Below are positions 1 through 64,000 of a stretch of DNA of 64,000 nucleotides, in pieces. Within the stretch, counting starts at the first letter, position 1. Each line of letters begins with the position of its first letter. The notes under the pieces were generated by a model. The model saw only the letters and a list, made by a program, of their open reading frames with translations, ran no database searches and was not told where the DNA came from. Source of the DNA: a virus; the IMG/VR virus record IMGVR_UViG_3300024999_000080, positions 1-64,000 of that record. One strand, 5' to 3'. The translations under genes were made by a program, and so were the position numbers.

Positions 1-1
1 T

Positions 2-1132
2 GAAAATTTAACATGTAGTCCACTGATAGAAAATTATAAACTAAAAGATTTAATTATGTGTTCTTTAATGATAGATTTGACCGAACAATTTGTTTTATTA
101 GATGCAAAAGAGAAAGATAAGATATATGGATATGATGAAGAGAAAATAAATAATTTAAGACTTCTATTATATTATTGTTACTTGAAATGCAGAATGTATA
201 AACGTCCGAAAGGAGATGAATTAGTTAAATCAGGAGGTAGGGCTGAAGTAGCATATCCAACATTTAAATTAATAAATGAAGATTTAGGTTTGACAGATGA
301 TACAATTGACAAATATAATAAAATTCTAGTCGATTTAGATATGATAAGATATAAGTCAGCAGGAACTTGGTATTATAAAACAGATATTAATAAAATAGTA
401 AGAGAAAGTGTTAATTTTTATACTTTATTTACGGATGAAGAAAATGCACAACACAATTTAAAAGAAGGTATAAAGTTCTTTAAGAATATGGAAAGAAATT
501 CTGACAAAGTGTTTACAGGAAGTAAGAATTATAAAAATAATAATAAAGTATTAAATGGTGAACTTGGATCTATTATAAAGAAAGAGAAGAGAAGTACTGC
601 TACAGCAGAGGATATTATTAGAAAGAATCAGATTATATTTTCTATTACTGCTAATGAAGAACAACATGGTATTCAAGCTTTGTTAGATTCTAATCCTGAT
701 ACATTACTTTCTGATATTTATAGTAGTTTTAGTAGTGATGAAAAAGCAGATAAATATTATGAATTAGAGAAGTCATTAGGATTACTTGATACTGGTAAGG
801 AATTTGGTGTTGATTTTAAATATTATAAATGGATAATGATGAACTACGACAAAGAAGAACATGATAAATTTGTACATTGCGTTAATAATAAAAAGAAAGC
901 TCAATTAACGAATGATGATATAATATACTTTGCTGATCTAAAACCACAAAAACATAAGGGATTTGGGCCACAGAATAAGAAAAAGGTTATAGAGGAAGAT
1001 ATAATTGTAGATGAAGAACATGAAATAAGTGATATTGATTTCATTAAAGAAATGGGATGGGAACCTAAAGAAGACACAGGAGAAGAAGATTTCTTTGATT
1101 GGTCTGAGGAAGATGAAGAGTTATTTAGTTAA
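2..1132 (+). CDS. Winged-HTH-containing protein (replication-initiator-like), 5'-truncated by the window edge
   Basis: Frame of ORF 56..1132 is open back to base 2; AYPTFKLINEDLGLTDDTIDKYNKILVDLDMIRY resembles a wHTH; acidic C-terminal tail. Confidence 0.45.
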   Translation, partial: ENLTCSPLIENYKLKDLIMCSLMIDLTEQFVLLDAKEKDKIYGYDEEKINNLRLLLYYCYLKCRMYKRPKGDELVKSGGRAEVAYPTFKLINEDLGLTDDTIDKYNKILVDLDMIRYKSAGTWYYKTDINKIVRESVNFYTLFTDEENAQHNLKEGIKFFKNMERNSDKVFTGSKNYKNNNKVLNGELGSIIKKEKRSTATAEDIIRKNQIIFSITANEEQHGIQALLDSNPDTLLSDIYSSFSSDEKADKYYELEKSLGLLDTGKEFGVDFKYYKWIMMNYDKEEHDKFVHCVNNKKKAQLTNDDIIYFADLKPQKHKGFGPQNKKKVIEEDIIVDEEHEISDIDFIKEMGWEPKEDTGEEDFFDWSEEDEELFS

Positions 1133-1191
1133 GTAATCTGATAATAAGGGGACTGTTCAATCCGTCCTAATTATAAAGGAGACAAACAAAA

Positions 1192-1911
1192 ATGTTAAAA
1201 TTCATAGGCACAGGTTCAGCATTTAATACAAAACTAGGGAATACAAGTGCATATATTAAAGAAAACAACACATTATTACTTCTTGATTGTGGCGAATTAA
1301 CTTTTGATAGGATCTTAAAATTAAATCTATTATCAGATGTTAATGAAGTACATATTGCAATTACTCATTGTCATCCAGATCATATTGGAAGTCTAGGGAG
1401 TTTAATATTCTATTGTCATTTTGTTAAGAAAATTAAACCAACATTCCATTCTGCCGATACTGATTTTGTTGAATTGCTTAAGATTATGGGAGTCACAGAT
1501 GAACATTGTAAATTTAATAATTGTGCGTTTGATCAATTTGCAGAGATTAAAAAATTAAATCTTCAGTTACTATTTGTTATAAATAAGCACGTTAAAGAGT
1601 TGACTACATTTGGAATATTATTTGCCAATCTAAGCACAGGGAAAAATGCTTATTATAGTGGGGATAGTTATGAAATACCAAAACCTATTTTATATGGTTT
1701 AGAAAATGGAGAACTTCATTATTTGTATCAAGATACCTGTAAGGCAGATTATGATAGTAATGTTCATTTATCATTGAGAAAACTTACAGAGTTGATTCCT
1801 GAAGAGCTAAGGGGAAATGTTTTCTGTATGCATTTAGACAGTGGATTCGATAAAAATGAGGCAGAAGGGTTAGGATTTAATGTTGCAGAGATTGAGAAAG
1901 GAGATGAATAA
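1192..1911 (+). CDS. MBL-fold metallo-hydrolase, Apyc1 (anti-Pycsar)/RNase Z-like
   Basis: GTGSAF, LLDCG, THCHPDHIG (HxHxDH), YSGD, VHLSL..IPEE, VFCMH motifs. Confidence 0.8.
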   Translation: MLKFIGTGSAFNTKLGNTSAYIKENNTLLLLDCGELTFDRILKLNLLSDVNEVHIAITHCHPDHIGSLGSLIFYCHFVKKIKPTFHSADTDFVELLKIMGVTDEHCKFNNCAFDQFAEIKKLNLQLLFVINKHVKELTTFGILFANLSTGKNAYYSGDSYEIPKPILYGLENGELHYLYQDTCKADYDSNVHLSLRKLTELIPEELRGNVFCMHLDSGFDKNEAEGLGFNVAEIEKGDE

Positions 1912-2571
1912 TTAATGTCAAATAGAAAAGATTGTTGTGAAACATATCATATATGTTTTAATCATGATAGTTGGTATTGTGATGAGTGTAAACGAAATAA
2001 AAATATGGTTGATTATTTAGACATAAGATCAGATCCTAGTTATGAAGGTGAATTTGATGAATTTATTAAAGACCTTTCTAAAAAAGAAATGCAGGAATCT
2101 CAAAAAAGATTATTATATGATGATGATAAATATTTACAAAAAGTATATCAAGAAATATTAAAAAGAAAAATAAAATAATTATACTTCGAAAGGTATGTTT
2201 CGAATCATATTGAGGAGGTGGAAAATAAATGAAACAAACATTAGGTTATTTAGTAGATAATATAACTAAAATACTTTATGAACATAATTCAGATATAATG
2301 TTACTTAGCCAAAATATTTCAGAAGATGAATATGATGTAGAAGCTTTAAATATTGTATTAAAGATTTTTGCATGTGATAATATTACAAACGTTAAAAATA
2401 TTATTACTGATACATTTGTTGAATATTTTGGTGAATGTGCTGTAACAAGAGATCAAGATTATATTAATATTGCTAAAGAAGTTTGGGTATTGTGGGAAGA
2501 TTATGTTAAATATAATATGAGTATGGCATGAAAGTAAAGTTATAAGTTATATAAGAAGGTGATATTAAATT

Positions 2572-2721
2572 ATGAAAAAAGGTGTTAGGTGGAGAGATGT
2601 TAAAGCAGAATTACTAAAAGATGAAGAGTTTAAAAATGAAGTAGAAGTTTCACAATCTGGATACGAAATTGCTTGTAAAGTTATTGAAGAATTTATTAAG
2701 GAATTTGGTGAAAAGGAGTAA
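2572..2721 (+). CDS. 49-aa protein resembling the N-terminal helix region of HigA/Xre antitoxins, without the HTH (not in ORF track)
   Basis: RBS AAGGTG; MKKGVRWRDVKAELLKDEEFKNEVEVSQSGYEIACKVIEEFIKEFGEKE. Confidence 0.45.
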   Translation: MKKGVRWRDVKAELLKDEEFKNEVEVSQSGYEIACKVIEEFIKEFGEKE

Positions 2722-3276
2722 TTGCTATGTTATCTGATATTAAATATGCCATAGAGATGAGTGTAATTGACTACTGTGAAGACATGTGTCCTTATAGATT
2801 GTGCAATGCATCTTATGATGACGGATATGAATTACCTTGTACGGTAGATAGGTGTTTTGTTAAAGAATATGCTGAGTATTTATTAAGGTAAATAAAAATA
2901 AAAAGGAGAGATGATTAATGAAAAATTATATATTGAAAACCATTGATACATATGGTTTATTTGGCGATAAGAAAGATTTTACTGATAAGCAAAAAGAAAG
3001 TCTGAAAAATCTAGGATTTAAATTAACAATTATGGATACTATTTGGGAAAAATATATGGGTAATTTTTTAGATATGATGCTAATACCAAATAAGAAATAC
3101 TTGTATTTTTATAAATCTAGTCATTTTCTGCCTTGTGAGTTGAGTGAAAATGTTAAGGAAGAAGACACTTTAAAAGAAGTTAATAAGATTATAAAAGAAC
3201 TGAAATTGATTGGTGTAATTTAAATTCCTGAAAACCTTAATCTATAAGAATTAAAAATAAAGGAGATGGATAAATA

Positions 3277-3657
3277 ATGAGAGAAATAATTTTCCGTGGC
3301 AAATGCATAGATGATGGTGACTGGGCGTATGGAGATTATTATTCCACTAACGAAATGCCAATTAGAGGTGAAGTAGGACATTATATTAAATGTGGATTAA
3401 ATGAAGAATATAGAGTTATTCCTGAAACAGTCGGTCAATTTACTGACTTAAAAGATAAAAATAATGTAGATATATATAATGGTGATCTAGTAAAATTTGC
3501 CGATGAGATACTTCAAATTAAGTGGAGCAGACTACTTGCTAGATTTGTTGGAAAAACAATAGATAATGAACATGATTTGTTTGCTTGTTATCAAGATTTA
3601 TATGAAGTTGTTGGGAATAAGTTTGAGAATATAGAATTGTTAGAAGGAGATAATTAA
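3277..3657 (+). CDS. YopX family protein
   Basis: MREIIFRGK..., PETVGQFTDLKDKNNVDIYNGD, EVVGNKFEN. Confidence 0.9.
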   Translation: MREIIFRGKCIDDGDWAYGDYYSTNEMPIRGEVGHYIKCGLNEEYRVIPETVGQFTDLKDKNNVDIYNGDLVKFADEILQIKWSRLLARFVGKTIDNEHDLFACYQDLYEVVGNKFENIELLEGDN

Positions 3658-5010
3658 AATGAGTGAAACAGTCTATTACAAAGGGAAATTAATACCTGTT
3701 GATTTCTTAATTAACGAAACATTAGAAGAAAGATGCAAAAGAATAATTGGAGATGTAGAATTAGAAGATTGTTTTGAATCTTACCAAGAGAAATTAATGG
3801 ATGATTATGACTACTATGAAAAATATGTTATTCATAATGATATTTTATATTCTGTTGAAAAGAATAGGCTAGATCCAGAACAAAGTATGTTTGTATCACA
3901 TAGGAATGATGATGGTACAGTTAATTTTGAGGTAAGATACTATGATGGTGGTACTAGTTTTGATGAAGCTATTGAATATGCTTTTGAGAATGAGAAGTAA
4001 AGTAAAATAATAGAAAAGAGGAAATAAACAATGAATATTTTAGATTATACAAACAAAACTTTTGACGAACTCCAATTCAATGATGAAACATTAATTATTA
4101 TGGCACATCAAAGAAAAATAATCGCTATTAATGATAATAAAGAGATGTGGAAAATTAAATATATTTTAGAAGAAATCGCTGATAAAATGGATGAGCAAGA
4201 AATAGAAGAGAATGAGAATGAGAATGATATAGAAGGATATAGCAGAAGCCATATTGTTAGAATGTTGGTCGATGCAATGGAAGAGGAGTCATATTTTCTT
4301 GAAACAAAAGGAGATAATGGTCGTATTGAACCTAGAAAGTTAAAAGTAATTAATGCAGAGAAATTATATGCTAATTTTGATTCAGAGGTTTCTATTTATT
4401 ATGGATATTTGAATAGCTCTGATGAATTTATAAAGCCAGAATGGTATAAAGTTATTGCTGAAGAACTTATTAATTTTGCTCTTAATAGTGGTAGGTGTAA
4501 TCCAGATACGATTGAATTGTTGACATTGTTTTCTGATGAATTGTTAGAGGAATATGATGCTTATAAAAATGGTGGAGATATGTTTAAAGTTATTGTTAAG
4601 GAATAAATAAAAGGAGTGATACAATTATGGGTTATGGATTTATTGGCTATAGCAACAGAGAAGAATTTAAAGATGGTGAAAGTATTTTCTATACATCATG
4701 TTCATATGCATATGAACCAATATTTAAAGAAACATTTAGAGAAGAAATTCATAATTTTAGCGGATATGTTTCAAAAGTAAAAATGATTAAATTCATTGAT
4801 GGAGTAAATAAATTAAAAGAAAATAAAGATAAGTATAATGGTATTGTAAAACCAATGCGTGGTTATTTAGACAATTGTTCATTTGAATCTTTATTAAGTG
4901 ATTTGGAAGTGCTTTGTGAGTTATTGCAAAATAAACAAGTAAAGTATTTAAATATAGCATAAATTCCATACTTTATTTGATAAATATATATGAAATATTA
5001 GGAGGTTATT

Positions 5011-5349
5011 ATGAAAGGCAAATGTATTAAACAAGAAACTATTGCTATCATAGAAAACAATGGACAATATTGGATTGGATCAAATTGGTGTCATAATACT
5101 CAAGACGAATGCCCTAGAGTTGGTATGATAAGTGGAGAAGGGTATGAATTATGTAAATCAATTTGTGGACAATTAAATCATGCAGAAGTTGATGCCTGTA
5201 TGAATGCAGGAATATATGCCAAAGGTGGGACGTTATATTTATTAGGTCATACATATTGTTGTGACAATTGCAAAAGTGTTATGAGTGAATTTGGAATCAA
5301 AGAGGTTATTATAGGTAGAATTCCAGAAAGTTTAAGTTGTAAAATATAG
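5011..5349 (+). CDS. Zn-dependent dCMP/cytidine deaminase-like protein
   Basis: HAE motif and YCCDNC (CxxC) deaminase signature. Confidence 0.75.
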   Translation: MKGKCIKQETIAIIENNGQYWIGSNWCHNTQDECPRVGMISGEGYELCKSICGQLNHAEVDACMNAGIYAKGGTLYLLGHTYCCDNCKSVMSEFGIKEVIIGRIPESLSCKI

Positions 5350-5404
5350 TTCATTGAACATATCCACCATAAATGATAAAATAGTAAAGTTAAAGGAGTA
5401 AATT

Positions 5405-6136
5405 ATAACATCTAATATTCTACAGCAAGAAATATTCCACAAAGAGCAATATACAGTCAAAGAATGTACATTAGAAGAAGCAAAAGATATATGCAAAAAT
5501 AAGCATTATTTACATAGAGTCCCTAGTATTGTTGCTCATTATGGATTATATAAAGATGAATTATTATTAGGAATAATTACTTTCGGAGTTCCACCAAGTC
5601 CTTATTTAATGAAAATATGCGGAGAAGAGTATAAAGGTGCTGTCCTTGAGTTAAATAGACTGTGGTGTTACGATATATCTCCAAGGAATTCTGAAAGCTT
5701 CTTGATATCACAAGGCATTAAATTACTTAAAAAAGATAAACCACATATTAAAATTTTGGTATCTTTTGCAGATTCTAGAGAAGATCATTTAGGATTTATT
5801 TATCAGGCATCTAATTGGTTTTTCACAGGTTGGTCAATCCCCGGAGGTGGAAGTATAGTAATCAATGGTAAGGAATTTCATCCTAAGAATCTTAACAATA
5901 AATACAATACAAGTGACTTGAATAAGTTAAAAGTTATTTTGAATACAGAGAATATTCACTATAGGCCAAGGAGTAAGAAGTGTAGATATGTCTATTTTAT
6001 TGGTAGTAAAAAAGAGAATAAAGAATTGAAGGCGTTGTGTAAATATCCTATTCAAGATGCATATCCAAAAGTTTTACCATTGGAAGTAGAGTATAAAACA
6101 AAACAACAAAAGTTATTAGATAAAGAAGCTAATTAA
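5405..6136 (+). CDS. Mom-family (GNAT-fold) DNA adenine modification protein, probable ATA start
   Basis: Frame open from 5402; AAGGAG at 5393-5398 precedes ATA at 5405; KHYLHR, ELNRLW, SFAD...HLGFIYQASNW motifs. Confidence 0.75.
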   Translation: MTSNILQQEIFHKEQYTVKECTLEEAKDICKNKHYLHRVPSIVAHYGLYKDELLLGIITFGVPPSPYLMKICGEEYKGAVLELNRLWCYDISPRNSESFLISQGIKLLKKDKPHIKILVSFADSREDHLGFIYQASNWFFTGWSIPGGGSIVINGKEFHPKNLNNKYNTSDLNKLKVILNTENIHYRPRSKKCRYVYFIGSKKENKELKALCKYPIQDAYPKVLPLEVEYKTKQQKLLDKEAN

Positions 6137-6139
6137 GGT

Positions 6140-6778
6140 ATGGGAATTAAAGAAACATACGAAATCAGAAAGATATCATATAAAGAAGCTATGGATTTTG
6201 TTGTAAAAAATCACTACTTACACAGAAAAGCTCCTTGTTCATATGCTTTTGGATTATTTGAAAAAGATAAACCGGATGAATTAATAGGTGTAGTTACATA
6301 TGGCACTCCATCTTCAGCACCATTACGAAAAGGAATATGTGGAGAAAGTGAAATATTAAATGTAATAGAACTCACTAGATTATGGATAAGAGATGGAACT
6401 CCAAGAAATACAGAAAGTTATTTGATTGGAAATACAATACCCTTAATAGATAAAGAAATAATAGTATCTTATGCTGAGATAGATCAAGGACATGTAGGAT
6501 ATGTGTATCAGGCTACTAATTGGATTTACACAGGATTATCTGCAAAGAGAACTAATTGGGTTGTAGAAGGTATAGATAAACATTGTCAAACTATTGCAGA
6601 TAAATATACTTCAAAACAATTAAAAGAGTTATATGGGGACAAATTTACTTTGGTAGATAGACCACGAAAACATAGATACATATATTTTAACTGTAACAAA
6701 AGAAGAAAGAAGGAATTGATGAAGAAGTTGAAGTATGAGATAAAACCTTATCCTAAAATGGTAATTACAAATACATAA
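6140..6778 (+). CDS. Mom-family DNA modification protein (second tandem paralogue)
   Basis: NHYLHR, ELTRLW, SYAE...GHVGYVYQATNW, KHRYIYF. Confidence 0.8.
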   Translation: MGIKETYEIRKISYKEAMDFVVKNHYLHRKAPCSYAFGLFEKDKPDELIGVVTYGTPSSAPLRKGICGESEILNVIELTRLWIRDGTPRNTESYLIGNTIPLIDKEIIVSYAEIDQGHVGYVYQATNWIYTGLSAKRTNWVVEGIDKHCQTIADKYTSKQLKELYGDKFTLVDRPRKHRYIYFNCNKRRKKELMKKLKYEIKPYPKMVITNT

Positions 6779-6858
6779 ATAATATTTTAAAACCTCTTGC
6801 GGATATCTTGTGATTAGTGTATACTTATTACATAAGGTAGACAAAGGAGGTTTTACAT

Positions 6859-8912
6859 ATGAAAAAACTTGTTTTTAGAGACATAGACATTTTACCTAAA
6901 GAAGAAATACCTTTCAGTATTGATATGTGGTATAACCGTTCTGATAAGTCGTGGGTAGTCCAAGTTAAGGATGAGGAGAATAATCAAATTGGAGATTCTG
7001 TTTATGTAGGAACTAAACCTGAAGCAATAAACCAAGTTAATAGATGGAAAGAAGAATACGGAATTCCATTGATTAGGACTTAAAAAGGAGTGTTGAGTGA
7101 TGGCGAAATGTTTAGAATGTGGGCAAGTTTATTGTGTTTATGGAGGAAGTGAAGGATCTGAATGTCCTACATGCAAAAGTGAAAATATAGATGTTTCAAT
7201 GGAGGTGCGAAATATATTTAAAACAACTAAAGAGGCATAATCCTAGGAATTATATAAGGGAAAGGAATGATTTTTATGTTTAAAAATGGAGAAATGGTTT
7301 GGTGTAGACCTAGCTTGATTGATGAACCTATTCTTGGTAAATATGTTCGTAAAATTAGTGATGCAGAACGAAAAGAAGGATATCGCGCAGGTCATATTGT
7401 AGAAATTAATGGTGTAGAACGTTGGGTTAATCTTGGGTTTTGTGGCACAAATAAAGAAGTTATAAAAAGTAAATAATCAAAGGAGAAATCAAAAATGGAT
7501 AAGAAATATATTGTAAAAGTAAAGGATACTAGTGATGAAACTATTCTAACATTACTTGATTTTGGATCAGTAGATTATTTATCACAAATCACTAATATCG
7601 GGAGTATCGTTATGGATTCAAAAAATGTTAGCAAACTTAGGGAATGTGAATGTGTTTTATCTGTAAACGAAAGTAGATTAGGTAAGTGGTTGGATGGAAT
7701 TAAAAAAGAAGGAGAGTGTGCATATGTCTATAAATTTAGTTCAGAATTTTATTGTAGAAGTTGATTCTGTAAAACTATTAAAGCAATATTTAGAATTGGC
7801 ACTGGGTACTGTGCTTAATTCTACTGAGGAAATTGCAGTAAAGGTTATCGACCATGATGATGAATGTAAGAATTTATATTATCCTTCTGTAATCTATGGT
7901 AAGAAAAACATTTTGCCAGTTCTAATGATTGAAGGTTGGTATGGCTCAGAAGACAATGCAGGAGACTCCTTCTTCAATGGTTATAAACCGTGGAAGTTAT
8001 TTGATAATAAAAACACAATAAACAAGTCTATTGAATACGTTATGAGTGTTTTGAGTGAAAATCAATCTAATCTAATAGAAAGATTTTCAAGAGATTGTGG
8101 AGATGGTTATGATTATGGGTTTAATCATTTTGATGGTTCTATACGTATTGGATACCAACTTATCAGTAACAAGAAGTTTCCAAATTCACTAACATTATCA
8201 CTTGTGCATATTTATTATGGCAAGTAATCTAAGGAAATTAAACAATAAAGGAGGGATAATTGGAATGACAAAAGTAACCTTAAAACTTTCAAGAACAAAT
8301 GAAAATGGTTTAAAATATACTGGAGATGCGGATAAATATTTAAACCTCCCTATTGTAATTGATGATAAGGTGATAGGAGTAGTAATAGAAATTATAAGTG
8401 ATTCAGGGGATTATATAGAAGTAGAAGGATTTTTGTATCGAGCAGGAGTAAATCTTATGAACATAGAAGAAGAATTAAGATTTTCAAATAATCTAAAGCG
8501 ACACAATAATAATCCTTCAAATGCCTATGATTTATTTTCTGCTAAGAAAGCAATGGAATATCTAAATATTTATGTAGAAGAATTTTTCTTTTTAACTAGA
8601 GATAAGACTGATGGGAATTACTATGAGAGAAAAGAATTAAGAAGATTAATTCATTTGTTAAATGATAAGATTGGAGAGTGAATCTTAATGGAAAAGATGC
8701 TTAAATGTCCAGATTGCAATTCAAATCTACAATTAAGAGTAGGGTATACAGGAGCCGATTGGAACACTGTAAAAGGCGAAGGGTCAGGATATGGCTGGGA
8801 AGTATCTTTACTCTGTTTAAATGATGATTGTAGACGTTTATTTACTATTGGGAATGTGAAAGATGAGTATCATTTTGTTGAAAGAAAAGATGAATTGAAA
8901 TGCGTCGAGTAA
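6859..8912 (+). other. Small hypothetical ORFs (6859, 7100, 7267, 7495, ~7724, ~8265, 8688)
   Basis: RBS-preceded co-oriented ORFs; promoter-like TTGCGG-N17-TATACT at 6797-6825. Confidence 0.65.
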
Positions 8913-8925
8913 GGAGGAATATAAA

Positions 8926-9360
8926 ATGAATTTAGAACAAGCAATATCAATAGCATCATTGGCTCATACAGGGCAATTGGATAAAGGTGGAGAACCATAT
9001 ATCTTACATCCTTTAAGAGTTATGATGAAACTCAAAGATGAAAGACAAAGAATTATTGCTGTGTTGCATGATGTAATTGAAGATACTAATATCACTGATA
9101 TTGATTTATTGTATCAAGGGTTAGGTTATGATGCTGTAAATGTTATTTTAACTTTGAGTAGAAGAAAAAGTGAAAGTTATGATGAGTATATTGATCGCAT
9201 AAGTAAAGATGAATTTGCTATAGAAATTAAGTTGGCAGATTTAGAAGATAATATGGATATTTCTAGGATTAAGAATATGACAGGGAAAGATTATGAACGA
9301 GTAGAGAAGTATGGTAGGGCTAGAGAGAAATTGATGAATGTTTTGATTAATATGGGATAG
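8926..9360 (+). CDS. HD-domain small alarmone hydrolase-like protein (RelA/SpoT HD, Mesh1-like)
   Basis: AHTGQLDKGGEPYILHPLRV, AVLHDVIEDT, IKLADLEDN. Confidence 0.85.
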   Translation: MNLEQAISIASLAHTGQLDKGGEPYILHPLRVMMKLKDERQRIIAVLHDVIEDTNITDIDLLYQGLGYDAVNVILTLSRRKSESYDEYIDRISKDEFAIEIKLADLEDNMDISRIKNMTGKDYERVEKYGRAREKLMNVLINMG

Positions 9361-9963
9361 TTTAAAATAAAAGGTTTAATTGAGATTAAGGAGGAAAGTT
9401 TAATGATGTTTATTAGTAAAAATCCAGTACCTTTTACTGTGAAAGATTTGAAGAAGCGTTTAGAATATATGGATGACAATGTACCAATTAGACTTTGTGG
9501 ACAAGGTGATGGTCAATTCTTGGCTCTGGTTGGTCGTAATAATTATGAAACAATGATGTCATTTCAAAAAGAAAGTTATTTTACTGGATGGGATTTTGAA
9601 AATAATTGTGAGAAGATAATGAAATAATATTCGATAGTTTAAAAGGGGATTTTATATATGTTAGAAAAGAAAATATACTATTGTGTCTATTGTGGTAAAA
9701 AGCATGTTTTCGAGTTTAATTTTGAATTAGCTACAGAATTATACATTCCTGAATGTGATTGCGGAGAAGAGCAAAGAATGATTAATCCATAAATAGTTGA
9801 AATAGATATTAGGTGGGAATTGAAAGGAGAATGCATATGAATCCATGTGCAAGGTGTCCTTGGTTGGGAGTAGATGCCGTTTGCAGAGAATGTGAATATC
9901 AAAGTGACTATATGAGATTATCAGAAAAGTTAAGAAGAGAAAAAGAAATTGAGGAGAATAAAT

Positions 9964-10482
9964 ATGATCGACCACAAAAATAAAATATTTATGATTTCAG
10001 ATCCACATTTCCATCATGAAAACATAATCAAATATGAAAATAGACCATTTGAAAATGCAGAGCAAATGACTAAAACAATTATTAAAAACTGGAATAAAGT
10101 TGTTCAAAGAGATGATGAAGTTTTTTGTTTAGGTGATGTTTGTTTTAAAATAAAGAAATTACTAGTGAAATTGTTCAACAATTAAATGGAATTAAAACAT
10201 TGATATTAGGAAATCATGACAGATCAAAATCAGTTCACTGGTGGAAAAGTGTAGGATTTCAAGAGGTAAGCAAGTATCCCATTATTGTTGGTGAGTTTTA
10301 TATTCTATCACATGAGCCAATTTATTTGACTGAAGCAATGCCTTACGCTAATATACATGGACATATTCATCATTTAAAATATGAAGGTAAACAGCATTTT
10401 AATGTTAGTGTAGAATACTCCTATGAATTTTGAGGATATTAAGAAGGAAATTGTTATTAGGAATGTGGAAAGCGAGGCGTGA
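9964..10482 (+). pseudogene. Calcineurin-like metallophosphoesterase with two frame disruptions
   Basis: SDPHFHH, LGD, GNHD, LSHEP, IHGHIH motifs split over frames; shift at ~10147 and a second lesion at ~10415. Confidence 0.8.
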
Positions 10483-10486
10483 TTAA

Positions 10487-12422
10487 TATGTCATTATTAA
10501 ATATTGAGCAACTATTAAAAGAAATAGAAGAAACAGATTGCAAACTTCCTCCTCATTTTATAGATGGTGAGGAGTATGAAGAGTGGTTAAGAAAAGAATT
10601 AATTAATGACGATGTGTAAATATATAATCTCAATCGAAGCACGCATTTGATAGTTGAAAGGAGAATTTATTATTGAATCAAGAAATAAGTAATTCAACAG
10701 GCTATTTGCTAACAATAGTATTTGGGGTAATTTTTCTTGTAACAATACCAATTAGCACTTATTTGGCTAGGAGAATAAATCGGTGAATTCGAAGGAGTGA
10801 ATATTAAATGCAAGTAGAAATAATTCACACAAATGAACTTAAAAAATCAGAATATGTATGGGCAGTACAAATTTATCAAACTAATGAGTGTCTAGATGCT
10901 TTTCAAACTTATCAAGAAGCAGAAAAATATTGTGAAGAAAATGATTATATTATTAAGAGTTATGGAAAGCGAACTGTTCCTAATGTTTATAATGTTTATA
11001 ATGTGAATTGTAAATTGTAAAATAAATATTTATAAACTATTGACGTATTGGTTGAGGATATGGTATGATATGGGTAAGAAGAAATTGAAAGGTGGAAGAT
11101 AAATGTCAGAGAATCTTAAACCTGAATGTCAACTCACTGGTATTAATGGTAATGTATTTAATATTATTGGAACTGTATCAAAAGCATTAAGAAATGCAGG
11201 ATTAAGAGATAAAGCAGTTGAATTTTCTGATTTAGCTGTACAGCAGGAAAGTTATGACGATGTTTTGAGATTGTGTTTTGAGTATGTAGATGTTTGTTAG
11301 TAAATTGTGAAAGGTGGAATCATCCAATGGACTTAAATACAATCAGTAACCTGACAGACGAAGAATTAAAAATTTGTTTTGATGAAATAGTTGATTATAA
11401 GCAAAATGGAGTTATGTCAGTAGACACTTTGACTAGAAAAGTCAGAAGCAACATTGCGGAGGAAATTAAAGTAAAGTCTTGGGATTTAGGTTGTGATTCC
11501 ACTAGTAATTACATCATGTTTGAAATTGCTAAAAGGCATTACGGAGTATCTTAAATTAGATACTCCTCTCCTTCCTAAGAAAACGAACTTAGAGACATTA
11601 TGGTGCTAAGATAGAATAAATGACGTAATTTATGGGTGAGAAAGGATGAAAAATATACTTAGAAAAGGCGACAATGTAATATTCAATAGACCTTATTGGA
11701 TTCTTACTAAAGGTAATACTAAGGTAGAAGTGTCTATTAAAGAGGGGTTAAAAGCTAAAATAGTGAGATTAAGTGATTGTTTTGGAGAAATGGTATATGA
11801 CTTAGAATTGTTTGATCACCCAACTAAAAATATGTTAATGGTATTTTTAGACCAGTATTATCACGAATAAAAGCATAAGAATTGAAACGTGAATTTCATG
11901 GGAAAGAAATTTAAGGAGATTTTATAAATGAAAATTAGATTATGTCAAAACGAATGTGATAATGGTGAAGTAACTTGTATAGGCTGTGTGCATTATGAAT
12001 CCGGAGATGATAGTGTAGGTCTTAGTGAAGGATGTACACATCCTATTCTTTATGACGAAGATGGAAATATTATTGATGATATTGAAGTATTAATTCTAGA
12101 TTGTTTAAGTAATCCAAAGCATTGTATCCTTATGGAAAGGGATAAAATTAATTTTTAACCGAAAAGGGGTAGTAAATTGGAAGAAGTAGATATTAGAAAA
12201 AGCAAAGCAAAGTGTCCAAAATGTAAATCTATAGATATTATAATTTATGAAAAATGCCTTCATATTCAATCATGGGAACAAAAAGATGGATTCATAGACC
12301 GTAACGAGGGATATATGAATCCAGAAGGGGTAGTCGGTACTTATGGTGAATGTGATTGTGGACATAAATGGAAATTTAGATGTTTACAGATTACTAATTT
12401 ATTTATTGAGGATAAGTTATGA
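10487..12422 (+). other. Small hypothetical ORFs (10487, 10808, 11103, ~11327, 11646, 11928, 12177), several Cys-rich
   Basis: Co-oriented RBS-preceded ORFs. Confidence 0.65.
11040..11069 (+). promoter_or_regulatory. sigmaA-type promoter
   Basis: TTGACG-N18-TATGAT with TG extension. Confidence 0.6.
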
Positions 12423-12528
12423 GTAAAAAATTATTAGATGAAATATGAGTAACATACTTATGTCGGATATTTCAGTACAATCCGAGAAAAATTAAGTTTT
12501 ATGGGAATTAGAAAGAAGGTTTGGAAAA

Positions 12529-13344
12529 ATGGCAAAAGTGACAAAACCTAAAACTCCAAAACAAACTGCCGAAGAACAAGAAGAACAAAACAGACAATAT
12601 CGGTTTAAAGAACTTGTAGATAGACTTCCTTTAATACCAGAACCTACATATAAATTCAATGTAGGGGATAGGGTAGAAATAGGTGCTCTTAAAGATGTTT
12701 ATGTGTTTAATGTTTTCAATGATGGTAAAATATATGAAATTGATTATACCTCCATTGAAAACAATTATGGAAATCCAATAACTCGGACACATCAAAAAAC
12801 GTATACTCCTTGGTTTAATATTAGAAAATTTCAAGAGTATCAAGGTGAACTACTTGTTAAAAACACAGATATTAAATTAAATTATTTTCAAAGCAATATG
12901 AGCGATTTATTTAGTAAAACATATCATTTTGGAATTAATTTTGAACCTGAATATCAACGTGAATTTGTTTGGGAATTGGACGATAAAGTTTCTCTAATTG
13001 ATTCTATTTTTAATAACGTTGACATTGGTAAATTTACATTCTTACATTATGATGATCAGAAATGGACAGAAACAGGTTTTGGATACGAAGTCATTGACGG
13101 AAAACAAAGGTTAAGAGCAATTCTTGATTTCTTTGAAGATAGGTTTACTTATAAAGGAAAGTTGTTTAGTGAATTATCTCATAGAGATAGAAACCATTTT
13201 AAAAACTTTCCTGTCATGGAGGCCGAACTTCACAATTTAACTAGAGAACAAATTTTAAGATATTTTATCATGTTGAATACTGGTGGACGCATTATGGCAA
13301 AAGAACAAATTGAAAAAGTTAAGGAAATGTTAGAAAATATGTAA
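12529..13344 (+). CDS. DUF262 (GmrSD N-terminal/ParB-like) domain protein with SH3-like N-terminus
   Basis: PEYQREFVW, LIDSIF, EVIDGKQRL, FIMLNTGG. Confidence 0.85.
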   Translation: MAKVTKPKTPKQTAEEQEEQNRQYRFKELVDRLPLIPEPTYKFNVGDRVEIGALKDVYVFNVFNDGKIYEIDYTSIENNYGNPITRTHQKTYTPWFNIRKFQEYQGELLVKNTDIKLNYFQSNMSDLFSKTYHFGINFEPEYQREFVWELDDKVSLIDSIFNNVDIGKFTFLHYDDQKWTETGFGYEVIDGKQRLRAILDFFEDRFTYKGKLFSELSHRDRNHFKNFPVMEAELHNLTREQILRYFIMLNTGGRIMAKEQIEKVKEMLENM

Positions 13345-13820
13345 AGAAGGAATGATATTTTATGGACTTACTACGGAGAATAGCAATGTATTTAATTTTT
13401 GTGATGTGTGCCGTACTAATACAATTTTGTTATTATCCTGCTTATAATCTTAATAACCTTTTCGCCAGTTTATTTTTAGCAATTTTCGTTGCAACTGTTA
13501 TTGTATTTGCAAGACCAGATATATTCAAATCAAAGAAAAAATTAGGATAAACTTATTCTTTGGATGGATTTTAAGGAGGTAGAACATTATGCAAATTATT
13601 AATTACATTTTTATACTTGCACTAATTCTAAGTGGAGTTATATCAATGTTCCCTAAGTATCATAAATTAGGTTTAAAACTACTTAAGTACGTTTTGTTTA
13701 CATTCATCCTTTTAAAATTTACTCCAGTTATTTATTCATATATTGACGGATTTGTGAAATAAACATTGATATTGGTATGATGAGGTGTTATATTTAACTT
13801 ATATATAGGAGGTGTTTAAC

Positions 13821-14702
13821 ATGATCAGAAACATAGGATTCGCTTGCATGAGTAAAAAATGCAATACCAAGCACCAAACATTCAGATTGGCATCATTTAG
13901 TGAATACAGATTAAAGCAAGCAATTACTCATAATCTCAAAGAAACTGAGCGAACAATCCAACATTGTATTTCTGAAGGAATTAAATTATTTAGACTAAGT
14001 TCTGATTTAATTCCATTTGCTACGCATGATATTATGAAAGATATTGATTATATGTCTTGGATACAATCTGATCTAAAAAGGATTGGTGGTATAGTAAAAA
14101 ATAATAATATGCTATTATCAATGCATCCTTCTCAAATGTGCTGTATAAACAGCAATAAAGAAGATGTTGTAAATAATTCTATCAAAGATTTGATGTATCA
14201 TTATGATATTCTTAATTCTATGGGGTTGGATAGTTTTAATATTATTATTCATGTTGGTGGTGTTTATGGCAATAAACCGGAAGCAATGAAGAGATTTATT
14301 AATGTATTTAATAGTTTACCTGTAGATTTGAGAAATCATATCTTGCTAGAGAATGATGATAAGAGTTATAATATTAGTGATGTGATGGCAATACACAAGG
14401 AAACTGGAGTTAGAGTTGTGTTTGATTATCATCATCATGTTTGCAATAATGATGGTATAGAATTAGATTTAGAAGCGATATTTGCCACTTGTGGGATTGG
14501 TAATGTGCCTAAGATACATCTTAGTTCACCTAAGAGTATTAAAGAGTTTAGAAGTCATTCTGACATGATTGATTATAAATATTGTAGAGAGTTCTTTGAT
14601 AAGTATAATGGTTTGGAATTTGATGTAATGATTGAGGCGAAGGATAAAGATTTGGCTGTTGATAAGTTTATTGAGGATTATAGGAGGGAGATGAAGAAAT
14701 GA
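13821..14702 (+). CDS. uvsE: UV damage endonuclease UvsE
   Basis: IGFAC, FRLSSDLIPFATH, SMHPSQ, IHVGG, LENDD, FDYHHH, KIHLSS, HSD, MIEAKDKD. Confidence 0.93.
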   Translation: MIRNIGFACMSKKCNTKHQTFRLASFSEYRLKQAITHNLKETERTIQHCISEGIKLFRLSSDLIPFATHDIMKDIDYMSWIQSDLKRIGGIVKNNNMLLSMHPSQMCCINSNKEDVVNNSIKDLMYHYDILNSMGLDSFNIIIHVGGVYGNKPEAMKRFINVFNSLPVDLRNHILLENDDKSYNISDVMAIHKETGVRVVFDYHHHVCNNDGIELDLEAIFATCGIGNVPKIHLSSPKSIKEFRSHSDMIDYKYCREFFDKYNGLEFDVMIEAKDKDLAVDKFIEDYRREMKK

Positions 14703-17700
14703 AAATCATATGTAATGAAAGTGAAAAGAAATGGTTAATAAAAGTATTAGAAAAAAGTGAATATGGATGCCCTAGATTACATTCATTGTCTAGATGTTTA
14801 ATACAGGCAACAGCAACAGAAGGATGTTTGCCATCAACTTTTGAAAATTGTATAGTTAATCAAATAGAATTCGTAATAACTTAAAGTGTGGTTTGATTTG
14901 GTAGAGAAAAGGAGTTGGGTATTATGAAATTTATTGCTAATGTTTTAGTAAAAATTGAAGTGGAAGCAGATTCAGAAGATTTTGCAAAGGAATTGTTAGA
15001 AGAAAGAATAGATGGATTATTTTTGGATATAAAGGGCTGTAATATTGAAAAAGGATGCTATTCATTGAAGTCAATTGGACAAAGAGTAATGAATATTCAA
15101 AAGGATAATTTACGATTCGTGTTGAAACTAAAGGATTCAGAATTATATTTAAATTCAAGTGAAAATGGAGTTAATTCTTACACAAATGATATTAATTTAG
15201 CTTTTGTATGGAAGTGTAATACCAACATTAGTGAATTGAAAATTGATGAAGATATGTATGAAATAGTTAAGATTTAGTACATGAAGGAGTTGAAATAACT
15301 TGGCAAAAAATAGTATCGACCTTAGAATCATCACAGAAAATCTAATGTTCGGAGGAATTAAAAATCATCAAGAATTTGAAGAATTGATTAAAGGCCACTG
15401 GGAATATAGAAAAGGCAAGACTGTGGACGATGTCACTGAAGCAATAGAAAAAGGTTTAAAGATGGGTCATGGTAAGGCTGAGAGGGAAGTTGAATGTGCT
15501 ACTATGTATTTGGAAACTGTTTTTAAGAAGGTTAAGGTTGTTAAAGTAATTTTGAAGGAGGACGATTAAAATGAAAATTGATCTAAATTTGCAAAGTGAT
15601 AGTTATAATTCACATTGTGAAGAGTTAACTATAAGTTTTGAAGTTATTGAAGATAAAGACTATGTATGGATTCAGCTTGGAGATAGGGAAGTTGGAGTTA
15701 GCAGAGAAGAATTTAGGAAATTGTTGGCTATTGTTTAATTTCAGAAATGTCTAGATTTAATCTAATTGTAAAGGAGAATATTATGAGTACAAGATGGATA
15801 GGAAGAATGACAAGACTAGCAGGTGATCAATCTACAGAGTATTTATTATGTGGTGAAAAATATATTGATTATTTAGCTATAATTGACGAAGATGAAAAAG
15901 GATATTTTTATCCACGGCTTCATAAAGTTTTATTAGACAAAACTTTAGGGAAAGATGAATTAATGACCGCATGGGCAACAAATTTAGCAAGTGCAAAGAA
16001 AATGATTTGTATGGACAATGGTTGGAAAAGTAAAGATTTTATATGGGAGAAAGAAGAAATTTAAGGATGTGAAAACATATGTTCAATGTAAAAGAATTTA
16101 ATGATTCAAGACTAATTGAACTCTGTAATGATATATATGATTGGGATACAGGAAATGGTGATATACCTGAAAATTCTAAATTAAAAAGTTTAATTTCTGC
16201 TCATTTTTCTGGTTATCCCAACGCTTATTATATTAGGGATTTAATTATAAGTGAAGCGTATGAAAGATTTAATAAAGTAGCTAAATTATTAGTAAGAGAT
16301 AAAACATGGTTTATAAAGTAATTAAAACGAGGATTTTGAAAGAGGTTGTTTAAAATGTTAGGAAATTGTAAGATTATAGTTGGAAGTGGATCATCAAAAG
16401 ACGGACGAAAAGGTTTAGCTTTATGGAATAATAATGATGATTATTATGTACAAATATTTGAAACAAAAGAAGAAGTTAATGATTTTATTAAAGAAATAGA
16501 ACAAAAAAAAGATGAGTTATTTACGAACAAATAAAACTAAGATTTGAACGTTTTTGAAAGGAGAATATTTAAAATGAATAAATTTGAAGAAGTATTTTCT
16601 GGAGTAGATATCGATAAACTTATTATGTATGAAATATACATTAATTTCTCTACTCATAATTTTGATGAATTAAAATTTGTATATGATAAAGCGGTAGAAT
16701 ATCACAAAACAATATTAAGTATAAGACATTGCGTTAAAAAGGCGATAAATGATGTTATTTTACAACATAAGAAAGTAGATGATTTTGTTAGGGAATTAAT
16801 AAAGAGTCTTTAAACCTTTGATTTTCTGGGAGCGAAAGGAGGTAACAAGAAGTGAATAAATTAACATTAGCTGAATTCGAGGCAATAGACAGAGTAAAAA
16901 TTAATGCTTTAATATCTTTGCTTGTTAATGAGGATGTTATTAATAGAAAAGAATTTTCGATAATGATAAAAAAGAATATTAATAATCTTGTTGATTGCAG
17001 TAGCAAAGAAAAGATAAAAGCAGAAATTAATATGTTTTTGATGAATCTTTAATATAGGAGGAATTATTAAATGAAATTACTATGATTATTCACATTAAAT
17101 CTTAATAATTACATTAAATTTAACTCTATTTTATTAATAAATAAATATTTAAAGGAGATTGTAATATGTATATGCCGATTTATTGTAGACAATGTGGCGA
17201 ACAATTAATCATAAGTAATATGGGATATGTAAGAGATGTAAACAACAAACCAGTGAGTATCTGTAATAATTGTTCTGAATTGGTTTTAGAGAAATTAAAA
17301 GCAGATAGACTAGTAGAAATTTATAAAGGTAATGCAATATATAAAAAAGATAATGTTTATTTCCCATATTGGGGATGTGCTTATTTTTATAATACCATTG
17401 AAGGCGTAAGAGATAGAATTGATCATCATGATATATCTATTGTTCCGACTGATTTGTTAAGAAAAGCAATAATGGGTGAAGATTTATTATAAATTATGAA
17501 TATTTATATTTGACTTTCCAACTCATTACATGCTATAATGAATATAGAAATAAATATATAAGGAGTGATGAATAAATGGCATCAGGCGAAGGAATTCGAA
17601 GTTTTATACATAAGCATTCATTATCAACAAGTTATAAGATAGTTCCTGAAGGAGATAGGAAAATTAATTATATCCCTGATGAAAAATATGATTGCCCAGT

Positions 17701-18374
17701 TTGTGGCAAGCACAATATTGGTACAGTGATAGGTGGGAACAAATTTTGCCAAGATTGTTTCATTGAATATAATCATATAGGAATATTCTCTATTCAATGG
17801 AATGGTGAATTAGTTCCTTATCATATTAATGAGTTTATAGATTGTGGATAAAGGAGATTACATAAATGAAAAAAGAAAAAGAAGGAACTTTTCTATGGGT
17901 TTTGCAAGAAGTAGCAAAATATGAGGGTGCATTAGCCAGTTGTGCAATTGAAGGGAATGAATTTGGAATAAAGCATTTAGATGCAATTGAGGATATGGAA
18001 TTGGTTGGAAAGTATTTGTATTTGAAGAAAGTGTTTGATTATTTGGAAGAGATGTATAATCCTAAAGAAAAGGAGTAAATTTAATGTATTTTATTACAGG
18101 AATTGAGAAGTTAGATAAAGATTATGGTGTAAAAGGTACTAGATGCTTCGGATATAAGAAAACATGGTTAGAAGCAGATCATTCTGTAAGGGGTAATTCA
18201 TGTGATATTAATGAGACTATTTATGATTATGCTGTAATTGAATTTATTGAATCTGGATTGCATTTTATTTGTGATAAGAGATGGTTTTATAAATTTGATT
18301 ATGATAAGAGAATGTATGAAGCAATAAGTGAACCTGAAGAAGTTAAGGGATTGTGTAATTTTAGTATTGGGTAA
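14699..18374 (+). other. Array of small hypothetical ORFs
   Basis: About 13 co-oriented ORFs of 50-120 aa with RBS; promoter TTGACT-N18-TATAAT at 17510-17539. Confidence 0.65.
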
Positions 18375-18403
18375 GGAGATTCTGTTTTATTATAAAATAA
18401 AGC

Positions 18404-18432
18404 TTGACACAAATTGATAAATAAAGTATACT
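18404..18432 (+). promoter_or_regulatory. sigmaA consensus promoter of the 685-aa operon
   Basis: TTGACA-N17-TATACT. Confidence 0.75.
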
Positions 18433-18491
18433 GAACACAAGGAAAACCAAAGACATTATATGAGTTAAGCATTAAAGGATGTGAAACTAAA

Positions 18492-18515
18492 ATGGGAGTA
18501 AAGATTCATACATAA
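18492..18515 (+). other. 7-codon leader ORF MGVKIHT
   Basis: AAGGATGTGA RBS 7 nt upstream; same layout as 23079..23102. Confidence 0.5.
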
Positions 18516-18583
18516 CTAAACAAATTTATCTCAATCATGAATCATTTTAAATTAAAACAAATTATAATATAAATATTAGGAGG

Positions 18584-20641
18584 ATGAAAGTAATGAATTT
18601 TAATCAATTTAAAGGTTTAATGCAGGAAAATTTCAAACAAATGGTTAAGGATGCTACTCATTTATTTGAGGTTGATTTAGACAAGGAATTATTGTGGAAT
18701 TTGTATCTCGATAGCTTCCCAGAAGGTACTAATCCAATGTTTAGAAATAGACGAGAATTTGATTGTAGTTGTTGCAGACAATTTATCAAAAACATTGGCA
18801 ATGCAGTTATCATTAAAGATAATAAAATTACAACCATTTGGGACTTTGAAACAAATGATTCTACATTTCAACCAGTAATTAATGCTTTATCTAAATATGT
18901 AAAATCAAAAGTTGTCTCAGATATTTATGTTGCTAAAGAGAAAAAGATTGGAACAGATAAGAACTTTGAAAAGGGTGTAAATGGCAGTATTACTGAATGG
19001 CAACATTTTTATCTTGATCTTCCTGACAAATTTGTAGATCGAAGTGGAAAATCAGAAGGGGATATTAAAGGTGGTTTTAGAGACACACGAAATGTATTCA
19101 AAAGATCATTAGATGAAATTACAGAAGAAAGTTTGCTTACTATACTAGAGCTTATATCTCAGAACAGCCTATACAAAGGCGAAGAATGGAAAGCTGTATT
19201 GACTGAATTCCTTAAATATAAAAAGACATATGATAAACTCAAATCTAATAAAGAAAAAGAAAATTATACTTGGGAACAGTCAGTAAAAGTTGGTGGTTCT
19301 ATTGGTAAGATTAAAAACCATTCAATAGGAACATTGCTTATAAATATAAGTGAAGGAATGGATTTAGATTTAGCAGTTAAGAAATATGAAGCGATAGTGG
19401 CTCCTGAATCATATAAACGCAGTAAACCAATTTACACAAAAAAACAACTAGAAGATGCCAAGAAAACAATTATTGAATTAGGATATATGGATTCAATAAA
19501 TGGTCGTAGATTCGCAAATCCAGATGATATTTCTATAAATAATATCTTATTTTCTAATAAAGATTCTGCTAAGAGAATTAGTGGAATGGATATATTCGAT
19601 GAAATGTCAAGTAATATACCGATTAATCCTAAAAAGTTCTCAAAAGTTGAAGAAGTTTCTATTGATAATTTTATTAAAGATATTTTACCAACAGCCAAAG
19701 AACTTGAAGTATTTTTAGAGAATAAGCATTCTAGCAATATGGCATCATTGATTGCTCCTGAAAGTCGAGACCATAAAACAATGTTTAAATGGAGCAATAA
19801 TTTTTCATGGTCGTACTCAGGAAATATAACAGATAGTTCTATGAAAGAAAATGTTAAATCTGCTGGTGGTAACGTTGAGGGTATTTTAAGATTCTCTATT
19901 CAATGGAATGACAATGAATTTGATGGAAATGATTTAGATGCTCATTGTGTCGAACCAAATGGAAATCTAATTTATTATGGGGATAAAATTAATAGTCGTA
20001 CTACTGGTCAACTAGATATTGATATTCAAAGTCCTAAGAAAAATGTTCCGGCAGTAGAAAATATTACATGGACTAATAAAAATAAAATGCAAGAAGGTAT
20101 TTATAAGTTCTTAGTTCATAACTTTGCTCATCGCGGTGGAAGAGGTGGTTTTAAAGCAGAAATTGAATTTGATGGTCAAATATTCTCTTTTGATTATTCC
20201 AAAGAGTTAAGAAATGGTGAAAAGGTTCAAGTTGCAGAAGTTACTTTTAGTATAGACAAAGGATTTAGTATTGTAGAAAAATTACCATCCAATGTTTCTT
20301 CAAGAGAAGTATGGGGATTAAAAACAAATCAATTTGTACCAATATCAGTTGTATGCTTATCACCTAATTACTGGGATAGTCAACATGGACAAGGTAATTT
20401 ACATTATATGTTCATGCTCAAGGACTGTATTAACCCAGAACAGCCCAATGCCTTTTACGTAGAATTTTTGAAACAGGAATTAGTACCACATAGAAAATTC
20501 TTTGAAGCATTGGGAGCAAAAATGGCAGTAAAAGATGTTTCAGATCAGTTGTCAGGGGTTGGATTTTCATCTACTAAAAGAAATGAATTGTTAGTTAAGG
20601 TTAAAGGTAATATGGAGAGAATGGTTAAAATTAAATTCTAA
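18584..20641 (+). CDS. Large phage protein with a C-terminal YfaP/TerD-like domain
   Basis: 685 aa; FDCSCC motif; [16 protein letters not shown]...LDID...VENITW. Confidence 0.55.
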
Positions 20642-20679
20642 AAATAAAATGATAAAATTTGAAGGAGTGTGTATTTATT

Positions 20680-21078
20680 ATGACAAATGCAAATACTGTA
20701 AACATTTTTGAGGTAGCTACTAGAAACATGTATAGGTTCCCATTTAAGGGCATGAGCAATGTTGAAGATATGTGGCAAATTAGTGTTAAAGAATTGGATT
20801 CTGTTTTCAAGGTTTTAAATTCTCAACTAAAGGAAGTACAAGAGGAAAGTTTGCTTGATGTAAGAACTCAGCAAGATCAAGAATTAGATATCAAAATTCA
20901 AATTATCAAATATATTGTTAAAGTTAAGCAAGAAGAAGCAGAAAAGCAATTGCAAGCAAAAAGTCTAAAAGAACAAAAGCAAAAACTTATGGAAATTTAT
21001 GCATCCAAAAAAGATGAAGATTTGCTGAAAAAGTCACCAGAAGAAATTAAAGCGATGATCGATGCGTTAGATAGTTAA
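20680..21078 (+). CDS. Coiled-coil companion protein of the 685-aa gene
   Basis: RBS AAGGAG before ATG; NIFEVATRNMYRFPFKG...VEDMWQI. Confidence 0.6.
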   Translation: MTNANTVNIFEVATRNMYRFPFKGMSNVEDMWQISVKELDSVFKVLNSQLKEVQEESLLDVRTQQDQELDIKIQIIKYIVKVKQEEAEKQLQAKSLKEQKQKLMEIYASKKDEDLLKKSPEEIKAMIDALDS

Positions 21079-21101
21079 GGTTTGATTGATTAGATTGATT
21101 G

Positions 21102-21141
21102 AATAAGTAGGGAGGGATAAATTCTCTCCTTGCTTATTTAT
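21102..21141 (+). terminator. Intrinsic terminator-like hairpin
   Basis: AATAAGTAGGGAGGGA...TCTCTCCTTGCTTATT followed by a T-rich tract. Confidence 0.65.
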
Positions 21142-21399
21142 TAAAATGATACACATTACATAAAATATTAAGGAGATATATAATTGAAAACACAACAAGA
21201 TATTTGCAACAAATTAGTTGAGTTGCAAAAAGAAAGAGATAAAGTAAATAAAGATATTAGGTTTTGTATTGATCAACATAATCATAGTTCTGGTATAAAT
21301 TTACACTATAAAAATCTATTAGAATTATTAAATTTTTATAATGGTAAAATATCTTCTTTGAATTGGGTTTTGGAATCAATATAAAAGGAGAAATGTAAA

Positions 21400-21879
21400 T
21401 TGCTAAGAGATGGAGAACCATGTAGTCATAGAGGTTGTTTAAATCATATCTCACATCCTTGTGAGGGTTGTGGAAGGATCAGAGGAAAGAATATAAAGAT
21501 GAAGGAATATAAGTTTAGAGCATGGGAACCGCTAAACAAGGAAATGATTTATTTTGACGGTTTTATTCCATTTAAAATAAGTGATAAATTTATTGAAGGA
21601 GCTTTGAGTTCACAGAATCAAGAGAAAAGATATTTAACAGTTATGAATTATGATGCTATTGAATTGATGCAATTCGCAGGAGTTGATGACTCAAGAGGGT
21701 TGGAAGTTTATGAAGATGATATTCTAGAAATTTGGATTGATGGTATCAAGCAAGATAATTATTATATTGTTGAAGATTCAAGAGAATTATATCTTGAAAT
21801 GAATAGGGATGATTCTTATTATCGTATATCAAAGATTAAAGTTGTAGGTAATAAGTGGGAAAATCCTGAGTTGGCATAA
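21400..21879 (+). CDS. YopX family protein (second copy)
   Basis: YKFRAW, LMQFAGVDDSRGLEVYEDDI, KVVGNKWENPEL. Confidence 0.85.
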   Translation: MLRDGEPCSHRGCLNHISHPCEGCGRIRGKNIKMKEYKFRAWEPLNKEMIYFDGFIPFKISDKFIEGALSSQNQEKRYLTVMNYDAIELMQFAGVDDSRGLEVYEDDILEIWIDGIKQDNYYIVEDSRELYLEMNRDDSYYRISKIKVVGNKWENPELA

Positions 21880-22421
21880 AACAAATATTTTAAGCTATAT
21901 TTTAGGAGGAAAAATAATGCTATGTCTAAGAAATGAAACTTGTCATAAAGATACGTTATTCTGTTGTTATTCGTGTGAAGTGGTATGCTCAACAAAAAAT
22001 GATTGCAATGATGAAGAATGTATAAACAATCCAAATAGTATTATAAATAAAAAAGAGCAAGATATTAAACAAAAAGACGATATTGAATGGTTACTAAAAG
22101 AATTATTAGAAGCAGGTAAATATGCAGAAGTAGACTTTGAGAAAATTACTGAGGTAGCAAGGCGTAACGGATATGAAATTGATGAGGAATTGGATTTAGT
22201 TGAAATTGATACAGAATAATAAAAGGAGGAAATGAATAATGAGTTATGGACGCAACCCATATTATATTTACAGCAGTGGCAGTGGTACTCTAGCAACAGT
22301 TTGAAAACTATATATTCCCATAAAAAACCAATTTGATAGGAAATAGAAATTAAACTTGACTTATTATATCAATTTATGTTATTATAAATATAGAAATAAA
22401 TATTTTAGGAGGAGAAAATAT

Positions 22422-22973
22422 ATGAAAAAGTATGACGTAGGCTTATTAGTAGGTCGTTTTAATGTATTTCATATAGGACATAAATCACTTGCAGATTTAG
22501 CATTAACCATGTGTGACAGACTATTAATTCTTGTAGGATCTTCACAAGAAAGCGGAACATTGCGTAATCCATTTTATGTATATACGAGAATGGAAATGAT
22601 TAGAGCAATATATCCAGAATCTAATGTGATAATTAAACCATTGCCAGATTTAACAAATGAAAATGATATTACTCCAATTTGGGGTAAATATGTTTTACAG
22701 AAAACTTATGAGATACTTCAAAAATATCCAGATGCTATGATTTACGGGAATGATGAATGTAGGTCTGGGTGGTTTGATCCAGAAGATATCAAAGATATGA
22801 CTGAAATTGTTGTATCTCGTTCTAATATTCTTATTTCTGCCACAGAATTAAGACAACTCATGGTAGATAATAATTGGCAAGAGTGGCGTAAATACCATAG
22901 TCCAGAATTACATCCATATTATTATCCTTTACGATGGGAATTAATGAATTGTGTTGATTATAAAGCTAAATAA
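22422..22973 (+). CDS. NMN/NaMN adenylyltransferase (NadM-like cytidylyltransferase family)
   Basis: GRFNVFHIGH, VGSSQ...RNPF, ISATELR; RBS AGGAGG supports the start at 22422. Confidence 0.85.
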   Translation: MKKYDVGLLVGRFNVFHIGHKSLADLALTMCDRLLILVGSSQESGTLRNPFYVYTRMEMIRAIYPESNVIIKPLPDLTNENDITPIWGKYVLQKTYEILQKYPDAMIYGNDECRSGWFDPEDIKDMTEIVVSRSNILISATELRQLMVDNNWQEWRKYHSPELHPYYYPLRWELMNCVDYKAK

Positions 22974-22990
22974 AATTATTCAAAATGCAC

Positions 22991-23020
22991 TTGACAAACA
23001 ATCAATAAATAATGTATACT
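22991..23020 (+). promoter_or_regulatory. sigmaA promoter of the nicotinamidase-vWA-PP2C-kinase operon
   Basis: TTGACA-N18-TATACT. Confidence 0.7.
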
Positions 23021-23078
23021 TAATACATGGTTAAGTTAAAACATTACATAAATTATTGAAAAGGATGTGAATCAAGAC

Positions 23079-23102
23079 ATGATCAAAGAGGTATATACAT
23101 AA
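23079..23102 (+). other. 7-codon leader ORF MIKEVYT
   Basis: AAGGATGTGA RBS 8 nt upstream; ends ATACATAACTAA like 18492..18515. Confidence 0.5.
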
Positions 23103-23172
23103 CTAATTTACATTGTTCTCTAATCCTTATTAAATACAAAAATAAAATTATAATGAAAGAAGGAAATTAAAA

Positions 23173-24081
23173 ATGAATACACGTTATGAAGAAATCGTAG
23201 ATGTACAAGCAATTGGAGTAGCACAAAACACTCGAAGTCTTAATGAAATTCTTGCAAAAGCAAATCAAGAAAAACTTCAACCTGCATCTAAAAATGTTGA
23301 GCAAGTATTGGTAATCGGAATAGACATCCAGAACGATTTTTTAGAGCAGGGAGCTTTAGCAGTACAAGGCAGTCATGGAGATACAGAAAGATTTACAAAA
23401 TTCATTTACGACAATATGGATAAAATTGCTCAAATTGCTGTATCAATTGACACTCATAACCCATTCCAAATTTTTCATCCTTGTTGGTGGGTAGATGCAG
23501 ATGGTAACAATCCTCCTCCATTCACACCAATTACTTTAAAAGATTTAGATGATGGAAAATGGTTTCCTGTAGTAGATCCAATGAAAAGTCGTAAATATGT
23601 TGAAGGATTAGAAGCAAAGGGTAAAAAGAATTTGTTAATTTGGACATATCATTGTCTTCAAGGTACTCATGGTGCAGCATTAGAAAATCAATTTGCAAAT
23701 ATGGTTTATTTTCACTCAGTTGCTAAGAAAACAATGGTTAATCGAATTGTTAAAGGAACAGATTATTTTAGCGAGATGTATGGAATATTTGCTCCAGAGT
23801 TTGATGAAAAAGGATTTATTAACCTTGATGTTTTGAATAAGATGGCTAAGTTTGATAAAATTGTAATCGGAGGTCAGGCTAGTGATTTCTGTTGTTATGA
23901 GAGTATTAAACAGTTACTAGAGTTTCACAAGAGTAATTCTGAACTTTTGAAAAAGGTATTCATTCTAGAAGATTGCATGTCTGCTGTGATGGATACTCCT
24001 GAACAAAGTAAAACTCGATATGATGAATTGAAGAAAGTATATAAAGTTAATATTGTAAAATCAACAGACTTAGTTCTTTAA
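23173..24081 (+). CDS. Nicotinamidase/isochorismatase-family cysteine hydrolase
   Basis: IDIQNDF, DTH, WTYHCLQGTHGA, KG, ASDFCC (D-K-C triad pattern). Confidence 0.85.
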   Translation: MNTRYEEIVDVQAIGVAQNTRSLNEILAKANQEKLQPASKNVEQVLVIGIDIQNDFLEQGALAVQGSHGDTERFTKFIYDNMDKIAQIAVSIDTHNPFQIFHPCWWVDADGNNPPPFTPITLKDLDDGKWFPVVDPMKSRKYVEGLEAKGKKNLLIWTYHCLQGTHGAALENQFANMVYFHSVAKKTMVNRIVKGTDYFSEMYGIFAPEFDEKGFINLDVLNKMAKFDKIVIGGQASDFCCYESIKQLLEFHKSNSELLKKVFILEDCMSAVMDTPEQSKTRYDELKKVYKVNIVKSTDLVL

Positions 24082-24134
24082 TAGTTTGATAAGATATAAA
24101 AATAAAATAAATTTAAGAAATGAGGAATATTAAA

Positions 24135-24806
24135 ATGGCAGACGTAATGGATATTTTAGGTATGGATGAAATGGAACAAGAAAATACTTCTATGGACGAT
24201 CTAAATAGTGAAAACATTAATTTAATCTTTATTGCAATTGATGAATCAGGTTCAATGGGTGGTTACATTAATGATATGAAGAAAAATCTTTCAGAGTTTA
24301 AAAGTGCATTAACTGATAGTAAAGAATCGGATGAAATGTTAGTGGCTAGAGCTAATTTCCATGATAGCAACATTGATATTGGAGGATATAAAAAGATTGA
24401 AGAATTTGATACAGCTTATAATGTGTACGGTATGACTCCATTATATGATGTAGTTGTTGAAGGTTCGGAGAAATTAGTCAATTATATGACTTACTTAAAA
24501 AATCAAGGAATGCGTGTTAAAGCTGTATTTGCAGTATTCTCAGATGGAGAAGACACAAGTTCTAAAAACAGCATTAGTCAGGCCAAAAATGTTATCACAG
24601 ATCTGAATAGTAAAGAGGTAACGACTGCATTCATTAGTTTTGGTTCAAGTGCTATGAGAGAAGCAAAGAATATGCAATTTAAAAATATTCTTCAGGTTGG
24701 ATCTTCTGCTAGTGAATTGCGTAAAGCATTTGATTGTCTATCTAAATCAGTTATTGAAAGTTCAAAATCAGTAGTTGCTCAAGCAGATGATTTCTTTACA
24801 ATGTAA
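24135..24806 (+). CDS. von Willebrand factor A domain protein (TerY-like)
   Basis: MIDAS motif DESGSM, TPLYD, FSDGED. Confidence 0.85.
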   Translation: MADVMDILGMDEMEQENTSMDDLNSENINLIFIAIDESGSMGGYINDMKKNLSEFKSALTDSKESDEMLVARANFHDSNIDIGGYKKIEEFDTAYNVYGMTPLYDVVVEGSEKLVNYMTYLKNQGMRVKAVFAVFSDGEDTSSKNSISQAKNVITDLNSKEVTTAFISFGSSAMREAKNMQFKNILQVGSSASELRKAFDCLSKSVIESSKSVVAQADDFFTM

Positions 24807-24822
24807 TATGTAATAATTTAAT

Positions 24823-24858
24823 TGACTAGTCCTGTTTGAAATATAGCAGGACTAGTCA
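24823..24858. terminator. Strong intra-operon hairpin
   Basis: TGACTAGTCCTG...CAGGACTAGTCA inverted repeat, no U-tract. Confidence 0.6.
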
Positions 24859-24874
24859 CAAATAGGAGGAAATA

Positions 24875-25498
24875 ATGTTTATTAATAAAATTGGATATCT
24901 TCATTTAGAAAAAGGATTGAATTGTCAAGATTTTGGTTTTGAGAGTGACAAGCATAAATGTATAATGGACGGTTGTTCAGAAGGAAAACATAGCGAAGTT
25001 GGTGCTAAATTATTTGCACATATGTTTTCAAAAGGATTAGATCCAATTGAATGTTTTGAAAAGTTGTCTGGTATATTTCCTGATTACGAGGATATAAGAG
25101 ACCATATGTTATTTACTGTATTATTCGTTTCCCAAACTGATGAAGAATACATAGTTGATATTTGTGGTGATGGATACATAATTAAGCAAAAACTTGATGA
25201 TTCGATTGAGTATGAAAAAATAGGAGAAGGTAATGCTCCAGAATATTATGCTTATAATTTTGTTTCTTCAGATCGTTTGAATAAGTATAAAGATGGTGTT
25301 GAATTCAAACATCACCTACTATCTAAAAGCGAATATAAGGCCGTAGGAGTGGCATCTGATGGCTTAGATTACATTCTTAATAGTCCTTTTAAGGATGAGT
25401 TTGAAAAGCATTTAATAGGAAGAAAAGAATTTGCAATCCGAAGACTAATCAATCGAGAACATAAATATTTTAAGGATGATATTTCAATTGTAATTTGA
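24875..25498 (+). CDS. PP2C-family protein phosphatase
   Basis: NCQD, DGCSEGKHSEVGA, CGDG, ASDG, DDISI. Confidence 0.85.
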   Translation: MFINKIGYLHLEKGLNCQDFGFESDKHKCIMDGCSEGKHSEVGAKLFAHMFSKGLDPIECFEKLSGIFPDYEDIRDHMLFTVLFVSQTDEEYIVDICGDGYIIKQKLDDSIEYEKIGEGNAPEYYAYNFVSSDRLNKYKDGVEFKHHLLSKSEYKAVGVASDGLDYILNSPFKDEFEKHLIGRKEFAIRRLINREHKYFKDDISIVI

Positions 25499-25512
25499 TT
25501 GAGGTGAAAGTG

Positions 25513-27216
25513 ATGAATATAAGTGCTAAAATTCTAAAACAAACTCCATTAGCTGAAGGTGGAGAAGGTATTATATATGATTTAGGGGATAATGTTCTTA
25601 AGGTCTATAAAGATTCGGTTGATAAGCAAGAAAAATTAAAAAAGGTTAAATTGTTGATATCTAAATCTTTACCTTCAAATATTATCAAACCTATTGATAT
25701 TGCTTATGATTCACAGAAAAAGTTTATTGGTTATATTATGCCGAAAGCAGAAGGTGAAGACGTTAAGAAATTAGGCAATAAGAAATATGTTAAAGTAAAT
25801 AATATTAAAATCCAAGACATTAGTAAATTAGCATTAAAAATAAAAGAAACTCTCACAATTTTACATAATCAAAACATTCTTATCAGCGACTTAAATGATG
25901 GCAATATATTATTCACCAAGGATTTTGAACCATATTTTATTGATGTTGATAGTTGGTCTATTGATAATATTAATTGTACAGTTTGTATGGAAACATTTAA
26001 AGATCCTAAATTAGTTTCCAGTAATTTCACTAAAGATACTGATTCATTTTCATTTGCTGTGTTATTATTTAAGATGCTGACAAGACTTCATCCCTTCGGA
26101 GGAACAATGAATCCAGATATGGATATTATTCAAAGGATGAGTAAGGGCATATCAGTAATCGAAAATTCAAAAGTTATTGTTCCAAAGAATATTAATAAGT
26201 GGGAATTTATGTCTCCAAAATTACTTACGGATATGAGAAGTATTTTTGAAAAAGGAAAAAGGTTTTTAATAGATCAAAATTTGTTGGATTTTGCTTCAAA
26301 TTTGAAGTATTGTGATAAACATGAAGATTATTATTATAGCAAGTACAAAACGTGTCCTATTTGTGATGTAAGTGCTGTAATAATTCAAGCTCCTATACAA
26401 GTTGTTGGGAATGGATCTATTCCTTATATTGTTCTAATTGCTTCAAATGGTGTGAAAATGATATTAAATCTTGATACATTTATTGATGATAATGATTTTG
26501 TAATTCATAGCAGATCAAAGAAAAAAGTAGAATTAGTTAATGGTAATAGATATTATTTTTCTAATGATGGAGATATTGCTTTCACAGTTTCAAATATGGA
26601 TATTGGCGTTAGTAATCAAAAAGGAACATTTATATTTGAGAAAATTAATAAGAGTAATGTTGTCGTGAAGAATGATATTATTTACTATATTAATTCAAGT
26701 TGTAATCTTGTGGAATTGACTGTAGGTGATATTGGCAACTCATTAAGGGTAATTACTAAAACTTCTTTTAATTCATTTTTTGAAGTGTATGATAAAGACA
26801 ATTATCTAGTTTGTAATATTTATGATGGTTTTAAAATTGTCAACATTAGTGGATATAATTATCAGATTAATGACAATGATAAAATTGTTAATTATGGTAT
26901 ACACTTCGACACTATAAAGAATTTATGGTTATTTATTACTGAGGATGATAAAGGTAACTTTAAGACATTGATTTTTGATAAGAATAAAGTAGTTTACAGT
27001 AGCGATAGTATAAAGTATCAAACTGATCTAGGGAATTTATGTTTTAGTGGTGGGGTAATATTTAGCCCTAGTGATAAGGTTATTAGAGGATTTGGTTACG
27101 AGAAGAATGTTTATAAGGATTTTCCTTGTGATGTGGTTAATGATGGATCTAAGTTAATTAGAGATGGTAGCAAGTTTATTGTGATTAATGATAAAGAAGT
27201 TTATAGGTTGGGTTAA
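25513..27216 (+). CDS. Ser/Thr protein kinase with a Zn-ribbon and beta-rich C-terminus
   Basis: LAEGGEGIIY, VLKVY, SDLNDGNILF, FIDVDSW, RLHPF, CxxH..CxxC. Confidence 0.87.
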   Translation: MNISAKILKQTPLAEGGEGIIYDLGDNVLKVYKDSVDKQEKLKKVKLLISKSLPSNIIKPIDIAYDSQKKFIGYIMPKAEGEDVKKLGNKKYVKVNNIKIQDISKLALKIKETLTILHNQNILISDLNDGNILFTKDFEPYFIDVDSWSIDNINCTVCMETFKDPKLVSSNFTKDTDSFSFAVLLFKMLTRLHPFGGTMNPDMDIIQRMSKGISVIENSKVIVPKNINKWEFMSPKLLTDMRSIFEKGKRFLIDQNLLDFASNLKYCDKHEDYYYSKYKTCPICDVSAVIIQAPIQVVGNGSIPYIVLIASNGVKMILNLDTFIDDNDFVIHSRSKKKVELVNGNRYYFSNDGDIAFTVSNMDIGVSNQKGTFIFEKINKSNVVVKNDIIYYINSSCNLVELTVGDIGNSLRVITKTSFNSFFEVYDKDNYLVCNIYDGFKIVNISGYNYQINDNDKIVNYGIHFDTIKNLWLFITEDDKGNFKTLIFDKNKVVYSSDSIKYQTDLGNLCFSGGVIFSPSDKVIRGFGYEKNVYKDFPCDVVNDGSKLIRDGSKFIVINDKEVYRLG

Positions 27217-27235
27217 AAAAGGAGAATAAATACAA

Positions 27236-29233
27236 ATGATCACTGACATTCCATGTCCTTACTGTAAAGGTACAGATATAAACATTGAAGAAGTAGTTTG
27301 GGTATCTTTTAATCAAGAAAATGAAGGATTAGTTGAAATTTTAAATTATTGTCAGACTTGTAAGAGTCAATATCCAGTATTGACAGAGTTTAAATATGAA
27401 GTTATTAAGAGTGAGTATAGGGAGGTTTAGATTTTTATGGATAAGGCATTTGAAATCCATGCCCATTGGGAAGAAAATGGAGAATATTTTATTGATACTG
27501 ATTATAGGCAATTGAGTACAATAAAGAAAACCCAATATGATAAAGCAGTAAAAGATGGTTTTGTTATTATTAAAATAGATGATGGAGATGTAATATAAAA
27601 ATGAATATCGTTATTAATAATTGTATTGATTGTTCTTCACATAAGGTATTGCTAGATCCAGACCCTAATGATTGGTTTTGTGACGATGATGTTAAAGTTG
27701 TATGCTCTATAGATAATAGAGAAATTACATGTGCTTGTAGACCATATAATATTAGAAAAGAATGTGATATTCCTAAATGGTGTTGGAAATTAAAATAAAG
27801 GAGTATTTTTGGAAATTAGTAAAATTAAAATCGTTGCAGGAGTAGGCTTTCAGGGTTCGGCACATGGCATAAAACATGTCTTTCGAGGGATATTAAGGTG
27901 ATTATATATTAAGGAGATGAAAATAAATGAGTTGTTATGCTTTTACATGTCAATGTTTTTATTGTTCAAGAGTTCAATATGGTTGTAAAAGAGATACACC
28001 TAATAAATGTTCTGAATACAATTGTGGGAATGATGCAGTTTGTTTGCAAGTTTTACCGGAAGATTATTATATTAATCAATGTAAAAAGTTTGGTAAAGTT
28101 GAAAGTGATGTTGGATCTTGTATTGATTGTAGCGTAGAAAATAAGGATTTGTTTTATGCTTGTAGAGATGTTGGATATTTGAAAGGTAAAAGTTAAGGAG
28201 GGTTAAATGCATAAAATAAAAGGGTATTGGAGTAAATTTGTTTTAATTCAAATGATAGTGATAATACTTTTATCTATAATTGGATTACCTAAAAGTAATT
28301 TAAGTTTGTTCTTGTGGATGGGAATTATATTATTTGATTCAATAATTACTCATCCTATATGGTACGAAGAGGAGGAAAATAAATGTATTTAGCAGATGTA
28401 ATTAAAAATTGCAAAGAAGGAGAAGTATATAAAGCTACTTTTGCAATTGATGAGCATTGGTATATTGCTAAAATAGCAGGGTTTATTTGGTATTGTGATG
28501 AGAATGGAAAAGCATTTGAAGATATGTCAGCAGTACCTTTGACTTATAGTAATTTAAGGGCAGAATATGAGTTAGTTCAGAAAGGAGCGTTTATATGAAA
28601 GAAAAATTAACTGGTATATTTCACAATGAATTTAAAAAGCATTGAGTAACTAAATTTATTAGAAATGGATATGTATTAATGAAATACAAATATCCAAAGG
28701 TTAAAATTCCTTTTACTTCTCCAATGGTGCGATGGGAAAATCTAAATCATTGCGGTGGATGGAGTATGTGCGATGAGAATGGGGTAGAATTATCAACACA
28801 AATAAATCTTATTCAAGATGTTGTTAATGGATTTAAACCTATGGGATTTTGCTATTCCCTTCATAAAGAACAAAAAAATGAATTTATGAAGATTATTATT
28901 GAGTCTGGATTGCCTTATACTACAGATGAACTAGATTGGAAAAATCCAGATTTTCCAATAAGATATGGTTTCAATATTTGCCAGCATGGAAAAATAGGTG
29001 ATTTACTTGATATTGATGCTGTCATAGAATCATATAATTTATTAGATTTATCCCATGATAAATGGATTTATAATACGATAAGAGTTAATCTTTTGAAAAT
29101 CAAGGACAATAAATTGTCAAATTATCTTACAGATTGGGATTATGGAAATCCTAAAACAGTTATTGAAGCAGTAACAGTAGGACTTTTATTAGGATATCCA
29201 ATTGAATCTACATTTGCATTAACGACTTCTTAG
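27236..29233 (+). other. Small hypothetical ORFs, mostly Cys-rich (27236, 27601, 27927, 28207, 28383, 28679)
   Basis: Co-oriented RBS-preceded ORFs. Confidence 0.65.
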
Positions 29234-29357
29234 AGTTGGAAGAGAATTGGAGGGGTGGGGTTATAATTATAAAAATAAATTTTATAATTATGAATAGGAC
29301 AAAATGAAATTGTCTATAATATAATCACAAGGAAATAAAAAGGAGTGTGATTATATT

Positions 29358-29774
29358 ATGCAAAATGTAAGTGTAAGTGTAAGTGTAAGTGTAAATAAAG
29401 TTTCACAAGAGATAAAAAGAGGAGATATTTGGTTAGCAGAATTAGAAGGAAGTAAAGGTTCAGAAATGAAAATGGTACGCCCCGTTGTAATCATTCAAAA
29501 TAATTTAGGGAATAAATATAGCCCATGTTGCACTATAATTCCATTGACTAGTAAGGTTGGGAAACGATGGATGCCCACTCACACAACCCTACATAAGACG
29601 GTTTGCTTATCAACTTTGAGTATTGCTCTCGCAGAACAGGTTGCAACGATTTCAAAGGAACGATTGACAAAATTTATTGGAGTGGTCGAAAAGTCAGAAA
29701 TAGTTGCTATTGAAGATGCTATTATGATTCAGTTGGGAATCAAACCAAGAAATAATATTGCGTATGCAAATTAA
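29358..29774 (+). CDS. mazF: MazF/PemK endoribonuclease, no adjacent antitoxin
   Basis: KRGDIWLAEL, GSEMKMVRPVVIIQNN.GN..SP, PLTS, PTH, AEQV.TISKERL. Confidence 0.88.
   Translation: MQNVSVSVSVSVNKVSQEIKRGDIWLAELEGSKGSEMKMVRPVVIIQNNLGNKYSPCCTIIPLTSKVGKRWMPTHTTLHKTVCLSTLSIALAEQVATISKERLTKFIGVVEKSEIVAIEDAIMIQLGIKPRNNIAYAN
29367..29394 (+). repeat. (GTAAGT)4 in-frame microsatellite encoding VSVSVSVS
   Basis: Direct reading. Confidence 0.9.
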
Positions 29775-29820
29775 TAAGAGGGAGAGATAAAATTTAATTG
29801 AGTGAATATAATATTTTAAC

Positions 29821-31374
29821 TTGGCAAAGGAGAATTGCCGAGTGCTGTTAACAAAGACGCTAACAATGAAATGGAGTGCAAATAATAAGGTATGGTTTGA
29901 AAGTAAGGGATATACTTTTACTAAATGGAAAGATGAATTTGAGATTAAGGTGGAAGATTTATCTGATGGTTCTGGGGCATTAGTTGATGTCCAATGTGAC
30001 GGATGTGGAGAAATATTAACTAATATGAAATGGCAATCATATATAAGAAGTTCTAAGAAAGATGGTAAATATTATTGTAAAAAATGTTCTTGTAAATTAT
30101 TTGATGGTGAAAATCAGAGAAAAACTAAGTTAAAAAGTAGCAAATCCTTTTACGATTGGTGCTATGAAAATTTACCAAGAGCAATAGCAAATTATATATT
30201 ATCAAAATGGGATTATGCTTTAAATATCAATAAGAACGGCAATATAATAAGTCCTAAAGATGTTAGTTTTAGTTCTACAGGTTTTGACGGTAAAGGATAT
30301 TGGTTTAAATGCCTTAAATATCCTGAACATGGATCTGAACAGAAACGTATTAGTAATTTTGTTAGCGGAATGGGTTTAGGTAACGTTATTACTTGCATTC
30401 AATGTAACATTATTTCTATTACCCATCCACATTTAATAAAATATCTGGTAAATAAAGAAGATGCGAATAAATATTCTTTTGGTTCAAATGAAAAAATACC
30501 CATGAATTGTGTTAATTGTGGATATGAAAAAAAATTAAGTTTTAATAAATTAGTAAGTAGAGGTTTCCCTTGTCCAAGGTGTTCAGATGGTATAAGCTAT
30601 CCTGAAAAATTTCTATTTTCATTCTTAGAACAATTAAATTTATATTTTAACTTTCAATTAACAAAAACAACTTTCAAATGGTGTGGCAAATATAAATATG
30701 ACTTTTACATAGAAATAATTAATGGAATAGTTGAGGCAGGAGGTTTGCAACACTATGACGATACTAAAGGTAGAAATTGGGGAGCATCATTAGAAGAAAT
30801 ACAAGAAAATGATTTCGACAAGGAATGGATTGCTAGAATAAATAAAATTAAGAATTACATAATTTTAGATTGTAGATATTCTGATATGAAATGGATTAAG
30901 CAATCTATAATGAAGTCTAGGTTGCTTATATTAGGATTTAAAGAGGAAGATATCGATTGGCTAAAGTGTCATGAGGCGGGTTGTAATAGTTTGGTTAAAA
31001 TTTCCTGTGATCTATGGAATAATGGAATGAAAAATACATCACAGATAGCAGATATAATAAAGGTGCATAGGGCTACTATTGTAAACTACTTAAAACAAGG
31101 AGTTAAACTTGAATGGTGTGACTATGATCCTAAAATAGCGATGACTGGTAACTATAGTAGAAGTGTTATATGTATAACTACTAGGGAGATATTTAATTCA
31201 ATTGCTGAAGCAGGAAACGTTTATAAAACAGATTGTAGTAGTATATCAAAATGTAGTAAAAATAAAAAGAAATACTCAGGATTACATTCAGAAACGGGAG
31301 ATAAATTAAAATGGATGTATTTAGTAGATTATGAGAATATGGTTAAATATCAAAATAATAATAAACCTTCATAA
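29821..31374 (+). CDS. Zn-ribbon + PD-(D/E)XK/Vsr-like endonuclease + NUMOD1-like (homing-endonuclease-type) protein
   Basis: Multiple CxxC; SYPEKF; YDFYI...IVEAGGLQHY; C-terminal VICITTREIFNSIAEA. Confidence 0.7.
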   Translation: MAKENCRVLLTKTLTMKWSANNKVWFESKGYTFTKWKDEFEIKVEDLSDGSGALVDVQCDGCGEILTNMKWQSYIRSSKKDGKYYCKKCSCKLFDGENQRKTKLKSSKSFYDWCYENLPRAIANYILSKWDYALNINKNGNIISPKDVSFSSTGFDGKGYWFKCLKYPEHGSEQKRISNFVSGMGLGNVITCIQCNIISITHPHLIKYLVNKEDANKYSFGSNEKIPMNCVNCGYEKKLSFNKLVSRGFPCPRCSDGISYPEKFLFSFLEQLNLYFNFQLTKTTFKWCGKYKYDFYIEIINGIVEAGGLQHYDDTKGRNWGASLEEIQENDFDKEWIARINKIKNYIILDCRYSDMKWIKQSIMKSRLLILGFKEEDIDWLKCHEAGCNSLVKISCDLWNNGMKNTSQIADIIKVHRATIVNYLKQGVKLEWCDYDPKIAMTGNYSRSVICITTREIFNSIAEAGNVYKTDCSSISKCSKNKKKYSGLHSETGDKLKWMYLVDYENMVKYQNNNKPS

Positions 31375-31422
31375 AATATATAAGTAAATATAACTAAGAT
31401 AAAGGAGAGATAATATAAATAG

Positions 31423-32043
31423 ATGGTTGAAACATTAATATTCAGTATTTTGTGCCTAAAAACAAAATTATATTTAAAGCTAGGCAAATTCCAAATACAT
31501 AAAGAATCATATCTAGTTAAACCAATACTAAAACAATGGAGTATTTATCCGGTAATACTTATGTCATTAATATATTGTATTTTTCAATATATGATTTTAA
31601 ACCATGATTATAGTTTTATACCATATCAAAAGATATTTAAAGATGCCTTGATCATGTCATACATAATATTAGGAGTCGATATTTTATTTAGGAATAAAAT
31701 ATATAAACCATTTATATTTGCTTGTTATAGTTTATTAAGTGGTTGTGGACTGAACGCTATTGTAATGCATTTTAACAATAAAAAGATGCCAATTTTCCCG
31801 ACATTTACTTATTCGACTGGCTATACACAGTATGATATGATTATAAATTCTTCTAAATATGGAGATTTTCATGTTCTTGGAGATCATACAACAAAATTGA
31901 TATTTTTAGCTGATGTATTCGATGTCTGTGGGTTTTCAATATGGTCAATCGGGGATATTTTGGTCAGGGTATTTGCTTTTATGATGGTATATTATTCAGT
32001 TAAAGAGGTTAATAAAATACATAAGAATAAAATTGTAAATTAA
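31423..32043 (+). CDS. DUF5317-family membrane protein
   Basis: Hydrophobic; LNAIVMHFNNKKMP...TKLIFLAD...SIGDI pattern. Confidence 0.75.
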   Translation: MVETLIFSILCLKTKLYLKLGKFQIHKESYLVKPILKQWSIYPVILMSLIYCIFQYMILNHDYSFIPYQKIFKDALIMSYIILGVDILFRNKIYKPFIFACYSLLSGCGLNAIVMHFNNKKMPIFPTFTYSTGYTQYDMIINSSKYGDFHVLGDHTTKLIFLADVFDVCGFSIWSIGDILVRVFAFMMVYYSVKEVNKIHKNKIVN

Positions 32044-32056
32044 TAAATAAATATAC

Positions 32057-32085
32057 TTGCATTACATTCTTGCATATGGTATACT
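32057..32085 (+). promoter_or_regulatory. sigmaA promoter for receptor-agrD
   Basis: TTGCAT-N17-TATACT with TG extension. Confidence 0.6.
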
Positions 32086-32125
32086 TGTTTTAGGTTAAGA
32101 AATGAATAAGAAAGAGGTAATACAT

Positions 32126-32941
32126 ATGCAAGGTGTAACAAATGCTTTATTGAATACTATTTTGGTAAGCATCCCAGAGGAATCATTTATTGTAATTATG
32201 ACATTGGTTTTTTTAAGAAGATTTGATATGTTGGACATCAGAATGTGGAAACACAGTTTGAAATGGATCATGGTTCCAACCTTGCCCGTAGCAATAATGA
32301 TAAACGTGTTTAGATATATAGTAATAATACCAAAACCATTAATGTCTTTAGCTTCATTTATATTAATGACAATTTTAATAATATTTATGATAATAAAAAA
32401 TAGTGTTGTTTTTGATAAAAAGTTATTATTTAAGACAATAATGTTTACAATATTAAGTTTTGTTGTGGTTGGATTAATAGAATTATTATATTATCCTATT
32501 TCACTCTCCTTGTTACATAAACAGATGTCTTATTTTAATAATAATATCCTATACAATCTTTTATTAGCAATTCCTACAAGAGTATTACAAATATGTATTG
32601 TGGCATTTATCATAATGAGGAAAAACAATGATATTGAGATAAATTTATTCAACACAATTGTGAGAAACAAGTTTTTTACAAAAAGTTTTATAATGATGAT
32701 AACTATTATGTTATTTGTAATAATTTATATGGGGAAGTTGCTAATGTTTGATAATATATTAGTGGAATTACAAGTCATTGATCAATTGTTCATAGTTTTA
32801 ATTGTTATAGTAACACCAATAATTTTAATTACTTGGTTCCTAATGTTTGTTAATTATTTATTAACAAAGGAAAAACAAATACAGCAGACTTACGAAAATC
32901 TTGTTATGCAAGATGACGTAATGCTTGATGTAGAAGATTAA
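32126..32941 (+). CDS. Multi-TM protein resembling an AgrC-type sensor domain, lacking a histidine-kinase domain
   Basis: About 7 hydrophobic segments and a short acidic tail; no H-box/N/G boxes; directly upstream of agrD. Confidence 0.55.
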   Translation: MQGVTNALLNTILVSIPEESFIVIMTLVFLRRFDMLDIRMWKHSLKWIMVPTLPVAIMINVFRYIVIIPKPLMSLASFILMTILIIFMIIKNSVVFDKKLLFKTIMFTILSFVVVGLIELLYYPISLSLLHKQMSYFNNNILYNLLLAIPTRVLQICIVAFIIMRKNNDIEINLFNTIVRNKFFTKSFIMMITIMLFVIIYMGKLLMFDNILVELQVIDQLFIVLIVIVTPIILITWFLMFVNYLLTKEKQIQQTYENLVMQDDVMLDVED

Positions 32942-32961
32942 AGTGAAAGGAGGTGAAATTA

Positions 32962-33078
32962 ATGAAAAAATACGCTATCGTCGCTGGAATGGTTGCCCTG
33001 GCCGCTACAATGTTTACTAATGTTTTTGCTTCTTGGTTGGGTGCACATCAACCAAAGTCCCCTAATTGCATGAAATAA
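32962..33078 (+). CDS. agrD: AgrD-type cyclic lactone autoinducer precursor (38 aa, missed by the ORF track)
   Basis: Perfect RBS AAAGGAGGTGA; MKKYAIVAGMVALAATMFTNVFA-SWLGA-HQPKSPNCMK matches clostridial AgrD leader-[C/S]xxxx-HQPxxP. Confidence 0.88.
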   Translation: MKKYAIVAGMVALAATMFTNVFASWLGAHQPKSPNCMK

Positions 33079-33090
33079 TATTATCCTACA

Positions 33091-33120
33091 TATAGGGAGG
33101 GACTTCGGTTCTTCCCTATA
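33091..33120 (+). terminator. 13-bp hairpin with C(UUCG)G tetraloop after agrD
   Basis: TATAGGGAGGGAC-TTCG-GTTCTTCCCTATA. Confidence 0.75.
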
Positions 33121-33158
33121 ACCATAAAATAATTGTATAGTTAATATTTACATATTTG

Positions 33159-33188
33159 TTGACATTTTGCATATCTTTATAGTAAGAT
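33159..33188 (+). promoter_or_regulatory. sigmaA promoter for HTH-MazF + agrB
   Basis: TTGACA-N18-TAAGAT. Confidence 0.55.
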
Positions 33189-33252
33189 ATTAATAAGGAA
33201 ATAATAAAAAATTATAAATATCTTATTAGAGATGAAGAGGAGATGTGTTATT

Positions 33253-34035
33253 ATGTTAAACAAATTCTTTACTAAAAACACCAATACCGAGGAAAATACC
33301 AAAAAAGATTTCAAAAAATTAGCTAACTATGTAATTCATGCCAAAGGTCATAGGACGATCAATGGATTTGCAGCAGATATGAAAACCGACTCTGAATATC
33401 TAACTCTTGTTGTTAATGCAAGAATAAACTCTTATCCAGATATAAAATTTCTTAAAACCATCGCTGACAATTCTGATGGTAGAGTATCTTTAAAGGATTT
33501 AACATTGGCGTGTGGGTATTCAAATTACACAAATAATGATATGGAACAGATAAAAAATATTGAAGTCAGAAGAGGAACTTTTTGCTATGTTAGTTTGGGT
33601 GATGTCATAGATTCAGAGTATGGGGGAAATCGATTATGTTTAGTTATACAAAATGATGTAGGGAATCACTTCTCAAGCACTTCAATTATTTTACCTCTCA
33701 CTAGTAGAAAACGTAGTAAGCTTCCCACCCACGTTGAAGTTGGGCCTAAAAATTGCGGATTGCCCCAAGAATCAATTATTAGTTGTGAGCAAATTCGTTG
33801 TGTATCAAAAAGGAGACTTAGCCAAAACGGGATAGTTCAGAAGGTTTCAGAATGCCCTTCAGAAATTATGTTATTGGTTGAGGTTGCCATGCTGAAGGCA
33901 CAAGGGGTTATTCATCTTAAAATGAATGAACAAGAAGCAGTTCAATATCTAATGAATATGAACAAGCAAAAAACATATCAGTATCAAAATAATTATAATC
34001 GTAGTGCAAGTCAGCAGGTTGCCTTTGCACGATAA
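33253..34035 (+). CDS. Xre-HTH-MazF/PemK fusion protein
   Basis: N-terminal RTINGFAADM...YPDIKFLKTIA...LTLACGY (HTH-like); C-terminal RRG..., SEYGGNRLCLVIQNDVGN, PLTS, KLPTHV, CEQIRCVSKRRL. Confidence 0.85.
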   Translation: MLNKFFTKNTNTEENTKKDFKKLANYVIHAKGHRTINGFAADMKTDSEYLTLVVNARINSYPDIKFLKTIADNSDGRVSLKDLTLACGYSNYTNNDMEQIKNIEVRRGTFCYVSLGDVIDSEYGGNRLCLVIQNDVGNHFSSTSIILPLTSRKRSKLPTHVEVGPKNCGLPQESIISCEQIRCVSKRRLSQNGIVQKVSECPSEIMLLVEVAMLKAQGVIHLKMNEQEAVQYLMNMNKQKTYQYQNNYNRSASQQVAFAR

Positions 34036-34059
34036 AAGAAAGGAAGATTAAATAATTAA

Positions 34060-34683
34060 ATGAGTTTTATTGAAAATGTTTCAAATTATTCTGCTAGGTG
34101 GTTGGCATCAAAAGTACCTAATGATAAATATCCTACAGTAGAAGATCAAATTGAGGTTTTTACCTATGGTTTTATGGTTATATGGGGATTTATATTTAAG
34201 ATCATATTGATGGTATCATTAGCATATATCTTTAATATTATAATCCCTATTATAATATTAACATTGACTTTCAGTAGTTTAAGAATTATCGCAGGAGGAT
34301 ACCATTTAAAGACCTATAATCGCTGTATGATTATTAGTGCTTTGCAATTCATTGTATCAGCATTAATAATCAAACACACATATCAATATTGGCCTATCCA
34401 AAACATCTATTCTCTGCTATTCTTTTGTGTATTAACGACACTATATATAATCTTCAGATATATTCCAAGAGACACACCCAACAAACCCATTATAGACCCT
34501 TTACAGATTAAAAAGTTTAAACGATGGTCATTATACTACCTTATCGCATGGACAGTTGTAATGACCATCTTCCTACTGTTTAATGTACATATAATTGTAA
34601 TTGCAAGTTGTTTTGGGTTATTGTTGGAGCTTTTTAGTGTGGGTAGAATAGGGCAATCGATATACTCTAAGCTAGATTCATAA
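34060..34683 (+). CDS. agrB: Accessory gene regulator B (AIP-processing membrane peptidase)
   Basis: EVFTYG, LRIIAGGYHLKTYNRC (catalytic H/C), PRDTPNKPI. Confidence 0.92.
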   Translation: MSFIENVSNYSARWLASKVPNDKYPTVEDQIEVFTYGFMVIWGFIFKIILMVSLAYIFNIIIPIIILTLTFSSLRIIAGGYHLKTYNRCMIISALQFIVSALIIKHTYQYWPIQNIYSLLFFCVLTTLYIIFRYIPRDTPNKPIIDPLQIKKFKRWSLYYLIAWTVVMTIFLLFNVHIIVIASCFGLLLELFSVGRIGQSIYSKLDS

Positions 34684-34783
34684 TTAAGTTTACTTATATC
34701 ATTAAAAGGAGGTGATGTTTTATGTGAATTTAATAATATCAATAAAAAAATAATATTTAAATAGAAAGGACATTTATTGCAAA

Positions 34784-35512
34784 TTGGAAACATATAAAGA
34801 TTTAACTGGATTAGTATTTAATAATTGGACTGTTCTAGAATTATCGAACAGAACAAATAAGAAAGATGATAGATATTGGAAATGCCGTTGTAATTGCGAA
34901 TATAAAACAATTAAACATGTAGCAGAAAGGGCATTGTCTTTTGGCACATCAAGAAGTTGTGGTTGTTTACTAGGAAAAATACCATCTAAAAAAATTGCAA
35001 AGGTTAAACCTGATAAAATATTAAAACCTCCAAAAGACAAAATAGTTAAACCTAAAATCGTAAAACCTTTAAAAATTCTAAAGAAAAGAATTTATAAAGT
35101 AAAAATATCTGATAGTAAAGAAATTAAAATATCATACAACAAAAGAATAATGAGCATTTATAGCGGAATGAAACAAAGATGCTATAACCCTAAAGCTAAA
35201 GGTTTTAAATATTATGGGGGCAAAGGAGTTGTTATTTGTGATGAGTGGTTAAATGATAGAAAGTTATTTTATAATTGGGCAATAAACAATGGATATTCTG
35301 ATGAATTAACTATTGACAGAATAGAAAATGATGGGAATTATGAACCAGACAATTGCAGGTGGACTACTTGGGAAGAGCAAGCCAATAATAAATCTAATAC
35401 TGTATATTATAGATATGAAGGAGAAATTAAATCTTCATTGGATTGGTGCAAAGAAACTTGGTTAACTTTTGAAACTTTAAAGAACATATTTGATATACAT
35501 ATCCTGCATTAA
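34784..35512 (+). CDS. HNH homing endonuclease
   Basis: WKCRCNC, SCGC, MKQRCYNP, YGGKG, LTIDRIENDGNYEPDNCRW. Confidence 0.88.
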   Translation: METYKDLTGLVFNNWTVLELSNRTNKKDDRYWKCRCNCEYKTIKHVAERALSFGTSRSCGCLLGKIPSKKIAKVKPDKILKPPKDKIVKPKIVKPLKILKKRIYKVKISDSKEIKISYNKRIMSIYSGMKQRCYNPKAKGFKYYGGKGVVICDEWLNDRKLFYNWAINNGYSDELTIDRIENDGNYEPDNCRWTTWEEQANNKSNTVYYRYEGEIKSSLDWCKETWLTFETLKNIFDIHILH

Positions 35513-35538
35513 GAATAGGCGAACAATTTAGCACAAAA

Positions 35539-35555
35539 TGTCGAACATATGTACT
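35539..35555. promoter_or_regulatory. Overlapping Spo0A box (TGTCGAA) and LexA-like box (CGAAC-ATAT-GTACT)
   Basis: Matches TGNCGAA exactly and GAAC-N4-GTTC with one mismatch. Confidence 0.35.
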
Positions 35556-35685
35556 ATTTTTGTTATGATGTTTCTTGTATAGTAATTTTCCCTATGATAT
35601 AATATTATTAAGGAGGTATTAAGAGAGTCGAGGTGTTATTTGTAGAAATTACCATAAATTAAAATTAAAGGAGAAGTGAATTATA

Positions 35686-36042
35686 TTGAATTATTGTAAT
35701 ACTTCTAATGAACAATCCATATGGGTAATTAAAGACCAAGACGGTAACTTCGCTCACAGGAATAGCATTGGCAAGTCTGGAAAGAATACTTACCTATACA
35801 TATCTTTTAAAACATTTTCTCCTGAATGTAAGGGATATATAGATAAAGAAAGTGCTGAATCCGCTTTACTTGAGTTAAATAAAAGAAAGCATATCATGGG
35901 ATTGCACAATTCTTTTAATTTAGAATATAATATCTTAAGCGAAATGACTAAACTGCACAGGGAATTTCAAGGTGAGAACATGGTTTTATACGAGATGGCA
36001 AAATCTGATTGTTCAGATTTCCCAATATCAAAAGCGATGTAA
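35686..36042 (+). CDS. Hypothetical protein
   Basis: RBS AAGGAG, TTG start; followed by hairpin 36062-36098. Confidence 0.6.
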   Translation: MNYCNTSNEQSIWVIKDQDGNFAHRNSIGKSGKNTYLYISFKTFSPECKGYIDKESAESALLELNKRKHIMGLHNSFNLEYNILSEMTKLHREFQGENMVLYEMAKSDCSDFPISKAM

Positions 36043-36118
36043 TTATGCACATATAATTATAATGAACTGCACTGGTCGCGTCGATAGGTGTGGTTCATAT
36101 AAAAATAAGTATAATTTC

Positions 36119-36147
36119 TTGACATTAGAGTAATAATTGTATATAAT
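36119..36147 (+). promoter_or_regulatory. Perfect sigmaA promoter for the DGQHR/recombinase-like operon
   Basis: TTGACA-N17-TATAAT. Confidence 0.85.
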
Positions 36148-36185
36148 GATGTTAATATTATTTTAATGTGAAGGGGTGATATTTA

Positions 36186-37544
36186 ATGCTTAAAGAAAAA
36201 TCAGTTGAATTGATCCAAGAATTAAATCCATTAATCGTTAAATATTCTAGCAATGACAAAGTAAGGAAAATAATTTTAGATGAGTTCTCTAAGAGGAATA
36301 TGAGTGGTCGTTTAGCACTTTCTATCCTTAATGAGAAAAGGGCATTATCAACATTAGACATTGATGAAGGTAAAGATTTAGTATTATTATTTGTTTTTAC
36401 AAATGCAATGTATGATGCATTAAATTTTAAAACAGATGATGATTCTCCAATTTTAGGAGATATCGATGAAGTATTAAGTATTGTTCCAAGCAATTTCTTT
36501 AATGAAATAGAAATGCAGAATATGGAAAATTATAAAGAGGAGAAAAGAGTAGAGACGAAAAAGCAATATGTGTTTCATAATATGCTTCGTGCGGCTGATG
36601 GGCATTATAAAGGTTTAGATCATGCTAAACATCTTGCAGAAATATATGCAGAAAATGAAATTATTTATAATTTTAAGAATCAACGTGATCCGCATATTGA
36701 TATTTATGGAGAAAAGAGAATTCAACTTGATAAAAACAAAGTAGAACGAATAATGAATAGACTGCTTGAAGGAATTCAATTTTCAGATGATATCAAATTA
36801 AATATACTTCATGATGGTGAAGATGAATTATATTTTAATGAAAAAACTGGAGATTTAACCTATATTTCTGGAAGTATTAATATATTTGATGGTTATCATA
36901 GACTCATAGCTAATTCTTTAGCTATCGCAAAAAATGCAGAATTAGAGTTTAACTGGGGGTTAGTAATTACTAATTTCAGTGAGAATAAAACATTAGAATT
37001 TATGACCCAAGTTAATGAGCAAAAACCCATGAAAAAAGAGCATATAAAGAACCTAGATTCTTCAAGATTGGGAAATGTTGTAGTAGATGCAATTAGAGAC
37101 ATTGGTACTAGTGAATTTGGTCAGAATATTAAAGAATCAGATGCAGAATTGAAGTTTTCTGGTATGACAAAAAAGTCTACTTTAGCTATTAGTATAGAAG
37201 AATGTTATAAGGAAAAACTAACCAATAGACTTCAAGCAAAGCCCATAGCAAAGCATATTGCTAACGTTATGGACTATATCATTGGATTGAATGTTGAAGA
37301 GTTTATAGAGCGTCCTGACGCTTCTCAGACATATATCAACCACAAGAATATGTTCTCTGGATATGTTGCTTTATCAGAAAGATTATATGATGTAAAGAAT
37401 TGGGAAGACTTATTAGAAGAAATTCTTAATCAAATTGATTTCAGTGTTAAAAATCCTTTCTGGAAAGATATTGGAATATCAGATTCCGATATGAAAAAAT
37501 CTACCAGAAATAACCTATATAAATTCTTTCAGAAATTAGTTTGA
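36186..37544 (+). CDS. DGQHR/DndB (ParB-Srx-like) domain protein, SPbeta YopQ-like
   Basis: NQRD, INIFDGYHRL, QVNEQKPM; position upstream of a recombinase-fold gene. Confidence 0.6.
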   Translation: MLKEKSVELIQELNPLIVKYSSNDKVRKIILDEFSKRNMSGRLALSILNEKRALSTLDIDEGKDLVLLFVFTNAMYDALNFKTDDDSPILGDIDEVLSIVPSNFFNEIEMQNMENYKEEKRVETKKQYVFHNMLRAADGHYKGLDHAKHLAEIYAENEIIYNFKNQRDPHIDIYGEKRIQLDKNKVERIMNRLLEGIQFSDDIKLNILHDGEDELYFNEKTGDLTYISGSINIFDGYHRLIANSLAIAKNAELEFNWGLVITNFSENKTLEFMTQVNEQKPMKKEHIKNLDSSRLGNVVVDAIRDIGTSEFGQNIKESDAELKFSGMTKKSTLAISIEECYKEKLTNRLQAKPIAKHIANVMDYIIGLNVEEFIERPDASQTYINHKNMFSGYVALSERLYDVKNWEDLLEEILNQIDFSVKNPFWKDIGISDSDMKKSTRNNLYKFFQKLV

Positions 37545-37572
37545 TTAATATATTTAATAAGGGGTGTTTAAT

Positions 37573-38619
37573 ATGTCCATCAATGAAGTTAACGAAGAAT
37601 TGCAAGATGAAGAGGTAGTATTTGAGGTTGATTCAGAAGTTAAAAAGGAGTTTCTAGAAAATCAATTAAAATCTACTAGAAGTTTCTACACTTATGTCCT
37701 CAAAAGAGCAGATGAATTTGAAACACAGGTTGGCAAGAAAATTTATGACTTCAATATTGAAGATCGTGATGAAATGCTAACTGTTCAATTCAAGAATAAG
37801 AACAAATGGACGTTTCAATCTGCTTTATCTCCTTTAAAAACTTATGTTGACTTCTGTATATCTAAAAGTTTAGTTAGACATAATGAGAACAGATTTATGA
37901 CCATTCTTCCTGCTGATTATAAGGATTATATTAATGACCAAGCACAATGTAATTCTTATATTCCTTTATCTAAATCTAGAGAACTTCAAAAAAGGTTGAA
38001 AAATGATCAAGATAAATTGATTATAGAGTTATCTAGTTTGTCTGTCAGAGGAAGAACTGAAAAGGGGAATACTCTTGAAGAACTCGTAAATTTAAAGGTT
38101 AAAGATATTAAATGGAAGACTAAAGAATTATATCTTACTAAAAACAATGGTGAACAAAGATATATTGAAACTGATGATTACACATTAGGTTTACTCAAAC
38201 GAGTTATAAATCAAACTTTCTATGTCTCTAATAATGGGTTAAAATCTAAGAAAAATGAGGATGGTATTTATGAAGAGACTAATAGAGGTAGGGCTATAAG
38301 TCCGACTGAATATGTATTTAGAGTTCCCGGAAAGAACAGATTAGGTAAAGTAGATTATCAATTTTTCACTAGCAGAATTCAAAGGATGCAAGGTTGGTTA
38401 GAAGCTCCTTATTTGACTAGTTCGAATTTATACTTCTCAGCGATTTTAGACTATGCAAAAGAGAAGATGGATGAAAAAAAGGCAAAAGGAGAAAAATGTG
38501 AATTAACCAGAGAAGACTATATTCAAATTAATGAGCGATTTGAGTTTGGTGAAAATGGAGAAAAATATGTATTCAAAACCAGAGATTTAGTTAAAATGTA
38601 TTTTGGTAATGGAGAGTAA
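37573..38619 (+). CDS. Tyrosine-recombinase-fold protein with degenerate catalytic box II; YopR/MrpR-like master repressor candidate
   Basis: SAM-like N-terminus (LKTYVDFC); RG....LEELVNLKVKDI box I; TSSNLYFS replaces HxLRH. Confidence 0.65.
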   Translation: MSINEVNEELQDEEVVFEVDSEVKKEFLENQLKSTRSFYTYVLKRADEFETQVGKKIYDFNIEDRDEMLTVQFKNKNKWTFQSALSPLKTYVDFCISKSLVRHNENRFMTILPADYKDYINDQAQCNSYIPLSKSRELQKRLKNDQDKLIIELSSLSVRGRTEKGNTLEELVNLKVKDIKWKTKELYLTKNNGEQRYIETDDYTLGLLKRVINQTFYVSNNGLKSKKNEDGIYEETNRGRAISPTEYVFRVPGKNRLGKVDYQFFTSRIQRMQGWLEAPYLTSSNLYFSAILDYAKEKMDEKKAKGEKCELTREDYIQINERFEFGENGEKYVFKTRDLVKMYFGNGE

Positions 38620-38624
38620 ATATT

Positions 38625-39029
38625 ATGAAAAATACACTTTTAGAAATGTGGAAAAAATACAATTTACTTCTCTCTTTTAAAAATGAGATGAATAAACGCG
38701 GATATCCATCAAAGAGTCTGTATAGTATTGAAACACAAATGAGTGTTTTGATGCTATTGATTGAAATCGAAAGTATAAATGTTTTAGAAACCTTACTAAA
38801 AGGCAAAACTTATTTCAGATTATTAAAGAAAATTAACAGGGGATTTGAGTATTTATATGAAATTGTAGAATCTCCAGAGGACTGGGTATTAAACAAAATT
38901 GAAAATGATGTTGATGCATGGATTGATTCAAATGTATTAATTTTTACATGCAAAAGTTCTACTGCTGTATTTAGTAAGATATCACGCAAAAGTGATGGAG
39001 CAAAATATATTGATGGAAAATTTCAATAG
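38625..39029 (+). CDS. Hypothetical protein
   Basis: ORF in an operon with the recombinase-like gene. Confidence 0.6.
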   Translation: MKNTLLEMWKKYNLLLSFKNEMNKRGYPSKSLYSIETQMSVLMLLIEIESINVLETLLKGKTYFRLLKKINRGFEYLYEIVESPEDWVLNKIENDVDAWIDSNVLIFTCKSSTAVFSKISRKSDGAKYIDGKFQ

Positions 39030-39041
39030 GAGGTGTGCTTT

Positions 39042-39449
39042 ATGAATGTAGGGGAAAAAATTAGTCTATACAAAGAAAGATTAAATTTTAGAGATTATCA
39101 AGAATTTGGCAGGGCAGTTGGTATCAGTGGCAATTGGATAAATGAAACATCTAAGAAATCAGAAATTAAACAAATCAACGATTTGGGTTATTTAGTTAAA
39201 TTATGTGGATTTTTAGGCATCACGATAGATGAATTTTTAAGAGATGACATAATTGAAACAGATGAATCAATTGAACTTAATATTATTGATGCAAATACGG
39301 AAGATATTGGCATTTTGCTCAATAATATGATATTATTACTAGGGAAGCAGGGTATAAAAATAGATGGAGCGTTAATGAATGATAAAAGCAAAGAGATTTG
39401 TATAGATAGTCTTGCGGTAGTAAAAACACTAGTTAAACAGCATTTATAA
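39042..39449 (+). CDS. Xre-family HTH regulator
   Basis: VGEKISLYKERL...QEFGRAVGIS...LVKLCGFLGITIDEFL. Confidence 0.75.
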   Translation: MNVGEKISLYKERLNFRDYQEFGRAVGISGNWINETSKKSEIKQINDLGYLVKLCGFLGITIDEFLRDDIIETDESIELNIIDANTEDIGILLNNMILLLGKQGIKIDGALMNDKSKEICIDSLAVVKTLVKQHL

Positions 39450-39465
39450 ATGGAGGTTAATAATT

Positions 39466-40326
39466 ATGGTTCGAAAGAATTATAGGTCTGTAGACACCTA
39501 TGAGATGGATGATATAGAAGTTTACTCACTAGTCAAAAATGGCAGTCTAAGAGCATTCCCTTCGGGGTTTTGGGAGGGAGTTGCAGGTCTTCAAACTGCT
39601 AAGAAAATTCTAAAATATGTTTTCGAAAATCTTTTAAATTGGTCTATTGAAGATATCAAGGCTAAAACCACTAGAGAGTTGTTTGAAGAATATAAATTAG
39701 TTGGAATGGTTAGCACTACATTCGATGGTAGCATGTATATCGCCATTGGCGAAACTTATCCTGAACTTAAAGAATGGGCAGATGAATTATATCAAACAAA
39801 TGAACATGCTGATTTTGTTCATAGGAGATATTCAGATGATGAATTAATTGGGATTATTCAAGAAAAAGCAGAAGATTTAAAGAGAATTCCAAAAGGTGTT
39901 GACATGAAAGCACCTAGTAGTGGAATTTATAATCGGAGATTTGGTTCATGGGAGAAATCTTTGATCAAGGCAGGTTTAATCAAAGATATCTATAAAAACG
40001 TTGATTTTGAAAAACATTCGAAGGAATCAGTAATTTCTAATTTAAAAGAATTATTTGCAAGTAAAGAAAGAGTATTAGACAAGAAAGAAATACTTTCTAT
40101 TTATCCAGAAGGATTAATCAAAGAATATTTTGGAACTTATAATAACCTTGAGAAAGTTATTGTAAGTGAGTATACTAAAAAGGATCTTATCAAAATATTA
40201 AAAAAGAAGAAAGAAAAATTAGGTAGAATTCCAAACAACAAAGATATGAAGTTTCCAATGGCTATTGTGTTTATAGATAAGTTTGGATCTTGGCAGGAGG
40301 CGATAGATAAATTGGAGAAAACTTAA
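39466..40326 (+). CDS. DUF4046-like protein with homing-endonuclease-associated repeats
   Basis: FPSGFW; repeated L.RIP...DMK.P......FGSW motif. Confidence 0.6.
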   Translation: MVRKNYRSVDTYEMDDIEVYSLVKNGSLRAFPSGFWEGVAGLQTAKKILKYVFENLLNWSIEDIKAKTTRELFEEYKLVGMVSTTFDGSMYIAIGETYPELKEWADELYQTNEHADFVHRRYSDDELIGIIQEKAEDLKRIPKGVDMKAPSSGIYNRRFGSWEKSLIKAGLIKDIYKNVDFEKHSKESVISNLKELFASKERVLDKKEILSIYPEGLIKEYFGTYNNLEKVIVSEYTKKDLIKILKKKKEKLGRIPNNKDMKFPMAIVFIDKFGSWQEAIDKLEKT

Positions 40327-40421
40327 ACTATTTATTAAATTATTGAGGTATAATTTTATATCTCAATAGTACATAAAATTATATGATTAATCAAAATATA
40401 ATAAGAAAGTGAGTTAAGTGA

Positions 40422-41030
40422 ATGAGGAGAAATCCACTAAAGCATACTAAATTATTCGTCACCTTGATTAGTGTGTTTATTCTCGCAAGCAGTGTAAACG
40501 GAAATAATATTATAAAAGAAGATATAATTAATATCAAATCTATTAATGCTAATTTAGGAAGTGATGTAAATGCAAATATATTAGAACAACTTAGAAAGCA
40601 ATACATAATAGTTAAGACTGAGCCAATTATACCAAAGTCAATTATCCCAATTCAAATTAAACCGAAAGAAAACCCAATCTTCGTTATAACCGCATACGAT
40701 TTATCTATTAATTCTTGTAGTAAATCTAGAGGTGATGTTGGATTCGGCATTACTAAAAATGGAACAAGCTTAAAGAATAAAACATGGCCTAGCACTAAAG
40801 TAATATCTGTCGATCCAAGAATAATTCCTTTAAATGTAAAAGTTAAATTGACATTTATAGATGCAAAACATAAAAAATACTCGGGGAATTATAAAACCGT
40901 GGACACGGGTTCAGGAATAATCGGCAATAGGGTAGATATATTCTTGGGAGATTTTCATAGCAATAGAGCAAGTAAAGAAGCAATTAATTTTGGAATTGGG
41001 TATGCAACTGTAACAATCTTAGAGGATTAA
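40422..41030 (+). CDS. Secreted 3D-domain (MltA-like) peptidoglycan protein
   Basis: Signal-like N-terminus; ITAY, ISVDPRIIPL, DTGSGIIGNRVDIF. Confidence 0.85.
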   Translation: MRRNPLKHTKLFVTLISVFILASSVNGNNIIKEDIINIKSINANLGSDVNANILEQLRKQYIIVKTEPIIPKSIIPIQIKPKENPIFVITAYDLSINSCSKSRGDVGFGITKNGTSLKNKTWPSTKVISVDPRIIPLNVKVKLTFIDAKHKKYSGNYKTVDTGSGIIGNRVDIFLGDFHSNRASKEAINFGIGYATVTILED

Positions 41031-41079
41031 TCATATTGTGAACAAATTAGTAAATATAAATATAAATTAAAGAGGAGAT

Positions 41080-44000
41080 GTGTTATTTATGATTAGAAGA
41101 CCTGCAAAAGAAACCTTTATTAACGATATCTGGTGTGCGATTCCTTACAAAAATAATAAGGATAAAATTAGGATTACTAAAGAACTAGAAGCAAATAGAC
41201 ATCGGAGAGGCATTAAATTTATTGAAGATGATGAACGTGGAAATATAATTTATTCTCATAAAATGGAGCAAGGTGCATTTCATTGATACATAAATCTAAA
41301 AATATTTTTAAATAAATCTTACCAAGACCCCCATAATTTACAATTCCCATTCGTATAATCTTATAAGGATTAAATAAAATTATAAAGAAAAGAGTGAAGA
41401 GTAATATGAGAATTACCAAAAGTGTAGAAGTTACAAAAAATGAACAATTTCTAGTAGGTTCTCTTTGTAATAAATGTGGTGAAGTGTTTGAACCGCATGA
41501 TGATAAAATACAATCATTTAATTTACAACTTGGGTATCACAATTGGCAATATGAACTCTGTGACGATTGTATTGTAGATATGGTTAGAAGTTTTCTTATA
41601 GTCCCATCTGGCTTTATGAGCGATCCTAATTTTACTTCTTCATTCGATATTGACCATGAATTACACCAAAATTTGTTTGACGAGTGGAAACTATCAGGCA
41701 AATGGAATTGTGATGAAAATCCTTGGAGAGACTTCTATAGTGAAGATAATTCAGATCAAGAATTTGAATCTTATGAGGAATATTATGAAGAAATTTCTAA
41801 TGCAATAGAAGTACGCAAACCATTACGTATCAACGTTGTAAGGTTGGCAACTATTCATAAAATTGGACTTGTAAAGGAAAGGGGCAATAAAATTAAATGA
41901 AAAAGCAAAATGAAGATAAATACTTACCATATACAAAGAAAGATTTTAGAAAATATTGGTGTGATCCTGAATCTAGTTTTCTAAAGATGCAAACCTTCGA
42001 AATTATTAGACCCCTTACTGAAAAGGAGAAATCTGATTGGACAAAAGGTGAAGGCTATGATTACAATGAGGAAATGTATTTAATTAGAAATAATAATGGC
42101 GAGGAGCGTGAAGTCTTTGATGTCGAAATTCTTATTGAATATGAAATAGACTCTGAGACATGGAGATGTTGTATAAGTAATTTGCTAGAAAGTATGGAAT
42201 ACGATGATGAGGTTATTATGGAATTTATAAAAGAATGTAAAATAGAACAGTATATTAAAAAACATTGTTAGAAAGGAGTTGATGGGTTAAATATGATTTT
42301 GAGCAATGAAGAATTAATCAAACTTAAAGTATTGATATTGGCAGATTTAGATGAAGAAGATAATTATAATTGTATGAAATGTACTCCTGAAAATCCTTGT
42401 TGTAATTTAATTAGCATATGTAATAAATATGGAACATTCAATTTTATTGATGGTGCAAAGGATATGGTTAGAGATTTACTTGATACCATTGAAAGTTTGA
42501 AAGATGATTTATTTAATGCAAGCATAATTGACAATTGTATAAATTGTGAAAGAAGTAATAGAACATTAGAGAGATGTATTTTAGAAGGGGATGAGGAATT
42601 GGAATGCCTTTCAGATAATTATAATTGGCATATTAGAAGGAAATAAGCAAAGTAATTACTATATGAAAGGATGAGAAAATATTGTATAAAAAATTATTAG
42701 ACAAAGGATTTAAACCTTACTATTATACCAATGATGATTTCCTAACCTCTACATCGTGCAAAAGTAGATTATTTTATAGTCTAAAAGTTAATAACGAAGA
42801 TTTACAAAACTCTATATTAAATGTGCTAAACAAATATAATGATTATTTCTCTATTTTATTAGAGCAAGATTTAGTATCTTGGATTGAAACTGATGAATAT
42901 TTAGAATCATTTTGGTGGTATTTTTATAATACAGATAAAGATAATATTGAAATATCTTCAGAAGAAATGAAGAAAATACTAGAAGTTTTACCTAACAAAT
43001 TTATTTTCGAACATAAAGATTGGTAAATAAAATCTATGTTTGATTCTAAGTTAGAAGAAAGGAGAAAATTATGATTTGGTTCCCTTGGGGAATGGTATGT
43101 GGAATATTATTGTCTGTAGTATCATTTAGTAGGTATTTATACAAATACAAATTAGATTTATTATTAAAGGCTTCTAATGGAGATTTAGAAGAAATATTAA
43201 ATCATGTAGTAAGATTAAGATTGGAGGATCAATAAAATTGGAACTAAAAAATTACTCTGAAGAATGTTTAAAATGCAAATGTAGAACTTGTAAATCAACA
43301 TATGATAGATCAGATATGTATGCCACTTGCTTTACATGGTGTGAAGAACATTGTAAAGGAGAAGATCCTATTGATTTTAGAGAAGATATAAATAAGGAAT
43401 GTCATACTCCAATCATTGATGATAAAAATATAATGATAACCGTAGAAGAATATAAAACTCTAAAAGAAAAGGCAAGTATGTATGATGATTTGTGTAAGTA
43501 GGAAGGAGTAGCTTATGAAAATGAATTTTTCCATAAACATTGACAATAGTGATATAGACTATGTTGAATCTGAGATAATTAAAGAGTCAGCAAGACAGGT
43601 GATTAATGAAGTTTTATCAAATAGATATGAACATCATGGAAGAACCTTTAAAGATAAATTGAAAGAAGAAATTAAAACTATGTTGACCGACATAATGGAT
43701 ACTGATTTTAAAAATGAAGTTAAGAACGCTTTAGTATTAGATTTAGAGAAAAAATATATAAGAACAAAACAATACAAAGAAGTTAAAGAGCAGTTTGAAA
43801 TATTATCTGAAACTGAAACAAAAGCAGGTTTGAAAGATTTTATAAGTGACATTGTTAAAACTGAAATTAGAACTAAGTTTAAATAAAATACAGATTTCGA
43901 GTTAAGTAAAATAAAATTTAGGAGGAAAACAAATATGAATAATAAAGAATTTGACATTAATTACATGATAGGTGATAATCTTATTAATTTTCAAATCGGT

Positions 44001-46755
44001 ACAGAAGTATACTATATTGAAAGTAAATACTCTGAAAAATATGAGTATTGTAAAGAATGTAAAACTGGTCATTCAACTGGAAAACAAATTTTATATTATA
44101 TTAGACCATGTACTATTTGTGGTTTTGAGATAGAAGGGAATCATTCTTTTTCATATAATATAAAAAATAGTTTTACATTGCGTATTAGGGTAATTGATGA
44201 GAATGATTCATCAAAAGTCTTTAATGTGAATGAAGTTTATTTTACTGAAGAAGACGCACAAGAGATGGTGGATAAGATGAGTAATAATCTAAGCAAATAG
44301 AATAGTTGATTGATTTGAATAATGAAAGGAGGAAAAATCATGAGTATATATTTAGACACTGTAAATTGCATCGTCTGTGGAAAAGAAGCATTTATTTATA
44401 CTGGACATGTAAAAGATAATAATGAAGATATTATTGCAGGATTTTGTTCAAATGATTGTTATGAATCTATAAAATCAAATAATATTGGTTGCTATGGAGA
44501 ATACAAAGAAGAGATGGGAAAACAAAGTAGAATGTGGTAGAAAGGAGAACAAAAAAGCAAATGAGAAATAAACTAAAATTAATAATAGAAAAAGAAAAAA
44601 CTTATACTGACTGGCTTAAACATGAACATAATTCTCTTACATACAATATCCAGCAATTGACAAATGAAAAATGTGATATTGAAAACAAACTAATAAACAA
44701 TCTCATCTGCCCAAAATGTTATTTTCCATTAACACAAAATAAATTCACAACTTATGGCGAAACTTATTACGAATGTACTAGTTGTGATTTTTCTATTCAG
44801 CAGTAAAAAGACCCTGCTCGAAAGCAAGGCCAAGTGCAATAAGACGAGAACAAAATTAGTTGACGAATGGTAGTATATCCATATCAGGGATAATTATACA
44901 AGATGAAAGAAGGAAATTAACAAATGAAATCAAGAGATATTGTAATCTTATTAGGATTAACAGAAATTGCATCACAATGTATTGATAATGAAACAATGTC
45001 AGAGGATGAATTCAAAAGTTTCTTTGATGGTTGTGATCTTGATAAAATTGAAGAGCAGAATCAAATAGAAGAAAATGTTGCACTAGAAGAATTAAAAATT
45101 ATGCTAAAAGAATATGGAAATATAATAAGAGAGGAACAAAATGAAAAATGAAAATATTAAATGTAATTTAGAAGTTGAATGTCGAGATGGAACGATTCAG
45201 TGTAAAACCATTTGTCCTGTTCATTTTATGGAAGATAGATGCTGTAAATTTTGTTTGGAAATTAATGTTTGTGATAAGATTTGTGGTTTTATTAAAATCA
45301 ATTTTAAGGAGTGAATACATAATGAAATGTATAAAGGAGAATTGTAATCTATCATTCATGTCAGGTAATTGTGGATATTGTAATGTTTTGGAAGCATTTG
45401 TTTTTGGAATGGAGAATAATGAATTAAAATGCTCTTTACCAGATAAAATTGTAGTAATGGAAAAGGAATTAAATCATTATAAATGTGCTTTGGATAAGGT
45501 GATAATGTATCATGATGATAACGGAGGAATAGATTAATTTATGAAATGTATTGGTGAGAAATGTTCTAGTTTCAAAACAGATTATTTTTATCCATTATGT
45601 TTAGAAAAAAATTGTAGGATATTTGAAGGTAGTGAATGTAAATTACTTGATAAAATTAAGGAAACTAGAGATGATTTAGTTAGAATGTGTGATTTGTTTG
45701 AGAATTTATTGGAGATTAATGATTATAGTTTAGATGAAATTGTTGATGGAATCAATTAAAAAATGTATTCGTTTGAATTAAAAGAAAGGAGAAATTTTAT
45801 GTTTCTTACTGGCGAGAATGTAACAATTCGTGATTCTGATTTTGAATTTTATTTAAAAGGCAAACCTACTGGAGAATATGCAAAAGGTAGGATTATTAGC
45901 AAAAATGGTTCTTTATATGTTGTTAAATTATATTGTAACGGAGAAGTTTATGAGATTAAGGAGTCATATCTTTATATATCATGGTCGTGAATCGTATTTG
46001 AACTGAGTGAAAGGAGAGTGATAATTATGTGGAATTTCATTGCAGGAATATTTTTAGGATATATGCTCAGACCATTAATAGAAACAATCATAGGAATAGC
46101 GGTTAAGATATTTAAAAATGCTTATTCAGAATATAAAAATCAATAGAGAGGATGATAAATAAATGGAAGATGCGTGTTATAACTGTGTTGCTAATTGTCC
46201 AGGAGATATTCATTGCAAGCCATTTAAATGTAAATATTATAAACGCTATGATAATGATGTGCTAGATCATGAAATGCAAACAAACAAAGATAAAAGAATT
46301 ATGATAACTATTGGATATCTTGAACATTTTAGTCAAAATAGTATGGAGAAATATGTATTCTATTCTTACAAAGAATTCTTTCAGTTTTGGAGTCATCATA
46401 GTAATCAAGGGATAATTAAATTATTTGGCTGTAGTGAGATGGAGGATGATTAATGTCTGGATTAACACCTGAAAAGAAAGCAATTCTTAAAGGTCTTATG
46501 GGTAGTTGCAAATGTCCAATTAGTCTAAGTTTGTTGTGTATGGAGGAGAGATATAAAATGAGAAAACCATTAATTGAACTTATAGTACCTAAGTCTGGAG
46601 ATTGGGAAGTATTAAGAATGAATTTAGGTGAAGATTTTAAACACGAAGGACATTCAATTCCTAATGGAGCATGGATTAAGTTATTAGAAATGTTAGGTTA
46701 TGAGGTTGAAGTAAAATGTATTTCAGATGAAGATATGGATAATGAGAGATATTAG
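41080..46755 (+). other. Array of small hypothetical ORFs, many Cys-rich; includes 45141..45314 and paralogues 45322..45537 / 45541..45759
   Basis: Co-oriented RBS-preceded ORFs; MKCIKENC/MKCIGEKC...C.L.DKI similarity. Confidence 0.65.
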
Positions 46756-46870
46756 AATTTCACAGGCATACAAAGCAGTCATACCAAGGGTTTCAAAATT
46801 ATAAAATCCTAGCAAATTGTGATTTTATGGGAGTTAAAAATAAATTAAAATAAAAAGGAGAAATGATAAA

Positions 46871-47629
46871 ATGAACGATGTACAAATTTATGAAAATACT
46901 GAATTAGGTTTCAAAGTTAGAACAAAATTAAATGAAGATAAGAGCATTAGTATGAATGCGGAAGATACTGCAATAGGTTTTGGATGGTCAAGAGAGAAAA
47001 ATGGTAAACTTTATGTAACATGGGACAGAATGAATGGATATATTAGTGATTTTGGTTTTCCACAGAAGTGTGGAAAGGATGATTACATACCAGAAAGCTT
47101 ATTTTACCTTCTTGGGATGAAAGCAAGTAGTGATTCTGCTGTAAATTATCAGAAGTGGTTAGCTATTGATGTGATTCCATCTATTCGTAAACACGGAGCA
47201 TTTATTGCAGATGGTGAAAATGTAGATGTTAATTTTATTTTAAATGAATTAAGATTCAGTATGAAAAGAACCATCAAAACTTTTACTAATGCAAATATAC
47301 AAGATGTTAAAAAGTTATATGAAGAATTTAGAGAGTATATAGACGTTGAATATAAATATAAAACTGATGAGAGGGTTGCTCGTTATAAAAGTGTCGAGAA
47401 GGGGTTAGATGGTTTACATGACAGATTAATTGCGGAGGATACCAGTAATGTTGGCGATTGCTATAATGTTAGAAAACTTAAAGAGAAGGTTATTATTGAT
47501 AGAACCACCTTAGAGAAAAGAATTAGTGGAGGCGAGAAAGCAGGAATGACCAGAGAAATAAGTAGGTTGAATGATGAAATTGAAAACATAAACTCCTCAA
47601 GTCAATACAGTGATTTAGAAAACGATTAA
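46871..47629 (+). CDS. BRO-N/antirepressor-like protein
   Basis: YIPESLFYLL..KA.....YQKWLAIDVIPSIRKHGAF. Confidence 0.8.
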   Translation: MNDVQIYENTELGFKVRTKLNEDKSISMNAEDTAIGFGWSREKNGKLYVTWDRMNGYISDFGFPQKCGKDDYIPESLFYLLGMKASSDSAVNYQKWLAIDVIPSIRKHGAFIADGENVDVNFILNELRFSMKRTIKTFTNANIQDVKKLYEEFREYIDVEYKYKTDERVARYKSVEKGLDGLHDRLIAEDTSNVGDCYNVRKLKEKVIIDRTTLEKRISGGEKAGMTREISRLNDEIENINSSSQYSDLEND

Positions 47630-47631
47630 TT

Positions 47632-48325
47632 ATGAATGAATTTGAGAAGCTAAAATACGACAACGATTATCGCACTTATGGATATTACAAAACTCATAAA
47701 CTTAAAAATAGTCAGACAATAGGAATATATTTTTGGAAACATGAACAAAGTAAATCAAATGATTATGTAATACTATTAGCAATAGCAAATAAGAAGAAAC
47801 ATCTTAGACAATTAATATTGGGAGAAAAAGATATATTGACCGATCATGAAACTGGAAAATGTGGATTAGAAGGTTTGTTGTGGGCAAAGAATCGGATTAT
47901 TGAGTTTGAGAAGTCTGATTGTTGTAAAGATGGAGATTTTATTAGTGTATATTGGACTGACAATAGGCGTAGAGATGTTTATGAGTATGGATTGAGAAAG
48001 TTGGGATTTGTGATTGGATATAGGGATGGTAGAAAATGTTTGAGTAAGAGGATTGTTAAGGATTAAATAAGAAAGGAAGTGTAAATAAAAATTGTCTATA
48101 GAAATATTGGGTCAACCAAAAGGAGAAATAGAAGTAAAAAGATTTTATCTCTCAGGTTTACAGATGAATGTAATATGTCCAGAGTGTGGATTTGAATATC
48201 TGTGGGGAGATTATTTGAGTTATCCCGATGTAAATACATCAATAGATTTGGGTTTAGCATGTTCAGAATGTGATCATAATTGGACTGAGCAAATAATATT
48301 AAAATTGAATGTAGAATTGGCTTAA
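47632..48325 (+). other. Two hypothetical ORFs (47632..48066, 48092..48325)
   Basis: ORF track plus RBS. Confidence 0.6.
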
Positions 48326-48355
48326 GTGTTAAGATATAAATTAATAAATAAATAT

Positions 48356-48385
48356 TTGACAATATGGATTCACTTGTAGTATAAT
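48356..48385 (+). promoter_or_regulatory. sigmaA promoter of ligA
   Basis: TTGACA-N18-TATAAT. Confidence 0.7.
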
Positions 48386-48438
48386 TATGGTAGAGGTGCA
48401 AATGAATCCATATTAATTTGAGAAAGAAGGAATAAGAA

Positions 48439-50442
48439 ATGGATGAAAATATTCAAATGCAAGAATTGGTCAAGAAGTTAAACAAACACTCTTACGAATA
48501 TTATACTCTCAGTAACCCAAGTATATCAGACTCAGAGTTCGACCTTTTATATCGAAAGCTAGAAGCCTTAGAGGCGAAATTAAATTACATATTGCCTGAC
48601 AGTCCGACACAAAGAATTGGTGATATTGTCTTAGATAAATTTGAAAAGCATGAGCATAAGTTTAGACTCTATTCAATGGATAAAGCACAGAACATGGATG
48701 AACTTGATACATGGCATAATAAAAATAAATCATTTGTAAAACAAAATAATTTACCTGAGATTCAATATGTTGTAGAGAAAAAGTTTGACGGGTTATCAAT
48801 TAATAATACTTACAAAGGCGTGTTGTTATCTTCTGCAACTAGGGGAACCGGTGGAATCAAAGGTGAATTAGTCACAGCACAAGTAAAAACAATCAAATCA
48901 ATTCCATTAAGTATTGATAGTAATATTTTATTAGAAGTTCATGGTGAAGCTTATATGAGAAAAAGTGTATTCAATAAATATAATGAAACTGCTAAAATTC
49001 CTTTAAAAAATGTAAGAAATGGAGCATCAGGAGCAATCAAGAATTTAGACGTAAAGGAAACTGCTAATAAAAATTTAGATGCTTTCTTTTATGATATTGG
49101 ATACAGCGAAGGATTAAAATTCAATACTTACATGGAAATGATGGAATTTATCACAAAAATGGGATTACCAGTTGATCAAGATTATTATCTTTGTAATACC
49201 ATTGAAGAAGTTAAAGAAAAAATTGCTTTAATTGAAGAACTAAGACCAAACCTAGATTATGAAATTGATGGAGCAATAGTAAGTATTAATGATATCAAAA
49301 CAAGAGAAGCAATGGGATTCGCTACAAAGTTTCCTAGATGGGCAATTTCATTTAAATATGAATCAGAAGAAACAACAACAGAATTATTAGATATTGAATT
49401 TAGAACAGGTCGTACAGGAAAAGTAACCCCTAGAGGAACTTTAGAGCCTGTAGACTTAATGGGTTCGACTGTTTCTTATGCAACTCTAAACAGCATGGAT
49501 GATATTAAGAAGAAAGGGGTAAAAATCAATGCAACAATATTTATTCGAAAGTCTAATGACGTGATCCCTGAGATATTAGGAGTTGTAGAAGATAGTGTTA
49601 CGGATGATATGCCTGATATTAAAATGCCAACACATTGTCAATCATGTGGAAGTGAATTAGTACAAGATGGAGTTCATTATTTTTGTAGAAACTCATTGAA
49701 TTGTAAAGCACAAATTGTAAAATCAATAGCTCATTTTGGTACTTTGCAAGCAATGAATATTGATGGATTTAGTGAGCAAACTGCGTTACTTTTTGTTGAG
49801 AATGGAATTATTAGTAATGTTTTAGATTTGTTTAGTTTGGAAAGCAAAAAGGATAAGATTATTAAACTACCCAAATTTGGAGTTAAGAAATATAACAATC
49901 TGATTCAAGCAATTGAAAATTGTAAGAAGGTTAAATTAGAATCCTTTGTTTACGGATTAGGTATTGAAGGTGTTGGACTTGGGGGATCAAAGAATCTATG
50001 TAAGCATTTTAATAATGATATTGCTCTGATTATGACTGCAAATTTAAGCGAGTTATTAGCAGTAGATGATTTTGGCCCAATTACGGCAGAAAATGTTTAT
50101 AATTATTTTATGGATGATAATAATTATTTGCAAACAATTGAATTATTAGGTCATATTGAAATTAAAAAAGAAGAAAAGAAGGAAGTGGTTAATGTGAGTG
50201 ATAGTTTTTTTAAAGGCAAAACTACGTACTGTACTGGAACTTTTGAATCATATAAAAAGGAACAGTTAAAAGCAATATTAGAAGATTTAGGAGCAACGTT
50301 TGCAAATGGATTTACAAAATCTCTTGATTTCTTAATTGTAGGTAAAATGAAAGGTTCTTCGAAAGTCGAAAAAGCTATTAAAGCAAATATTCCTGTTTTG
50401 AGTGAAGATGAGTTTTTAGCAATTATTGGAGGGGTAAAATAA
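48439..50442 (+). CDS. ligA: NAD+-dependent DNA ligase
   Basis: YY...ISDSEFD, EKKFDG, TRG, EVHGE, DG, PRWAISFKY, GRTG.VTP, C4 Zn finger, HhH, BRCT. Confidence 0.96.
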   Translation: MDENIQMQELVKKLNKHSYEYYTLSNPSISDSEFDLLYRKLEALEAKLNYILPDSPTQRIGDIVLDKFEKHEHKFRLYSMDKAQNMDELDTWHNKNKSFVKQNNLPEIQYVVEKKFDGLSINNTYKGVLLSSATRGTGGIKGELVTAQVKTIKSIPLSIDSNILLEVHGEAYMRKSVFNKYNETAKIPLKNVRNGASGAIKNLDVKETANKNLDAFFYDIGYSEGLKFNTYMEMMEFITKMGLPVDQDYYLCNTIEEVKEKIALIEELRPNLDYEIDGAIVSINDIKTREAMGFATKFPRWAISFKYESEETTTELLDIEFRTGRTGKVTPRGTLEPVDLMGSTVSYATLNSMDDIKKKGVKINATIFIRKSNDVIPEILGVVEDSVTDDMPDIKMPTHCQSCGSELVQDGVHYFCRNSLNCKAQIVKSIAHFGTLQAMNIDGFSEQTALLFVENGIISNVLDLFSLESKKDKIIKLPKFGVKKYNNLIQAIENCKKVKLESFVYGLGIEGVGLGGSKNLCKHFNNDIALIMTANLSELLAVDDFGPITAENVYNYFMDDNNYLQTIELLGHIEIKKEEKKEVVNVSDSFFKGKTTYCTGTFESYKKEQLKAILEDLGATFANGFTKSLDFLIVGKMKGSSKVEKAIKANIPVLSEDEFLAIIGGVK

Positions 50443-50891
50443 TGATTAAAATGGTTGATGATAATATTTTACAAGCAACAGAAGATATAATTGCCCACCA
50501 AGTAAATAGTATGGGAGTTATGGGAAGTGGTATAGCGAAACAAATTAAAGAGAAATATCCTGAAGTTTTTGATCAATATAGAAAATTCTTTATCAATAAT
50601 AAGTTTACCGCATTGGGTAAATGTCAAATTGTAAAAACAGAAGATAATAAATATATAGCAAATCTATTTGGTCAGTATAATTATGGAAGAGATAAACAAT
50701 ATACTGATTATAAAGCATTAGAAGAGGCGTTATTTTCATTAAAAGTAAGCGCAAAAGACCATAAGAAGTCTGTTGCAATCCCATTTAATATTGGATGTGG
50801 TTTAGCAGGAGGTTCATGGGAAGTAGTCTACAAAATCATTGAAGAAGTTTTTCAAGATTATGATGTAACTTTATATAGGTTGAATATGTAA
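50442..50891 (+). CDS. Macro domain protein (Poa1/DarG-like ADP-ribose hydrolase)
   Basis: IAHQVNSMGVMGSGIA, ANLFGQ, PFNIGCGLAGGSW. Confidence 0.9.
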   Translation: MIKMVDDNILQATEDIIAHQVNSMGVMGSGIAKQIKEKYPEVFDQYRKFFINNKFTALGKCQIVKTEDNKYIANLFGQYNYGRDKQYTDYKALEEALFSLKVSAKDHKKSVAIPFNIGCGLAGGSWEVVYKIIEEVFQDYDVTLYRLNM

Positions 50892-50907
50892 AATATCTAA
50901 AAAGCAA

Positions 50908-50954
50908 ACACTATATGTAGTGTCTAGTATTACAAAACACACTACATATAGTGT
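50908..50954. promoter_or_regulatory. Tandem NrdR boxes, 31 bp apart, inside a 19-bp inverted repeat (50905-50957)
   Basis: ACACTATATGTAGTGT (50908) and ACACTACATATAGTGT (50939); each is 1 mismatch from acaCwAtATaTwGtgt. Confidence 0.75.
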
Positions 50955-51004
50955 TTGAAATCCCATAAGTTATCGATTTCGAGGGATAAGGAGTCAAAAC
51001 GACA

Positions 51005-53661
51005 ATGAAAAATGATATTCCACAACGTATTAAAGACAATCCAAGCATTTATATACCCGATGGCCTATATTGTCACGGAAGAGCATCAAAAATAAGAGTG
51101 TGTCCTTTTTGGGATTTAGACAAAGAGAAACCAGAACAGCAAAATGGTTATTGCCATTATTTAAAACAAGGTGATTGGGATTTTGATTATACAGGATTAC
51201 TTTGGGACATGTGTAAAGAGTGCGACATAAATTTATCTTCATAATTTAAAATACCAAACTTATTTGATAAAGAAAGGAATGATGAAAATTAATATAAGAA
51301 AAGATTTATTTAAAATTTTTCAAGAGAACAAAGATGAATATGATTTGTATGAAAAAGTAGTGAATTATATTGAGTCAAAAATAGAAACCACAAAAGGCGA
51401 GGAGAATGCAGAATTTTATTATCAAATAATGCAACTAGAAAATAGTATTAATAATGCAGGATGGGAAGATCGTCATTCTCAACAAATCCAAAAATTATGG
51501 GATATTCAAAATAATATTACAGGTAGATATGAAAAATATTTATCATAGAATCAAAGGATTATTTCATGCCAAGTAAGAAAGGAGTAAACTATGCGTAAAT
51601 ACATAGTAGATAATTTAGAAAATACATCAACCAATGAACATAATTTCGACCAAGAATATCACAATAAATATATTTCTAAAACAGGAGAAGTAATTAAACA
51701 TGATTATAAATCAGGAGTATTTAAATCATTTATATGTTTAGGCTTTGATAAGGATGAAAAAGGATTCTTTACAGATGTTGATTGGTTTCATGTTTGTGAT
51801 TTGAGGAATCCACAGTTTGGTGGTTAAATTGGAAAGGTGTAAGGAGTATGAACAATGAAAATTAGAATTATCAAAGATATGTCAGCAGAAAATAATAGTA
51901 CAGTTTTAATTACTAAATTTATTGGTAAAGTGTTTGATGCAAAACTATTTGGGTTTACCACAGTTAGAGTAGATTTCGGTGAGGATTTAGGTGAGTTACA
52001 TGTTTATAAGGGAGAATACGAGGTTGTAGAATCCTAACACGAAATTTAACATTTATCGTAAAATAGAAAGGAATTGATTTAAACAAGATGGAAGAAAGAT
52101 TTATTGAGTGGACTACTAGGAATATAGAATTTAAAACAAACTCAAACAACTAATGTATCAGAGTATCAAAGGAAAAATTAAACATTATGAAATGGATAGT
52201 GGAAAAGAGAATAGAAATAAAGGCATAGTGTGTAAATGTTGTTTTTATCTAAGAAATACGTTTGGATTTTCAGCAATGACATTATCATATTGTGGAATCT
52301 GTAAAGAACCAATTCTCAATGGTAGTTCAGATACAAATAAAGTGTGTGATAAATGTGCAGGGATTAATGATTTATGCATACATTGTGGTGGAAAAATGGA
52401 TTGAGTTCAATTAAACTTATGGACTTATAGGAAAATAAAAAGGAGGATGGCAATGGACTTTAAAGTAGGAGATAGGGTTAAAGTTGTAAGAATATCTAAT
52501 GAGGATGATGTATTTGATGTTGAACCAATGTACTTAATAGGTAAAACTGGTACAGTTGTGACAATTGAGAGAAGTAAGTATATGCCTTTAGATGACACAG
52601 ACTGTCCCTATCAGATAAAGTTTGATGATGATATTTCTCAAGAATCAGGCAATCTTTATTGGGAAGAAAGAGAGTTAGAACTGATAGAAGCAATTAATGA
52701 AACTAAAATGACAGGAAGAAAAAAATTCAATTTAATATTTGCAAATATGACGAATGAAAGTTTAGCAGATTTGTTTCTTGGAGGAAGTTGCCCTAGTGAA
52801 TTTGGTCTTTTTGACAAAAAAGAAACCGGATGTCCAGATTTTATTTGCACAAGTTGTTGGGAAAAAGCTTTAGATATGGAGTATGAACAATAAATGGAGG
52901 AAATAATATTATGACAATTTGCAAAGAATGTGAATTTTATTCAGAGGATTATTTAACTGGATTATCTCCACAAGATCAATTAGATCATACTAGTGGTCAC
53001 TGTATGGATTCTAGTAATCCAGATTTTAATGAATGGGCAAGAACATTTGGTAAAGGTATTGCTAGAGAAGATTCATACACAAATCCTAAATGGTGTGCTA
53101 AAATTGATAATCCTGAAACAACAGTTGAAGATTATAGTGAAGAGGAAATTAGTGAATTAGTTGCAGTAGAAAAAAATTATCGTAAATTAATTGCATATAT
53201 AAAACATGCAAGATCAAATGATATGCTTTGGTATTAATTAAATAGAAGGAGTTGATTAAATGGATTTAAAAGTTGAACCACAAAAACATTCAATAATGAC
53301 ATTGTATGGAACAGATACTCAAGAAATACTCCGTTTTGAACCTAATGGCGATATCTTTATTCATGGCAAATTATCAGCTAATGATAGGGAAATAACTGAT
53401 GGATTTAGAGAATTTTTAGGACAACAGGGATTTTAAAAATCAAATAAACAGAACATTTTATGTTGATTGGAGGTGAAAGTAATGAATGATAAAATCTTGG
53501 TTGAATTAACTAAAGAAGAAATGAACATTGTCAAGAATGGAATGTTGCTAATTTTATCCCTTTCAAAGAGAAGTCAAATTGATTTGAGAAATAATGCTAA
53601 AGATTTATATGAAGGCATTTATAATAAATTTGATTTATTGTATGAAAATAAATGGTATTAA
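51005..53661 (+). other. Small hypothetical ORFs; 52447 has an SH3-like N-terminus paralogous to 56232
   Basis: FKVGDRVK/FKVNDRVK...YL...G....Y.I.F...W.E.EL shared. Confidence 0.6.
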
Positions 53662-53703
53662 GTCAAATATTCCAGAGTAAAAATAAAGGAGGAAATAATT
53701 AAA

Positions 53704-54786
53704 TTGAATAATACGATATTTATACCAAAAACAATTAAAGTTGGCTACCAAACACGCGATGATACATATACAGGCCAACTAGCATACATTATTTATTTTG
53801 ATCAAAAAGGAGTTTTAAGAAAGGAAAGAAGTTGGGAATCATGGAGAGATAAAAAAATTGAATCACAAGAATTTTTAAATGAACCAACTTCAGGATTTGT
53901 TTTAAATAAGAAGGTAGGGGATTACAGCTCTCATTGGAGTCACAGACAAGCATATGTAAGGGTTTACGACCCTCGTAATTTTGAGTTTGAAGTCACAATA
54001 GAAAACCTGCTTTACATTCTTGAAAATGCTAGTTCTATCAAAGGTAAGGGTTTAGAGGGATTTTTCGTGTACGGTTGGGATGGCAAGGATCTTCTCTTAA
54101 TGCCTGTGGAGTCACCAGATTACAAAGAGATTACTGAATATAGTGAAATGATTCTTCGAAACAGTTATGTTAAAGCAAAAGACTTAAAACTAGGTGCAAC
54201 ATATAAAACCAAAACAAATGAAGAATGGATTTATATGGGTAGATTTGACTATCATACTACTAGAAGTGATAAGATAGAGAGACCACAAATTAATTCTTAT
54301 AGTTATTATCGTTCATATGATTATGTTCAAGTCAATGTCAACAAAGGTAAACATCATTTCTTTACTAGAGAAACTAAAGATTATTCATATCTAAGCATAT
54401 TAACCATTAAATCACTTGGGGAAAGATTCATAGACACTGTATCAACTGATTGTGTAGAAAATTATGCTGAATTATTTGAAAAACTTGAATGTAAAACTGA
54501 ATATTCTCCATATGATGAAAGCAAAGATGAATATATTAAATATACATTTGAAGAATTCTGTGAAAAATTAAAAGGTAGTAGAGGATTATACTGTTGGGAT
54601 ACGCTAAATAAAAATATATATGTAACTAATTTTTATAATGACCAAAACAGATATTATTTTGAAGATAGAAATAGTAATACTAGTAAAAAGATAGAAGGTA
54701 CTCTTGAAGAAATTTACAATATCATCCAACCAATGTACAAAAATGAATACCTAGAAAACAATAAATTATATAGAGAGGGGAAATAA
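53704..54786 (+). CDS. Hypothetical phage protein (360 aa)
   Basis: RBS AGGAGG, TTG start, long ORF; coupled to 54789. Confidence 0.7.
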   Translation: MNNTIFIPKTIKVGYQTRDDTYTGQLAYIIYFDQKGVLRKERSWESWRDKKIESQEFLNEPTSGFVLNKKVGDYSSHWSHRQAYVRVYDPRNFEFEVTIENLLYILENASSIKGKGLEGFFVYGWDGKDLLLMPVESPDYKEITEYSEMILRNSYVKAKDLKLGATYKTKTNEEWIYMGRFDYHTTRSDKIERPQINSYSYYRSYDYVQVNVNKGKHHFFTRETKDYSYLSILTIKSLGERFIDTVSTDCVENYAELFEKLECKTEYSPYDESKDEYIKYTFEEFCEKLKGSRGLYCWDTLNKNIYVTNFYNDQNRYYFEDRNSNTSKKIEGTLEEIYNIIQPMYKNEYLENNKLYREGK

Positions 54787-54788
54787 AT

Positions 54789-55193
54789 ATGAAAACTGAA
54801 ACAAATGATTTAAAAATTATGGAACTAAAAAAGCAAATTGAGGATAAGAAAAGTTTAATAAATAAATCTCAAAAATTCTCACCAATTACTAATTGTTCTG
54901 TTGAAATTGATGGAGAGCGTTCTAATCTACAAGTGTTAACAAAAGATAAGTTAATTTCCTTATTAGTTAAACTTAATTCATATGCAATATCTGCTAAAGA
55001 TTTAGAGGTTGATTTTGTTATTTCTGGTTATCATGTTGCGGATTGGATTACAGATATTAAGTCTAAACTTGATTTTGTAAGTAGAAAAGAAGAAGAAAAT
55101 AAACTTAAAGTTATGGAATCCAAATTGCATCAATTACTTTCTAATGAAAAGAAAGTTGAACTTGAAATTGATGAGATTATGAAAAATTTGTAA
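54789..55193 (+). CDS. Hypothetical coiled-coil protein
   Basis: Adjacent ORF. Confidence 0.65.
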   Translation: MKTETNDLKIMELKKQIEDKKSLINKSQKFSPITNCSVEIDGERSNLQVLTKDKLISLLVKLNSYAISAKDLEVDFVISGYHVADWITDIKSKLDFVSRKEEENKLKVMESKLHQLLSNEKKVELEIDEIMKNL

Positions 55194-55383
55194 TAAATCT
55201 TAAAAATTCAAAAAGTGAAAGTGCCTTGTAGCAAGGGTTACAGGGCATGGTACTTCCATTAAAATCTGACTTTTATCGTAAAATAAACCTTGCAATTATT
55301 AACAAATTAATGTATAATTCATAGTGAACTAGGAAATAATATTTACTATAATCCTATGTCAATAAAAGGAGGTAGTAAATATT

Positions 55384-55597
55384 ATGAGAAGTATTCTAAA
55401 TGGTTATGTTGAAACATTTTATGTATTAGGAAACAAAGATGGAAAAGCCTAAAAGTTTTATATTAATCACTGATCCTATGAGAGCAAAGAAATTTGACTC
55501 TAGAGAGGAAGCATCTGATTACCATGATAAATGTAGGAATGATTATTTAGAATATTTGTTTGTTCATCAAATTAGGATTACTGTAGAATTGATTTAG
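55384..55597 (+). pseudogene. Small disrupted ORF
   Basis: Strong RBS and ATG, stop at ~55452, plausible coding continuation in another frame to 55597. Confidence 0.4.
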
Positions 55598-55618
55598 TTG
55601 TTTGGTTTATTTTGTTTG

Positions 55619-55665
55619 AGGTGTAATATATAATTGTAATATAAATATATTGCACCTTATTTTTT
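55619..55665 (+). terminator. Intrinsic terminator
   Basis: AGGTGTAATATAT...ATATATTGCACCT then TATTTTTT. Confidence 0.6.
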
Positions 55666-55689
55666 AAAGAAGAAGGAGAGATGAAATAA

Positions 55690-56651
55690 ATGGAAAATTA
55701 TTTTGAAGTAACTAAACAATCGTCTTTACACCAAGAATACATGGATTATATAACTAGTGATAAAATAATGAGGGAAATTTCCCATGAGTTTTTATCCAAA
55801 AATAATATTAACACAAAGGAATATTCTTCAACTAAAGATACTTTTTACATTGTCCCAACTGAAAAAGATATTGAGGACTTTAGCAAAATGCTTAATAAAA
55901 AATTGGAAAATGGTTTAAGAGCATTTAAAGCAAAATCTAAAATAGGCAAAGCATGGATAGATACTCTTAAAGAGAAGGGAGTACAACCATTACATAAACC
56001 AATGTTGATGCTGTATTTTAATGTTTATGGCGAAACACAAAGCAGATTATTTGCCATTGAAGATAAAGTATATTGTTCTTTTAAGAGTGAGCATAATTTT
56101 GAAAATCCAGAAGGTTTTATAGAATTAAAAGCAAGTGAGTTTTATAAAATCGTAGAAGATAAAAATGAAAGAAGGACTCTAGCAAGGGACTTAATCTAAT
56201 CTTTTCTAGGAAAATAAAAGGAGGAATTATTGTGAAATTTAAAGTAAACGATAGAGTTAAAATTATAGAAATTGGTGCTACAGATCCTTCATATTTGTTA
56301 AATCAAGTTGGAATAATTATCAAAATAAGAAGAAATAGCGATTATGTTTATGAAATAGAATTTGTAGATGAAAATATGAAACATATAGAACAAGTTTTAT
56401 GGCAAGAGCATGAATTAGATTTTGATAAACCAATTATTAATCAATTCACGAAATTAATGAGTAGTGATTGGGAAGCATGGTATATGAATGGTAAATTAAT
56501 TGCGGAAGGGCATATCGTTAGGGTTGAAAGTATTTTAGATGCTTTAACTGATATATTTCCTAATACATATGATTCTATTGAAATATCAGATGAAATTGCA
56601 GAAGAAGGATTTAGTGAAAATTTAGAGGATATGAATATCACAGTAAATTGA
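55690..56651 (+). other. Two hypothetical ORFs (55690..56199, 56232..56651)
   Basis: ORF track plus RBS. Confidence 0.65.
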
Positions 56652-56696
56652 CCATTCAAAGTATATGTGCATAAATAATAATTAGGAGGTAATGTG

Positions 56697-57542
56697 ATGA
56701 TAATCCCAGATAGATTAAAACAAACTTATTATAATATGAAGCAAAGATGTTATAATCCTAATGCAAAGGATTATAAAAATTATGGATGGCGAGGAATAAT
56801 TGTTTGTAAAGAATGGTTAAATAATAGTAAATCATTTTATGATTGGGCGATAAACAATGGATATACTGATAAATTAACTATAGATAGGGAAAATAATGAT
56901 GGAAATTATGAACCAGATAATTGCAGATGGGTTACAAGAAAAGTTCAAAACAATAATAAAGCAAATAATAAAATTATTGAAATAGATGGTATATCAAAAA
57001 CGATAGCACAGTGGAGTGAAGAAACAGGCGTTCCTCCCAATACTCTTAGTTATAGGATTGGTATTGGACTGAAAACATATAAAGATTTATTTGCTATTCC
57101 TAGCCACGTTGAAATAGAAATAAATAATCAAACTAAAACGTTATTAGAGTGGTCAAAGACATCCGGATTAGATACAGCGACAATTTATAGACGATATACG
57201 GCAGGATGGGATAATAATGATTTATTATCAGAATTAATAGATATTACGAAACATATAGAAATCAATGGAGAAATACATACCGCAACAGAATGGGCAGAAA
57301 TATCTGGTTTAACTAGAGATATAATATTGCATAGAATATCATATGGTTGGAAAAATGAAGATTTATTAAAACCTAAAACAAAAGAGATAAAGAAAAAAAT
57401 ATTGAAATTGATGGCGAATCCCACACTAAAGATGAATGGTGTGAAATTTTAGATATCAGTCCAACGACATTTTATAGAAGAATGAAGAATGGTATTTCTA
57501 ATATTAATTTATTAAGAAAAAAATACAAATTTCAATTATAAA
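56697..57542 (+). CDS. HNH homing endonuclease with four C-terminal DNA-binding repeats; frameshift at the A7 run near 57393
   Basis: MKQRCYNP, LTIDRENNDGNYEPDNCRW; IEI.G...T..EW repeats continue in the -1 frame (IEIDGESHTKDEWCEILDISPTTFYRRMKNG). Confidence 0.8.
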
Positions 57543-57549
57543 ATAATAC

Positions 57550-57597
57550 TTGTAATCCTACAATAAGTAAGATATAATTATTATTGTAGGATTACAA
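57550..57597. promoter_or_regulatory. Perfect 17-bp inverted repeat enclosing a sigmaA promoter
   Basis: TTGTAATCCTACAATAA-N14-TTATTGTAGGATTACAA; -35 TTGTAA at 57550, -10 TATAAT at 57573. Confidence 0.8.
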
Positions 57598-57619
57598 AAT
57601 AAGAAAAGAGATGATACAT

Positions 57620-58939
57620 ATGAGTAGTTCATTAATTGGAGACAGCAAACTCAACTTTTTCCCAACGGAAATTTGGGAGACATATCGTTTATTAGGATTG
57701 CTTGGCAGAATTGATATTGATTATATGAAAAAGAATTACCTCAAAGAATATTATACAGAGCAAGGTTTATATCAAGAAATTGCGATGAGATCACTCGACT
57801 CATCTGTTCCTATAGACTATTGTTATTATGATAAATGGCTAAATGATAAAGATTATGATAAAATTAAGCAGTATTGTGAATATACATTGGGTTATGGAGA
57901 TAAATTTCCTATTGTTGTTGCTGATTTATTTGCAGGAAATGGAGACTTCTTAGACGTAATAAAATCTTTTATTCCTAAGAAAAATAATAGCAATGATTTC
58001 TTATTAATTGCTAATGAATTGGAAGAACATAGGTTTAATTGTATCAAGGAAAATAAAAATATTGATGATTGCTATAATTCTTCATTTGAGGAATTAAGAT
58101 TACCTAAAAATTCAATTTCTCTTATGCTTTATAATTGTCCGTATGGAAGCACAAATGGAGTAAGAAATGTTAAGCACTACTTATCCATGATCTTAGATAA
58201 ACAAATCCTCTACAACCCCTCTACATCAAAAGATTACAAATCAGGATACATAGCATTCGTAATCAGAAAAGATGATTTTCTTGATTCGCTAGACATCTTA
58301 TCTAAAAACTTTGACATCCTAAAAAACTCAATCTACAAAACAAATCCAGAAGAATATGCAAAATTCAAACAATATATTTTCATTGCTCATCTTAAACGCC
58401 ATCCTTACGACCTCTCCAATGCCCTACAAGCAATGGATTTCCAAAAACAATACAATGAAGTAAAAGAAATAATCCTCTCTGAACCAGAATTTAACCTCAG
58501 ACAATACAACACTTATCAATCAATGAATTATCCTTACATTGACTATGAAACTGCAAAAGAAAATAATAAATATACTGAAGCACCTGAAACTCATATCAGC
58601 AAAAATGATTCAATTTGGAAATGGGTAAAAGGAATTACTGAATTAAAAGATTTAGGTGAAGAAAAATTAGTTGTTCCTAAACCACTTAAATTAGGTGAAA
58701 TTAGTAATCTCTTAGCATCTGGAATGATAAATGGAGAAATATCTATTGATGGAATAGGTAGACATGTTGCTATTGGTGGAACAAAATCAATTGAGAAAAA
58801 AGAAATAAGTAAATATAAAGATGAAAATGGAGAAAATGTTACTGAAACAAAGATAATTAAAATGAGTTTGCCCTATCTTAATATTTTATGCTCATATAAT
58901 GGCAAATTAATCATAAAAGAACTTGGAGATGGTACATAA
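57620..58939 (+). CDS. SAM-dependent amino-DNA methyltransferase (DUF6094-like)
   Basis: FFPTE, DLFAGNG (motif I), ANELEEHR, LYNCPYG (NPPY variant). Confidence 0.8.
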   Translation: MSSSLIGDSKLNFFPTEIWETYRLLGLLGRIDIDYMKKNYLKEYYTEQGLYQEIAMRSLDSSVPIDYCYYDKWLNDKDYDKIKQYCEYTLGYGDKFPIVVADLFAGNGDFLDVIKSFIPKKNNSNDFLLIANELEEHRFNCIKENKNIDDCYNSSFEELRLPKNSISLMLYNCPYGSTNGVRNVKHYLSMILDKQILYNPSTSKDYKSGYIAFVIRKDDFLDSLDILSKNFDILKNSIYKTNPEEYAKFKQYIFIAHLKRHPYDLSNALQAMDFQKQYNEVKEIILSEPEFNLRQYNTYQSMNYPYIDYETAKENNKYTEAPETHISKNDSIWKWVKGITELKDLGEEKLVVPKPLKLGEISNLLASGMINGEISIDGIGRHVAIGGTKSIEKKEISKYKDENGENVTETKIIKMSLPYLNILCSYNGKLIIKELGDGT

Positions 58940-61501
58940 TTGATTCCATATCTTAGAATAACAGATAAAAATACTATTAATTGTAATGCTGATTTGGTAA
59001 TTCTAGATAGTTCAGATCCAATATTAATTTCTTTATGTGATTTGCATATCAAGAATAGAAAAATATGTGCAGATATAATCTCTCATTCTTATCATATTTC
59101 ATTAAGAGACAGAGAAGATATATTCTTTGAACAGTCACTTTATGGCAGAGAAAATTATTATCGTTACAAATCAGACAGAATGGATAATGATTTGACACAT
59201 ACAATAATCTATAATACAAAAATAAATGATTATTGTATTAATTGGAATAATGAAGATAAGAATGAGATTCTAACAAAGTATTTGAGGAATATTCATTATT
59301 TACCTGTGACTAGTGAAATTGTTGGCATGATTTTAGGTAAAGATGAAATAGAACAAGCGAAATATAAATATAGTAGTTATGGTTGTATAAGCGAGTGTAC
59401 AGTTTATACTAATAATCCTTTGTATTTAGATTTAAAAGTTTATAAAATTAATATTATTTGGTTTAAACAGAGTTTAAATGCTTTAACTTTAGTTGGATAT
59501 AAGGAAGATTTTGATTGGAATGATATTGACGATATTGAGTCATACATCTTCAAATTTTTAGATCAAATTAAAGAGAGATTGAAGCAAAATGTTAGAGTTT
59601 TGTTTGATCCTAATAATATTAATCAGAAAATGTTTGAAGGGGTAATTATTCCATCAAGTGGTCAGATACCTGTAATTCAAGGTGCATTAGAATTACTAAA
59701 AATAGATAGGGTTGTATATTTTGCTTCAGAAGCAGGTTTTGGCAAAACTTCCATATCATCTAAAACCAATCATTGTCATTTATATCCTAACAAACAAAAT
59801 TATGTAACATTAATTGTTGCACCTGCAATTACATTAACTCAATGGAAAGAAGAAATTGAATTAAGCATAAATGACAAAGTAGATATTCATATTATCAAGA
59901 AGACATCTGAATTTATTAATCTTTATAATAAAAATCAGTTAAATTTTGATAAGCCCACATATTTTTTAGTTGGCAAAGAAACTTTTAAATTAGATGCTAA
60001 AAGAGTCTCTGGTGTAAATATTAAGACAATGGAAATAAAGCATAAAAAAGAAGTGATTAGTGGTTACTACGGATACAAGGACATCAAACAAGTCACTGAA
60101 AAAATTACAATCGCATGTTGCCCTGACTGTGGTAAACCACTTCAGAATGAATTGAGAAAAAAGGAAGATGTATTCTTTACAGAGAAAGATTTTGAAGGCA
60201 ATCCTAAAAAATCAACTTATAAATGTTCAAATTGTAATGCTGTTTTATGGCAATCAGTTTACGACAAAACAAAGAAAACTAGTTTAATTAGATTTATTAA
60301 GACTAAGAATATTCATTTTGATAGCATAATCTGTGATGAAATCCACGAGCAAAATAATGGAGAATCAATTATTGGCAACGCAACTAGAACATTATTTAAT
60401 TATGCAAAAAAGATAATTTTGCTCTCCGGCACAAGTAATAATGGATATGCTTCGTCAATGCATAATCTATTATTAGGAATAATGCCAAACAAACTCAAGG
60501 CCAATGATGTTATGGATATGCAAGCATTTATAAAGACTTATGGAACATTAATGGCTGTTAGTAAAAGAAAAGATGGAGAATACCATCGTTCAGGAAGAAG
60601 CGAGATTAAAGATAGCGAGTTTAAAGAAATCGAGGGAATCAATCCAATTATTTTTAGTAAATATTTAGTTCAAAATTATATCTTTTCTACTTTGTCAGAT
60701 TTGGGTAAAGCTTTGCCTGATTTAAATGAAATATATGTGCCTATTAATCAAAGTGAAGAAATGGAAAGAAATGAACATCACTTATGGCATGAAATTAAGT
60801 CAGCAAATGCTTTTAATTCAAAAATGTATGAAAGTTCCATTATAAAACATTATATAAACAACCCTTTTAAATGGGATAGCATTGAGATCAACAAGGGTGA
60901 AGAATATAGTGCTGTACAACCAAGATGTATTAAGGATTGTATTCTACCCAAAGAACAGAAATTATTAGATATAGTGTTACAAGAAGTTTCTGAGGGCAGA
61001 AAATGTTGTATCTATATTGATTTTAATAATGGCGGTAAATACATGCAAGATGATACTATTTCTAAGAGAATTGAGTCATTGCTGAAGCAAAATAATGTCA
61101 AGTGTTTTATGCTAAAGTCTTCCGTCACCACTCACACTAGAAAGGATATATTAGATAAAAAGAAAAATGATTTTCAAGTATTGATTACTAATTCTATGCT
61201 TGTAAAAGTCGGTTTGAATTTGGTGTATATTCCTACATATATAAATTACATGCCTAGTTATATGGTAAATGATGTTAGTCAGAGCAATAGGCGTGGATAT
61301 AGGGCCAATAGTGTATTGGAAAATAGAATATATCATCTTTATTATGAAAATAGCTGTGAGAATGGTATTATTAAGAGGTATCAACGGAAGAATGCAGAAG
61401 CTAAAGCTATTGAGGGAAAGTTTAATGTGTGTTTAGAGAATGATGATACTATTCGGACTGCTAGTAAATTAGGTAAAAAGATCAGTGAAGGAGTTGTGTA
61501 A
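58940..61501 (+). CDS. SF2 (SNF2/DExH-like) helicase with a Zn-ribbon insert
   Basis: EAGFGKT Walker A, ICDEIHE, LSGT, VGLNL, QSNRRGYR. Confidence 0.85.
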   Translation: MIPYLRITDKNTINCNADLVILDSSDPILISLCDLHIKNRKICADIISHSYHISLRDREDIFFEQSLYGRENYYRYKSDRMDNDLTHTIIYNTKINDYCINWNNEDKNEILTKYLRNIHYLPVTSEIVGMILGKDEIEQAKYKYSSYGCISECTVYTNNPLYLDLKVYKINIIWFKQSLNALTLVGYKEDFDWNDIDDIESYIFKFLDQIKERLKQNVRVLFDPNNINQKMFEGVIIPSSGQIPVIQGALELLKIDRVVYFASEAGFGKTSISSKTNHCHLYPNKQNYVTLIVAPAITLTQWKEEIELSINDKVDIHIIKKTSEFINLYNKNQLNFDKPTYFLVGKETFKLDAKRVSGVNIKTMEIKHKKEVISGYYGYKDIKQVTEKITIACCPDCGKPLQNELRKKEDVFFTEKDFEGNPKKSTYKCSNCNAVLWQSVYDKTKKTSLIRFIKTKNIHFDSIICDEIHEQNNGESIIGNATRTLFNYAKKIILLSGTSNNGYASSMHNLLLGIMPNKLKANDVMDMQAFIKTYGTLMAVSKRKDGEYHRSGRSEIKDSEFKEIEGINPIIFSKYLVQNYIFSTLSDLGKALPDLNEIYVPINQSEEMERNEHHLWHEIKSANAFNSKMYESSIIKHYINNPFKWDSIEINKGEEYSAVQPRCIKDCILPKEQKLLDIVLQEVSEGRKCCIYIDFNNGGKYMQDDTISKRIESLLKQNNVKCFMLKSSVTTHTRKDILDKKKNDFQVLITNSMLVKVGLNLVYIPTYINYMPSYMVNDVSQSNRRGYRANSVLENRIYHLYYENSCENGIIKRYQRKNAEAKAIEGKFNVCLENDDTIRTASKLGKKISEGVV

Positions 61502-61517
61502 ATTGTAAAATAAATAT

Positions 61518-61547
61518 TTGACAGTGATATTATGCGTATGTTATAAT
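61518..61547 (+). promoter_or_regulatory. sigmaA promoter
   Basis: TTGACA-N18-TATAAT with TG extension. Confidence 0.7.
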
Positions 61548-61578
61548 GAATATATACTAAAGAAAGAGGAGGTAAGAA

Positions 61579-63300
61579 ATGAAAGGTTTATATCAAAAAT
61601 ATCTTATATTCAAATCGGACGGTTCACCAGTTGACCCAAATGCAGAATACATAGTTTTAAGAATAGATGCTGATCAATGTGCAAGAAGAGCAGTAAGATA
61701 TTATGCTAATCAGTTACTTCGCGAAGGAAGTTTAACTCAATTAGCTGATGACCTAAGAAAAAGATGTGATTATTACTGGATGAAAGAGCAAGGATTTACG
61801 GATGAAGAAATAGAACGATCTTTAAAAGAAATACATAAATAATCCAATAAGTTATTTCATTCGAAGGAGATTAGAAAGGAGGTTACTTATGAATAGATAT
61901 CCAAGTGAAACTGAAAACTGTGGTAACTGCAAATACAGTCATGGTGATTGTTATGATCGTTGGTATGAAATTAATGAAGTAGATAATAGTAATTATCTTG
62001 GCAAGGGTGAAATAATTAACTGTTGGGAACATGAATAGTTAAGGAGAGTGTTTAATTTAATGAAGAAAACGGTAGAATTAAAGTACCTAACACCTTTGGA
62101 ATTTGTGGCAATGTATGCCAGAGAGGAATTAAAAGAAGAGTGTTTTAAACTTGAAAAATATGCTCAAAAGACTATATTGGGAATTATTGAATTGATTAGC
62201 AAAAATGATACAGATAAATTAATTAATGAAGTTTTTGATAAATTTGCTCCAGAAGTTGGATATCTATATTGTGAAGATCATAATATATTTCACGAATATG
62301 AAAAATGTCCATTCTGTCAATTAGGGATACGAGTTGGTTAAATAATTATAAAATAAATATTAGGAGGAATACATAAATGGAAGAGTTAAAATTATACAAA
62401 TTTAATGATGGTGATTATGAGCATTGGATTTTTAGCAAATAACCTTGTCCAAGCAATTGATTACTTTGTTCATGATTATTGCGGAGAAGATGAGTCACAG
62501 TTTGAATATGGTTTTACCATCAATCTAATTGATAATGGAACATTAGATATCGAATTTGAAGATGAAGGCGAAATGATATCTTGGAGAAAAATTATGAATG
62601 AGTGTAAAGTAATTCCAATTTGTATTGGGACGAATGTAGATTAATTCTCATATTTTCAGGAAGTTACGATTCTAAGAATCAAGCTATAAGCCACTTTCAA
62701 GGTTCGTAACTTCCATTAAAAAGTCGATTTAAATGGAGGTGAAATTATTGAAAAAATATCCTTGGAATAAATCAGAATTAGAATCAATACATAATGAAAT
62801 ATTACAAACTACATCTGAACAAAAATATTATATCTTAGGGGTAGCTCAAGGATTTTATCATATTTATCAAGTGTTAAATAAACATAAGGATAAAACTTTT
62901 ACTGGTTTAGAATTGATGGAAATTATCAAATATGCAGGTAGTAATGAGCAAAAAATAAAAGAATATTTTGATAGATTGTTATTAGATTTAGAAAGTGAAT
63001 AAAAGAAAGAAGGAATTAACAATGACAAAAACTACAGGATTAACTATCCATCTTTATACAACTAAAGAAGAATTGGACAATGCTAAAAATGGAATCAGCA
63101 CAATTGTAGGATGGACTAAAGAACAGAAACAAACTGGTGCAATTTATCATATCAGTGCGTCTGCGGATATTTGTGATGTTCTAGAAAAGGAAGTAAGAAT
63201 TAATGTTTCTAAAGTAAAAGAACAGATGGATGCGGCTGGATTAATGGTAGGTGAAGCAATTGGTAAAGAATTAGAAAAGGTATTTAAGGCATTTGCTTAA
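61579..63300 (+). other. Small hypothetical ORFs; 62377..62644 is frameshifted at a T5 run near 62430
   Basis: MEELKLYKFNDGDYEHWI continues as LANNLVQAIDYF in another frame. Confidence 0.6.
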
Positions 63301-63324
63301 TAATTTGAAAGGAGAGAAAAACAA

Positions 63325-64000
63325 ATGGATTACGATGACTATGAAAATCAGTATGAACCAAGTGAGGTAGATCAATTAGTTGAAGAATTTAAAGATAAAT
63401 GCAGAGAACATTTATTACCTAATATTCGTGAAGAAATTGAACGTCTTAACAAAGAAAATATTGAACTCAAACACAAAAATGACGAATATAGAAAACGAGA
63501 ATCTGAAATCAATAACAAAGAAAGGGATTTAAAATATAAAGAAGATAATCTCAAAAGAGAAGTGGAAAAGGAATTCTACGCAAGTAATATAGGTGATACT
63601 TTAAAAGATTACATAGAGAAAGCTGAAGTATGGTTTGCTGATAGAAAAGGATTCTCTCAAGAGAAATGCTCTTTATGCAATGATAAACGTAAATTGGTTG
63701 CTAAGTTCCCTGGTGGTAAAACAACAGAAATGAATTGTGATTGTAGTAATTTAGTACATAGATTTATTCCAGAAACATCGGAGTTATCTCTAATTAAATT
63801 TAATAAAAAAGATAGTCGGTATCAATCAAGTAGAAGTTTTTATATATCCAAAAGTTATATTCCATCAAAAAATTCTAGTTACAGAGATGAATACAGTTAT
63901 AATGAATTTAGGCTTTGCCAGATAGTAGATATATTTAATGAAGGTATTAAGGAATTACATGAATCTAAAGAGTATAATACAAAGGTTGGATTTAAAACTA
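63325..64000 (+). CDS. Hypothetical coiled-coil protein, 3'-truncated by the window edge
   Basis: RBS AAAGGAG, ATG at 63325, reading frame open toward the window end. Confidence 0.65.
   Translation, partial: MDYDDYENQYEPSEVDQLVEEFKDKCREHLLPNIREEIERLNKENIELKHKNDEYRKRESEINNKERDLKYKEDNLKREVEKEFYASNIGDTLKDYIEKAEVWFADRKGFSQEKCSLCNDKRKLVAKFPGGKTTEMNCDCSNLVHRFIPETSELSLIKFNKKDSRYQSSRSFYISKSYIPSKNSSYRDEYSYNEFRLCQIVDIFNEGIKELHESKEYNTKVGFKT

Follow-up and report, generated by a model that had tools for sequence, protein, structure and literature searches.

A large Clostridium-type phage encodes a fusion of an N-terminal HTH domain with a MazF toxin domain (HTH-MazF) between the signal genes of an agr-type cassette. 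The window analyzed here is a stretch of 64,000 nucleotides from viral record IMGVR_UViG_3300024999_000080, and its relevant features are listed in Table 1. In the reading that we prefer, to which we assign a probability of about 0.45 and which is therefore somewhat short of even odds, HTH-MazF is a sequence-specific MazF RNase, encoded by the phage and tethered to DNA, and it serves in the cytoplasm as the output of a peptide circuit that has no kinase. The protein would dimerize through its MazF fold, and by binding the inverted repeat that overlaps the promoter of its gene it would set its own abundance and that of the cotranscribed AgrB. Its RNase would be the output of an Agr-type cyclic-peptide cassette composed of AgrB, AgrD, and a covarying polytopic membrane protein. 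Upon a change in the peptide signal, HTH-MazF would cut selected transcripts and bias the outcome between lysis and lysogeny. By analogy, the cassette may be a hard-wired version of the phi3T axis that leads from arbitrium to host MazF. We infer for HTH-MazF RNase activity, a target motif, DNA binding, control by the membrane protein and peptide, and an effect on lysogeny; synteny alone is no proof of peptide control.

Table 1. Positions of the features discussed, numbered within the 64,000-nt window
Feature	Position	Strand	Details and basis
Solo MazF (138 aa)	29358..29774	+	PF02452, E 6e-26; canonical GSE..VRP loop and PLTS
DUF5317 membrane protein	31423..32043	+	PF17248, E 5.5e-19; syntenic in 12 loci
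Polytopic membrane protein (271 aa from conserved MQ start)	32126..32941	+	Alignment; candidate peptide receptor
agrD (38 aa)	32962..33078	+	TIGR04223, 19.9 bits (cutoff, 19); predicted ring SWLGA before HQPKSP
TACAT, then conserved stem-loop at agrD 3' end	33087..33120	+	C(UUCG)G tetraloop in most loci
Sigma-A-like promoter of the HTH-mazF-agrB unit	33159..33188	+	TTGACA, 18-nt spacer, TAAGAT; consensus scan
Imperfect inverted repeat (17-nt arms, 15-nt spacer)	33180..33228		Repeat search; 88% complementary
HTH-MazF open reading frame	33253..34035	+	260 aa plus stop; AGGAG RBS; 47 full-length homologues, 51-88% identity
Xre-type five-helix HTH domain (approx. residues 18-88)	33304..33516	+	AF2 fold; VIA Z 10.2-6.2; phrog_18248
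Linker (approx. residues 89-104)	33517..33564	+	Most conserved segment; mean pairwise identity 71% over residues 93-105
MazF/PemK endoribonuclease domain (approx. residues 105-218, with R127 and T150)	33565..33906	+	PF02452; EndoA profile; TM 0.90 to 1ne8
C-terminal extension	33907..34032	+	Helix 226-236, then disordered tail; alignment, AF2
agrB (207 aa)	34060..34683	+	PF04647, E 3.4e-35; 25 nt 3' of HTH-mazF stop
YopQ (SroE)-like DndB/DGQHR-type protein	36186..37544	+	tblastn; phrog_5732, E 3e-60
YopR (SroF)-like tyrosine-recombinase-type protein	37564..38619	+	tblastn; BLASTP

Architecture of the HTH-MazF protein

The start codon was placed at ATG 33253, 10 nt downstream of AGGAG, and not at ATG 33232 further upstream, because MFNK or MLNK opens all homologues. 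The protein has three parts: the N-terminal HTH domain, an EndoA-like MazF domain, and a conserved C-terminal extension. The original prediction of an Xre-HTH::MazF fusion was borne out, by a PF02452 match for the toxin part and, for the Xre-type N-domain, by predicted fold only. Mean pairwise identity within the family was highest in the linker, followed by the HTH (66%) and MazF (59%) parts.

The match to PF02452 (PemK_toxin) had an E value of 4.7e-21 and scored 75.5 bits against a cutoff of 23.1 (77.2 bits at the genome level), and the family profile matched Bacillus subtilis EndoA (4mdx/1ne8) with an E value of 1.8e-27. In Foldseek, the AF2 model aligned with 1ne8, 4hke, and 4mdx at E values of approximately 1e-11, TM scores of 0.88 to 0.91, and rmsd values of 1.7 to 1.9 Å; the modeled SH3-like barrel superposes on these solved MazF structures. 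The MazF core is 39 to 44% identical to EndoA and a candidate host MazF. It falls in PHROGs families classed as "moron/host takeover."

The published catalytic pair of EndoA is R25 and T48 (PMC7354611, PMC8634880). Both had been predicted to be kept in the fusion, as the Arg of GGNR and the Thr of PLTS, and this proved to be the case: the R25 equivalent, R127, is Arg in 47/47 family members, and the T48 equivalent, T150, is Thr in 45 of the 47 and Ser in the other 2. Among wider fused relatives (26 to 40% identity), the R25 equivalent is Arg in 22/22, and the T48 equivalent is Thr in 16 and Ser in 6. Equivalents of EndoA E20, N32, N36, S73, E78, and R87, whose roles have been described (PMC7354611, PMC8634880), are also retained. 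The β1-β2 loop, in which G18 and P26 of MazF contact UACAU bases (PMC8634880), is noncanonical. The equivalent of G18 is Asp in 47/47 members and that of P26 is Met, Leu, Pro, or Val, these two positions being conserved in MazF but not family defining; the equivalent of P15 is lost as well. Three activities had been proposed for the fusion: an active RNase, a DNA-binding regulator that binds host MazE by its MazF fold, or a dominant-negative partner of host MazF. This interpretation is partly supported. The invariant Arg, the kept Thr or Ser, and the core identity to EndoA favor a retained RNase on sequence grounds, and the other two activities are the less probable readings; because the β1-β2 loop departs from the canonical one, activity or specificity may differ, and this enzyme may cut at a site other than UACAU.

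In the AF2 model of the N-domain, helices span residues 12 to 31, 36 to 43, 47 to 54, 64 to 72, and 80 to 87, with a core pLDDT above 90. The best VIA matches were 2ofy (Z 10.2), C.AhdI (8.9), the N-terminal domain of CapH (8.5), SinR (8.4), and ImmR (8.4), and nearly all of the top 50 (down to Z 6.2) were Xre, Cro, C-protein, SinR, or ImmR structures. Foldseek returned the same Xre/Cro-type families at E values of 0.06 to 0.3, phrog_18248 ("transcriptional regulator") matched the domain with an E value of 2e-4, and its language-model neighbors were weak (0.85). Across 14 N-domains, no Pfam match to the HTH_3 clan (PF01381, Xre type) appeared at E values up to 10, and a search of PDB sequence profiles gave no match for the N-domain. 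A stray HTH_DeoR match (E 0.027) was seen in 1 of the 14. Since Pfam and PDB profiles were unmatched while the AF2 model matched Xre/Cro/HTH_3 folds, the HTH is confirmed at the level of fold only. The structural check of the N terminus proposed with the original prediction returned, for the predicted model and by VIA and Foldseek, an Xre/Cro/HTH_3 fold almost exclusively.

A CGYS..NND.EQIKNI motif begins at residue 87; C87, G88, Y89, and S90 are invariant, and in wider fused relatives the linker is acidic and aromatic. The C-terminal tail carries a conserved N..Y..NNY and a QVAFA-type end, with residues 243 to 260 at a pLDDT below 50, and an aromatic-Ala C terminus recurs across the wider fused family. 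Several candidate kinships were tried and rejected. The linker and N-part as a mimic of MazE gave a probability of 0.4% in a profile comparison with the candidate host MazE, which leaves a by-eye likeness ("GY..ME..I.N.I") unsupported, and comparison of the whole family profile with AimX of phi3T gave 0.5%. A search for an unfused ancestor yielded no stand-alone N-domain shorter than 143 aa; P0053 and P0054 are contig-end fragments and hence do not count as such. As a degron, the ..QQVAFA(R) end is only weakly like the candidate host ssrA tag ANDNLALAA.

Cassette genes, family, and missing partners

That the fusion gene lies inside an agr locus, as had been claimed, was confirmed by AgrD directly upstream (TIGR04223) and AgrB directly downstream (PF04647). 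The [S/C]xxxx ring of AgrD is hypervariable between loci, a GGYH...C motif is legible in the AgrB translation, and both signal genes look functional from their sequences. Upstream of agrD, the polytopic membrane protein has an acidic tail and, in juxtamembrane position, a conserved KEKQIQQTYENL segment. Even where identity over the body falls to 41%, the tail is conserved. The membrane protein had no Pfam or NCBIfam match. The possibility that it is a truncated AgrC was rejected, as there was no family match and no longer, kinase-bearing relative among 1318 candidates. A language-model neighbor of it was named "sensory transduction protein kinase" (0.89), which is a lead only. A complex prediction for the membrane protein with HTH-MazF scored 0.00 and is uninformative in either direction.

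The DUF5317 gene is the first conserved gene downstream of the solo MazF, which was present in 11 of the 13 loci with upstream sequence covered. The solo MazF proteins are 35 to 40% identical between phages whose HTH-MazF proteins are 54 to 80% identical. A partnership of the two MazF proteins was rejected on their divergence without covariation: in locus L013 the solo MazF is 69% and HTH-MazF 53% identical, and in L003 the values are 38% and 80%. Comparison of p118 with phi3T_93 gave no similarity.

The full order is MazF(solo)-DUF5317-polytopic membrane protein-AgrD-HTH-MazF-AgrB. Its core, from the membrane protein gene to agrB, was found in at least 14 viral contigs, down to 30 to 33% identity (L020 and L022), and persists despite the turnover of homing endonucleases around it. 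One exception, L015, has agrD and HTH-mazF with agrB absent directly after. This locus and the lack of detectable AgrC kinship of the membrane protein were counted against the preferred reading. The HTH-MazF family comprises approximately 52 clusters at 51 to 88% identity, almost only on phage contigs (up to 230 kb), and is essentially phage restricted. The cassette DNA had no match in the phage collection searched, and no record of that collection contained the full-length fusion. The locus was detected in three DNA runs, all from groundwater metagenomes of one study, with no RNA run listed. The searchable literature held nothing on an HTH-MazF fusion, DUF5317, or an agr-MazF phage cassette.

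The claimed lack of a MazE also stood. The 76.9-kb record, which is approximately 44% complete, and two relatives that are 100% complete (230 kb and 166.6 kb) contained neither AbrB-type MazE (PF04014) nor RHH_1 (PF01402), and no conserved small open reading frame lies upstream of either MazF gene. With no adjacent antitoxin gene, HTH-MazF does not form a canonical type II MazEF module. The canonical agr order is agrBDCA. The fusion had been said to occupy the position of a response regulator; this is loosely put, the order here being membrane protein-agrD-HTH-mazF-agrB, but its main point, the absence of an AgrC-type kinase and of LytTR, holds. Neither PF14501 (HATPase_c_5, AgrC) nor PF04397 (LytTR, AgrA) above the family cutoff was found in the record or five relatives, two of them complete; a subthreshold LytTR match (16.3 bits, E 0.001) occurred in the 71%-complete genome G002. 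The lack of an alternative output (LytTR, HATPase_c_5, or MazE) in the record and the two complete relatives was counted in favor of the preferred reading. A Clostridium MAG containing a related phage contig has a canonical alr-mazE-mazF locus, and over 81 residues its chromosomal MazF shares 44% identity with the MazF core of the fusion, the host assignment resting on one binned 13.9-kb contig.

Promoter, UACAU site, and downstream genes

The -35 TTGACA and the -10 element of the promoter are conserved in 12 loci. The inverted repeat overlaps the -10 element and the leader, as a candidate operator or RNA helix. In its alignment, a core of 8 bp is conserved, 80% of cells are paired, and 4 pairs have changed on both sides. 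Because G-T is tolerated and the recognition helices differ between the loci that share it, the repeat is as compatible with an RNA helix as with an operator.

The stem-loop at the 3' end of agrD has 13 pairs, is 97% paired, and shows compensatory changes in 8 pairs, with no U tract after it. In 13 of the 15 loci, drawn from about five lineages, a TACAT follows the agrD stop and precedes the hairpin. This conserved UACAU, an EndoA-type site, is a candidate target of HTH-MazF. The phage shows no depletion of the motif, which is slightly overrepresented on the coding strand (118 occurrences versus 95 expected), and counts per gene did not differ from those of synonymous shuffles for the cassette genes and for the yopQ-like and yopR-like genes, which contain none. 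Among the UACAU sites, only the one after agrD looks selected.

Immediately downstream of the cassette are the yopQ-like and yopR-like genes, in the order and on the strand known from SPBc2 and phi3T. By tblastn, the former matched SPBc2 yopQ (E 1e-19) and Geobacillus virus E3 (E 4e-23) and the latter integrase-like genes of large Bacillus phages; pairwise BLASTP of the YopR-like protein with SPBc2 YopR gave an E value of 4e-7. In SPbeta, the slot equivalent to that of this cassette, upstream of yopQ/yopR, holds aimR-aimP-aimX.

Alternative readings and comparison with known systems

A more specific mechanism, which we consider rather doubtful, would make the cassette a second, mechanistically new phage-to-phage communication system in which HTH-MazF is held by the tail of the membrane protein. 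The cyclic lactone peptide made by AgrB would be sensed by the kinase-less polytopic membrane protein, whose conserved acidic cytoplasmic tail would hold or release HTH-MazF as a MazE-like partner anchored in the membrane. Once freed, the RNase would cut defined transcripts, including the agrD 3' end at the conserved UACAU, and cleavage would tip an SPbeta-type repressor circuit toward lysogeny or lysis.

It is possible, though unlikely, that HTH-MazF is instead a self-contained fused toxin-antitoxin, in which the Xre domain and linker act as antitoxin in cis and autorepressor until proteolysis or another trigger frees MazF. Such a module could serve prophage maintenance, superinfection exclusion, or competition between phages, and its agr location would reflect coinheritance in an accessory island, not signaling. 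The order of DNA-binding domain, linker, and toxin mirrors a type II antitoxin-toxin operon, the linker is the best-conserved segment, with an acidic and aromatic character among wider relatives, and a separate antitoxin was found neither in the record nor in the two complete relatives. The disordered aromatic-Ala C terminus could be a degron, judged against the candidate host tag, but it is only weakly ssrA-like, and in this phage it ends with an extra Arg. The nearby second, fast-evolving solo MazF is what would be expected of conflict genes, and the PHROGs class of the core points the same way. However, the fusion gene stays between agrD and agrB in relatives as distant as 30% identity, whereas mobile genes nearby turn over, and the absence of a stand-alone N-domain leaves no unfused ancestor pair. 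In profile comparison, moreover, the N-part and linker are unlike the candidate host MazE, and HTH-MazF is unlike AimX.

Two further readings dispense with an active enzyme. That the MazF fold only dimerizes or binds ligand for an RNase-dead Xre protein, which would repress the agr and sro promoters, we regard as improbable. This would agree with the better conservation of HTH and linker than of the MazF core, with the noncanonical β1-β2 loop (G18 replaced by Asp; P15 and P26 lost), and with the overlap of promoter and inverted repeat. Yet the Arg is invariant, the Thr/Ser is kept down to 26% identity, and equivalents of E20, N36, S73, E78, and R87 persist, which argues against an RNase-dead scaffold, from which loss of these residues would be expected. 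A decoy of host MazEF appears quite improbable. Here, the MazF domain would titrate host MazE, freeing host MazF, or form inactive heterodimers. Proteins of phi3T do bind host MazE or MazF (PMC10769878), and the core resembles the MazF of the Clostridium MAG with the alr-mazE-mazF locus. A decoy, however, would not need the conserved catalytic residues, the second, canonical phage MazF makes dependence on the host enzyme less necessary, and the host was assigned from a single binned contig.

If the preferred reading is true, large Clostridia phages encode a toxin-type RNase of their own, which serves as the output of a peptide circuit devoid of kinase and response regulator. The finding that arbitrium works through MazF would be extended to a second, unrelated signal chemistry, and an Agr-type peptide would have a way to act without a phosphorelay. 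The protein would be a natural example of MazF with a regulator domain fused in cis, and virus-to-virus signaling may be linked to whether the phage kills its host or goes dormant. The system is compact, with five or six genes.

The single domains of HTH-MazF have well-studied counterparts. EndoA (NdoA, YdcE), B. anthracis MoxT, and S. aureus MazF (1NE8, 4MDX, 4HKE, and 4MZM) share its fold, with cores 37 to 40% identical, whereas HTH-MazF adds the Xre domain, the linker, and a C-terminal extension of approximately 45 residues and is phage borne, in an agr cassette, without an adjacent MazE. The Xre-type type II antitoxins HigA, HipB, and MqsA likewise place a DNA-binding domain before a conserved segment, and the N-domain model matches HigA and HipB with Z scores of 6.4 to 7.4. 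These antitoxins, however, are proteins in their own right whose partners are RelE/HigB or HipA and not MazF, and no kinship to them was found at the sequence level.

At the level of the circuit, agr3 (agrD-agrB-agrC) of the C. difficile phage phiCDHM1 (PMC3901668) is alike in that a Clostridia phage encodes AgrB and AgrD and no AgrA. Its AgrC contains a HATPase domain and MazF is absent, whereas the present cassette has two MazFs and a kinase-less membrane protein that belongs to no known family. The arbitrium-MazF axis of phi3T/SPbeta (PMC10769878) resembles the cassette in having a peptide-signal module directly upstream of yopQ/yopR-type genes (the sro/yopM-R operon). Arbitrium of phi3T acts by controlling MazF, and phi3T_93, AimX, and YosL manipulate the host MazEF system (PMC10769878). 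MazF is there a lever on lysis versus lysogeny, and a parallel role is proposed, by analogy, for HTH-MazF. The arbitrium signal is a linear peptide imported by Opp, whereas the signal here would be a cyclic peptide processed by AgrB; the phi3T axis uses host MazF, whereas here MazF is phage encoded and fused to an HTH. MazF-mx of Myxococcus xanthus, recruited into a developmental decision, is also a MazE-less MazF tied to a DNA-binding regulator (PMC2701414). Its regulator, the transcription factor MrpC, is a separate protein encoded elsewhere, whereas in HTH-MazF the DNA-binding domain is covalently fused to the toxin in a viral context.

The HTH-MazF protein and its relatives

The ORF predicted to encode HTH-MazF is real, as an AGGAG ribosome-binding site is placed 10 nt 5' of its ATG and the start is uniform (MFNK or MLNK) in every homologue. 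The family profile recovered Bacillus subtilis EndoA with an E value of 1.8e-27, and the AlphaFold model (pLDDT 83) superimposed on 1NE8 and 4MDX with a TM of 0.90. As originally predicted, the Arg of GGNR (R127) and the Thr of PLTS (T150) aligned with EndoA R25 and T48, respectively, the published catalytic pair (PMC7354611, PMC8634880). The proposed N-terminal Xre-HTH held for the predicted fold but not for sequence profiles. Since the profiles left the N-terminal 104 residues unrecognized whereas the predicted fold is Xre-like, an HTH is supported at the fold level only. Folded alone, the N-domain was modeled as a five-helix bundle (core pLDDT > 90), and its 50 best structural neighbors were almost exclusively Xre, Cro, C-protein, SinR, ImmR, or CapH structures (Z from 10.2 to 6.2). 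A PHROG match to "transcriptional regulator" (E 2e-4) and weak language-model neighbors agree.

Searching 5.8 billion proteins yielded 52 clusters of full-length relatives (248 to 279 aa, 51 to 88% identity). An exhaustive profile-free search gave further fused relatives of 240 to 304 aa, spanning residues 18 to 240 at 26 to 42% identity; the N-domain was not recovered as a stand-alone protein. Between family members, pairwise identity averaged 66% in the HTH, 71% in the linker (computed over residues 93 to 105; the motif CGYS..NND.EQIKNI occupies residues 87 to 103), 59% in MazF, and 47 to 49% in the C-terminal extension, whose tail closes with a recurring aromatic-Ala motif (QVAFA, VASFA, and PAYA among its forms). 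R127 was kept in all close (47/47) and distant (22/22) fused members, in which position 150 was T or S throughout. Equivalents of EndoA E20, N32, N36, S73, E78, and R87 were retained; that of G18 is an invariant Asp, and that of P26 is variable. In our reading, the RNase chemistry is probably under selection. The substrate-reading loop appears to be unlike that of EndoA, and UACAU specificity should therefore not be assumed. Other hits of the exhaustive search contained two MazF stretches or, in proteins of 471 aa, four matched stretches (P0062, P0065, P0064, and P0066); these are possibly single-chain MazF dimers or arrays.

Gene order, source phage, and missing partners

The predicted location of HTH-MazF inside an agr locus was borne out, with agrD directly before it and agrB directly after it in an order fixed across related loci. 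When window proteins were compared with 16 related loci by tblastn, the upstream half read solo MazF, homing endonuclease (variable), DUF5317, polytopic membrane protein, and AgrD, followed downstream by HTH-MazF, AgrB, p118 (the protein between cassette and DndB-like gene), DndB-like, and recombinase-like proteins; several loci have a membrane-protein paralogue between AgrB and p118. This order was retained in two loci (L020 and L022) despite an HTH-MazF identity of only 30 to 33%, and one locus (L015) kept agrD and HTH-mazF, with agrB not immediately downstream. Homing or HNH endonuclease genes are inserted at variable sites both within the cassette and near it. Only some of the loci have them; therefore, the cassette order is kept despite local turnover. 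The architecture, conservation, and synteny of HTH-MazF are observed.

AgrD scored above the TIGR04223 cut-off, and AgrB contains the GGxH...C motif. Of 14 loci, 13 have Ser at the ring position of AgrD and one, L014, has Cys, and the four ring residues were hypervariable between loci (WLGA, WLFS, MFFS, WFFA, YFIS, RFWF, and others). Because of this Ser and the hypervariable residues, the rings are predicted to form lactone autoinducers in separate specificity groups. The polytopic membrane protein falls outside all known families and is a mosaic. Since in L004 its transmembrane body is just 41% identical while the juxtamembrane, cytoplasmic KEKQIQQ(T/S)YENL segment and acidic tail are near-identical, it conforms to what would be expected if a sensor varied while its output stayed conserved. 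A second paralogue of it follows agrB in L003, L004, L007, L009, and L013, where the window has an HNH endonuclease.

The window covers the first 64 kb of an IMG/VR virus record (76.9 kb), which is 44% complete according to CheckV. The window has a G+C content of 29%, genes essentially all on the + strand, no tRNAs, and PHROG matches including NAD-dependent ligase, helicase, and HNH and homing endonucleases; the DNA runs containing it are groundwater metagenomes from a single study. Because related contigs reach 121 to 230 kb (two complete: G001, 230 kb, and G003, 166.6 kb with terminal repeats) and a collection of bacterial genomes gave a single match, a 13.9-kb contig assigned by binning to a Clostridium sp. 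MAG, the source is a large phage with a Clostridium-like host.

The absence of MazE was confirmed: neither AbrB-type MazE nor RHH_1 was detected in the phage's own record or in two complete relatives, nor was HATPase_c_5 or a LytTR domain above its cut-off. Neither MazF gene has a conserved small ORF upstream. In G002, a 71% complete relative, an AbrB/MazE-type domain (L084, G002:C1:103663-103791; 24.9 bits), which the two complete relatives lack, lies in a 191-aa frame distant from the cassette. Solo MazF is only 35 to 40% identical between phages whose HTH-MazF is 54 to 80% identical, so it is probably fast-evolving or exchanged. The two evolve independently, which makes solo MazF unlikely as the cognate partner of HTH-MazF.

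Candidate regulatory elements

Features of the cassette and its neighborhood
Feature	Position	Strand	Remarks
Inverted repeat at solo mazF	29309-29366		21-nt arms, 86% complementary, 16-nt spacer; overlaps -10 and start codon
Solo mazF	29358-29774		(SV)4 repeat at protein start, GTGTCA hexamer four times
Endonuclease genes	29821-31374, 34784-35512		homing/HNH
Promoter, membrane-protein/agrD unit	near 32058		sigma-A-like, conserved
Polytopic membrane protein gene	32126-32941		alignment A3
agrD	32962-33078	+	predicted ring [S/C]xxxx before [HYN]QP[KE]xP
TACAT-hairpin element	33087-33120
Stem-loop 3' of agrD	33091-33120		C(UUCG)G type, conserved; compensatory changes in 8/13 pairs
Promoter, HTH-mazF/agrB unit	33159		sigma-A-like, conserved
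Imperfect inverted repeat	33180-33228		overlaps -10 of HTH-mazF promoter; 8-bp core conserved
HTH-MazF ORF	33253-34035	+
PemK/MazF domain	residues 105-218		PF02452, E 4.7e-21
Promoter, yopQ-like/yopR-like pair	36119-36147		perfect TTGACA-17-TATAAT
YopQ-like protein	starts 36186		452 aa; SPBc2 YopQ E 1e-19, phi3T counterpart also matched
YopR-like protein	next gene		integrase-like genes of large Bacillus phages; YopR E 4e-7, pairwise

The stem-loop after agrD lacks a U tract. TACAT (UACAU) lies between the agrD stop and the hairpin in 13 of 15 loci, even in lineages with an unrelated hairpin sequence. Either an operator or an RNA helix could explain the repeat at the HTH-mazF promoter; the one at solo mazF is similar in layout but different in sequence. 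On the + strand of the whole window, TACAT was slightly over-represented (118 observed versus 95 expected under a Markov model), with no avoidance of the EndoA-type site by the phage. UACAU statistics in genes yielded no significance.

Readings of the cassette and known systems

Our tentative preference, at a probability of roughly 0.45, is a phage-borne MazF RNase that would be tethered to and regulated through the Xre domain and would serve as the cytoplasmic output of a kinase-less peptide cassette. Activity, DNA binding, and peptide control of HTH-MazF, as well as any effect on lysogeny, are what we infer. In the main rival, which we consider unlikely, the protein is a fused toxin-antitoxin complete in itself, its HTH and linker serving as cis antitoxin; profile comparisons testing for mimicry of MazE and of AimX were negative. 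A regulator dead as an RNase is hard to reconcile with the conservation of the catalytic residues and is improbable. We would give long odds to a decoy for host MazEF, for which speak a core 44% identical to MazF of a candidate host and the canonical alr-mazE-mazF locus of that host.

We found no paper reporting either a fusion of an HTH to MazF or a phage cassette that combines agr with MazF. The position upstream of yopM-R is taken by aimR-aimP-aimX in both SPbeta and phi3T, and phi3T arbitrium acts by control of host MazF, promoting lysogeny (Zamora-Caballero et al., PMC10769878). The known phage agr locus of phiCDHM1 differs from the cassette in encoding an AgrC kinase and lacking MazF (PMC3901668).
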